From: Octopus vulgaris
Lineage: Eukaryota
Direction: 5' to 3'
Length of the DNA stretch: 64,000 nt
Assembly (NCBI GenBank): GCA_951406725.2
Contig: OX597815.1
Span: forward strand, 146,940,001 to 147,004,000
Positions within the stretch are counted from its first letter, which is position 1, and each line of letters begins with the position of its first letter. The notes below the pieces were generated by a model, which saw only the letters and a program-made list of their open reading frames with translations, did not search any database and had not been told where the DNA came from. This document shows positions 1 to 64,000 of this stretch, in pieces. A program made the translations under genes and the position numbers.

Positions 1-117
1 GTTTCACGGTGATAGGAAACAGGGTCAGGATTGTCACAGCTGTTGTGACTCTCTTAATCTCTCTGCCTGATCGTAACTGAGATACGATTAATTAAAAACT
101 ACAGTAACAACACTACC

Positions 118-355
<238 letters not shown>

Positions 356-513
356 ACTACAGCAATAACACTTACAGCAACAGCAACAACAACAAACCGG
401 TCTGTGTTGTAGCAATTTGTCGGTTATAAAATGCAAGAAATAGATGTGAAACGCTTCAAATTGAATGTTTAAGAAGTCTAAACAGAATAATAGTAATAAT
501 AATAATAATAATA

Positions 514-607
514 GTGTACCCTTATCAGACGGGTAGTCATGATGGGTATACTGGGCTTTGTATATTTTACCCCAGTGCCACTTTGATGGCATGCACTACT
601 CTCACTC
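514..607 (+). mobile_element. 3' end of non-coding (AAT)-tailed retroposon (family D), 5'-truncated
   Basis: Reverse complement of the start of copies at 28259-28800, 37750-38280 and 43847-44105; flanked by (AAT)n on both sides. Confidence 0.8.
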
Positions 608-669
<62 letters not shown>

Positions 670-1400
670 TTGAATTAGAAATCGTTGGATAATGTATTTT
701 AGAAACATAATATCTAAACATAAGATTTAGTTGTCAAGGATGCAACGCCTATCACCAGTGCGTTTCGTGTATTAAAAAAACAGCGATAACAGCAATCTTA
801 AGAAAAAGTTTACGCACACAGACACGCGTAATGAAATATTCAGAAATACATACAGAACAGTCATACTCACACATCATAACCCGGGTGCACACGAACACAC
901 TCAGGTTTCAGATGCATAACGCATTCTCATACATAGATCGTTATTTCTACACTTATCTATACAGACACCGCTACGTACGTTCTCGCATGCGCACATGTCA
1001 GCACACGTACACGGAGATCGAAACACATGCATCTTTACGTATGCGCTTAAAACAATAGGTGCATATACACATGTACGATGAACGCAAATCCTATACTGAA
1101 TAGTAGCACTGAAAATCCTTGAAAGTGCCTCAGATTTTTATTAAAAAAAAAAAAAACGATAAATATAGATTCGTATGCGGGATGCCGAAAACCACACAGC
1201 TCACTCTCTCTCCCTTTCTCTTTCTTTTTCTGCCTGTCTGTCTGTCTGTATGTCTGTCTCTCTCTCTCTCTCTATCTATCTATTTCTCTCTCTCTCCGTG
1301 TCCACACACACACATACATATAAACGTATAGAAAATAAAGATATGGCTAGCTAGCAAAGCGAGTAAGAGTGATAGATAATCAAGACACACACACATTACG

Positions 1401-1457
<57 letters not shown>

Positions 1458-1470
1458 TTATATATATATA

Positions 1471-1720
1471 TTGTGAGAGAGAGTGACAGAGTGAGGGAGA
1501 AAGAAGTATACATATATACATACACATATACATATATATATACACACAAATACACACATACACACACATGCATATATATATATATATATATATATTGTGA
1601 GAGAGAGTGACAGAGTGAGGGAGAAAGAAGTATACATATATACATACACATATACATATATATATATACACACAAATACACACATACACACACATGCATA
1701 TATATATATATATATATATA
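1471..1720. repeat. ~124-bp tandem duplication among TA/CA repeats
   Basis: ttgtgagagagagtgacagagtgagggagaaagaag... starts at 1471 and 1595. Confidence 0.9.
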
Positions 1721-1721
1721 T

Positions 1722-1792
<71 letters not shown>

Positions 1793-1833
1793 TGCATATA
1801 TATCATATACGAATATTTGTATGTGTATGTAAG

Positions 1834-2055
1834 TACGAGATGGGACTGTAAAGTTCCGGGATTTAAGGGTGTCGCGAAGGCTTGTTTGGGGGCCCAAAAT
1901 TCTCAATTCTTTTACAGGGCTTAGAAGAACGGAAGGGCGGCTGTAATAAGCGTGTTAACCTGTGACGGGAATACGTTGAATAAAATCATAAATAACTGAT
2001 CCTTCTGTATTTTCTTTTACCCAAAGCCAGGAAATTTTTTCAGCACCACCACGTA
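1834..2055 (+). mobile_element. Internally deleted Tc1/mariner-like element (MITE)
   Basis: Imperfect terminal inverted repeats with TA at both ends (tacgagatgggactgtaaagttcc / ggaaattttttcagcaccaccacgta); remnant of a mariner-like C-terminus (GEYVE*); related copy at 61604-61750. Confidence 0.65.
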
Positions 2056-2176
2056 GTTCGAAGTGCTACTATTAAAAATAAAAATCCGATTATTACGAAG
2101 ACACAATTTTTGTACGTGATTGTGTACTTCTCCCTCACAGTTCATATCTCAGCTCATCTCTTTCATTCTGTGTGTT

Positions 2177-2218
<42 letters not shown>

Positions 2219-3162
2219 TGAGTGTGTGTGTGTGTGTGTACAGAGAGAGAGAGAGTGTGAGAGAGAGAGAAAGAGAGGCAGAGAAATAGATGGATATAGA
2301 ATAGATTAATAGATAGACAGACAGATAGATAAGTATACATATCTATATAAATACATATATACACACACACACACTCAGCCCCACCCACCGACACCCACAC
2401 ATACACCCGCACACACACAAGCATTCGTACACACAATACGTATGTCTTCGTGTTACTGACTTGCTATTTAAAAGAATAGATTAATATTGTCATGAAAATT
2501 GGAATAACATTGATGTATCGAAAAAAAAAAGGGGCTTCGTGAGCCGTCACCGTTTTCACTCTTTTACTATTTCCGTTTCGATAGTTAATGGGACGCAGGA
2601 TTGAAGTGTTTAGTGAATGAGATTGAACCCACAACTGAATTTTTAAAGTTAATTACTTTTTCTACCGGTTACATTTTGACAAACAGCTAGCTCACGGGAA
2701 CGGAAACAAACCAACTACTCTTGTAATCAATGAGACAAACACAGAATGCGAGCGGGCACACCCACATACACATTATTACAGGCATAGGCACGAATGCATG
2801 TGCCGACAGACAAATGTATGAGTGCACACTCGCTGAATGGTACATACATAAGTATATGTGTGTGTGTAGATAGGGGTGGCTGAGGATCTGTTTGTACATA
2901 TGAGCATGTGTCTGTGTGTATGTGTACACACACACACACAAAGAAATGTTCACATAATGCATCCGGCGATATTTTGATAATAGTAAGTACATGTGAATCA
3001 GCTCCTGAAAACCACAGTATTCGAACACAGCAATAGGAATAGTTAGTTTCCAGTCACCACATACCTACATACTCTCAAGCATATGCATACACATAAACAT
3101 ACTTACAATGGTATACACACACACACACACACAAACCATATATGTACTAGCACTCACATACT

Positions 3163-3195
<33 letters not shown>

Positions 3196-3612
3196 GATAT
3201 TTTACTTCCAAAAGTTAGAAAAAAAAAATTCTGACACACGTGACAGAGTTCGGCTGACAAGCACTTTATAACAATATTTAAAAAGTAGAACAGTAAAAAT
3301 ATGTAAGATTTTCCCAAAGTTTGACTTTTAACACTTATTTTTGAAATTACCTAAATATCTGCGAAGGAGCTTTTGGTTCTTCGTTAGTAACCTGCTCCAT
3401 TTTAGGAAACATTCAGAAAACTCTATTAACAAAAAAAAAAAAAGTTAAGAGACATGCAAGCTTCCATACCAATGCACTTAATGTTTCTCTCTTTCACGAA
3501 CGCTCGTAAAGAAATACGTACATGTTTGCATGCACTGAAATTCAAGCGAATGCGACTAGGAATAAGTCTATTTATCTATCTACCTATCTATCCATCTTTC
3601 TCTCTCTTTCTT

Positions 3613-3671
<59 letters not shown>

Positions 3672-4175
3672 CTGTGCATCTCTATCTCGCTATTTATCTA
3701 TCTGTCAGCTTGTCTGTCTGTGTTTCTGTCTGTCTGTCTGTCTGTCTTTCTGTCGGTCTATTTGCGTGTCTGTCTCTCTATTTGTGTGTCTATGTGTCTA
3801 CAGTTTTCTATAACTGTGCGTGCATGCATGTTTCGTTGCAGTTGGTGCGGTGTTGATACGATTTTCTTTTCACAAGAACAAATGCAACTACACGTGTAGC
3901 GGGCACACACACACACACACACAAACACACACACTCACACACACAACACATAACACGTACAAACACAGACACTCATACATAACAGATACACGCACGTACA
4001 TACACACAGACACATTGCACTGCTGCCACAAACACATGCAAACACTGACATTCACATCCCTAGAATATACACACACATGAAGAAACGAAGAAGTTAAAGA
4101 CTTCGTCGCGCATTGCCAACAGTATACACACACCCCTGCAAGCATGCATATAAAAGCGAACACACACAAAGACGA

Positions 4176-4216
<41 letters not shown>

Positions 4217-4221
4217 TTTAT

Positions 4222-4371
4222 TCTTTTACTTGTTTCGGTCATTTCACTGCAGCCATGCTGGAGCAGCGCCTTTAGTCGAACAATTTGACACCACGACTTA
4301 TTCTTTGTAAGCCTAGTATTTATTCTGTCTGTCTATTTTGCCAATGACTAAGTTACGGGGACGTAAACACG

Positions 4372-4372
<1 letters not shown>
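4222..4372 (-). mobile_element. SINE family B, 3' part
   Basis: Matches the 3' half of the copies at 21698-22150 and 33797-34280. Confidence 0.8.
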
Positions 4373-4410
<38 letters not shown>

Positions 4411-4534
4411 TACATATACACATACACACAAACACACAGACACACACATACACGCATACATATATATACATATACATGCACGCACACAATACAAACACAC
4501 ACACATACATACAGTACGTTCGTATGGGCGTGTG

Positions 4535-4601
<67 letters not shown>

Positions 4602-4699
4602 ATGTGAGTGTGTGCGTGTGTACTACGCTTAAATACACCACTTGTGAAGTGTTGATATTTCGCCATGTCTTATTAATCGGGGTCTGTCTGTGTGTCAGC

Positions 4700-4763
<64 letters not shown>

Positions 4764-5079
4764 TTATCTATTCGTCTGTCTTTTAGATTCTCTATGTACT
4801 CAGACGCACATAGGCGCATACATGCATATACATGTACATACACACACACACACACGTACATACAAATGCACGCGCGTACGTAAATGCACAGATATATAGA
4901 TATATCCGCACACGGATTCTCATAGATAGCTGTCGGTGTATATTCTCCATTACTATCTACTTCCCACATTCATTGTCTATATCTCTTAGTTTCTCTTTCT
5001 CTCTCTCCCTCCTCTCCTCTCTCTATCTACCTATCTATCTAGCTAGCAATGTATGTATGTATGTATGTATGTATGTATG

Positions 5080-5115
<36 letters not shown>

Positions 5116-5309
5116 GCCCCCTTTCTCGCCGATTATTCCCACAGTGAAACAGGTATTTTATGGACGAAGAAACAAAGCAAAATGCAAAGTGTACTCTCAG
5201 AAATTGCAGGAAGTATGAATTGAGAGATAGAGAATAGAACGAAACACATACACACACAAACACCAGCACACACACACCTCACACACACACACACACAGAC
5301 AGACAGACA

Positions 5310-5347
<38 letters not shown>

Positions 5348-6613
5348 CACATACGTACACATAACTATATACAGTACAGCAACACATATTTCCACGCGCA
5401 TCCATGTGCGTACACATTGACACATCACCAAACTATCATATACACTCGAAGATATACGCAGTTTTACAAACATAAAAAAACAGTATCTCATAGAAATGCA
5501 GGCATTGAAATAAGTTTATTGAATCAAGCAAAGCATTCCATATTTTCCGTGACTAATGTTTTCGTTTGTTTGTGTGTGATTATATCCGAGTGTGTACTTA
5601 TGAGTAAGCACACACACACACACACGCACGCGCACGCACACACACACACACACACGCATGCTTACAGACGACACATATATTATGCATATAGACACATACA
5701 AACGTATATATGTATGCCACTGCATGTACGCATCCATCTCTTACTCTGTGAATGTGTGTGTATGTGTGTGTGTGAGTGTTTGTGAGTGTGTGTGTGTGTG
5801 TGAGAGTTTGTGTGTGTGTGTGTGTATGTGTGTGTGGATGTTTGTGAGTGTGTGTATGTGTGTGTATGCTTGTGCATGTGTGTGTTCGTTATTGCATGCC
5901 ACAAAACTCGAGAAACTACACGTTCTGTGCGTGCTTCTTTTTTGAATATACAAAGCCGAAACGGACATTAAAACATGTACGTATGTATGTACGTACGTAG
6001 TTATGTATGTATGCATGTATGTACACTTCTCTACGAGTACATAGATATGTGTGTCTGTATGTAGATGCATGTATGTGTATGGGTATGCATTTACGGGTAT
6101 GTATGCATTTCTGCATGCGTATATATGCGTGAATGTGTGCGTATAGGCTTGTGATGGCACATATGTGTGTAGTCATCGTGAGACAGCTTAAATACAATAC
6201 TACATAAGCATGCATACATACATACATAAATACATACATACATACATACATTCATACATACATGCATACATACATATATGCTTGCATGCATATATATACG
6301 CATACATACCCACGTGTGTGAATGTGTGTGTATGTATATACTTGCATTCATGTATACATGTAGATACGTATATATGTACGTAAAATACAGCATCAGTATG
6401 TGCGTTGCGTAAATACATCTACGCGTATATAAATGTGCTTGAGAGAGTGAGTGTGCATAGAAATATATACATATACATATAGCTATATTTATTCATATGA
6501 ACATCAATGAAATTATGTACACCTACATACATTTATATCAATACTCTCACACAAACAGGCACACATTCACACATACATACAACCAAACATACATACATAC
6601 ATACATACATACA

Positions 6614-6647
<34 letters not shown>

Positions 6648-7146
6648 CATACGTATGTATATAAAGCACGGCGAAATTTTAACACACACACATACACGAA
6701 CACACTTTTACAAAAAGTCTACAATCATAGAAAGCAGTGTGGCAAAGGCAAAACAATAATGAAAAGAATTTATCAGGAGGTAAAACTACTTGCGTTTGCG
6801 TGAAGGTTTTAGGGCATAGAATTTGCGGGTCCCATATTATGTAAGAAACCAACAGGAATTAATATGAAATAATTTAATGAATAAATAAATAAGAGATAGA
6901 AAGAGAGAAAGAGAGAGATGGAGAGTGAGAGAGAGAGACAGAAAAAAAAAAAGAAATAGAGAAGTATAGAAGAGAGAGAGTGCCGATATGAGAGTATGTA
7001 TGCGTGTGTTTTTTCATACTGCTGGGCAACAGGTCAGTATTGGAGAGGTTTTTGATCCGAGAATTTTAGGAAGGCAGGGAAAATAAATGAAATAAGTAAA
7101 AAAAATAATAAAAAGGTTCTTGTTATAAAAAGTCGTCATTGCCGAT

Positions 7147-7183
<37 letters not shown>

Positions 7184-7275
7184 ACATTGTCACAAGTGTT
7201 TTTTTTTTTTTTTCTTTGTCAAGCGATTATGGTTCCGAATTTTATCAACATTATCAAAAAGAATAATAATGCTAG

Positions 7276-7308
<33 letters not shown>

Positions 7309-7779
7309 ACAACAACATCATCATCATCAACATCATCATCATCATCATCATCATCATCGTAAACGTTTTCTTTGTCTACTTCAACAATCTTCAATCATGA
7401 TAATAATGTTCCCAAGAACAGTTTCGTTATTATGAAATATTAAATATATTTTCACATCATTCATTTCATTTCATTTCATTTTTCTTTTAAAAACAATTCT
7501 CTGTAATTATTTTAAACCGCTTTGTATTTCTTACTTGTGTTATATTTACTTAATTATTTATCATTTAAAAAAAAGAAACCACTTTGCGCGTTGGTTTCTT
7601 TAATTTCACTTTTCATTTCTTTTATGTGTATATATATATATATATATATGGAGTTATATATATATGTATATGTATGTGTGTATGTGTTTGTGTGTGTGTG
7701 TATGCATGTATATATACATATATGTGTATGTGTGTATGTGTTCATGTGTATGCATATATATAGGGATTGCCTTACCTAC

Positions 7780-7892
7780 CTGAATGCGACGGCGAACCCC
7801 TGAATGGTACTTCCAAAGTTTAAGGCTAGTACACACAGCCAAACACGGTGTGAGTTTCGTTTTCCCTCCAAAGTAGCGCTCGAGCAGCGGAG
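7780..7892 (-). CDS. Candidate coding exon resembling TM1 of a sugar-porter (Tret1/GLUT8-like) MFS transporter
   Basis: Minus strand ctgcag|...ttcAG|GTAGGTAAG splice signals; translation LRCSSATLEGKRNSHRVWLCVLALNFGSTIQGFAVAF(S/R) resembles the sugar-porter TM1 pattern LGSxxxGFxxA(Y/F)(S/T)SP. A second frame is also open, so this is uncertain. Confidence 0.35.
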
Positions 7893-7900
7893 CTGCAGTG

Positions 7901-7936
<36 letters not shown>

Positions 7937-8235
7937 TTGGTAGTAGTAATAGTAGTAGTAGTAGTAGTGGTAGTAGTAGTAGTAGTGGTGGTAGTAGTAG
8001 TAGTGGTAGTAGTAGTAGTAGTAGTAGTAGTAGTTGTAGTGGTGGTGGTGGTGGTGGTAGTATCAACCTCTGCAACAGCTGCAACAGTAGTATCTGTGCA
8101 TACAAGTGTGCGTGTGCGTATGTATCATAAATATATACATATGTATTTGTGTGTGTGTGTGTGTGTGTGCGTGTTTATGTATTTAGATAGATATACGTGC
8201 GAACATGTAGATTTTTGGTACGTGTGTGTGTGTGT

Positions 8236-8267
<32 letters not shown>

Positions 8268-8337
8268 ACGTATTTATATGTACACGGGTGTATATGTGCC
8301 TATACGCACGTACTAGTTTCCACACGTATACACAGGC

Positions 8338-8369
<32 letters not shown>

Positions 8370-8456
8370 ATGTGTGTGTGTGTGTGTATATATATATGTA
8401 TATATACCTGTGTGTGTGTATGTTTATGTATTATGTGTTTTAAAATATATGTGCTA

Positions 8457-8815
8457 TGTATATATATATACGCGTGAAGAATGCATACAGTGGTAGTATG
8501 CTTTTTTGTTACTGTGGTGGTGAGAATTGTGATGGCGATGGTGTGTGGTAGTGGTAGTGGTGGCGGCGGCGGCGGCGGCGGCGATGGTGGTGGTGGTGGT
8601 GGTGGTGGTGGTGGTGGTGGTGGTGTGTGCTAATGGTATCCGAATGGCGACGATGGTGGTGGCAATGGTATGTATTGTTGCTGTTATTGTTGTTGTTGTT
8701 GTTGTTGTTGGAGGTAGTGGTGATGGAGTTAAATGGTGGCGATAGTAAATTATCGTCGCTGTGGTGCTGTTCTTGAAGTTGGGTGCTAATCTTTCAGCTG
8801 CTACTGATGCTGCCG

Positions 8816-8846
<31 letters not shown>

Positions 8847-9164
8847 CGGTGTTTTTGTAGTAGTAGTAGCAATAGTAGTTTTTGTTGTTGTTTTTGTAGT
8901 GATGGTGGTGGTGTGGGCTACAGAGGTGATATTTTTGCGATTAGTATCACTATTTGTAGTAGTAGTAGTAGAAGTTGTAGTTTTTGTTGTTGTTTTTGTA
9001 GTGGTGGTGGTGGTGGTGTGGGCTACAGAGGTGATATTTTTGCGATTAGTATCACTATTTGTAGTAGTAGTAGTAGTAATAGTAGTAGTAGTTGTAGTAG
9101 TAGTAGAAGTTTTTTTGCAGTTGCTGTTTAACGCCGATCCTGCAGCGCTATTACCAAAGGCTTT
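8457..9164 (-). other. Stop-free 236-codon Thr-rich, mucin-like reading frame (no early start codon, possible exon)
   Basis: Checked by hand: no stop between 9164 and 8457; contains an in-frame 105-bp duplication (NSDTNRKNITSVAH twice) and NxT sequons. Confidence 0.3.
8873..9082. repeat. 105-bp tandem duplication
   Basis: gtgggctacagaggtgatatttttgcgattagtatcactatttgtag at 8913 and 9018. Confidence 0.9.
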
Positions 9165-9744
9165 CTAGCCGTGACCATCCCTTCATTTTAGCATTTTCTT
9201 TGGAGGACTACTTTTTCGCCATTGTATCGCTTCCTTGAGACCGGTAGTGTATAATTTGAGGGTGATTGACTGCTGTTTCTAACAGGCCGAGCGACCGCGT
9301 AAGAGCTCTGTCTAGTTGGCTCTTCGTTTCGATGTTATCGTTGAGGTTGTTGTTGTTGTTGCTGTTATTGTTGTTGTTGTTGTTAGTCGTATGGATGCTT
9401 ACTGATCCAGCGATTGTAGCTGTTGCGCTTGTTCGTTGTTGTTATTGCTATTGTTGTCGCTATTATTACTATATTCAATGATGCTACTGTTAACGATGAT
9501 GATGATGATGATGATAATGACGACGATGACGACGACGACGACGACGGCGGCGACCAAAACCACCACCACCACCACCACGACAATGCGGTGTTCCTCTTTG
9601 CTTATTGTTGTTGTTGTTATTGTCGATGCTATTACTGTCAATGGTAATGTTGCTGGTGATGACAATGATGCTGGTGGTGGTGGTGGTGGTGGTGGTGGTG
9701 GTGGTGACGATGATGATGAAGATGATGATGATGATGACGACGAC

Positions 9745-9777
<33 letters not shown>

Positions 9778-9881
9778 TATTGTTGCTGCTCTTGCTTTTT
9801 ATCTACATTTCAACCCTGATCAATAACACCATAGATCAAAGCCATGCGAAACGTGACCATCCTGTATATTACTATTATTAC

Positions 9882-9929
<48 letters not shown>

Positions 9930-10093
9930 TTTAATTTTTATCATTATTTCTAAGCATACATATCAACGATTATATTATCTAATTTGGTTTGTAATTTCTC
10001 TTTCTGTTTCTCATTTCGATGACAATGTGGAAGATGAGGGCGCCGGTTGGGGGGGGGGGGGGCGTTGCAATTTATGAGTGAGTTAGCAGCTTT

Positions 10094-10477
10094 TTATTCT
10101 GGCAAGAGGAGTGACCACGTAGAGGTTCTACGTTGCCTCGTGTTGTTGATATAGGTAGCGACGGTAACCGAATTCGTCAGTAGTCGTGGTAGTAGTAGTA
10201 GTAGTAGTAGTAGTGATTGAGGTGTCGCTTGTGGTGGTGGTAGTTGTGTTTGTGGTGGTGGTCGCTGTGTTGGCGGTTGTTGTAGTGGTTGCGGTTGTGG
10301 TGGTGGATGTGGTAGTGGTGGTTGTGGTAGTGGTGGTTGTGGTGGTGGTGGCTGTGGTGGTGGTGGTTGTTGTAGTGGTTGTGGTGGTGGTGGTGCTAGT
10401 GGTTGTGGTGGTGGTGTTGGTTGTGATGGTGGTGGTGGTGGTTGTGGTGGTGGTACGGGTGATGCTGGTGGCACCGC

Positions 10478-10518
<41 letters not shown>

Positions 10519-10555
10519 TTATAGGTAGTAGTAGTAGTAGTAGTAGTAGTAGTAA

Positions 10556-10596
<41 letters not shown>

Positions 10597-10628
10597 ATAG
10601 TAGAAGTAGTAGTAGTAGCTGTTGTCAC
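10094..10628 (-). other. Degenerate (GGT/AGT)n tract with open Pro/Gln-rich and Thr-rich frames
   Basis: ORFs 10094..10474 (PPPQPLAPPPPQPLQQ...) and 10128..10628; coding status unknown. Confidence 0.25.
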
Positions 10629-11288
10629 ATTTGTTTATAAGTTAGGAATTAATGTTGATAATGATGTTTCGGTTTATTGGTAGCGACTATAGTGGTGCTG
10701 TTGCTGTTGTTGTTGTTATTGTAGTAGTATTAATGTTTACAGTTGTTGTTTTGCTGTTCTTCTACCTTTTTTTTATTATATTTCTTATATCATTTATTCT
10801 TATTCATTTTTTTACTCATATATTGTTTCCGTAAGTTCTCTCTGTATGTGTCAAGTGCGTGTCCGTATGTTCATACGTACGATTGTGCGTGGGCAAAAGG
10901 TCGACGTACAGAGAGAGGGAGAGAGGGAAAAATAAAGAAAGAGAAAGACAGAGAGAGAGAGAGTCTAGCAAGGAAATGTGAGTCACAGAGAGAGAGAGAG
11001 GGAGAGAAAGAGGAGGAGTAAAGAAAGAGAGAAAAAAGAACGAAACTGTAAGATAGAAATAAAAACGAACTTTGTGTTATTCCATGTGCATGTGTATGCT
11101 TTGCTTGCGCGTCTATTTCCCACATGCGCATACATGCACATGTATTCCAACAAAGACATGCACACGCACCTCTGCTACGTTAAGAATGCAGGTTTATATA
11201 CACGCTTGCATACATACATACATATATGTGTGTATGTATATATATATATGTATATACTTATATATACTTATATATATGTATATATAGA

Positions 11289-11357
<69 letters not shown>

Positions 11358-11879
11358 TTACATATATATATATGTGTATGTGTGTGTGTGTGTGTACATG
11401 TGTGTGTGTATATAGATGTATGTGTGTGTGTGAGTGCTATGTATTGTATGTGTGTATATATGTCGATTTACCGAAAAGTGATAAATTACAGAACTCAAAA
11501 CAGAAGTGCAGACCATTCTTTAATAGATTCTAATTCAAAGCCTCCTAAAGTGAGAACTCCGAGTTAAACGATTCCGTTTCTTCAGCGGGTAAATCCGAGC
11601 TGTTGATTCCCGTTCTTCCCCATGAAATATTTGTTGTTTGAAAATATTTTTTTTAAATAAGAAAGTTATGAAAAAACAGCTTATTTTTCACAATTCATAT
11701 TGGAAAACAAAAACGAGAAAAAAAAAAGATAGAATTGTTACAACACATGTAAAACCACACACATATGTACATAGATGCATGACTGTACGTGCAAGTATAC
11801 ACATACATACATACATAGATACATACATACATACATACATACATACACACACACACATATATATACTTACATATATATA

Positions 11880-12105
<226 letters not shown>

Positions 12106-12466
12106 CACGTAGAGACATGTATATATGGACATATGCCTGTTTGTAAATATACACATGCATACATACACACACATACATATACCCATATGACCGACATACA
12201 TATATATATATATCGGCCAATAATAACAGCTTCAACTGTATAGTCGTGTTGTTGTTGGTATAGTCGTTCTTGTAGTAATTTTTGTACCCCTCAGTTCTTT
12301 TAAAAGTTCCCTTTTACTTTTTTTTTCAATTTTCTTTCCGGTTCCTCAATTCTACCATCTCTCTATCCTTTCTCTCCCTGCCTTTCTTCTTACTCTTCTT
12401 TCATTCATCCTTTCATCTTTCCGCCTCTCAACATTCAACTGAAATATCACTCTATCACTATGCCTT

Positions 12467-12508
<42 letters not shown>

Positions 12509-12636
12509 TGATTCACATTCCCACTCATTCTCTTTCCCACCACCTCTCACTCATCACACATTCTATCACACTACACCCACCCCTCTCCTCGCTTATCAAT
12601 CGAAATCATTTATTATTATCATCATTATTATTATTA

Positions 12637-12690
<54 letters not shown>

Positions 12691-12743
12691 CATTATTATT
12701 ATTATTATTATTATCAGCATTATTATTATTATTATTATTATTA

Positions 12744-12875
12744 TTCCGCCGAGATCGACTTTACATTCATATTTTCGGAGTCGATAAATGAAGTACCGGT
12801 GGACTACTAGGGTTGATGTAATCGACTATACCCCTCCTCCAAATTTCCGACTTTGTGTCTATAATGGAAAGGGTT
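12744..12875 (+). mobile_element. SINE family A, 5'-truncated, between (ATT)n arrays
   Basis: ttccgccgagatcgacttt...gtcgataaatgaagtacc core shared with the 15-18 kb copies. Confidence 0.8.
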
Positions 12876-12901
12876 ATTATTATTATTAATATTATTATTA
12901 A

Positions 12902-12937
<36 letters not shown>

Positions 12938-13377
12938 GTTCCTGTAAATATTGTCGGTTGACGTTATATACAACATTGGTAAGGAATGCCGTGACTGTTT
13001 TTACGATAGTTCTGTTGCTGTTGTTACTACTGTTGTTGTATTTGATGGTGGGTGTAGTAGATGAGATAGCGTTGATACATGTGATAGCGCCAGTTTGTGT
13101 TGTGGTAGGTAGTGGTTGATTGTTTAGGTTACAGTTGATCGATTGATACTGCTGTTGACGGCGGTGAGGCTGATGATGATGAGGATGATGGTTGATAGCA
13201 TGGTTAAAGTTGTGATTGTTGTATTGGTAGTTTGTAAATCTACTAGTGAGGAGTAGTACTATTATTTCTAGTAGTAGTAATACTAGTTGTAACACTAATG
13301 ATACTTAGCTGAAGTTGATGTTTAGCCCTTAATAACACTGGATCGAACGGTACTACTACTACTACTACTACTACTAC

Positions 13378-13409
<32 letters not shown>

Positions 13410-13682
13410 CATTTTCTCTTGTTACAATTCACTATTCCACCTTAATAACACACGACCCTAACTTTCCTTCTCCCTCAATCTCTCTCTCTCCCTATCTATC
13501 TTTTCTTTGTCTGTCTGTCTGTCTTGTGTGTGTGTCTCTCTCTCTCTTTTCTTGATTCACGTTCTCTCTCTCTCTCTATCACAACCCATTCCTCTCATCA
13601 TCCCTTCCTTCTATCGTCCTTTCTTCCCATCATCCCTTATTGTTGTGGTTCAACTCCAGAGACTAGCTCTGACCACGCAGAC

Positions 13683-13872
13683 TTATGATGACGGTACGGC
13701 GCTCCACACATGACACTCTTCCTGTGTTTTCGATTTAAAGTCAGTTTTGGGATCGAACGATATATCCTCATCCTTATTTATGATGACGGTACGGCGCTCC
13801 ACACATGACACTCTTCCTGTGTTTTCGATTTAAAGTCAGTTTAGGGATCGAACGATATATCCTCATCCTTAT
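13683..13872. repeat. 95-bp tandem duplication, one substitution
   Basis: Units 13683-13777 and 13778-13872 (ttttggg vs tttaggg). Confidence 0.95.
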
Positions 13873-14341
13873 TTACAAAAAAAACAAAAAACAAAAAAGA
13901 AATACTTCTAGTTTTTCATTGAACTGATGCTAATGATGGTAGCATTAGTGTTTATTGTTTTTGTTGTTGTTGGTGGTGGTGGTCACGGTGATGGTGGTGT
14001 TGAGTGTAGTAGTGGTTGTCGTGTCGTGGATGGCACTCGTAATAGCAGTGTCAAGTAGGGAGGGAGTCCTTAGGGTGCTGTACGAGATCAAGTTTGTCGT
14101 AGTGGTGGTGGTGGTGGTGGTGGTGGTTGTACTGCTTCTTGGATTTTTGTGCGTGGACAGAGATGCGCTCGTGCGCTCTCACCCCCCTTACATACACACA
14201 AGCACTTTCCCTCGCTCTCTCAGACGGACACAACTCCTACACATCTATGTATCAGGATATATGTACGTGTGTGTGTGTGTGCGTGCGTGTGTGTGCGTGT
14301 GTGTGTATGTATAGATGTATGTATATGTATGTATGTGTATG

Positions 14342-14372
<31 letters not shown>

Positions 14373-14467
14373 CGTGTGCGTAAAAATATCTGATCTTACG
14401 TGATTGTAAAAATCAATACATACACACACACATAATTATATATATGCACAAGTACTACTACAAGCAC

Positions 14468-14514
<47 letters not shown>

Positions 14515-14595
14515 ATTGCAGCCATAACACACATATATATATATATATTATATATACATATACATACATATATATATTATATATTATATATACAT

Positions 14596-14702
<107 letters not shown>

Positions 14703-15204
14703 ACGTTTGGATTCGCTATGGCAGCGAATTCAAAATACGACGAGAATGAGAGAGAAATAAAGAGAGAAAGTGGGAGATGATATTGGTAAAAGATGGAAAT
14801 GTTGCCGGTATGTTATTCAAATTGCAGTTGTATGTTGTTGTAGCAGACTGTTTTTCTCAATCACAGGCGTGGATGTATGGAAGATAACGTGTGGCTCGGC
14901 GTGCGTAGCACGGCCTACCATCGATACTACTACTTGTACTACAAATAATAACAGTAGTAGTAGTAGTAGTAGCAGCAGCAGTAGTGGTAGTAGTAGTATT
15001 AGTTGTAGTAATTGTAGAAGTCGATTAGTATTAATATTTTCTTGGTAGTGTTAACGTAATGGTTGTAGTAGTAGTACATATAGGGAGAGTACTATTCAAT
15101 GATGATCCAGTAAAAATAGTGATGGTGGTAGTGTGTGTTGTTGTGCTTGTATTTATTGTTGCGTGCATCAATAGCGGTATAAGCAGCATTAATAATGGTT
15201 TTTA

Positions 15205-18200
15205 CATTTTGGTAGGATGCCTACTATTTCGGGTGAGGGAGTTAATCGATTACATCGTCTCCAATGTTGAACTGGTACTTCTTTTATCGACCCCGAAAGG
15301 AAGAAAGTCAAAATCGACCCGGCAACGTTTGAACTTAGAACGTAAAGACGGACGAAATTATTCTAAGCGATTTGTCCGGTCAGGTAACGATTCTGCCAAC
15401 TCACCACCTTAATAGCAGCATTGGTAAAATCGGTGAGCTGGCAGAATCGTTAGCACGCCGGGCAAAATGCTTAGTGGCATTTCGTCCATCCTTACGTTCT
15501 GACTTCAAATCTCGCGGACGCCGACATTGTTTTTCCTCCTTTCGGGGCCGATAAAATAAGTGCCAGTTAACACTGGGGTTGATGTAATCGACTTATCCCA
15601 TTCCCCCAAATTTCTGGCCTTGTGCCTATAGTAGAAAGGGTTATTATCATTATGGTAGATTTGTTAGTGTTCGGAAACAAAAAAAAGTGCCTTACAATAT
15701 TTGTTCCGGTTTCTTTACGTTCTGAGTCCAAATTCCGCCGGGGTCGACTTTGCTTTTTATCCTTTCGGGGTCGATAAATTAAGTACCAGTTGTGTACTGA
15801 GGTCGATCTGATCGAATGATACCCTCCTCCAAAATTTCGCGCCTTGTGTTAAGGGTAGAAAAGAATATTTGTTCCGGCTCTTTATATCTAGGGTTCAAAT
15901 CAGGTCGTGTTCAATTTTGCCTCTTAGCCTTTCAAGGTCGATAAAATAAATTTGTTGACAGATATCGGGGCCGATGGCACCGACAAACGCTTAGCTCTTC
16001 ACTTTAAGCCATCCGGTAGCGGGAGGGAACTGGTTGATAAAATAGAATACCAGCCAAGTACAGATCAACCCACTCCCCTCACAATTATTTGTTTTGTGCG
16101 AGATTTAAAGACAAATATTATTTGGCAGAATCGTTAGCATATCGGACAAAATGCTTAGCAGCATTTCGTTCGTCCTTACTTTCTGAGTTCAAATTCTGTC
16201 GAGGTCGACTTTGCCTTTCATCATTTTGGGTTGTCCGTAAAATAATTACCAGTTGAACACTTGGCTTGCTGTAATCGACTAGCCCGCTTCCTCGAAGTTG
16301 TTGCACTTGTGCCAAAATATGAAACTATAATGTAGGCAGTAAAGAAATAGGTATTTCGTTTGTCTTTACGTTCCGAGTTCAAATTCCGCCGAGTTCGACT
16401 TTGCCTTTCATCCTATCGGGATCGATAAATTAAGTATCAGCTGCGTACTGGATCGAGCTAATCGACTGCCTCCTGCCCTCCCCTAAAATTTCGGGTCTTA
16501 TGTGTAGAGTAGAAAAGAATATAAATTTTTGTAAGGCAGCGAACTGGCAAAACCGTTAACATGCCGCCCAAAATGCTTGGCAGCATTTCTTCCGACTTTG
16601 CATTCGGTGTTCAAATTCTGCCTTTCATCCTTTCGGGGTCGATAAAAACAACTACAAGTTGAACAATGGACTCGATGTAATCTACTATTCCCCTCTATAT
16701 ATATTGCTTGCCTCGTGCCAGAATTTGAAATCAATATCTATTTTATTTATTCCTCTTCTTTATAGTCAGAGTATAAATCTCGCCGTGATCAACTTTGCCT
16801 TTCATTCTTTCAGTGTCGATGAAATAACTACCATTAAAGGAATAGGGTCAATGTAATCAACTGGCCCTTTAACCTAAAATGGTGTTGCCCTTTTTCCTTT
16901 TTTAGGTGTTGGCCTTGCACCAAAATTTGAAGCAAGGCAGTGAAAGGCGGCGAACTGGCAGAATCGTCAGCACATAGGACAACAATGCTTAGCTGCATTT
17001 CATCCGTCGTTATGTTCTGTGTTCAAATACGACCGATTTTGACTTGGCCTTTTATTCTTTTATGGTCTGTAAAATCGAATAGTGTGGTCGCGAAGGCGGC
17101 GAGCTGGCAGAATCGTTAGCACGCCGGGCGAAATGCGTAGCCGTAATTCGTCTGCCGTTACATTCTGAGTTCAAATTCCGCCGAGGTCGACTTTGCCTTT
17201 CATCCTTTCGGCGTCGATAACTTAAGTATCAGTTGGGTACTGCGGTCGATCTAATCGACTGCCCCTCCCCACCTCCCCAAAAATTTCGAGCTTTGTGCCT
17301 AAAGTAGAAACGAATACTTTGGTCGCAGTAATCGACTCACCATACCCACGAAATTGCTGACTTGGTATCAAATTTTGAAACCATTACTATTTAAGCGGCA
17401 AGCAAGCAGAATCGTTAACGAGTCGGACAAAACGCATAGTGGTATTTCTTCCGGTTCCTTATGTGCTAAGTTCAAATCCCGCTGAGGTGAACTTTGCTTC
17501 CCATCCATTCAGGTTTAATAATATAAAGTTAATTACTGGGGTTCGATTTAATCTCCTTACTCCTCCCTTAATAGCTGTTCGCTTTGTACCGAAGCTTGAA
17601 AGAAATAGAAGGTGGCGATCTCGGTGGTTCACCGGACAAAATGCTTAGGAGATTTCTTCTGTCTATACGTTCTTAATTCAAATGGCGCCGAGGTTTGACA
17701 TTGACTTTCATCCTGTAGGTTTGATAAAATAAATACCAGTCGATGTAATCGGCTTCTTCCTCCGCTTAAAATCGCCGGTCTAGTACCAAAATTGCAAAGA
17801 AATATATTATTGCTATTATTATTATTAAGTCAGGTAGCGGAGAGCGGTGGGCTGGCAGAAATGTTAGCACGCCGGGCGAAATGCGTAGCCGTATTTCGTC
17901 TGCCGTTACGTTCTGAGTTCAAATTCCGCCGAGGTCGACTTTGCCTTTCATCCTTTCGGGGTCGATTAAATAAGGATCAGGTACGCACTGCAGTCGATAT
18001 AATCGATCTAATCTCTTTGTCTGTCCTTGTTTGTCCTCTCTGTGTTTAGCCCCTTGTGGCTAGTAAAGAAATATGTATTTCGTCTGTCTTTATGTTCTGA
18101 GTTCAAATTCCGCCGAGGACGACTTTGCCTTTCATCCTTTCGGGGTCGATTAAACAAATGCCAGTTACGCACTGAGGTCGATATAATCGACTTAATCCGT

Positions 18201-18635
18201 TTGTCTGTCCTTGTTCGTCCCCTCTATGTTTTGCCCCTTGTGGGTAGTAAAGAAATAGAAATAAGTATTTCGTCTGCCGCTACGTTCTGAGTTCAAATTC
18301 CGCCCATGTCGACATTGTCTTTCATCCTTTCGGGAGTTGATTAAATAAGTACCAGTTACGTACTGAAGTCGATGTAATCTGTTTAATCCCCTCCCTCAAA
18401 CTGATTTTGAAGCAAAAATTTGAAATCATAAGGCGGCGAGCTGGTAGAATCGTTAGCCCGCTGGACGAAATGTTTAGCGGTATTTCGGTCGTCACTCCGT
18501 TCTGAGTTCAAATTCTGCAGAGGTCGACTTTCATCCTTTCGCGGTCGATAAAATAAGTACCAGTTGAAGACTGTGTAATACATTCATCCCTTCCCCTAAA
18601 ATTGCTGCCCTTATAGCAAAATTTGAAACCATTAT
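15205..18635 (+). mobile_element. Cluster of roughly 15-18 tRNA-derived SINE family A copies and fragments
   Basis: Repeated head ggcggcgagcTGGCAGAATCGttag (A box) and gaGTTCAAATtcc (B box), core gcctttcatcctttcggggtcgataaa. The first copy (15205-15410) is on the minus strand, the rest on plus. Confidence 0.9.
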
Positions 18636-19004
18636 TAAGTCATGTAGTGACTATCATTGTAAAAAAAAAACTATTGTTGGTATGTGCCCAAATTAGAAAT
18701 GAATGTTAATATTTAAGGCGTAAGATTACGGTATATAATCGGAAAAGGTGGAAGAGAAAGAAAGAGAGAGAGAAAAAACAGCTTTAAAGTACTTAAGTTC
18801 TTTGAGTGACTCTGTTCATTTTAAATCATTGTTGTGTTATTTTACGTTCTGTTACATTATGGGTTCAAATCAGGCTGTAGTATTACTCGGATTATCGTCG
18901 TCATAGATAGAAGTGTAGGGTGTGTCAAAAAAATATAGAACAGTAAAAAGCAAATATAATAAACCTCTTGCCCAAATAAAGTAGTAGCAGCAGCAGCAAC
19001 AGTT

Positions 19005-19043
<39 letters not shown>

Positions 19044-19544
19044 TGTATGTATGTATGTATGTATGTATGTATGTATGTATGTATGCATGTATTCTAATTT
19101 GAATGTTCTTGCATGAAAATATTTCGCTGCTTATCATTTATATACACGGCCTTAATCTTTGTCTACTGGTCTTCTCAGTTAGGACATATATTCATATACA
19201 TACAAGCCAATTTTCACACACACACACACACACATACACGCACATACATATGTGAAGGTGCCTATATGTACGCATCATTCTATTTCATTGTATACATTCA
19301 TATACATACATACAAATATATGTAGATATATCTATATATATATCCCCATATTCATGTCTACACACACTCACGTATATGTATGTATGTATATATATATATA
19401 TATAGCTTAGTGGTTCGGTAAAAGAGTCCGATAAAATAATTACTAAGCTTACGAAGAATAAGTACTGGGGTCGATTTGCTCCATATATATGTATATATGC
19501 ATGTATAGATGAATATATACGTATGCATTTCTGAGTATGAATAT

Positions 19545-19992
19545 GTACTCTTTTCTCTTTAGATTTTTACTCCTTTCAGTTATTTGACTGTGGCCATGCT
19601 CGAGCACCGCCTTTGGTGGAGCAAATCGACCCCAGTACTTATTCTTCGTAAGCTTAGTAATTATTTTATCGGACTCTTTTACCGAACCACTAAGCTACGG
19701 GGATGTAAACACATCAGCATCGGTTGTCAAGCAATGTTGGGGGGACAAGCACAGACAGAAACATATTCACACAAACACACGTACACAAACACGCACACAC
19801 ACACACACACAGGCGCATACACACACACACACACACACATACACACACATATATATACGACGGGATTCTTTCAGTTTCCGTCTACCAAATCTTATACTAT
19901 AGTATAAGACACTTTCCCAAAGTGCCACGCAGTGGGACTGAACCGGGAATCATGTGGTTCGTAAGCAAGCTACTTACCACACAGCCACTCCT

Positions 19993-19997
<5 letters not shown>
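19545..19997 (-). mobile_element. SINE family B (tRNA head, CORE-like segment, internal CA/TA microsatellite)
   Basis: Reverse complement of ggagtggctgtgtggtaagtagcttgc...gttcagtcccactgcgtggcac..gggaaagtg; same family as 21698 and 33797. Confidence 0.85.
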
Positions 19998-20059
<62 letters not shown>

Positions 20060-20769
20060 CGCCAGTATATACATTTTTAAATGTGTGAGCTGTTGTATTT
20101 GTATTCATGTGTGTAATTATATATGCAAATTTTTTCTCATTTGAATTTCTTTGTTTCATGATTTTCCACTTACCTTTCTTTCTTTCTTTCATTCATTCAT
20201 TCTTTTCTTTTGTGTTTTGTTTATTTCTATTTTATTCCTATTTTAGCTTTAGAACGAAGCCGTTATCATAGAAAAAGATCGTTGCGAAAAGTTTAATCTT
20301 GGAACATCTTCAGTTGTTCTATTAATGCTAATACCGCTGCTAATATTGGCGCTGTTTTTACGCTCTCGATACTACTATAACTCTGCTGCTGTTGTTGCTG
20401 CTACAGCTACTGCTGCTGCTGCTGTTGCTGTTGCAGCTAATGTAACACGTGTTGCTTTCAGTGCCGATGATACATCGATGTGCTCCTTTGATTTGCAAAA
20501 ATTATCATTCACATTTACTTCAAATATCATCTTAAGTGCCCTTAAGTAGATATAGTTTCTGCATACTTTATGCTTCATAAGGAAGAAGCGGTTGTCACGG
20601 TTGGACGTTTTACGTCATCAATCAGCTCGACTAAGTTAGTTATGAGACAAAAATATCTTATGCTCCGTATGGTTTTCTACACAACCATCACCAACAAGAA
20701 CAAAATCAACTACTACTACTACTACTACTACTACTTAGCAGCAGTCATAGTAGTAATAGTAGTAGTAAC

Positions 20770-21140
20770 GATTTCAAATTTTGACACAAGGCCAGCAATT
20801 CTAGGGGCGTGCTAAGTCTATTACATCGACCCCCAAAGCTCAACGGGTTTCCGAAAGCACAAAATGTAAATATAACCTCGGTAAGATTTTGAATTCAAAG
20901 TAAAGTGTTGGAAGAAATGCTACTAAGCATTTTGTCTGACACCCCATTGATTATGTAAGTTCACCGCCAACGTAATAACTTTGGCAGCGGGCCAACGGGG
21001 CTTGAAGGAAGGGTAAGTCGATTACATTAATCTCAGTACTTGGATGGTAATTAATTTACCTATCAGTGGAAGATGAAAGGCAAAGTCGACCTCGGCTGAA
21101 TTTCAGCTCAGAACGTATAGATAGACGAAATACTGCCGTG
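20770..21140 (-). mobile_element. Two degenerate SINE family A copies
   Basis: gatgaaaggcaaagtcgacctcggc and gtcgattacat motifs. Confidence 0.7.
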
Positions 21141-21521
21141 CAACTCGCTCACAGCACACTTCCCTATTTTACTCGCTCATGTGTATATTCATAGATATAT
21201 GAAGAGCAAGAAAGAACCCCTCTCATCTCTCCCCGTTCCTCTCTCCCCCTTTCTCTCTTTCCCTCACTGACCGCTGGTATATTTATATATATATACACAC
21301 ACACACACACAAACACACACACTCACACACACCCACACAAACATATTCTGTAATTATAAACATAATTATAATTAGGGGTCAGCTAATTGCTTCACCACGC
21401 ACCGAATTTAGAATTAGGAGTTAAAATTCCTTTTCTGCTACCGTCAAGATCTCCCATATAGTAACGTACTTTTTTACGTAGGCAAAAAGAATAAAATAAA
21501 GAATCCACACGATTCAGATTA

Positions 21522-21589
21522 GCTACATACACGTTTCGGGATTAAAGTAAAGTAATATTTACTTACTTAAATCATTTCTTCAGTGCACC
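21522..21589 (-). ncRNA. Degenerate type I hammerhead ribozyme (Penelope-type)
   Basis: Minus strand GGTGCA CTGAAGA [aatGATTtAAGTAAGTAA..TTACTTTACTTtAATCcc] GAAA CGT GTA TGTAGC. Core intact, long stem II with a mismatched base, stem I pairs 5/6. Confidence 0.6.
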
Positions 21590-21655
21590 ATTTATTTATT
21601 ATTAATATATATATAGGCGTATGTGTGTGTGTGTGTGTATATATATACATGTATG

Positions 21656-21697
<42 letters not shown>

Positions 21698-21700
<3 letters not shown>

Positions 21701-21881
21701 CGCACGAGTAGCTGTCTGGTAAGAAGCTTGCTTCCCAACCACATAGCTCCCTGGTACAGTGCAGTCCCACTGTGTGGCACCTTGAGCAAGTGTCTTCTAC
21801 TATAGCCTCGGGCCGACCAAGGCCTACTGACTTGATTTGGTAGATGGATACTGAAAGAAGCTTGTTGTGTATATATGTATA

Positions 21882-21932
<51 letters not shown>

Positions 21933-22150
21933 CACGTGTGTGTGTGTGTTCGTGTCTGTGTTTGTCCTCCCACCATCGCTTGACAACAGGTGTTGGTGTG
22001 TTTGCACCACCATAACTTAGCGGTTCGGCAAAAGAGACCGATAGAATAAGTAATAGGCTTACAAAGAAAAAGTCATGGAATCGATTTGTCCTATTAAATG
22101 CGGTGTTCCAGCAAGGCCGCAGTCAAATGACTGAAAAAAAGAAAAGAAAT
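21698..22150 (+). mobile_element. SINE family B
   Basis: ggcgcacgagtagctgtctggtaagaagcttgc head; ggcaccttgagcaagtg CORE-like segment; shared 3' end. Confidence 0.85.
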
Positions 22151-22249
22151 ATAGAATAAAAGAGCATGTGTTTGTATGTTTTCAAATGTTCGATTGGTTA
22201 GAATAATGGTATTTCCCCGATCTCAACTATTAACTCTCTACTTTAATAT

Positions 22250-22560
22250 GAATGACCATGGGATTGCACCTAGAAAGTTACCCTCCTAGACACAAGTCCG
22301 GGCACGGTTGTTTGTGGAAGGCCAGTAGTCGCCCATGCATACCAGCCTCCCCTCTCCACGCCACCAGTGTTATCCAAGGGAAAAAAATGGTCGATACAGC
22401 TTGGCACCAGTGACGTCGCAACTCATTTCTACAGCTGAGTGAACTGGAGCAACGTGAAATAAAGTGCCTTGCTTGAGAACACAACACGCAGCCCGGTCCG
22501 TGATTCGAGCTCAGAACCTTACGATCGTAAGCTCGACGCTCTAACCACTGAGCCATGCGC
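22250..22560 (-). mobile_element. SINE family C (tRNA-derived)
   Basis: Minus strand gcgcaTGGCTCAGTGGttagagcg...gctcgaatc (A/B boxes) followed by a CORE-like caagcaaggcactt. Confidence 0.8.
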
Positions 22561-22929
22561 CTTCAGTTTAATAAATAAGGTCAATAATTTCTGTTTATCT
22601 GTCTTCAAACTCTTCTCTCTCGTTCAGCAATACACTTTCCCAACTTCACTCGCAGCAGATGCGCCTACCCTACTGTATACTCTCGCACAACGAAGCGCAC
22701 TTGCTTTCCTCTCCCATCTCTTCCTCTTTTTGTCTTTCATTTTGTTCCTTCTTCTCTTCATTACACTTGTCCCCATACTTAATTGCCTCTGGCACGTGGC
22801 ACTTGCCTCCTCTTCACCACCATAATTGAAGTTGTGAAATCTAATCCCATCTAAATTTCCACAAATATCGGGCCGTGGGTGATTAAACCGGCGACCCCAC
22901 AGAGCCTGCTCTGTGAAGAGGGTGTTTTC

Positions 22930-23290
22930 TTTGTTATCTAGTCATCCTTTTTCTCTTCTCTAAATGGTAGGTTCAAATAACCGAGCCGCAGCTGTCCGCC
23001 ACTCATATCTGTCACGTGCAATCTGATTTGGGGTCTTGTTCGTTTGCACAATGCTACACCTGTTCACAGGAACTTCTAAGTATAAAGTCGGTAAAGGTCC
23101 ATTTTCGCGTCGAGATAATATTTAACAGTCTTTCCTAGCACTTTATCTTGCAAAGGACCCACTCATTATTCCTTTTATTCATCCATCCTATTCTGAGAAT
23201 GCATCTAAAGCATCATTCCTCAAATGCTTCAAATTTTCTTTTATGAATTTTCTTTATAATCCAGCATTTAGATCGATAGGTTATTATGCT
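22930..23290 (-). mobile_element. RTE-like LINE ORF2 C-terminal remnant
   Basis: Minus translation FEAFEE*CFRCILRIGWMNKRNNEWVL resembles the RTE motif LEAFEMWCxRRxLRIxW...NEEVL. Confidence 0.6.
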
Positions 23291-23322
23291 AAATATCAAA
23301 GAATTGAATTTTTTTGGTTATG

Positions 23323-23353
<31 letters not shown>

Positions 23354-23356
23354 CTT

Positions 23357-23388
<32 letters not shown>

Positions 23389-23779
23389 ATGTGCTGTTCA
23401 GTGATATCATGACAATATTGGCTACTCTGAGTCTTCTCTTGATTTCACGGGTCTCATTGTAATCATTGATAATAAGAGTACAAAGGTACACAAATTCTTA
23501 CACAAATTTTTTGATGTTTTCAGTATTTTCATTGTTACTTGTTATGCAATCTTGTTTCATTGTTTGTAGTATTGGTAATAATACTATAATGAATACTCCG
23601 AGAATTAAGCGGCAGGGAACGTTTCCATGGGGTCAAATCTATTACAGAGAGAAGGGGGTCTCTTTAGTCTTGGTTGACAACCAACTAGGGATGTTGTCTC
23701 GATAAAAAACAGTGGTGGTTGTGGCACCTCACCAACACAGTTCCCTTTGTGAGTGTAACGTTAAATGAAGATGATCACA

Positions 23780-26640
23780 TCTGCGTTCAAGAGACCCGAA
23801 CCTCGAGTGATGGCTTCTCGCACGGCATGTGTTCCACTATGCCGCAGGCCTGGCCGCTATCCAAGTACTGCTACAAAGATTAGGAAAAAACAGATACAAA
23901 ACTACACTAGCACTATAATGGAATGCTATTACAAAAGCAAGTCTACCAAAATAGATTCAAGTAAAGAATGCATAAAATTTGGACAGAGAAAGACATGTTC
24001 TCTATCATGGAGCAATTACTTCTAGAATTTAAAAAAAATAATCTTGAAAAGGCAGTTACTATCCAAGCTGGAACAAGAACAAACATTAGCAAAGGGACGG
24101 ATAAAGCCCCACCAAAGAAGCAGATGCCCGGATGATGGCAAATTTTACATTGTGGAATAAAGACCGTTACAGAGGAAGAAAGGAGCTAATTACTAAACCT
24201 GAACGATGTACAAAATAACGAAACAAAATGTGGATACCTGCTATGAGAGGAATCGAAAGAGGAAAGCTAAATAAAGATGTGAAGAGGACGGACGAACAGT
24301 TAACGAAGATCTACATCGTAAAGGTAACTAATCTAAACACTGTTATATAACGCAGAGCTTCGACGTTGTGTCAAAAGTCTACGAAATACAAAGAACAAAA
24401 CCACATGGTGGGAACGAAGACTTGAGAGCCAAATGGGTAAAACACACACGTGCGCGCGCACACACACACAAAACAGATGTGAACTGAGAACAAATTAGTA
24501 CGAGGACAATAGACACTCCAGGAAGAACGAAAGAAAATTCTTTGGACAACTGAACACTGTGGAATGCATGAGAAAATTGATATGCTAGTTGCTGAAGCAG
24601 CAAGAACATTATGTCCAACATAATATGAAATCAGACTGATTAGAGGAATATAAAAGAGAAATGGAAGATGGAGTAACAAAAAATAGAACAATCACGGATA
24701 AGATTGTAAAGGGGATTACCAAGATCATATCAAACTGGAAAGCGCCAGGACGAGGTTTTCTGGATAAAAAAAATATCTGAAGCATATGCAGTTATAAATG
24801 ACTGTTTTACTGATTGCAAAGAAAAAGAAACGCAGGATGACAAAAGGAACGAGGACGGATCGGATACAGAATGTTAAAGGAAAGTGAGAGAGAGTCAGCA
24901 ATTATTGACCTGTTTACTAGTGTAAACAAATCTATAAATTCCTGGAAAAGGAGAATCTATTGCCAGAGGAACAACATGGATATAGAAAGAATTCATGGGG
25001 AACTACTGATCTACTATATATAGGCATATAAATAGTAAAACACGGGGCACAAGTAAGAAAGAAGAATTTAGCGGTTGGGTGGAAAAATTAAAGAAAGGCC
25101 TAAAACAACGTCCTGCTCAGGTGGCTCTTGCAGCGCCTGAGTGCGCTCGGTGTCAATGAGAAGATAAACAATGTTTTCGAAAAAGTAATGAGAGTGCGGG
25201 AAGTCGAATTGACATGTGCAAGTGAATTGCTTGGGAACGGGAATATTGGCAGGGGCATTTTCAAGGCTCTTTCCGTTGCTCTCTGACATATATAGTGTGA
25301 AAATCTAGGCCTACCTATGAATTTACTAACACGAAGATGAAAATAAATCGCCGAAAATGAAACTGCCATTGATTCTGTGGCCGAAACAGTGAGAGTATTC
25401 AATAAAGTCATTAGGTTAATAAGTACGTAGTGCTAATTATGAAGATAGACCGGAAGGTATACTCTGATGTCATAATATTATAGCAAGATAACATCATAAG
25501 ATTCCTGTGGAATAATGAGGGGTACAAATATCTAGGAGTGTTGCAAGACGATAGGATAACGGAAAGAGAAATATGATAGAATGTCAGTAAAATGTACAAG
25601 AGGAGAATTAGGAAGGTGCACGAAAAAAAAAACATTAAAAAAAACAAGAGGGAACATCATTAATCTTATAAATGCATGCGCTATGCCTGTATTGAGATGG
25701 TCTGCTCCCTTTCTGAAAGGAAAAAAAGCTGGTCACAGAACTTGGGTAGAAGAACCAGAAAGCTGCTCACAATGCACGGCGCATTTTACCCAGAATGCAA
25801 CTCTGACTGATTCTACCTGGCAAGAAAGGAAGGTGGCAGAAGACACTGTTATTACTCCGATACTGGATCTGAAAAATTATGTTGTGCAAGGTAATGAAAG
25901 AATACTATCGGTTGCATGAGAAAACAAAAACGTGACCGAAACAGTAGAATTCAAAGAGGAAAAGAGAGGGGGAAAAAACAGAACAAACGGATGGAAAGAA
26001 ATGGAATTATATGGCCTATTCATGCAACAAACCGCGAATGTTTAAAGTAAAGAGCACTAGCTCTGGTGTTTGACGGGTGAAAACTTGAAACGAGAGAGCG
26101 TAACGCTAATTATAACTGCTCAGAAACAAACCATTAGATCAAATTTGATAAAGGCGAAGATCGACAAGGCTCATTCAGACAGCGAATCTAGAATCTGCAG
26201 GAAAGGAGGCGAAAGTATCAATCAATCAACTTTTGAGTGAATGCAGTGTACTAGCACAAGAGAAGTAGAAGCGCAGGCATGAGTGTGTAGGCAAATGAGT
26301 GCTTTGATATGTCAGGCGAGTGTGTAGCTTCAAAATGACACAAAATTGGTATGAACACAAACGAGAAAATGCGATGGAAAATGAAAATGATGGCATCTTG
26401 TGGAACTTCCTCATGAAAACTGACCATGCAACCGAAGCAAGAAGACCAAATATGATTATAGAGGACAAAACAAACAGTGTCAGATCATAAATTTTGCTAT
26501 AACCTATGATAACAGAATCGATGAAACAGAAATGGTAAAATTTGAGAAATATCAGGATCTAGTCAGAGAGCTCAGGGGACAACACTTATTTTTCTGGTAA
26601 TTGGTGCACTTGGCACAATACCCAAAATATAACACGTATT
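23780..26640 (+). mobile_element. Heavily decayed R4/Dong-type non-LTR retrotransposon
   Basis: Fragments in expected order: IMECYY N-terminal motif, PEEQHGYRK, CGIFQG-like, YKYLGV, INACAMPVL, CRIC zinc knuckle, ILWNF...EARRPNMII, KYQDL, VIGALG; many stops and frameshifts. Confidence 0.8.
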
Positions 26641-27207
26641 GTCGACCTGCATAAAAGTACTACCAAATATTCTCCTAAAACCTAGGGAAGATTGAGATTT
26701 GTAGTCACCAAACCTCAAGATGAGCTCCCTGCTAACTAAATCAGTACGCATTACCATGGCATCAAATAATAACGGAAAACTACTAATGATGAGTCTTGGA
26801 ATTATATGGCCTATTCATGCAACAAACTGCGATTGTATAGAGTAAAGAGCATTGTCATTGATATCTATATTCATTCAATATACACCCTGCAAACATAGAA
26901 GGATCGCTATGTGGGGGCTGTCCCAGATGTGCAAAAAGAACATCACAGCATTTTTCACTTCTGAAGTTGTAGCGAACAGCTGTTGTCTCTTATAGGCTAT
27001 TATCCGATTACCAAGGAGAGTAACACGTTGCTGTTCTTTAAACTGGCTGGGTAAACAATATTTCTATGACTTGTGGCTATCCTATAAGCAAATATGTAGT
27101 TGAAGAAGCTGAGATGGTCGATGAAATAAGTTTCTATTAGGAACAGGAATCGATGTAATCGACTATTTTCCTTTTGCCTATAGTAGAAAGTACTATTTTT
27201 TTTTATT

Positions 27208-27243
<36 letters not shown>

Positions 27244-27266
27244 ACTACTATTAATATCATCATCTA

Positions 27267-27630
27267 AGGCGGCGTGGTGGCAGAATCATTAGCCTGCCGG
27301 GAGAAATGCTCAGCGATATTTCGTCTGCCGCTACGTTCTGAGTTCGAATTCCGCCGAGGTCGACTTTGCCTTTCATCCTTTCGGGGTCGATTAAATAAGT
27401 ACCAGTGAAACACCGGGGTCGATATAATCGACTTAATCCGTCTGTCTGTTCCTTGTGGGTAGTAAAGAAATAAGTATTTCGTCTGCCGCTACGTTCTGAG
27501 TTCAAATTCTGCCGAGGTCGACTTTACCTTTCATCCTGTCGAGGTCGATAAAATATGTACCAGCTGAACACTAGGGTCGATGTAATTGACTAGTTCCCTC
27601 CCCCAAAATTGCTGCATTTGTGACAAAATT
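27267..27630 (+). mobile_element. SINE family A dimer
   Basis: Head ggcggcgtggtggcagaatc; two cores in tandem. Confidence 0.85.
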
Positions 27631-27639
27631 ATTATTATT

Positions 27640-28258
27640 ATAATTTTCCTTCTTTTTCAAATTTTCTGCCATTTCTCGCCGAGTGTTTTCCGTACATTGA
27701 GGGCAGAGAAGTTCATTGTATGCATTCCCAGATTACACACGCAAATTCACAGGTAAAATATGTATTTAAAAAAAATCGATGAATAAATCAATTCCTGAAT
27801 GGATGTTGTTTTCACAGCGATGATGCTCTTTTCAGTACATGAGCCGTTTCAGTTAACACGATTTTTTGCACTTCTTGTAGAGATGGTAAGCCTGGTATCA
27901 TTTTCAAATAGGTTTCAGTACCTTTTTTTTTTATCATTCTTAGAGATCCTACAGTCACTGGTATTGTAGTCGCTTCGAGAGGCCACATTTTTTTCAATTT
28001 CTATTAGCAAGTCTTTATATTTACTGATCTTGTCAAATTCTTTCGCCGCTATATTGTGATCGCAAGGAATACTCATGTCAATTAATAAACACATCCTTTA
28101 TTTTTCTCATCTTTTATAATAATATCTGGTTTATTAACACTTATAGTTTTGTCGGTATGTACGGGGAAGTCCCATAGAATCGACACATTTTCTCCCTCAG
28201 TCACAGCTTCCGGATGGTGTTTATAACATTTGTCAGCGGTTTTGTTTTTGCAATGCCT
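27640..28258 (-). mobile_element. 5'-truncated R4/Dong 3' fragment (endonuclease region plus 3' UTR)
   Basis: ORFs 28082..28306 (ILWDFPVHTDKTISVNKPDII) and 27812..27997 closely match the element at 39401-43353; shared 3' UTR motif ccatttct(c/t)gccgagtgt; (ATT)4 at the end. Confidence 0.9.
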
Positions 28259-28800
28259 TAGAAAGCAGGGCATGATGTCAAAGTGATACTGGGGTAAAAT
28301 ATACAAAGCTCAATATACCCAACATGACTACCTGTCTGATAAGGGTACACCAGGAAGAAGCATCACAACCATATGTAAATGAAATAGTGATCTATTATTA
28401 AGATAAACAGTGCATGACTTTGCAAGTGGGGAGCAGTTAGAATTTTCTTCAGGGTGAGTAGCCCATCCTTCTCAAAAGGTCCCTGAATAAAGTTTGTTTA
28501 AGCACGATGAAGAAAACGCTCAGGTTTCCCATGTTGAATTATTGAAACCCCAAAGAATTCCTCTCGACACATGGCTATTATGGTCCGCCACTATTTCTGT
28601 TCGTGATCAGGGATGCAGATAACGTTCGCCACTGAGGAATATGCTCAACTGGTTAAGGTCAAACAACTGACAAGCAAATCTGTGGCATTGAGTAGAATAT
28701 TTGCTGTAGCCCATCTTTTACACCAAGACAAACATGTACGTGATAACACTTTCGGTTAGTTAAGATCAGAATCTTACCAGTACCTGGTACTGCATTAGGG
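28259..28800 (-). mobile_element. Family D non-coding retroposon, about full length
   Basis: Colinear with 37750-38280 over ~530 bp. Confidence 0.8.
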
Positions 28801-28803
28801 CGT

Positions 28804-28862
<59 letters not shown>

Positions 28863-28875
28863 TATTGTTGTTGTT

Positions 28876-28922
<47 letters not shown>

Positions 28923-28941
28923 CAACAACAACAACAACAAC

Positions 28942-29000
<59 letters not shown>

Positions 29001-29027
29001 TAATAAAAATAATAATAATAATAATAA
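28804..29027. repeat. Compound (CAT)n/(TTG)n/(AAT)n/(AAC)n microsatellite, 5' flank of R4 element
   Basis: Direct reading. Confidence 0.95.
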
Positions 29028-29031
29028 GGAG

Positions 29032-29146
29032 AGAACACCGGGGGACGTTTAAGAAGAACACCGGGGGACGTTTAAGAAGAACACCGGGGGACGTTTAAGA
29101 AGAACACCGGGGGACGTTTAAGAAGAACACCGGGGGACGTTTAAGA
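29032..29146 (+). repeat. Five perfect copies of a 23-bp unit at the 5' end of the R4 element
   Basis: agaacaccgggggacgtttaaga at 29032, 29055, 29078, 29101 and 29124. Confidence 0.97.
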
Positions 29147-29347
29147 TGTAAGAAGGAAAATTCAGAGCTCCGAACTCTATCCACAAACATCGAAAACAAG
29201 GACATCCTATGGAGCCAAAGTTTTACTAACAAAGAATTGGACTGTATCCGAGTAAGTAATACTAATTGAAATTTATTACTATTTTCGAAACGAAATGATG
29301 GATTTTGACTCGATATCATCTCCACCTCTAACGCAACACATGTAAAC

Positions 29348-32300
29348 ATGCGTGGAACATCACGATCATCCCCGACCCCAAACACCATGTACAAAGGAAC
29401 TACGAAGAAATTAAATGCCACCCATACTATTCAACCCAAGAATAACAATCGAGCGGTACGTACATTAAACTTACAACAAAAAATGTACGAAAAACTACAC
29501 GTGCGAAATAGTGTGACAACAGAAATAAACGGACCGGTACCCTACGAAAATGACGACCGTCAAAATAATGGGCCGGACGTTGTACCTCATGTCCCGCAAA
29601 TAAAACCCAAAAGACGTAAATGGACACGTGAGGAATACATTTCTATCTTACACGCATACTTCACAGCAGTACTCTACCCAAAAAATGAAAATACAACAAC
29701 ACATACATATAAAATATGGAAGGAAAATAAGAGACATATAGACTTGGATACAGCAATGAACCCTAACAAATTAGCGAACGTACGAAGATACATTCTCAAC
29801 ACAAAAAAATATCAGAAATAGAAATAGAACACCTAAAAGAAAACATACACCAGGAAAATGTAGATAGAAGCCACACAACAATGCCCAATAATATAAACAC
29901 TGAAACTGTAAAACACAAAGACAAACGCAACATTCCCAACAAACACGATGTAAACAACGAAGGGGAGCCTAATGATTATGATAATATAAAAAATAAAATA
30001 ATCAAAGAACTGAAAACCACAGATTTCAAAATGGACCACTGACCATATCTCCCAAGAATCAAAATAAACGAAATAACAACACCTATTATAAACAGAATAA
30101 ACCTAGCCGTCACTGAACTAGCCACTGAAACAAAAAAAAGTGATATCACTGAGCTAAATGACTTAATATACGCAGCAGCCACTACAACCACAAAAGAAGC
30201 TGGATACTCACCCAAACCCGCCCAAACAGGAGTACCACCACCCAAACAAACCCTGTGGATAAATAACATCCAAAACAAATAAAAAAAATTAGAAAAGACC
30301 TGTCGATTCTTAATGAAATCAGCAAACAATCAACGCTACTGAGCAACAAAAAGAGAACAAAAATACTCCGCAAATATAACATCACAGAGAAAGATTTGCC
30401 TAAAATAAAAGAAAAGCTGAAGCAAGATATCCTTGCCAAAACACAAAGGATCCGCCCGTACGAGAAACGCCAACGCTTCTTTGAACAAAACAAAAAGTTC
30501 AACTCCAACCCCAAAAAGTTCTACCAAGAACTGGGCAAAAATAAAATAGAAGTCACTGTAGCACCAACGGCAGAAGAATTGGAAGAATTCTGGAGAGAAA
30601 TATGGTCGGCGAACGAACAACCAAAAAAAAAAGGAGTATTAAAACAACAAACTCAGCATCTGAGCAACTTTGGACCCCCATAACAACTGAAGAGGTCACC
30701 CAGGCACTGCAAAGACTAAGGAACTTGGAGGCACCTGGGCATAACAAGATCCCCAACTTCTGGTTGAAATATCTAACAGGAATGCACAAAATGCTGGCTG
30801 AAAATTTTAACAACATACTGGCAGAGCCAGAGACAATGCCTCAATGACTCACGAACTGGGAAAACCATCTTAATTCCCAAATCAAATGAGACAGCAAAAC
30901 CAGAAAACTACAGACCTATAACCTGTCTCCCTACAATGTACAAAGCATTTACTGCAGTAATATCGCAAAGATTGAACAAGCACCTGGTCGAAAACAACCT
31001 GTTTCCAGAAGAGCAGAAAGGATGCCGCAAAGGCTCATATGGCTGTAAAGATCAACTAATGATTAATAAAGCCATAACTGAAGACAGCCACAGAAAGAAG
31101 AGAGGCCTCAGTATGGCCTGGATCGACTACAAAAAAGCGTTTGATAGCATCCCCCACACATGGATCCTCGAAACACTAGCTATGAACAAAGTTGTACCAA
31201 CAATTATAAAATACATAGGACATTCTATGAATAAATGGCAGACAGTGCTACAGCTCCAAACAGAAGAGGGACTCATGAAAACCAAAGCCATCCCCATTAG
31301 AAGAGGAATATTCCAGGAAGATACGCTCTCTCCACTCCTTCTCAGCTTTCACTGTCACCTCTATCTGATATGCTAAACAGAACTGGATGCGGATATAAAT
31401 CTTACGGCAAAACGATAAGCCGCCTTTTATATATGGATGACCTAAAACTATACGCTACAAATGACAAACAGCTGGAAACACTACTAAAGACAGTTCATGG
31501 ATTTACCAAAGAAATAGATATGAAATTTGGATTAGAGAAATGCGCCAAAGTAACCCTGAAAAGAGGAAAACTAGTGAAGAGTAGCAACATCACACTAGAT
31601 AAAACCAATGAAATAAAAGAATTAGACCAGAACCAAACTTTCAATCCATGAATCTTAAGAATCCATGCACTAGATAAGACACAACACACACAAATGAAAG
31701 AGAAAATAAAGAAAGAATATTATAGACGAGTTAGATCAATACAGAAAACAGAGCTCAATGCTAAAAACAAGATAATAGGTATCAACACTTTAGCCGTCCC
31801 AGTTATAAGTTACAGCTACAATATCCTTAACTGGACACGAAATGAACTGACCAAAATAGATAGGAAAACAAGAAAATTAATGACAGGATCTAGGATGCAT
31901 CACCCAAAATCTGACATAGAAAGGCTATATATACAACGTATAGATGGTGGTAGAGGCCTTATACAGCTGGAAAACTACTATAAAATAACCACCATAGGAC
32001 TGCAGAAATATCTACTTCAGAAGGAAGGAAAACTGATACAAATAGCGGCAAAACACGAGCAAAATAAAAAACTGTTCTCAGAATTTAAGGAAGCTGACAA
32101 ATACAAACAAGAAATCATACCACCAAACAAATATGAAGAAGAGAAGAAGAAGATGAAGAAACAACAAAAGCTATAAAACAATTGAAATCCAAACTAAAAA
32201 TAGAACAGCAACGAACCATGATAAAACGATGGCAAGAAAAGCCCCTTCATGGCAAATACTGAACTAAACTAAATGCAAAAGAAATAGACAAAGAAAAATC

Positions 32301-32995
32301 CCGACAATGGTTGAGAAGCTCAGGACTCAAAGCAGAGACAGAAGGATTTTTAATTGCAGCACAAGACCAAAGCCTCCCCACCAGAAATTACGAAAAACAT
32401 GTAATGAAAAGAAATATAACAAGTAACTGCAGAAAATGTGGAGATGGACAAGAAACAATAAATCATATTATCTCTGGCTGCCCAGTCCTGGCTAAGAAGG
32501 AATATATTCACAGACACGACGGAGTTGGGACCTATATACACTGGAAACTATGCCAACGTTATGGAATAACAACAGAAAAAAGATGGTATAGGCACACACC
32601 AGAAAAGGTCACAGAAAACGAGAAAGCAACCATACTCTGGGATATGCCAATACACACAGATAGAGAAATTAAGGCCAACAGACCAGATATAGTTGTCAGA
32701 AATCATGAAGAAAAAAATGTTTTCTAATTGATGTATCAATACCAGCGGATGACAACGTGTCTCTAAATGAAATGGAGAAACTTTCAAAATACAAAGACTT
32801 GGAAATAGAGGTAACTAGAATGTGGAATCTATAAACAGAAACAATTCCTATCATAATAGGTGCATTAGGCATGATAAAAAAATATTCAGACAAATACATA
32901 ACAAAAACACCAGGACTTACAAACACATGTAACATACAGAAAATTGCACTACTAGGCACCGCACACATCCTACGCAGAACACTTTCCATACAATA
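29348..32995 (+). pseudogene. Disrupted retrotransposon polyprotein (DNA-binding, RT, CCHC, restriction-like endonuclease)
   Basis: Split across ORFs 29348, 30396, 30602, 30936, 31370, 31694 and 32311 by frameshifts and stops. Confidence 0.9.
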
Positions 32996-33096
32996 ACCAT
33001 CAGAACATCACAATAAATCACAGCAGATACCCAAGGCAAACAAAGCTGCGCTCGGTAGTGAAGTGAAAGCACGATATAAAAAATATACTACTGAAC

Positions 33097-33158
<62 letters not shown>

Positions 33159-33335
33159 GGCGAGCTGGCAGAATCGTTTGCACACCGAGCAATATGCTTA
33201 ACAGTTCAAATTCCGCCGAGGTTGACTTTGCCTTTCATCCTTTCGGGTTCGATAAATTAAGTATCAGTTAAATACTGGATTCGATGTAATCGACTAATCC
33301 CCTTCCCCAAATTTCAAGCTTTCTGCGTAGAAAGG
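33159..33335 (+). mobile_element. SINE family A directly after the (AAT)n tail
   Basis: ggcgagctggcagaatcg head plus core. Confidence 0.85.
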
Positions 33336-33441
<106 letters not shown>

Positions 33442-33796
33442 GAAGAAGAAGAAGAAGAAGAAGAAGAAGAAGAAGAAGCTACGGCGAATAGCGTCTGAAA
33501 GAAGAGTCCGAGTGAACAGGTTTTTTTTCAACTAATAACGATCGGAAGTCGCCTACTTTGGAGCAATTATTCATCGTTGAAATTTATGGTGATAGTTGGA
33601 CTACATTTTATACTTTCTTATTTGATCGCTCTATAACTCAGCCACTCTATTTGTGAACATTTAATGGCTAATAAAGAAAATATTTTAATCCTTAATGTTC
33701 CTGCTGCTGTTACTGCTATTATTATTAGTATTATATTTTCTTCATTTGCTACATATTTGTAACGAAGTGAATAAGAATACAAGACATACGTATATA

Positions 33797-33954
33797 GGGA
33801 CAGAAGTGGCTGAGTGGTAAGTAGCTTGCTTACCAACCACATGGTTCCAGGTTCAGTACCACTGCATGGCACCTTGGGCGAGTGTCTTCTACTGTAGCCT
33901 CTGGCCGACCAAAGCCTCTTGAGTGGATTTGGTAGGTGGAAAATGAAAGAAGCC

Positions 33955-34012
<58 letters not shown>

Positions 34013-34280
34013 GCACGCACACACACACACACACTCACACACACATATATATGTTTGTGTGCATATATATTTGTGTATCTGTGTTTGTCCACCACCATCA
34101 TGGCTTGACAACCGATGCTGTTGTGTTTACGTCCACGTATCCTAGCGGTTCGGCTGAAGAGTCCGATAGAATAAGTACTAGGCTTACAAAGAATAAGTCC
34201 TGGGGTCGATTTTCTCGACTAAAGGTGATGCTCCAGCATGGCCGCAGTAAACTGACTGAAACATGTAAAAGAATAAAATA
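33797..34280 (+). mobile_element. SINE family B
   Basis: gtggctgagtggtaagtagcttgc head; ggcaccttgggcgagtg; internal (TA)n. Confidence 0.88.
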
Positions 34281-37200
34281 ATGCATGTATAGATATTCTC
34301 AGACACACACACATACACACATATACACACACAAACACGCATATTATACACACATGTCCACAGAAATTAAGTACAATTAGATACCAACTAATTAAAAGAA
34401 GATATAATCTAGAGAAATATTACATGAATCTTATCTGCTAAGGTTGATGCAGAGCACTCCCCGTCTCTCTGTCCCCGTGACATAACCTTTTCTAATAGAG
34501 TAATCATTTCATATCTTAATTTTAAAGCTAAATAAGTTATGTCTTGCATATTAATTATTCATTGAACTTAATTGTTTGTCTTTCATTCTAACTTTTGAGA
34601 TTTAGAGACATTAGAATTGTACAATTTTACCTATTAACTCTATGCTTCATTTTCGAAGAACGATGAATCATAGTTCATGTACGGTTTCTTCACTTTCTTT
34701 GCTGTATTTATGAGAAGGAATCTTGTAGATCGGAGGAAATTTCTCTTACTTACTAACTTTTCTTGTGCGCTGAATTTTCTTTGTAATTATCTTTTCTTTT
34801 TTTCCTTCGCGTTTTCAATGAGTATTTGTAAACATTACTCTATAAGTATTCTTTCTACCTCATCGAACTAGGTATGTATCGTACAACAAATGAGTACTTT
34901 TCGCAGATGACGTATTTGCTTACCTATTTGTGATGCTGGTCCTGAAGTTATTTCCTTTGATGTCCCCAAAGTTTTGCTTCTTAGCACTCAGGTTTTTCTT
35001 TATTCTCGCTATTTTCACCATTATTGTGTTCCGTATGTTTTGCTGGATTATCTTAATTCTTCCACATTAAGAGGGGTTTTAGTCCTGAAAATGTAACTAC
35101 CAAGCTTTCAGTCCTATCTTCAATCTTATGCCTTTTGTCTCGGCGTCTTCTACTTGTCAAAGTTCTGTTATGGCGCTGTGGTGTTCGATGTGTTTAGAAC
35201 TTGCAAAACTATATAGATGTTGCCTGGACACGTGTCATTTTTTTAATTTAAGCCTGCTTTGTCCACTCTTCCACACTGCTACATAAATGCCCAGCTAACC
35301 CTGTTTCTCTCTCTTATTGAGAGACACGTTATATTCTTTTACTGGTGTCCTGTGGTACAAATGTATGTCTATCAAGTAGTTTCAATCTATCTTATAGATA
35401 CATCTTCAGTTGTAAAGGTACAGCAGATAAAGCCTTGCTTTTGCCTTTATCAGTTGAGAAAAATAACTGCAGATATGTCACTGAGAGCTTTGTGTAGTGA
35501 ATAGCAAGGAAAATGTTATTGGCTTCTCAGTGTTCGTAGGTAGATGTATACAATATTTATCGTTGTCTTCATCCTGATTAGCTTATGAGGCACAGAAATT
35601 CTGATAATTGTTTTAAAATTCAACCAGTTGAATTATTCTTGTAACTCTAATGGATCTCACAAGAGAGAATTGACACAGCTGCTAAATGAACAGACCACAG
35701 TATTTGGAATTGTGCAAAATTTATTGTGCAATGCTATCGTTATTGTTATGACTGTTATTGACATTTAAATGACATATTTCGAGTATTTTGTAATTAGTTT
35801 CCCCTATTAATTTTTCATTATGCCGTTGGTTTCCTTCATCTTAAAAAAATTTGTTGAGTGTTTTGAATTTGTGTTGTTTTTAGTCGTAGTGTCCTGTTGT
35901 ATTTTGTCGTGTAACATATTTGTGTATTGTAGCTCTTTTAGATGTGAAACGTTCATGTGTGCAGCTATACATGTTCGCTAATATGCTAATATTGTCTAGA
36001 ATCACCAACGTTGCAATCTTTTCTCACTCTCTTATTGCACCTCACCGTTCAGATACGTAACTCTTGCAGCAAATGGCCTACATTGACTCACTATTCAATA
36101 CAATCTCCTTGCCAAAAACCATGTATTCTAGAACATTGTTTTACCGATATTATTTACCATAATGCCTAGATAAAACACATACACACACACATACACACAC
36201 AAACGCGCGTTTTTCTGTTTATAGCTTGACTAAAGAGAATTTATTCAAAACGTCGATATTTTTTCTATTTCTTTAACAACTATAATACATTTGGTCTTTG
36301 TATTGATTTTGAGTTCTGCTTTTACTTTTTTTTTCCCAATTTGTCTTTATTCTCACGCTGCCTTAGAGCGAAACACCGAATCCATCAGAACCTGAACTTC
36401 TTGATATACACCCAGATTCTTCGGTAAGTAATTACGCTGTTAGTAACAATTTATGAAATAAATTTTGCTTAATTAACGTTTAAATATTAATATTTTTAGT
36501 AACTTTCCTTTCGTCACGACGCGATCAGCGACTCATCTAAGTACAGAAACAATGTGTTGTGAAATTGTAATTTGAGATATTTCTGACCATGTGTAAAGTA
36601 AATTATTCAACAATTTTGATGATGTTGCTGGTTTTGTTTACTTTTTATATCAAGAAGTGACACATGTTTCCTACATGTGTGTTATGCTAGCCATATCAAG
36701 GAGATGACTTCACTCATCTTTCCATTTTCTTTGAAATGATAAATGTGCGCCTTCCCACTCCCAAATCTCTATTTGGTGATATCCGCAAACAGCCGCTAAG
36801 AAGGAATGTAAAATAATATTCTTATTTAAGGGATGTTATGTAAAGTTCTTATATTTCCTTGATTGCCGTGTCTTCTCGATTACTCCCTAAGCCACATCAC
36901 CGTGTGTTTATATCAACTACCCACATATGAGACCCATCCGTCTCTCTTATCTTGCATGTATTGGTACGCACTCTCCCAGCATGAGCTGATGAATTAATGT
37001 ATGTCGCATACTCTGACAAATTTAGAATGCTCCAATGTTCAGTTTTGTACTCCACAATCTAACTCTTACACATAAATAATCTATTCATTGTCTCATTTAC
37101 ATGCCCACTCTTACATAGATAATTTTGCCGGTTATTTTCCCGTAACCTTCTCATCCATGCGTCTTTTCACATGCAATCAATGGTCTCAAGTCTTAGTTCC

Positions 37201-37287
37201 GCACTCTGGAATTTCATTTTCATTGACTATCGGAATATTCAACAAATCTAGGTCCGTCAACAAAATTTACGCAGTTCCAAAAAGCCA

Positions 37288-37491
37288 GAGTTTGCATAGA
37301 GAGCTTCTTAATGACACAGCCACGTCTTGGTCGATGCAGGCATAAAATCAAAATATATATTCATTTCAGCATGCATGTGAGAGTATGTAAGTGGTGTAGT
37401 ATATTGGTGATGCAGGCTCGGATTAAGCTAGTCTGAACAGTTCCATGATCAAATACACTCAGCGATTGATATCAGTGTTTTAATATAGCTA
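37288..37491. repeat. Left arm of a 204-bp near-identical inverted duplication
   Basis: Reverse complement of 45947-46151; two substitutions and one indel seen. Confidence 0.95.
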
Positions 37492-37749
37492 TACCTCCAT
37501 TAGTTCACTCAATCGTCTCCTCAGTGTAGTTGTAGTTGTAGGAATATTTCTCTCAGATGCACATTGATAATAAGCAAAGCGAAGTGTGATCACTGCAGCG
37601 ACTGAACTACTTCAAAACAAATCTTGTTACTTCAAAATTTTTAAACAAGTCAACGTATTTTCAAACTATATGTTTCAGAGGAACCACGTCTACCAGGTCA
37701 CTAAACAATTAATCTGTGAAGCATTTTGCTAAATTATTTTTTATTATTA

Positions 37750-38280
37750 TTGAATGAGAGAGCAATGCATGTCACCAAAGTGACACGGCTACAGATATAC
37801 GAAGCCCAATACACTCATCATCACCGCCTGTCTGATAAAGGTCCACCAGGTACATGCATCACAAACATATGTGTGCAAAATGGTGATCCCATATCTAGAT
37901 AAACAGCGAAGGAACTTGCAGCTGGAGCCCAGTTAGAATTTTCTTCAGGCCAGTTACAATTTTCATGCAGCTCAAAAGGTCTTTAAATAAAGGTCGTTTA
38001 AGGATGTTGATCAAAATATTCATGTTTCCAGAAGTGAATTATTCGACCCCCTATCAAATTCCCCTCAACATATGGCTATAATACTCATCCACTACTAATC
38101 AGAGATGCAAATATCGTCAGCCACAAAGTGACATGTTCAACAGGTTAAGGTAAAACAACTGACTAGCGAGTCCGTGGTATTGAGCAGAATATTTGCTGTA
38201 ACCCATCTTTGATGCCAAGACAAAACGTACCTGATAATATTTCCAATCAGTTAAGATCAGGAGCCATCAGAACCACTAGA
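37750..38280 (-). mobile_element. Family D non-coding retroposon
   Basis: Preceded by ttattattatt (AAT tail on the minus strand); colinear with 28259-28800. Confidence 0.8.
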
Positions 38281-38789
38281 TGATATTGAATTATTATTAC
38301 TACACCTTGACATGCTCAGCTTGTTGCTGGACGTGTTATTAGTGTAATAGCTGTTTACTTCCCGTTATCCATAGTGATATATTCTTTTCATGACACATGG
38401 GCATTGAGGGGACTCCTTGCACTGCCAAGTGAAGTTGATTTGTAGATGTTTTCTGTTTATATTTTTATTGGCTGTTCCTACCGCGGAATTTGAGCCCAGC
38501 GTGCAAAGACGAAAGAAATGCCTTGCGGCATTTCGTCTGTCGTTATGTTCTGAGTTCAAATACAACCGCGGCTGATTTGCTTTTCATCCTTTCGGGGTCG
38601 ATAAAATAAATACCAGTTGAAAGCTTGCGTCGATGTAATCGACACACCCCTTCCCTTGAAATTGCCGACAGGACCAAATTTACCTTTTTTTTTTGTTTTC
38701 TTTGACAGAGCACTTAACGCTTTTTCTGGGACCACCACTCTCAATGAACGTATCAACAGTTGATATGTAGCAACAATGAGTAAAGTCGG

Positions 38790-39095
38790 TTACGACGACA
38801 AGTGTTCCATTTGATCCGATCAACTGGACACCATACTCGTCAAATTAGAGTGCAAGCAGATGATTGCTCCATTGACACGCGTAATCTTAACATACTTCTC
38901 AAAGAGAGTTAACATGACAAAATATTACAAGGCTGGCCCACGGAAATACAAGTACCTCTAATATCTGCCAGTTGAATGGGCTGCATCAATGAGAATAAAG
39001 CGTTTTGCTCAAGGAGCACAACGCACGGCCATGTATCGAACTCACGACGTAACGATCATGACCCGAATACCATAACCACTAAGTCACGCACCTTA
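38790..39095 (-). mobile_element. Degenerate tRNA-derived SINE (family C-like)
   Basis: ttgctcaaggagcacaacgc...atcgaactc...taaccactaagtcacgcacc resembles 22440-22560. Confidence 0.65.
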
Positions 39096-39194
39096 ACTTA
39101 TAACGACAGTAATGCAGAATTAATGAGCGTTTTATTGATTAGTAATGATGTTAGAGATGAAATGTTGAAAAAGAAAATGTCCCTGTCGCACACT

Positions 39195-39258
<64 letters not shown>

Positions 39259-39400
39259 CATTATTATTATTATTATTATTGTTGTTGTTGTTGTTGTTGT
39301 TCTTTTTGTTGCTGTTGCTGTTGTCGCTGTTGTTATTGTTGTTGTTATTATTATTATTGTTATTGTTGTTGTTGTTGTTATTATTATTATTATTATTATT

Positions 39401-42400
39401 ACTTTTTTTCTACTTCTTTCATATTTGCTTCCATTTCTTGCCGAGTGTCTTCCCGACTCCTAGGGCAAAGAAACTCATAGTATACATTGGTAGGCCATTA
39501 AACCAAACTCAGTAGTTCGTTCATTTTTTTTTTTTTTTTTAAAGTTAAATTAAAATACATGAGCAGCAACAGTTCTCACATCGACAATGCTCTTCTCAAT
39601 ACGTGTGATGTACCAGTTAAGACAATCTTTTGCACTTCTTGCAGGGATGGTAAGCCAGGGATCATTCTCATATAATTTTCGGTTCCCTTCTTGATCATTC
39701 CTAGTGCTCCTACGATCACTGGTATTGTAACCGCCTTGAGATGCCACATTTTCTCAATTTCAATGAGTAGGTCTTTATATTTTCTGAGCTTGTCAAACTC
39801 TTTCGCTGAGATATTATGATCACAGGGGATGCTCATGTCGATCAATAAGCAAACTTTATTGTTTTGGTCTTTCAAAACAATATCTGGTTTATTGGCCTTG
39901 ATGGTTCGGTCTGTATGTACTGGAAAGTCCCACAGAATGGTTACATTTTCTCCTTCAGTTACAGCCTCAGGGTGGTGATTATACCACTTGTCGGCAGTTT
40001 TGATATTTTAATGCCGACTTATTAGCCAGTGGAGATATTGGCCAACTCTGTCATGTCTTAATTTATACTCCACTGGTGCTAAGACTTTACATCCAGAGAT
40101 TAGGTGGTCCACTGTTTCAATCATGTCGTTGCAGAATCGGCATTTTGGGTCTGCTCCATTTTTCATCACATTGGCCTGGTAGTTCCGGGTTAATAGGCTT
40201 TGATCTTGAGCAGCCAGGATGAAACGTTCGCTCTCTGCTTTTAGCCCTGAGCTCCATAGCCACTGATGGGTTTGCTTCTGGTCAACATCAGCTTGTTTGC
40301 TGCGGGTCACATATTTGCCGTGCAGAGGTTTCTCCTCCCACCTATCAGCCAATTGCTCGTGCGCTTTTTTCATTGCCATCATTTTCACCTTCTTTGCAAC
40401 AATAGTTGCCGTACTTCCCTCATGTTGTTCAGTTTGGGTATCCTGCACGAGATCAATAGCAATTTTTTTGCTTTCCTTTATGATAGAATGAAGCTTCTTT
40501 CGTCTCTCGTGATTTTCCACGAGCTTTAGGATCCAGTCATTCGATATTTCGAGATATTTGACCAGTCCAATTGTGGATGTTTTGTAAGCTATTTCAAATT
40601 GGATCAGGCCTCGACCTCCTTGGGCTCTGGGAAGGTAAAGGCGATCTACGTCTGCCTTTGGGTGGTGCATCCTATTACAACTCAGCAGCTTGCGTATTTT
40701 CCTATCTATATTCTTTACTTCGCTCATATTCCAGTTCAACACATTGTAGCTATAAGTAACAACTGGAACTGCTAAGGAATTTATAGCTAACACCTTGTTA
40801 CGTGCATTAGTTCAGATTTCAGGACTGCACGAACTCTCCTATAACATTCCTTCCTGACTTTCTCTTTCATCCTTGCATGCTGAATACCAGAGCCTTCATT
40901 TATCCCTAAATATTTGTATGTTTGTTCTTGCTCAAGCTCTCTTATGACTGTGTCAACATCTAACACGACTGAATTTGTGGTCTTCACTTTCCCTTTCTGG
41001 AAAGTGGCCTTGGCACACTTCTCAAGTCCAAACTCCATCCCGATGTCATCGCTGAATGCTTTCACGGTGCGCAATAGGCTTTCAAGTTCATTATTGTCTT
41101 TACCATAAAGTTTTAAGTCATCCATATAAAATAGATGGCTTATTTTTTTATTGGCAATTTTATACCCATACCCTGTTCTGTTTAACTCACTTGTAAGGAG
41201 TATTAGGGCTATGCAGAATATTAAAGGTGAAAGTGAGTCACCTTGAAAAATTCCACAGTTGATGTTTATATTTTCTGAGTATACCATTAGAGTGGTATAA
41301 TTGGAGATTCGTATTCCACAACGACATATTGTGCTTCAGGAAGTTTGAAATCACAGGGGAAATTTTGAAGATGTCCAGCGATCTCAAGATTCATGGATGC
41401 GGTATACTGTCGAAGGCCTTTTTATAGTCAATCCATGCGATGCTGAGATTTCTGCGCTTGTTGTGACAGTTCTCAAGAATCATACGATTGATTAGCAGTT
41501 GATCTTTGCATCCGTAAGAGCCTCGGCGGCACCCTTTTTGTTCAATGGGGAAAATATCGTTCTTCTCCATGAATGCATATGTTTTCTCCGCCAGGATAGA
41601 TGTTAGGATTTTATACGTGGTGGATAGACAGGTTATAGGCCGATAGTTTTTTGGAAGGTTGGTTTCGTTATTCTTTGGGAGTAGGTAAGTAATGCCACTT
41701 ACTAACCATACAGGTGTTTTCTTTGGGTCTCTCATAATTCCATTGAGCAGCTGAACTAGCTTACCGTGTGCGCATGGGAGCGATGCAAACCAGAAATTCG
41801 GCACCCTATCTTTACCGGGGGATTTCCAATTATGGGCCTTCGTGAGTGCCTTTCTTAGGTCTGCTATTGTGATGTCTTCCCATGCTTGTTGTAAATTTTG
41901 GTAGGATCCTTCAGTTTGTATAATCCAGTCTGCATTTATGTTGTACGTCTTCTTGTCACTCCAAATCCTTTTCCAAAAGTTTTGAACTTCTTCCATGGGA
42001 GGGGGGTCTTTAACGGTTACTTTCTCCTTCCCTATTTCTCTGTAGAATTTTTTAGCATTGGATGTGAACAGCTTATTTTGCTTGTAAAACTTGTTTCTCT
42101 TCTCAAATCTTCGTATTCTTTGGGCTTTTGCTTGGACTTTTTGTTTCAGCGTTTCTTTTATTGATATCAGTGAGGATCCAAATTTTCTCTTCATCTTTCT
42201 TCCTGTTCTGGATCTTACATCATTTCTACATATTAGTTCATTTAATATTGATATTTCCCCTCTCATAAATTCAATCTCTTTTTCAATTTTACTTCTCCAG
42301 GTTTGATTTCTTCCCAGGTTTTGTTTTCTTTGTTTTTTCGGGGGCATACAGCTGGTTTCAATTGCCCTAGCAGAAGCGTAGATAATTTCATTTAACTCAG

Positions 42401-43353
42401 TAAAATCAGGTTTTAATTCTCGTATTATTTCATTTGTTACATAGTTGCCAATTTGGATTTGTTTTTTATTTTGGTTTGTATTTGAGAGTTTATGAAGTGG
42501 TTCTCTATCATTCATACTTGTATGTCTTTCAACTTCAAGCGTATTCAGGATTTTCTGTCTCATTTCTGCCATAGACTCTCTGTGTTCTTCAGCAAATGCG
42601 AGATCTTCAGTTACTGTTGTTTTTTCGTTTTCCTGGCTATCTTTAACAGGTACAATAGAATTTCTTGTATCTTCAGGCCTTTGCGTACTTTGGTCAGATG
42701 GCAGTCTTTCAATTAAGCCTCGTGGCGGGCTATACTGTTCATCTGATTCTTCATTTCCTTTGTGTCTTATATTTATGTCATTTTCCGTTGCGTGCTTGAT
42801 CGCGCTTATTTCACTGTCTGTGAGTCTGTTATTTCTAAGGATATCCCTCCTCACATTTGCTAATTTGTTCTCGTCCAAATAGGGCCTACTGTCTTGATTC
42901 CGTGTTCTCCATATACTGTAAGAGTTTGCGGTGTGTCTCTCTTGAGATAGCCTACCTAATGCATAGTAATAAGCGTATATTACTTCTTTATACTCTTCTC
43001 GGGTCCATTTGTTCCGCTTACATTTTTCTTTCTGTGGTGGTTGTGGTGGTGAACTTGGAGGGCTCGAGTTGGGGGATTTCCCGTTCAAGTGACCATCCAT
43101 GTCCGTATTCGGAGAAGAGTTTGTGCCAGTTGATGACTTTTCGATCCCAGGCTGGCTCTTCCCTGGGGGACGCGCTTCCAGATTAACCATAGGACAAGCG
43201 ATTTGGTATACTGATTTAGTTTTCCTTTTAGTTTCCAAAAACATTTTGGTGCTACGATAATGTTATCATTTTTTAGCTTTGATTGGCTCGTGGGGAGACG
43301 GCCATCATTGCCGTTACAATTATAATCGTACCATTATAGCAGCCGTAGTCGGC
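39401..43353 (-). mobile_element. Near full-length R4/Dong-type RLE non-LTR retrotransposon (second family)
   Basis: Same domain order as 29028-33096 (KWTREEY, EQKGCRRG, WIDYKKAFDS, CGIFQGDSLSP, YMDD, CRFC..HLISGC, RHD, KYKDL); AAT-type repeats at both ends. Confidence 0.93.
39576..43244 (-). pseudogene. Disrupted RT/RLE polyprotein
   Basis: ORFs 41391..43244 (617 aa), 40787..41287, 40008..40793 and 39576..39875, separated by a few stops and frameshifts. Confidence 0.9.
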
Positions 43354-43782
43354 TTATTATTGTTATTATCATCACCATTACCATCACTATCATCATTATC
43401 ACCACCATTACCATCATCATTATCATCATCACCATCACCATCACCACCATCATCATCAATGATATTGTTTTATGTGTAGTCACAGCAGTATCTTATTATT
43501 GTTATTTTTGTTTTTTTATCATTATCACCATCACAGTAGTGTCTGTCTGTCTCGTTGGCTGACTTGGTGATTGGCTGGCTGACTGTCTTCAACGCCAGAG
43601 TTCTTGCCTGTCAAATAATACTTTCTTTGTGTTGGTTGAACTCTTTGAGTGTGTGTGTGTGTAGATAGATAGATAGATTATCAGCACTATTACTATCATT
43701 ATTATCATCATCACCATCACCATCAGTGATATATATATATATATATATATTTTTTTAGGCGGGGTCCTATCGGTCAAAAAAG

Positions 43783-43845
<63 letters not shown>

Positions 43846-43846
43846 G

Positions 43847-44105
43847 ATTGAGAGAGCGGTGCATGCCATCAAAGTGACACTGGGGTAAAATATACGAAGC
43901 CCTGTATACCCATCATGACTACCCGTCTGGTAAGGGTACACCAGGCACATGCATCACAACCATATGTGCGCGACATGGTGATCTCATATCAAGATTAGCA
44001 GCGCATGACCTTGCAGGTAGGGCCTAGTTAGAATTTTCTTCTGCTCGACTAGCCCATCCCGCTCAAAATGTCCCTGTATAAGGATTTCTTAAGGATGTTG
44101 AACGA
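43847..44105 (-). mobile_element. Family D 3' half with (AAT)n tail
   Basis: Adjacent (ATT)n at 43783-43846; matches the other D copies. Confidence 0.8.
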
Positions 44106-44735
44106 GTACTTGTGCAAAGTGAGACTGAGACTTAAGTCGAAATTAACCAGAGGGAATAAGATTGAAACAATCAACACCAGGGCGGTTTCACTCCTTAGGT
44201 ATGGAGCAGTGGTAGATGACTAAATATGGGATAATCCACCCAAAAAGTGACGTAGACAGAATGTATGTACCAAGAAAAAGAGGAGGAAGTGGACTGATTG
44301 GATGCGAGCACAGCTTTAGAGCAAAAGAAATCAACATAGCATGGTGTGTAGAAAATGTCACAGAACCGCTATTATTGGAGATAAGAAGGTCAGGCTTCTG
44401 TTGGATGGATAATTGCAAAGATAAAGCACTGTAGAAGCACTTTAGAAGGAATGAAACTGAATATAGGTGGATAAAGAAAAGAATGCATGGACAATTTCAT
44501 ATGGATGTTGTAGAAAAGACAGACAGAAAAAAGATGGCCATGGATGAGTAAAAGTGATTTTAAACCAGAAATCTGTGCAGCCAAAGAACAAGCACAAAAA
44601 CGATTTACATCAAATACAGAATAGACAACACGTCAGAAAGTGATAAGTGCAGAGTTTGTGGACGCCACTAGCGCAGAAGGAATATAACAGCCGTCATGAC
44701 AATATAGCAACGATTGTCCATTGGAAACTTTGCAA
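44106..44735 (+). mobile_element. Decayed internal fragment of an R4/Dong-type element
   Basis: HPKSDVDRMYVPRKRGGSGLIG, MHGQF, KCRVCG, RHDNIATIVHW. Confidence 0.8.
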
Positions 44736-44930
44736 CAAGGCCCAAAATTTTTGGGAGAGGGCCAGTCAATCAGATCGACCCCAGTACGCAATTGTTACTT
44801 AATTTATCGACCCCGAAAGAATAAAGGCAAAGTCGACCTCGGCGGAATTTGAACTCAGAACGTAAAGACAGACGAAATACTGCTCAGCATTTCGCCCGAT
44901 GTTCTAACGTTTCTGCCAGCTCGCTGCCTT
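44736..44930 (-). mobile_element. SINE family A
   Basis: Reverse-complement core and head (ttctgccagctcgctgcctt). Confidence 0.88.
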
Positions 44931-45946
44931 GATTGACGAAAATATTAGATGGCCGAGTAAGATGTCTTGCAGTAAATGTTCCAGCTCTTTACCTTCTAAC
45001 CGCAATGCTTGAAACAAACTCGCGGCCAAATTGTTACCATGGAAAGAGGAGATGTTCATAGATGAAAACCATCAGTCTTCTACGTAAAAAAGAAAAAAAT
45101 GCATCATTCTCTAGCCTGTACAAACATAAGCAGATGATTGGACATACTTGTGCAACAGAACTGCCTCACCAGCTATATTTATACTTTTTCCCTGAAAGAT
45201 AGAGAGAACGTTCATGCTACAGGTACCAAATCTAATTTCCAGACACTATATCCAAAACTCTATTGTCTAATTGTTCTGTATTATTTGAAAATTTTAATAA
45301 ACTTTAGATTAGAAGTTAAGTACCAGCAGTTTCATACTGGCAAGTGTCCAGCAAATATCAGCTAGAAGCATAAATGTTGGCACTACGCCATTACAGCTGA
45401 TGTGAATGTATATACATATACACGTAAAATATCATGGTGTGCATGTATTATTATCTTGAGTGTTAGGTTTATGGTCATGAAGTCACGGGTTAATTTCCCT
45501 GATCTATCGGCATATTGTGCACTTCAGCGCAACACATCATTTCAATTAAATAAACGCTCAGTGAAAGTGCAGATTATTCTTTCTTCCCTTCTATTCATTC
45601 TATCCTTGATGTTCCACTGACACAGAGGTGTTAGGGCTGAGTGAGTCTCTGTCCCATCGCAAATATATGGGCAACTAAAAAAAATGTATCAGTTCACTTC
45701 CACTTACGTATAGCAGCTTCATGCTTTATATATGTATGTGGGTGTGTGTGTGTGTGAGTGTGTGCATGTGTTTGTGTTTGTGTGTGTGTGAGTGTGTATG
45801 TGTTTGTGCGTGTGTATACACAGTATGTATGTATAAAACGAGAAATAGATGAATGCATATGAAATATATAAGGGTCTAAAGAGAAAGCATCGTGGTAGCT
45901 CGAGCTGCAAGAAACACAAACGTCTTAAGAAAGGAAGATATATTAC

Positions 45947-46151
45947 TAGCTATATTAAAACACTGATATCAATCGCTGAGTGTATTTGATCATGGAACTG
46001 TTCAGACTAGCTTAATCCGAGCCTGCATCACCAATATACTACACCACAAACATACTCTCACATGCATGCTGAAATGAATATATATTTTGATTTTATGCCT
46101 GCATCGACCAAGACGTGGCTGTGTCATTAAGAAGCTTCTCTATGCAAACTC
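45947..46151. repeat. Right arm of the 204-bp inverted duplication
   Basis: Reverse complement of 37288-37491; runs on into a SINE B remnant at 46115-46310. Confidence 0.95.
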
Positions 46152-48540
46152 GTGGTTTCGGGTTTGTTTACTCATCCGTAATTTGAGGTTCGGCCGAGAG
46201 GTCTATAGAATAATACTAGACTTGAAAATCAAGTACTAGGGACAATGTATTTGACTACATCTTTCAAGGCGGTGCCGCAATGCAACGAGTGAAACAAGTA
46301 AAAGAAAGAAGCTACGGCCAACGCTACATGTCGATATTTGAGAATTTATAAATCACATGCTTCACACGCATGTTATGAGGATAGCTATGCATCGATTTGC
46401 GAAGAATTCACTCATAATTATATCTTCTTGGCACAAAAATATAACATGACTGGGCTTTGTCATATGTATTTGTTATACATGTTTACAAACATCTCAAAAG
46501 TGCTCAATACCTCTCATAATTGCAGTTTGTAAAACGATAGTGAGAGCTTCAGAAACGAATAGCTATTTCTAAATTATATTATCTTACGACTCGATATACA
46601 TTACCGTTTATTTACATAAATGTGTGCTCATTGCGCATCGAGTGGCGATGCGTAATAGCTTATTCTGATATATAAGAAACAAGAAATCATTCGAAAGAAT
46701 AACTAGACAAATATTCAATGAATATAAAATTTCGTTTCCTTTTCTAAGCCGTTAGGATATTGCTTGAAGGAAATATGGGCTGGTATTTCTAAGATGTCGA
46801 TGAATGTATATATTCCTTTATTACCTCGAACTCTGCGTGTAATATATCACTCATACACCCATAACCCATTCATCTTTCCACTCCATGTGATCCTTGTTAT
46901 GACAAACATCCCAGCTCCACAACATACCTATTGATCGTACATAATCTTCTCTCCCTGATCACGCCTTTCCTGCAGGTATTGACCAGAAGCTGTTTAAACT
47001 GATCTCTAAAGGCATTATGCTTACCAGTCTGGATGGGGCTTCCAAGGTCGTAGGCACTGTTTTTTCTTCAAGTCTCAAGAACTAACAAAGATATAGCAAA
47101 GTGACCTCTACAAATGGACATGAAATTCTTTTATAAGCAAACCAATAACAGCGCTTTATCTTCCTCACTTTCCATTGGAGAGCACAAAACCGAAACATTA
47201 TATTACTTAATTTCTACAGCAATTAAATTTATGGAATTCCTCTCTGAACCATCTTATAAACTGATTGATGTTGATAATGAATAACCATAGATTTCAGAGT
47301 TTGACTTTTCTAAATTATGTTTTTCGGTAACGTAGATAAGAAAAAAGTATTCCACTTCAACTTTGCCTTATCTCCATCTTCAGAAATCCGAATTCAAACT
47401 AATCAAGGAAAAGATTAACGTACTAAACTGTCTCCAGATTTTCTCTGCAGAGCAATGACATAAAGCTAAATGATTTTCTGTCAAAATACCAGACGTCTAC
47501 TCCAGAGAGTATAACTTTGAGAAAAATGTCATCGTTAGGTATAGATAAATATCTATCAGATGATGAAGAACAAAGTTTACAAATCGATTACAAACACAAT
47601 AAAACAACGAAAGAGAGACTGAGATAAGTGACATTTATTGAAATTGAAAAGATAATGTTGCCATGGACATAAGAAATGGTAATAAAGGAAACCATTGCTG
47701 AAGAAAACATTAAAATATACCCGAAAGTTTTCTACTGATTTGCAATGCATTTGGTGTCAACACAATGTAATATATGTATTTGAAGTATGGATAATCCTGT
47801 TGTGAAATGCTGAGCGAAAGTTTCAACATAGCGTTGCTACAGATAAACGTGTCTGAATTTTAATAATGTATCATAGTCTATCAATAGTGACCTTAAACAT
47901 ACGAGCAGTAACTGTAAATACTTTCGGTTTTAGAGAAACATATATAATATCTAGTCTATGTTGTATGGGCCATCAACAGAGACTGTATGTCGTTGTTGGA
48001 TATGTTAGAAATAATGACGTATCTATCTCTATTAACATCAATTGCATTTGTAAGAAAAAGATCGCATTGATTAGGGTATATTTTGCTGGCTCACAAAAAT
48101 TGGATAATTATAAATGTATTTTTTGCTGGCTAACAAAAATTGGATAATTATGAATGTAATCCATGAGTCATTAAACCTGCTAATTTATTGAAAGCAGTTT
48201 GCTATGAACAAGCAGGCATGAATATTCTCAGCGAATATTTTGCTAAAATTGTTCCAAAAGAAAGATTAGCAAACCATAAGTGAATTGTACAAAATGTAGT
48301 TCAGAAGATAAAATGACTCCACATCCTGTATATTAAGCAGATATGGCCTAGAAACATTGATAACAAAATCTTGGTAACTTTATTGTGCCAAACGTAATAT
48401 GAGGTTTTCTTATGCAGATACGATAATACCATATTAAAAAAGAACAATTCATAACAAAAAATTTGTCCACGTATGTGTGTGTGTGTATGTTTGTGTGTGT
48501 GTGAGTATAAAGGGGGATAGAGAAAATGATAGCTAACCAA

Positions 48541-48609
<69 letters not shown>

Positions 48610-48654
48610 CAGACTGACAGAGAGACAGAGAGACAGACAGACTGACAGACTGAC

Positions 48655-48772
<118 letters not shown>

Positions 48773-49295
48773 GGACAGACAGATAGATAGAAAATAGATA
48801 AATAGATAGATAAATAAATAAATAGATAGATGATATGATAGATAGATATAACTTCTAAAGTTTCTTTATCGACTTCGTTAAAGCATATTCCAATTCGTAA
48901 GAAATATGTTTGGTTCAGAACCGAATAATCCGTTTCCTTTTACTGATCCCCAGCGTCTTCAATAAATCTAATATTCTATCTAATCAGATCCATATAAACT
49001 TTGAATGTGAAATGCTATTAGCAGAGTACATCTGCATTCTTGCAATTAGACTATCATTGTCTGTGTGTGTGGATGTGTGTGTGGATGCATGTATGTATGT
49101 ATATGTGTATGTGTGCATAAGGAAACTGAAAACCGAATAGAAACACTTTGAGACAAAAACTCCAATTAGCAATGTCAGTGTTGGACAGCACGGACATCTA
49201 AATATAGCTTTTGGTTCGTTTCATTCCTTTCGTCATGATTGAATTAAAATACCACGTATTGAACTGAGTCCTTCCTAGACGAGTGAAGACTGGAC

Positions 49296-49407
49296 ATTAT
49301 GAGAATTATCGTCAACAAAGATAAACAGTGGACATAACGTTCTCGTATACGGCTTGTACTTAGATTTCAATTACCTGTAATATATATACACACACACTCA
49401 CATAAAT

Positions 49408-49465
<58 letters not shown>

Positions 49466-49625
49466 AGTATGTGTGCATCTATATATTACAGGTAATTGGT
49501 GCAAGCCGTATACGAGAACTGTTTATTTTTGTTGACGATAATTCTCATAATATATATGTATATATATATGTTTCTTTCTGTGTTCCATTCTATGGAAGAG
49601 CGTAGGCTCGAAACGTTAAAGACTT
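49296..49625. mobile_element. Inverted repeat around (TA)n plus an adjacent hammerhead-like remnant (Penelope-type)
   Basis: Arms 49296-49387 and 49481-49551; ctatggaa GAGC gtag GCTC GAAA CGTT at 49590-49617. Confidence 0.55.
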
Positions 49626-49747
49626 TTTCACTTCCCGAGCATTATACTGTTACATCTGTTTGTTGTCTACACCACTTGTCTTCGTCTTTTGTTTTTTTGT
49701 GAATTCTCCCTATATATATATATATAGATGTGTATATGTATATGTTT

Positions 49748-49838
<91 letters not shown>

Positions 49839-51359
49839 TGTCTGTGTGCTCTTTTTGCCGATTCGCTAAGTTACGATGGTATCAACAAACCAACACGTTG
49901 GCAAACAATGGTGCTGAGAAGCACAAATACAAAGATACATGCTCATACATATAGAAGTCTATACACGACGGGTTTCCATGCAGTTTCCTTCTACGAAATT
50001 CACTCAAAAGTTATTAGTCGGCTCGTGGTTATAGTTAAAGACACTTGCCCAATGTTCAGCGCAATGTGATGAATCACAAATCACATCGTCGCAAAGCGAG
50101 CCTCAGAGCCACGCAGCAATGCCTGTGTCTAATTAACAAGAAAAAGGCGTGATGCTCGTGACTAGTATGCGTTTAATTAAATGTTATCTTCTTGCTAATC
50201 CTCGTCGTTCAGGACTTTTTGACTTAAAGGTATAATCTACCCGAATGTCTTTTATGCCGTTACTTGATTATAATTTCTCTCACACGTTATGAATCAACCT
50301 AAGGCCAAAATTTACCCGGGTGTTATTTTGAGGAAGTGTGGATAACAAGAAACAACATCGTGTTTGCGACGCAAACGTATAACGTTTTGGATATACACAC
50401 ACGCGCGTTCGCACGCGCACATAAAGGTTGGTTGGTTAGTTGATTGATTCTCCTGTCACTCATCGTATCGTTCAGAGGAAAGTAGAGAAAGAGCGAAAGT
50501 GATGTAGAGAGAGTTATCATAAGAGGTGCGCGATGAGTGTCTATGCTACAATAAGTGGGAAACAATGTGCAAAGGAACGCCATACTCACACACACAAAGA
50601 AATACAAAGAATCATAGAGACAGCGGAGGAGGAAGAGCGATGAAGAAGAGAAGAGGAAGGGTATTATTGGGAGAAGGTGGGCCGAGAAGGGAAGGAGTAG
50701 TAATTGACAAAATAGTTATGAGAGTAGTTATACAAAGAGGAAATGTGTTTTATTAAATTTTAAGTTAATGAATTGTTTTCTTTCGATAAGTAGTAATAAT
50801 TTTATTTTGCATAAGCACCAAGAAATACGTTCTAATTATTGTATGTGTTGTGCAGTGAACTGATACCCCTGCACGTAACTGTCAATGGACTGGACGAGTC
50901 TTATGAATAAGACAGTTGAGGTCGATCTGTGAGAGCGTTCATCTCGTTATTGATTCTGCGCCACAGTGTTGGATTGCTATTGTACGAACGGCTGTCATAA
51001 GATAACCTACTCTTGTTACATTGCTTATACGGTAATATTTGGTACTGTGATATATTGTTACACACGATATAACAGTATGTATGCCATATTTCCTGATACT
51101 AGTAGCGAAAGTATATTTCCAAAGTTACTCGTCATACGACGGGAATATCATAAGAGAGACTTGTTTCTCGTGTCAGTTTGTAGCATCTGCCTTTCCGGTC
51201 TCTGTTGGTAAAGAGGAGATAGGAACTCCGAAATGCAGGCATACCACAGTTTGATTAGATGACACTATAAGCTGACTCGGTGTATTTACACCTATTTGTC
51301 TACAGCGAGGAAGTTTCTCCATGGTGAGTAAAGAAAATGGCTTTCTTACGGGTTCACAT

Positions 51360-51590
51360 ATACCTATTTCTTTACTACCCACAAGGGGCTAAACACAGAG
51401 AGGACAAACAAGGACAGACAAACGGATTAAGTCGATTATATCGACCCCAGTGCGTAACTGGTACTTATTTAATCGACCCCGAAAGGATGAAAGGCAAAGT
51501 CAATCTCGGCGGAATTTGAACTCAGATCGTAGCGGCAGACGAAATACCGCTAAGAATTTCGCCCGGCGTGCTAACGTTTCTGCCAGCTCT
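51360..51590 (-). mobile_element. SINE family A (well-preserved copy)
   Basis: Close reverse complement of 17843-18070. Confidence 0.9.
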
Positions 51591-51706
51591 TCAAATATAC
51601 TTCAAGCATATTTGAACTGGTAATAATTTTGTATGTATTCATATCACTGCTTAGCGCTGTCATCATATATATCACACACACACACACACACATACATTCT
51701 TATATA

Positions 51707-51742
<36 letters not shown>

Positions 51743-53583
51743 GGTGTGTTGTGGCTCCATCAAACAGCAGCGTGTGACATAAAAACAGATATTCTAAGAG
51801 GGAATTATCTTAGGATAATTTTAAAATATTTAATTTGTAAATCAAATGAAGTGTACGAAAACAACAACTTCAGATTCAGGTACAACACCACCAATTTTTA
51901 AGGGTGAGTTTGAATCAATTGCATCGATTCCAGAACTTGCTTGGTACTTTATTTTATTGATTCTGGAACAACGAAAGGGAACGTTTAACACGGTGGATTT
52001 GAGTTCAGAACGTAAAGAGCCGTGAAGAAAGGTAATAAAGCATTTATTCCCGCACTCTGAAGAGTCTGCCAACTTGCCACCTGTAGTGTGCGAATAGAAG
52101 TTAAATGAAAATTGTATAGTAGATACAAACAAAATTATACATTTATGTACAGAGCGTGATATAAAGAAACAACGGTAGTATTAAAGAAAAATATATCATT
52201 CAGATATATATACGCGAGGTTAATGAATAATTTTAAGAGTAAAAAGGTGATGGAACTTATGTGTCAGCATTTGATTACAAGGAATATAACTTGTTTATGT
52301 ATCGGTGGGACAATTTTAATAGGATTAATTAAAGGCAGTCGTATTTGATTAATCGTGGGTAAGTATTTTTTAACGTACATCTAAAAGTGGAGCTGCTGGA
52401 TTTTTGTCCTTCGAATTCGCGTATTCAGATGTGTGTATTCAATTAAGTCGCCCTTGAATTAATGTGTAAATGGCCGAGTATTCCTCACGCTGAATCAGCA
52501 TAACGCAGTGCTTGTCAAGGCTGCACTTCTTGAATATCAGGTATAATGAAACTGCCTGGCATCTTCAAAATTTCAGCCTACCCAATTTTCTCTCTCGAGT
52601 TATCAGTCATCACGATGCTATAAAAAAGGACATTTGTCCAAAATGTTACTCCGTAGGAATGAACTCGGTCACTCGTTTGCATGCAACAACCACTATTCGG
52701 CTACAGTACGACTCGATTTTGACAGTAACGAGGTATCAATAAACTTATACTTCATTACTTTAACTTTGCATATATCGTTAAATAGGTGAAATAAACATAT
52801 GTGATGCAGTAATAGGAATGTCTTGAATAAGGAAGTATAAGTGAGCTATGGTAAAACGGCATTAATTAATTTAAATCTTCAACAATATGTAATACAGAAT
52901 ACAAAAAGAAGAAAAGACTTCAATGATATATAAACATAATATCTAATCGACAGGGTTGCTTAATTTGAATGAAAAGATTATTGAATTGGAAAGTGTTATA
53001 AAAGAAAATTTAATCGGGAAGTAAGTCTAAGATAGTGTAGTAGAAAATATATTAGGAGACATATTGAAAATTGGAATGAAGAGCGTTAATTAAAATCTAC
53101 AAGACTTAATATTTTAAAACGGAATTATAAAGAAATTAATATTAAAGAAATCAAGATACTGCATTATACAATACTAAATTACTTGAAGAGATGGTTGTGA
53201 AAACCTATTGCATTAAATTTATGCATATGTAATCGGTTGAGAATGGAGAAATATTAATTAATTAAATTTAATATTGAGGAAACATTAATTAATCTTAATA
53301 TGTAATATGATGAACCAGGTTAAATTAGTATATGTTACGTAGTATGAAGATGATTTTGATTAAGGAAATGTAGCTGAGGTGTGATGAAAGAATATCTGTT
53401 AATTGAAATCTAGAAGAATATAGAATGTATATTATAAGATCAAGAAGACTCTTTAGCGATACAGGAGTTAAATCTAATTAAAATAATGTCATGAATCTGA
53501 AAGGCGTATGAAACAATGAATACATATACACGTGTGTGTATATATTACTTGTGTGTATGTGTATTTGTGTGTATGTACACATG

Positions 53584-53614
<31 letters not shown>

Positions 53615-54279
53615 TTGTGTGTTTGTGTGTTTCTCTCATGCACGTTAGTATCAAACATTTTGGACGAATCCGTTACAATTAAACTTTGAAGTAACTCTCA
53701 CCCTTTAGTACATTAAAATATATATTATTCAATAATAAGTAGAATATTTACAAACAGCACTTTAATTTGTGTAAACTTCTAACAAAAATTATCATAACGA
53801 AATACTTTTAAAGAAAATAAACAATCAAGACTGATATCTTATTAAATTAAAGAGCTCGTGGTGGAGATTATTCATAATATATTTATTTAATGCGAAGAGA
53901 ATCATCACGTATCACTATATATTTAAATATGGTGATATGTGATGATATAATCCAATACTTCCTACATTATGAATCTGAGAAATTGATCTGTTATAGCCAA
54001 TCAATCTAAATTTGAGAAACGATTCATTCAGTTTGTCAGGGTGTAGATGATCTGTTTTTGAAAAATAAGTAAGGCATGAAAACAAGAGGTTGGATTTTAT
54101 GTGGTAAACAGAAGTTTATTTATTTAACATGTGTAATGTCTAGGAAAAATTTAAGGGAATCAATAATTTGAACTCATGTAATAGATAAATGATGTTGTAA
54201 ATATTGTAAAATGAGGTGTGAATTCGAATATAATGTGTTGACAGTGATGCACAATATATTAATTAGTGTTTTAGTATGT

Positions 54280-54600
54280 TTATAAGATTTAAATATCTTA
54301 TGTATACAAATGGAACTTTAATATAAATATAATAATGAAAGAATTGTATACAGTTCTCAGGTGCACTTTATTGGGGTGTGTATGAAAAATAAGGCAATAG
54401 ATGAAATTTAGTTACAAACTATCGGTACAGTAAAGGTCATACAGTTGCTTATTCCCAGAATAGATTCGGTTACCGATATGATATTTTCTCAGTTCAGTTT
54501 GTAAAGTACGTATTTACCTTTCAATTTCCGGATGTGGCTGCCAGGCGTAGATTTGTTGCTCAAGTAGAACTTAGAAAGGTGTGATGTGACAATAATATCT
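54280..54600 (+). mobile_element. Possible Helitron PIF1-helicase remnant
   Basis: NGT, then LLIPRID, then QFPDVAARRRFVAQVELRKV, in the order of the Helitron motifs NGTRL / LIPRI / QFP..AQGQTL.KV; highly decayed. Confidence 0.35.
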
Positions 54601-55073
54601 ATACTAGAAAGGAGCATTCACATATATGCTCTGGAATGTTCTCTCTGCATAGATAATCTGCACCCATAGCTCTAAAATTTGTAATTTGAAAAAATTGAAG
54701 ATAAATATTTGTTTTTATTTTACGCGGATTTAAGAGATTATAAACGAATGGGTTTTAGATAAATATAGGAATAATAGGATCAATGGTGATTTATAAAAAA
54801 ATGTCGGTAAATTTTGTTGTGAGGGTAACATTCTTGACCTGTGCAGAGAATTGGAAAAGGTATTAAATTGATGTATGTTTAATAATTTATTTACGCAGAT
54901 GCTCAAAATGTGCATTACGTGCATGAGATCATATATTTAAATCTGTTTCAGTAGAGGACTTCACTAAAAGTATTTGATGCTTCTGTGACGACATAGTGTT
55001 AGCGGTGTTGAGAAGTCTATGAGTGATGATAATTTAAATTGCGAAATATGTAATAATATTTCGAGTGTATTTA

Positions 55074-55120
<47 letters not shown>

Positions 55121-55140
55121 TACATACCTACATACATTCA

Positions 55141-55722
<582 letters not shown>

Positions 55723-55864
55723 ACATGCTCATACAAGGCCCGCATTATACTCTTCACTCGTATCATTATCGAACTGAGAGTTTAACTACGGTCCTTCCAT
55801 AGCACTTACATAACGTTACCACCCAGGGTATTCTGGATACCAGTTCTTCTCATAACTTTGCTGC

Positions 55865-55898
<34 letters not shown>

Positions 55899-55941
55899 AT
55901 GTGTGTGTTTGTGCGTGTGTATGTGTGTGTGTGTATGTGTT

Positions 55942-55983
<42 letters not shown>

Positions 55984-55984
55984 T

Positions 55985-56145
55985 GTGTGTTTACGTCCCC
56001 GTTATTTAGCGGTTCGGCAAGTGACCGATAGAATAAGTACTAGGCTTACAAAGAATAAGTCCTGGTGTCGATTTGCCCTACTAAAGGCGATACTCCAGCA
56101 TGGCCGCAGTCAAAATGACTGAAACAAGTAAAAGAATAAAAGAAT
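55985..56145 (+). mobile_element. SINE family B 3' half
   Basis: ttagcggttcggcaa...gatagaataagtactaggcttacaaagaataag. Confidence 0.85.
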
Positions 56146-57180
56146 AAATACATCATTTTATGTAAGCGTATATTATAACGACAAGATAAGTAAGTATATT
56201 AGGTTTGTGTCAGTTAAGAAAGGAATATACTTATCCGAAAAGTAGGCTTAGAATCATAGAATTAAATATATATATAAATAAATATATATATTTACATCAA
56301 TACAACGGCTAAATGGACGATATATTTAAATAAATACCCCAAGTTATTGATTTAAATATAATCCCTGTAATCAAATAATAGTTTTACGAATTAATTGAAT
56401 TTATTACTTGTGAAGAACAGGTTAGACGATTGATGGATATTATATTGTTGTTTATAACTAAACACGGGGTTAAAAGTGTATATGAATAAACGGTAGTTAC
56501 CAATATGTCTAATGGGATATCTTTAAAAAATATATAACTCCTTATATGATATTTCAAGACGTACATATGCATGCTTTTTTGACCAGCATATAAGGGAGAA
56601 TAGAAGGCGATGCTTTAATTAGATATATAGGGAGGGAGTAATGAGCAGATAATAAAAAAACGAAAAGTACTGAATACAAAGAAAGTTACGCTTGTAAGAT
56701 TCAGTTTGATTTGGCGAGTGAAAGGAATAAATTAAAAAACGAAATCAATACAAAATGATCACAAAAAAGACAACTAAAGGAACTAATTTTAAGCATCACA
56801 ATATTTAAATATTATCCAGAGATGAGTTCCAAATGAAATAATATAATAATGTGTATCACCTTTGTTGAAATTCCTATTCGTCAATTGTATACCAGAAATA
56901 TGGTCTTTTGGGACAGCAACAACTGTCTGGGTAAATTATATAGATAATCCATATTAGCATCAAAACCTATTCCATTTATTTGATGACATTTATTGAACTC
57001 CGTCTAATAATTTGATTCTTCTTAGGATTTTTATTTATATGTATTCATACGGGAATGAAAAGTATCCCTTAATAAAGTATGATAAAAATAGCTTGGAAAC
57101 CTATGAATAATGCCCTAAGCAGAAGTATTTTCACCCGAAAAAATAATGTAATATAGTATATATATATATATTTATATATA

Positions 57181-57480
57181 TCACCGTAACCGACCAGGCT
57201 ATCATATGTTGCTGCACATCGCTGGTTACAATGCGGTTCGCATTGTTTTAACCTTCAAATGACGCCACCTTGCTGGCTAAGCGAGCAGGCCAACAAAAGA
57301 AAGAGCAAGAGGAAGTTGTGGCGAAAGATTACAGCAGGGATCGCCACCACCCCCTGGTGAAGCGTCGTGGAGCTTTAGGTGTTTTACCTCAATAAACACT
57401 AACAACGCACGGTCTTGGAATCGAAACCGCGATCCTAAAATCGCGAGTCCGGTGCCCTAACCACTGGCCATTGAGACTTC
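57181..57480 (-). mobile_element. tRNA-derived SINE
   Basis: Minus-strand head tggccagtggttagggcaccggactcgcga...gtttcgattcc (A/B boxes). Confidence 0.7.
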
Positions 57481-57553
57481 ACACACACATATATATATGC
57501 ATAAATACATACATACATACACACATATACACATACTTATATACACACGTACA

Positions 57554-57594
<41 letters not shown>

Positions 57595-57619
57595 ATTTAT
57601 AGACATATATCTGTCTTTC

Positions 57620-58760
57620 AATCTACTAAGCATTAAGTGTTGAAGCGCATCCCTTGATCAAGTTTGTATACATGTGGCTGATAACATCATAAAACGTGAA
57701 AGCAACTCCTTGAGCAGCAGTCCTTGTCTGATAATCTTAAATACATGCGCAAAGAAGTTGCAGGATTTTACTACAAAGTATCATTAAATAAAAGGTTGAC
57801 CGAATATTAGCAGAAGAACCTGCATGGATATGTTAATAGAAAACTCCCAGACGAGAGTAACATTGATCATGAAAGCAGTTTATCCTGAACCAACAAACGG
57901 ATTACTACTTTCCATTTTGACAGGTAAGCGTTTGCAATCCAGAAACAGAAAATGTCAATCTGATGCATAAGAAGGGACAAAGATGCAGGAAAAGCAGTAA
58001 AATGTTACAACCGATGCAGACTTTGTGGAGTTAACACCGAAGATATCACCTTCATCATAAGCAGTTGTCCGAAAATGTTATCCCGGTATTATCTACCGAT
58101 GAGACCTGATGTTCTAGCTAGAACACTGCATAACGAGATCAGTCAGAAGGACAATCCTGGGGATAGAGAAGTAAGAACCCATAGTATGGTGGAAGACATA
58201 GCCACTCATAACAAAAAGGAGCATCGGTGGAATGTCCCAGTGAAAACCTCAATAGCCCTGACATAATGATTTGGGATAGAGTAGAGAAACTGCGTGCAGT
58301 TGTAAAAATCAGCTGTCTAGTTGATGTTAGCATAAATCTGAAGATCAGCTAAAAAGAAAATACACTATTGAGAAATTTTCAGTTACTCTAACCAGGTTAC
58401 AAATTCAGGTTTATATCTGGGAGGTGTAAAGCACTGCCTAAATAACTAATCTTGAGAAATTAGGCATCTCAATATGGGAAAGGAGATACAGATGGAATCC
58501 ATCAAGGAAACTATAATAATCTGTAAAAATTTCCAGAAGTTTATCATTTAATTATATATGAGCATGTCTGAAGATGCAGGTATATGCACGAGAAGACAAA
58601 CATGAAACAAAACTTACAAATCTGCACATATACGGACATATATACATACATACAAACAAAAATACCTGTTCTTGAAAATGAAATTCCAATGAAGACGCAT
58701 TGGGTCTAGGTTAGAAACCAGCTCTTTTTCCATTGGCAAGAAATCTTAAAATAAAACTAA
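57620..58760 (+). mobile_element. Decayed 3' part of a distinct RLE non-LTR retrotransposon
   Basis: CRLCGVNTEDITFIISSCPKM..YYLPMRPD knuckle and RHD-like motif; WNVPVKT...PDIMIWD endonuclease motif. Confidence 0.7.
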
Positions 58761-59244
58761 ATAATGACATATATACATACATACAAATGTTCATTTATAA
58801 ATATGTGTGTAAGTGAGATGTAGCTGTCTCACAGTAAATCTTTAATTACTTTCGTTGTTTTACTTGAAATAAATGTGTTTTTTAGATATGGAAATATAAT
58901 TTCACGCGTGTTTTCACATATACATAAATAAGCATTCATAAACACATCGTCAAAAGGGGAAACACGGTTATTTATATGATAGTTGTTAAATACGTTCATA
59001 ATAAAGTATCAGTATGACCTTGTCCGTTATGAAAACGAAACAAAAATGTACACACAAAAATTAAAAAACAGAAGAATAAAAATACGAATACATAAACTCC
59101 TGTGTATAATACATTTGTTTATGTGTTGCCACACGAAACTGAAATGGTTTACATCGAAACAAAGAGAATACATGCACTTTCATACAGCATATGTACAGAA
59201 AACCTTCACACGCATACATAGTTATATTTAAGCACACACATATA

Positions 59245-59278
<34 letters not shown>

Positions 59279-59470
59279 CATGTTAGACACACACGCACGC
59301 ATACACACGAATATGCATGCATATATGTGTGTATGTATGTATATATATATATATATATGTATGTATTCTTCCGCTTTTTTTCAACAACAGCATATTTTCC
59401 CATCCCATTTAACTGAAATGTCTCTGACACCAATGTCATATCCTTTCCTGTTCTCCTCCTTCTGTCTCTC

Positions 59471-59511
<41 letters not shown>

Positions 59512-59727
59512 CCTTTCTATCACTCTCGACACATTACTCATTATATATTCTTTCATTTGTCAGGAAAATTTAAATATTCACACCAACTGCAGACTCTAAT
59601 ATCTGCGAATGCTTGCTGTATTCTCACAATCATACTGCAGTGTACACATCAATATACGCGACCAGAGACGTGATTACTACTTGTTTCAAATGTGCTTGCG
59701 TACATATATATATATATACATACATAC

Positions 59728-59808
<81 letters not shown>

Positions 59809-60851
59809 AGTGTATGTGTGTATACACATGAGTACATATTGACACACGTTACAGATATACATACAGATGCATGTATGTATGCATGTATGTGCGAATGTGT
59901 ATATATGTATGCAGATATGTATGTTTGTGTACGTGCACACACACACAAATACATACATACATACATACACACATACATGCATTCATACATATTAAGTAAC
60001 TTTTTACTATGGAAAGGTTGAAAACGTCTTCGAAATTTCGGTTTGTTCGCCTTCATCAAACTTCTTTATTTCTAAGTAGGAGCGCTAAGAGGGGATATGT
60101 ATAAGTGCAACGTTCGAATATGCTTCTAGCACGTTTGAATTAATAAACAAGTCATTCATTGTATTTTGTCATGGAGAAAATTTCTCGTTGTTGACAATGT
60201 TGTAAATACACCTAGATCAGTTTGCAGCGCCCTCTTTCCAGGCGGAGTAGTCTCTCTTTGGTCACAAACATTAGGCAGAGAGCACACTGAGCTGATGGAA
60301 GAGAGTGATTCTCTTAAGAAATTTCAACCATCGTATGTGAAGGTGGAAAACTATGTGTGGAATAGGCACCCGGGGTAGTTGTGAATAAGGAGTGGCGGGG
60401 AGAAGCTGATTGGATTAAAGCATATCCTTGTTAGTATTGGCTGATAGAACCTTATAATGTGTATAAATAATTTGACACATTTATTTACACTTTAATTTCC
60501 TTGCCTGACTGACCCTTAAGCAATAACAAAAGACCTATACCAAGTCAAAATAAATCACCTAACCACAGCTTTCTATCAAGCTGCATCCTAGCAACATATA
60601 AAATCCTGCTTCCTCTTTCTACTCTTCCTACACATATACTTCTTCGCCCTACATAAATTACTAAGTACCATTTACACAGCTCTACGTAATGCCGAAAGCT
60701 ACTTACTAAAGACTATATAGATCCCGAAAGAACCCAAGAAAAGAACAGTCTAATAAGGATGAGCAAGCTAAAACCTCAGTTAACTTTTCATTTTAAAAGT
60801 CAATAAATATGTGCGCTAGAAACAGTATTGAGCAATTCTTTGGCTTAACGT

Positions 60852-60884
<33 letters not shown>

Positions 60885-60886
60885 AG

Positions 60887-60919
<33 letters not shown>

Positions 60920-61212
60920 TAAACACACACACACACACAATGTTATGAACATCCTACAAGTAGTAGATACATATAAACATTGCCACAAATCCGGCCTCTC
61001 TCTCTCTCTGCAGAGTGGAAAGATCGGCGCACACCATTTGCTAACATTACAACATTTAATGTAATTCCGAGCAGTCGGACTGAAATACCATGCCCTCTTC
61101 TATTTCTTTTCTGAGTCTTCTGCACTTCATGTAAATCTGATCTTACATATGTAAATATCTATATGTTCACACATAAATGTTCAACTTCTGAATATATTCG
61201 AAGTTGTTTCTC

Positions 61213-61257
<45 letters not shown>

Positions 61258-61528
61258 ATACATATATATATATACGTGTGTGCATGTATGTATTACATGT
61301 ATATATGTATGTTTATTTTATGTATCAAGCCCAACCGTGTTTATTTGTTGATTTGCATAATTATCACCACATGATCTCACCTGAATTCCTTTAATCGACA
61401 CTCTCTACACTCGGACTTCGTCCTCAATAAATTATTTCAGTACTACAATGTATTCTCGATAGTTAGCATCTCTGGCTCTCACCTATTGGTCCTGTGTCAC
61501 CCTCTCTCTATCTGTCTTTGTCTGTCTG

Positions 61529-61575
<47 letters not shown>

Positions 61576-61603
61576 CCCTCTCTATATATTTATATGTATA
61601 CAT

Positions 61604-61750
61604 ATACTCAAGGGGTTGCTGAAATGTTCATTGCTTTGTGTAAAAAATATACAGGAAGATCAGTTAATGATTTCATTCAACATATTCCCCTGTCAGATTC
61701 ACACACTTTTTGCAGCGGTCATTCAGTTTTCTAAACCCTGTAAAAGAACT
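61604..61750 (-). mobile_element. Mariner-like element end fragment
   Basis: Reverse complement of 1905-2055. Confidence 0.65.
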
Positions 61751-62024
61751 CTTAATGCTGGGACTTGTACTCAGGAGAGATAGCAGTGTGTTAAGTTTGC
61801 TATTGGCGTATGGTTATGAGTAATTGTTTTTGTGTCAAGATATATACAATAGGATCATGAGTGGTTGTGTGGTAAGAAGTTTAATGTGGCGGTCCCATAG
61901 AGGACGATGTTACTGTTGTTTTTAGCCCCAGGTAGACATATATCCAGCTGGCTACGACACGTTGTCTGTGTCCAATTAGTATTTGCGAGAGGATGTGATC
62001 GCTCCCATCTCTAGCCTTACGCGG

Positions 62025-62073
62025 CACACTCTGACCCGGGTTTCTGGGTAGTTACCCGTCTTCGGTGTGTGAT
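62025..62073 (-). ncRNA. Type I hammerhead ribozyme, copy 1
   Basis: atCACACA CcGAAGA C GGGT aact ACCC A GAA ACCCGGGT C aGaGTG; U4 changed to C and two stem I mismatches. Confidence 0.7.
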
Positions 62074-62512
62074 AATGACCAGCTAGAGATGAATACAGCG
62101 ACAAACTGCCACTCATCTCGAAAATGGAGAAATAAGCTATATTAAATCTCAGAGCGAGAGATAAATAGTAACAGTATGGGATCCTAAAATATATTTGCAA
62201 ACTAAATGTGGCGGTCCCATAGAGGACGATATTACTGTTGTTTTTAGCCCCAGGAAGACAGCTCCTCCAGTTGGCTAACGACACACTGTGTCCGATTCGT
62301 ATTAGTATTTACAATAGTAACATAGTTCTCTATGGAACTGCCACATTTAGTTCGCAAATATATTTTACGATTCTGTACCTTTACTATTGACCTCTAGCTC
62401 AAAGATTTAATATAGCTTATTTCTCCCTTTTGGAGATCAGCGACAGTTTGTCGCTGGAAAAAGCATATAAAATTCTGCGAGTGGAATGAGTTTCCAACAC
62501 TAGCTGGTTATT

Positions 62513-62561
62513 ATCAGAAACTGAAGACAAGCAACTACCCAGAAACCTGGGTCTGTGTGTA
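62513..62561 (+). ncRNA. Type I hammerhead ribozyme, copy 2
   Basis: atCAgAaA CTGAAGA C aagc aact ACCC A GAA ACCtGGGT C TGTGTG; core intact, stems I and II decayed. Confidence 0.7.
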
Positions 62562-62702
62562 TCACGTAAGGCTAGAGATGGGAGGAATGACTTCCCCTCG
62601 CAAATAATAATCGGACACAGACAGTGTGTTGTTAGTCAGTTGGAGGAGATGTCTTCCTGGGGCTAAAAGCAACAGTAAAATCGTCCTCCATGGGGCCACC
62701 AC

Positions 62703-62746
<44 letters not shown>

Positions 62747-63777
62747 CAAATATATCTTATGATTCCATACTGTTACCGTTTACCTCTCGCTCAGAGATTT
62801 AATATAGTACATATATTTATGTTTATCTTTGTCCCCCACCATCGTTTGACATCCGACGTTGGTGTGTTTACGTCCCTGTAACTTAGCGGTTCGGCAAAAG
62901 GATGCGATGGCATAAGTACAAGGCTTACAAAGAATATGTCCTGGGGTCTATTTGTTCGATTAGAGGCGGTGCTCCAGCATGGCGGCGTTGAAATTATTGG
63001 AACAAATAAAAGGAAAGAATATAGGAATACTAGACAACATTTAAGTAAATGACTACTCAATACTTTTCGTATCGTAAATGTTTATTGTTTATATCTTAAA
63101 AGGCAAATGTTGACAGTGATTTCGAAGTTTCGGCGAGTTTGACATAGTGTATGTTTGTGAGTGAAAGTGTTTGTGTGCTGCATGTGCTTTTGTGTACATT
63201 ATATGAATGTGCTGGGGCGTGTTTGCGTGTGGTGTGTGCTTGCGTGTGCGTGTGCGAGAGAAAGACAGGGAAATAAAGAGAAAGACAGAGAGAGAGAGGA
63301 GAAAGAGAGATAGATTTTTAGTGGCTGAAGTGTTCCTGTAAGTTGTCTATAACGGTATGCATATATACTGCTCCGAGCAATTGAGAAAACTGTATTTTGA
63401 TATATTTCTTTACTTCGTTACGTTCCTTTAAATGCTGGGCTGAAAATGCTACTGGAAGTAATTTACTTTTCATATCAATTGCTACTTTGATTATTGATTA
63501 AAGAAGGATAAAATGCAAATTCCGTTCCGTGAAAATTCTAAATGAGCATATGAAGTGTATGCATTGTAAGGCATGTTATATAGTACAATATTGATTCTGG
63601 CACTCCTCATTGATTTCTTAACAATGCACATGATCTCAAATGTTTTGCAGAAAGTGAACAGGCGATTGTAAAGGACCAATATTTCACTCCCCTTCATTTT
63701 ATCGTTCCCAGGAGAGAGAAAAGCTAAGGCAATATCGGTGCACTTGAACTAAGTAAAAGTACGTTACAAAAATAACA

Positions 63778-64000
63778 TTCTTCTTCTTCTTCTTCTTCTT
63801 CTTCTTCTTCTTCTTCTTCTTCTTCTTCTTCTTCTTCTTCTTCTTCTTCTTCTTCTTCTTCTTCTTCTTCTTCTTCTTCTTCTTCTTCTTCTTCTTCTTC
63901 TTCTTCTTCTTCTTCTTCTTCTTCTTCTTCTTCTCCTCCTCCTCCTCCTCCTCCTCCTCCTTCTTCTTCTTCTTCTTCTTCTTCTTCTTCTTCTCCTCCT
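63778..64000. repeat. (CTT)n/(CCT)n polypyrimidine microsatellite running off the window end
   Basis: Direct reading. Confidence 0.97.

Follow-up and report, generated by a model that had tools for sequence, protein, structure and literature searches.

What kind of element left, near the end of the window (the whole 64,000-nucleotide stretch of DNA analyzed here), two inverted runs of a non-coding repeat that each carry a hammerhead-like motif, and how was it inserted there? The initial annotation, made from the letters of this stretch, had proposed a retrozyme mobilized by a Penelope-like element (PLE) and had named one alternative, a coding Penelope element whose terminal repeat the unit would be. 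We conclude with good confidence that the locus is an old two-armed insertion of a 358-bp non-coding hammerhead retroelement, likely inserted by a PLE, and that its own ribozymes are probably inactive. The argument rests on the layout of the locus, on the dispersed family to which it belongs, on the conservation of the hammerhead motif, and on an insertion footprint shared with PLEs. Comparisons with published systems refer throughout to the available sections of the papers cited.

Layout of the window locus

The locus consists of two arms of one repeat unit joined 5'-to-5' at 62304-62310, where the variable 5' truncation points of both arms meet; the two arms, their orientation, and the repeat spacings of 322 and 358 bp that had been claimed were all found in the sequence. 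The left arm (61883-62303, minus strand) amounts to 1.2-1.3 units with ~35 bp deleted. It begins with the 3' third of a unit (62181-62303, minus strand) and continues into the deleted unit (61883-62179, minus strand), i.e., positions 232-358 and then 2-334 in a unit numbering in which position 358 is the commonest 3' end in the family. The deletion corresponds to 36 gap columns against the right unit, and the arm stops ~22 nt before the family's first fixed end. The right arm (62311-62807, plus strand) comprises the last 61 bp of a unit (62311-62371, positions 298-358), unit positions 1-336 (62372-62707), and an end part (62745-62807) made of the remainder of the unit end and a Penelope-type tail of ~45 nt, all on the plus strand. 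Between the last two parts lies a (TA)n tract (62706-62744), which interrupts the arm at unit position ~336, where the left arm ends. The tail repeats unit positions 1-44 up to 62807; the first fixed end lies near 62763 and the second at 62807. Divergence from the majority sequence of subfamily A (see below) is 8.8% for the left arm and 9.8% for 62311-62707 of the right arm. In 5 of 86 arms, at loci including L004, L006, and L046, a third and less common end was observed around unit position 334-337; both window arms break there (61883 and 62707), the right one resuming after (TA)n.

Each arm carries one hammerhead, and the two are damaged differently, as had been noticed at the outset. The left one (62027-62071, minus strand, predicted cut after 62033) bears U4C and two stem I mismatches adjoining the cut site. 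In the right one (62515-62559, plus strand, predicted cut after 62553), the core letters are intact; stem I and helix II have two mismatches apiece, and helix III has one change. U4C reportedly lowers activity considerably in vitro, yet is viable in a viroid (PMC3088659). Both motifs, damaged as they are, are probably inactive. What remains at the window locus is one decayed insertion, both of whose ribozymes are broken, and not an active tandem source; none of the Tandem Repeats Finder matches listed for the window (150 of 160 rows) lies at the locus. Three body hairpins stand at the coordinates initially given for them (62422-62436, 62438-62456, and 62642-62657, all on the plus strand). Comparison of subfamilies A and C shows covariation in the second, and the third is kept in subfamilies A, B, and C, with a change from G-U to G-C.

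A dispersed family with five subfamilies

Searching the genome (2.8 Gb in 227 contigs) with the unit gave 2,428 first-look candidates, dispersed over many contigs; the 40 for which a score was obtained match the window copy at 79-88%. Further searches brought the collection to 142 loci after 17 duplicates had been dropped by hand; L112 and L113, a possible segmental duplicate, were both kept. From these searches, 150 near-full copies fall into five subfamilies, whose median distances from their own majorities are 9.5% in A (n=46, including both window arms), 10.7% in B (36 copies), 6.1% in C (41 copies), 4.3% in D (8 copies), and 4.0% in E (19 copies). Subfamily A stands 22-27% apart from C, D, and E. 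Judged by its sequence, the window copy sits in an old subfamily. A tree of 50 of the 150 copies is ladder-like, with A nested in B and with D and E arising among C-type copies; two wobble-type copies lie between its halves, and its root is the midpoint only.

The unit measures 352-358 bp, has a GC content of 45-46%, and contains only short frames, the longest ATG frame reaching 27 aa in the A majority and 28-92 aa in those of B, C, and E; there is no shared long frame. Two hammerheads occur within a single arm at L002, L014, and L028. An array was found at L194 (L194:1900-5047 = G000:C2:14086400-14089550), where nine 352-bp units of subfamily E follow one another: eight are 0-6 bases from the reference unit (98-100% alike), whereas the first lacks its 5' part and has 95% identity. 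With neither an inverted arm nor a tail, this array could be a source locus or a local amplification. It is the only long array, and none of more than 1.73 units was found in subfamilies A-D. A sister family, F, has a 355-bp unit that aligns to A at ~60% over its whole length; its loci are L226:695-905 (minus strand) and L228-L256, with arms of up to 2.6 units.

Contigs from four runs presumed to be RNA, a run type that we guessed, match the family, mostly at less than 95% on the window. An E-type unit is matched by 109, 296, and 88 contigs of three presumed-RNA runs, including 25, 67, and 15 at 99% or more. No presumed-RNA contig falls on the adjoining flank of this unit, which is covered by a fourth run of unknown kind. 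The 352 back-joint is equally present in the run of unknown kind, and contigs cannot reveal strand, ends, or circles; we therefore place no weight on these matches.

Conservation of the hammerhead motif

The consensus hammerhead that had been pieced together from the two window copies proved to be the majority of 40 genomic copies. Where a tetraloop had been drawn for stem II, helix II is better read as a C.A pair, 3 bp, and a U....A hexaloop, because the middle of the loop varies (UAACUA, UUACUA, UCAAUA) and its ends stay. Stem I continues past an internal loop into another, distal helix of 5 bp. In the genome, an exact core pattern of 33 letters is matched 27 times and a looser pattern 482 times, against 0 in both reversed controls, and the motif is therefore not a product of chance. 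Conservation of the core, which had been set as a check on the genome-wide consensus, was found: CUGANGA / GAAA / UH is intact in 89 of the 124 copies that span it, and the majority core is intact in A-D; in E, U4C is fixed (CCGAUGA core). Core and stems survive together in 11 of 48 copies of subfamily A, 14 of 33 of C, and 24 of 43 of B, the B copies being motif-selected; the majority of old copies have thus decayed.

Covariation was measured on 59 copies picked by whole-unit similarity and not by motif. Helix cells are paired in 90.4% of cases versus 13-55% in slid controls, and 40 cells hold double changes versus 22.6 in shuffles; two of the five covariation measures (pairs with a double change, and pair types) did not beat the shuffles, and the double changes represent few events inherited by many copies. 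The closing pair of stem I is A-U in 28 of these copies, G-C in 17, G-U in 6, and unpaired in 8; by subfamily it is A-U (A), G-U (B), and G-C (C-E), and subfamily D has one further compensated pair. The inner pair of helix III is C-G in 22 copies, U-A in 18, U-G in 7, and unpaired in 12. Helix III has the form A-C-NNNN-G-U, in which NNNN is palindromic and stays so through CCGG, UCGA, and UGCA. When its middle letters were left free, 71 of the 100 matches listed of the 482 were perfect palindromes of three kinds (UCGA 39, UGCA 24, CCGG 8), 12 were the wobble form UCGG, self-complementary with G.U, and 17 were others; this tally was counted by hand, and 9 of the 100 belong to one array.

The C.A pair flagged at the base of stem II turned out to be a real trait. 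The G10.1-C11.1 pair expected there is absent, and C.A occupies its place in six of six families (A-F). Because family F, only 60% identical, has C.A too, we regard it as a trait of the lineage and not as decay. Family F has other stems I and II with their pairing kept and a shorter palindrome, and retains the C after the core and the A before GAAA. A coding PLE of the same genome has U.U at this base, a known tolerated variant (PMC7229834, PMC3088659); C.A was not found there in the available excerpts of the hammerhead literature.

With Rfam, no hammerhead match appeared in the window stretch at E up to 10, nor in nine family loci, intact copies included, at E up to 0.5, and the only Rfam matches were microsatellite-driven miRNA below the gathering score. 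This silence, like the weak folding of isolated motifs (z 0.2 to -2.0, single-motif folds being uninformative), would suit a common dispersed repeat of SINE-like or MITE-like kind in which a hammerhead-like string arose by chance. However, the core is kept and the stems are compensated across six families up to 40% apart, and the inverted arms, being variable and joined 5'-to-5', do not have the form of terminal inverted repeats; we hold such an origin to be hardly credible. That the family conserves a type I hammerhead motif is well supported, and it is at this level, with the core kept and the stems covarying, that the proposal of a retrozyme-type family holds. The pattern of changes indicates that this hammerhead is under selection, and self-cleavage is predicted.

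Predicted folding of the unit RNA

For a two-unit RNA, the predicted minimum-energy fold is the double hammerhead in A and E. The predicted cost of the active fold in A, C, and E is 2.8-4.1 kcal/mol as a dimer and 6.8-9.4 kcal/mol as a monomer, and the active fold is predicted to be cheaper as a dimer in four of four families, only slightly so in B. In the B dimer it is not favored (14.1 kcal/mol, predicted), and in C the predicted minimum-energy dimer is not the active fold. The circular fold of the whole unit has z values of -6.4, -5.4, and -8.1 versus shuffles, the antisense strand being somewhat weaker. Over the whole unit, A and C differ by 8 compensatory pairs versus 2.1 expected (P 0.0004) and by 18 pair breaks versus 29 expected (P 0.0008), under a null that ignores the clustering of changes. 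Stem I is predicted to close the entire unit body, which is how a monomer set free by cleavage, or a circle, should fold.

The insertion footprint

The footprint was read on 141 loci, the L194 array being set aside; these loci were picked by similarity to queries extending over the junction or tail, so that long arms and ends at site 2 are overrepresented in the counts that follow. Fifty-five loci are two-armed and joined 5'-to-5', 86 are one-armed, and none is joined 3'-to-3'. Site 1 (position 358) accounts for 69 of the 196 arm ends and site 2, ~46 nt beyond it, for 75, with 52 elsewhere; when the first 55 loci (86 arms) were counted more strictly, the figures were 47, 21, and 18, respectively. 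When both ends of a two-arm locus could be assigned (27 loci), there was one end of each site in 25 (P 3e-6), site 1 twice in the other 2, and site 2 twice in none; in 28 more two-arm loci an end is unassigned. DNA with at least 8 of 10 A+T adjoins 109 of the 144 fixed ends. Copies mostly span 0.3-1.7 units, and 70 of the 196 arms exceed one unit, with a maximum of 1.73. Site 1 falls within a small hairpin, in its loop, and the outer pair of this hairpin covaries. The two sites lie 176 and ~222 nt downstream of the predicted ribozyme cut, and the template was therefore not a linear monomer produced by cutting and primed from its terminus.

The same build recurs in family F, where 10 of 29 loci are two-armed and the ends cluster at two sites ~50 nt apart, and in a coding element with RT and GIY-YIG of the same genome, which has two arms identical over 766 bp, a ~28-nt tail on one of them, (AT)n flanks, and a hammerhead of its own ~145 nt from its end. 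Altogether, the family displays fixed 3' ends, variable 5' truncation, an inverted 5'-joined arm, a one-sided tail, and an AT-rich target. Partial tandems, an inverted 5'-truncated copy, and a tail are the signature of PLEs (Craig et al. 2021, 10.1101/2021.04.23.441226), and in the in vitro work of Frangieh 2024 (PMC11167929), reverse transcription by a PLE began at two positions within the RNA, one at each limit of the tail, and both strands of AT-rich DNA were extended. This footprint and one chimeric copy, described below, support the Penelope-like mobilization first suggested.

We propose a model in which (i) head-to-tail units would be transcribed; (ii) neighboring hammerheads would, as their predicted fold suggests, join through helix III, which is palindromic, and cleave behind GUC, giving unit-length RNA; (iii) the released unit RNA would be ligated into a circle; (iv) a PLE protein would nick AT-rich DNA and start reverse transcription at the two internal sites; (v) priming from both target ends would produce two 5'-truncated arms back to back; and (vi) arms of more than one unit would arise where the enzyme, on a circular template or an uncut multimer, ran across the cut site. 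The copies would then decay neutrally, newer subfamilies replacing older ones. Cleavage and circles have been shown for coral, mussel, and axolotl retrozymes, for which PLE mobilization was proposed (PMC7229834).

A second reading departs from this model only at the cutting and circle step: the same non-autonomous parasite of a PLE would be copied from an uncut linear multimer, no circle would form, and the hammerhead would serve another step, such as RNA turnover or 5' end formation. Any template that continues across the cut site would suffice for arms of more than one unit, and a source-like array of nine units exists in subfamily E. The anole PLE uses unprocessed RNA in vitro, where hammerhead mutants are unimpaired in insertion and uncut RNA is the main template (PMC11167929). 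The failure of 8 of 9 dimers of Xenopus retrozymes to cleave in vitro (10.64898/2026.07.22.740005) also counts against the model. Nevertheless, hammerhead pairing and the helix III palindrome have been kept through several independent compensatory changes, so that cutting appears to matter for propagation, and the closure of the whole body by stem I is what a released monomer or circle would show. We therefore consider copying from an uncut multimer a serious but less likely alternative and retain the model with cleavage and circularization.

PLE neighborhood and a chimeric copy

The footprint is identical to that of coding PLEs, and the unit might accordingly be the pseudo-LTR (pLTR) of a coding Penelope-like element whose 5'-truncated insertions would be the copies observed; Xenopus retrozymes are indeed homologous to PLE pLTRs (10.64898/2026.07.22.740005). 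This is close to the alternative named in the initial annotation, and we searched ~60 PLE loci for such a terminal repeat and found none. The 3' regions of 30 GIY-YIG loci showed no unit homology. Seven longer PLE loci had no linked unit, with one unlinked neighbor 590 bp away. Nor was unit homology found in 27 stretches of the PLE family involved at L148 (see below), one of which has a distant family F copy lying beyond an unrelated insertion. These searches covered a small part of 6,136 GIY-YIG candidates, which leaves some room for the pseudo-LTR. Against it, arms that pass the 5' boundary of the unit enter another unit and not shared coding DNA, the flanks of the loci have no common non-unit sequence, and PLE protein matches occur in the flanks of only 4 of 142 loci, three of them separated from the unit. 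We judge this origin improbable. Descent of the unit from an extinct pLTR is possible. The unit is not an autonomous PLE: no RT and GIY-YIG ORF was found linked upstream at the loci covered.

At L148:884-1736 (G000:C10:61411356-61412208), a 412-bp internal piece of a PLE RT is fused to a unit arm. The order is (TA)n, 412 bp of RT-coding DNA, an arm of subfamily C that measures 1.24 units and stops at site 2, and (TA)n; the RT piece is joined in sense and directly to the 5' end of the arm, and no PLE sequence was found beyond the second (TA)n. The RT piece has 26 mismatches in 412 bases (~6%) versus the majority of its PLE family, and the arm is 93.2-93.5% identical to C, i.e., 6.5-6.8% diverged; the two parts are thus equally old. 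This PLE family has 1,593 first-look candidates, and its median distance from the majority, taken over 20 loci, is 4.8%. At the switch point, both templates have the same five letters, and the junction has two letters of neither. Because the RT piece is internal and lacks the PLE 3' end, a template switch is the simplest explanation, and this single case (n=1) likely records a switch from retrozyme RNA to PLE RNA; the alternative would be an insertion into an older PLE fragment with loss of the fragment's 3' side. The protein of this PLE family shares 63% identity with that of an element of 781 aa in which a cysteine-rich linker precedes GIY-YIG, and by the criteria of Craig et al. as available this points to a candidate partner of the Neptune or Nematis type.

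Beyond the interpretation of the window locus, we tentatively put forward, at a little under even chances, a bolder reading in which the family would be a long-lived lineage of circular ribozyme RNA, with at least six successive families and a C.A dimer hammerhead, copied by a PLE from two fixed sites, and in which L148 would be the fossil of a jump onto the enzyme's own mRNA that names the partner PLE. If so, the partnership between retrozyme and PLE would become directly testable in vitro.

Relation to known retrozymes and PLEs

By the features that can be tested, the family is an animal non-LTR retrozyme, with cleavage and circles predicted: it has a non-coding unit within 150-450 bp, a GC content below 50%, no LTR architecture, a self-paired predicted circle and, at family level, head-to-tail repeats with a hammerhead per unit. 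It resembles the metazoan non-LTR retrozymes of Cervera and de la Pena 2020 (PMC7229834) in their 350-360-bp non-coding unit of ~45% GC, their type I hammerhead with a 6-bp helix I and a short palindromic helix III, and their highly paired predicted circle. Mussel retrozymes are alike in size (350-390 bp), and axolotl HHR_Amex2 also has a mismatch at the base of helix II, U.U there and C.A here. Whereas those retrozymes form long tandem arrays, the copies here are mostly one- or two-armed insertions of 0.3-1.7 units; they also differ in having two fixed internal ends and in being known from sequence alone.

The retrozymes of Li, Clavereau, and Pollet 2026 (10.64898/2026.07.22.740005) are alike in their co-occurrence with PLEs, their many monomer-size copies, and the PLE mobilization proposed for them. 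The evidence there is co-distribution and pLTR homology in vertebrates, whereas here it is a footprint and one chimera; their retrozymes have a homologous pLTR, and none was found for the present unit. By their rule of two consecutive complete hammerheads, the window locus would not be classed as active. Canonical EN+ PLEs (10.1101/2021.04.23.441226, PMC11167929, PMC4209133) share partial tandems, an inverted 5'-truncated copy, a tail at one end, AT-rich targets, a hammerhead upstream of the 3' end, and two internal starts. Unlike them, the unit has no ORF, its tail is ~46 nt versus 30-40 nt, and its hammerhead is of the canonical type versus the minimal type (PMC4209133).

Our search found no paper describing cephalopod retrozymes in the literature, the supplement of PMC7229834 and Repbase/Dfam not being covered, and the available main texts of PMC7229834 and PMC7761336 contain no cephalopod terms. 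A squid genome paper lists 235 Rfam hammerhead matches without analysis. The kind of element is known and the window copy is a relic, probably dead; what is added is the subfamily series and the chimera. The family provides a natural series of compensated changes in which a dimer-forming palindrome and an unusual C.A pair are kept under selection. In the prior literature available, the link between retrozymes and PLEs was argued from co-occurrence and homology; the genomic footprints tie animal retrozymes to the two-site internal priming that a PLE enzyme shows in vitro, and one chimeric insertion points to a specific partner PLE family.

Other elements and repeats

Two further associations of the unit with PLEs were rejected. 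The unit copies at L093 and L167 were taken to be insertions independent of the young PLE found there, (AT)n or unique DNA lying between them, and the hammerhead repeat at L226 is not the terminal repeat of a PLE; it is the non-coding 355-bp family F. Directly after the family F tail, L226:100-690 (minus strand) is a decayed coding-like stretch that by eye resembles what we take to be the C-terminal part of a PLE-type RT. The PLE of L093:2321-5483 and L167:1-1310 is very young, its copies being 99.7% alike, and has a frame with RT and GIY-YIG, two arms, a ~28-nt tail, and its own hammerhead with a CCGAAGA core, U.U at the base of helix II, and a palindromic helix III. Another young PLE, at L088-L091, has two ORFs: the first frame, of 330-480 aa, belongs to no clear Pfam family, and the second, of 781 aa, encodes an RT, a cysteine linker, and GIY-YIG and is open in many copies. 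A descriptor search gave no clear hammerhead in its terminal repeat. Elsewhere, the window is rich in microsatellites and contains tandem duplications at 17891-18379, 1448-1721, 8857-9086, 13683-13875, and 29032-29146, with periods of 184, 124, 105, and 95 and a perfect 5 x 23 repeat.
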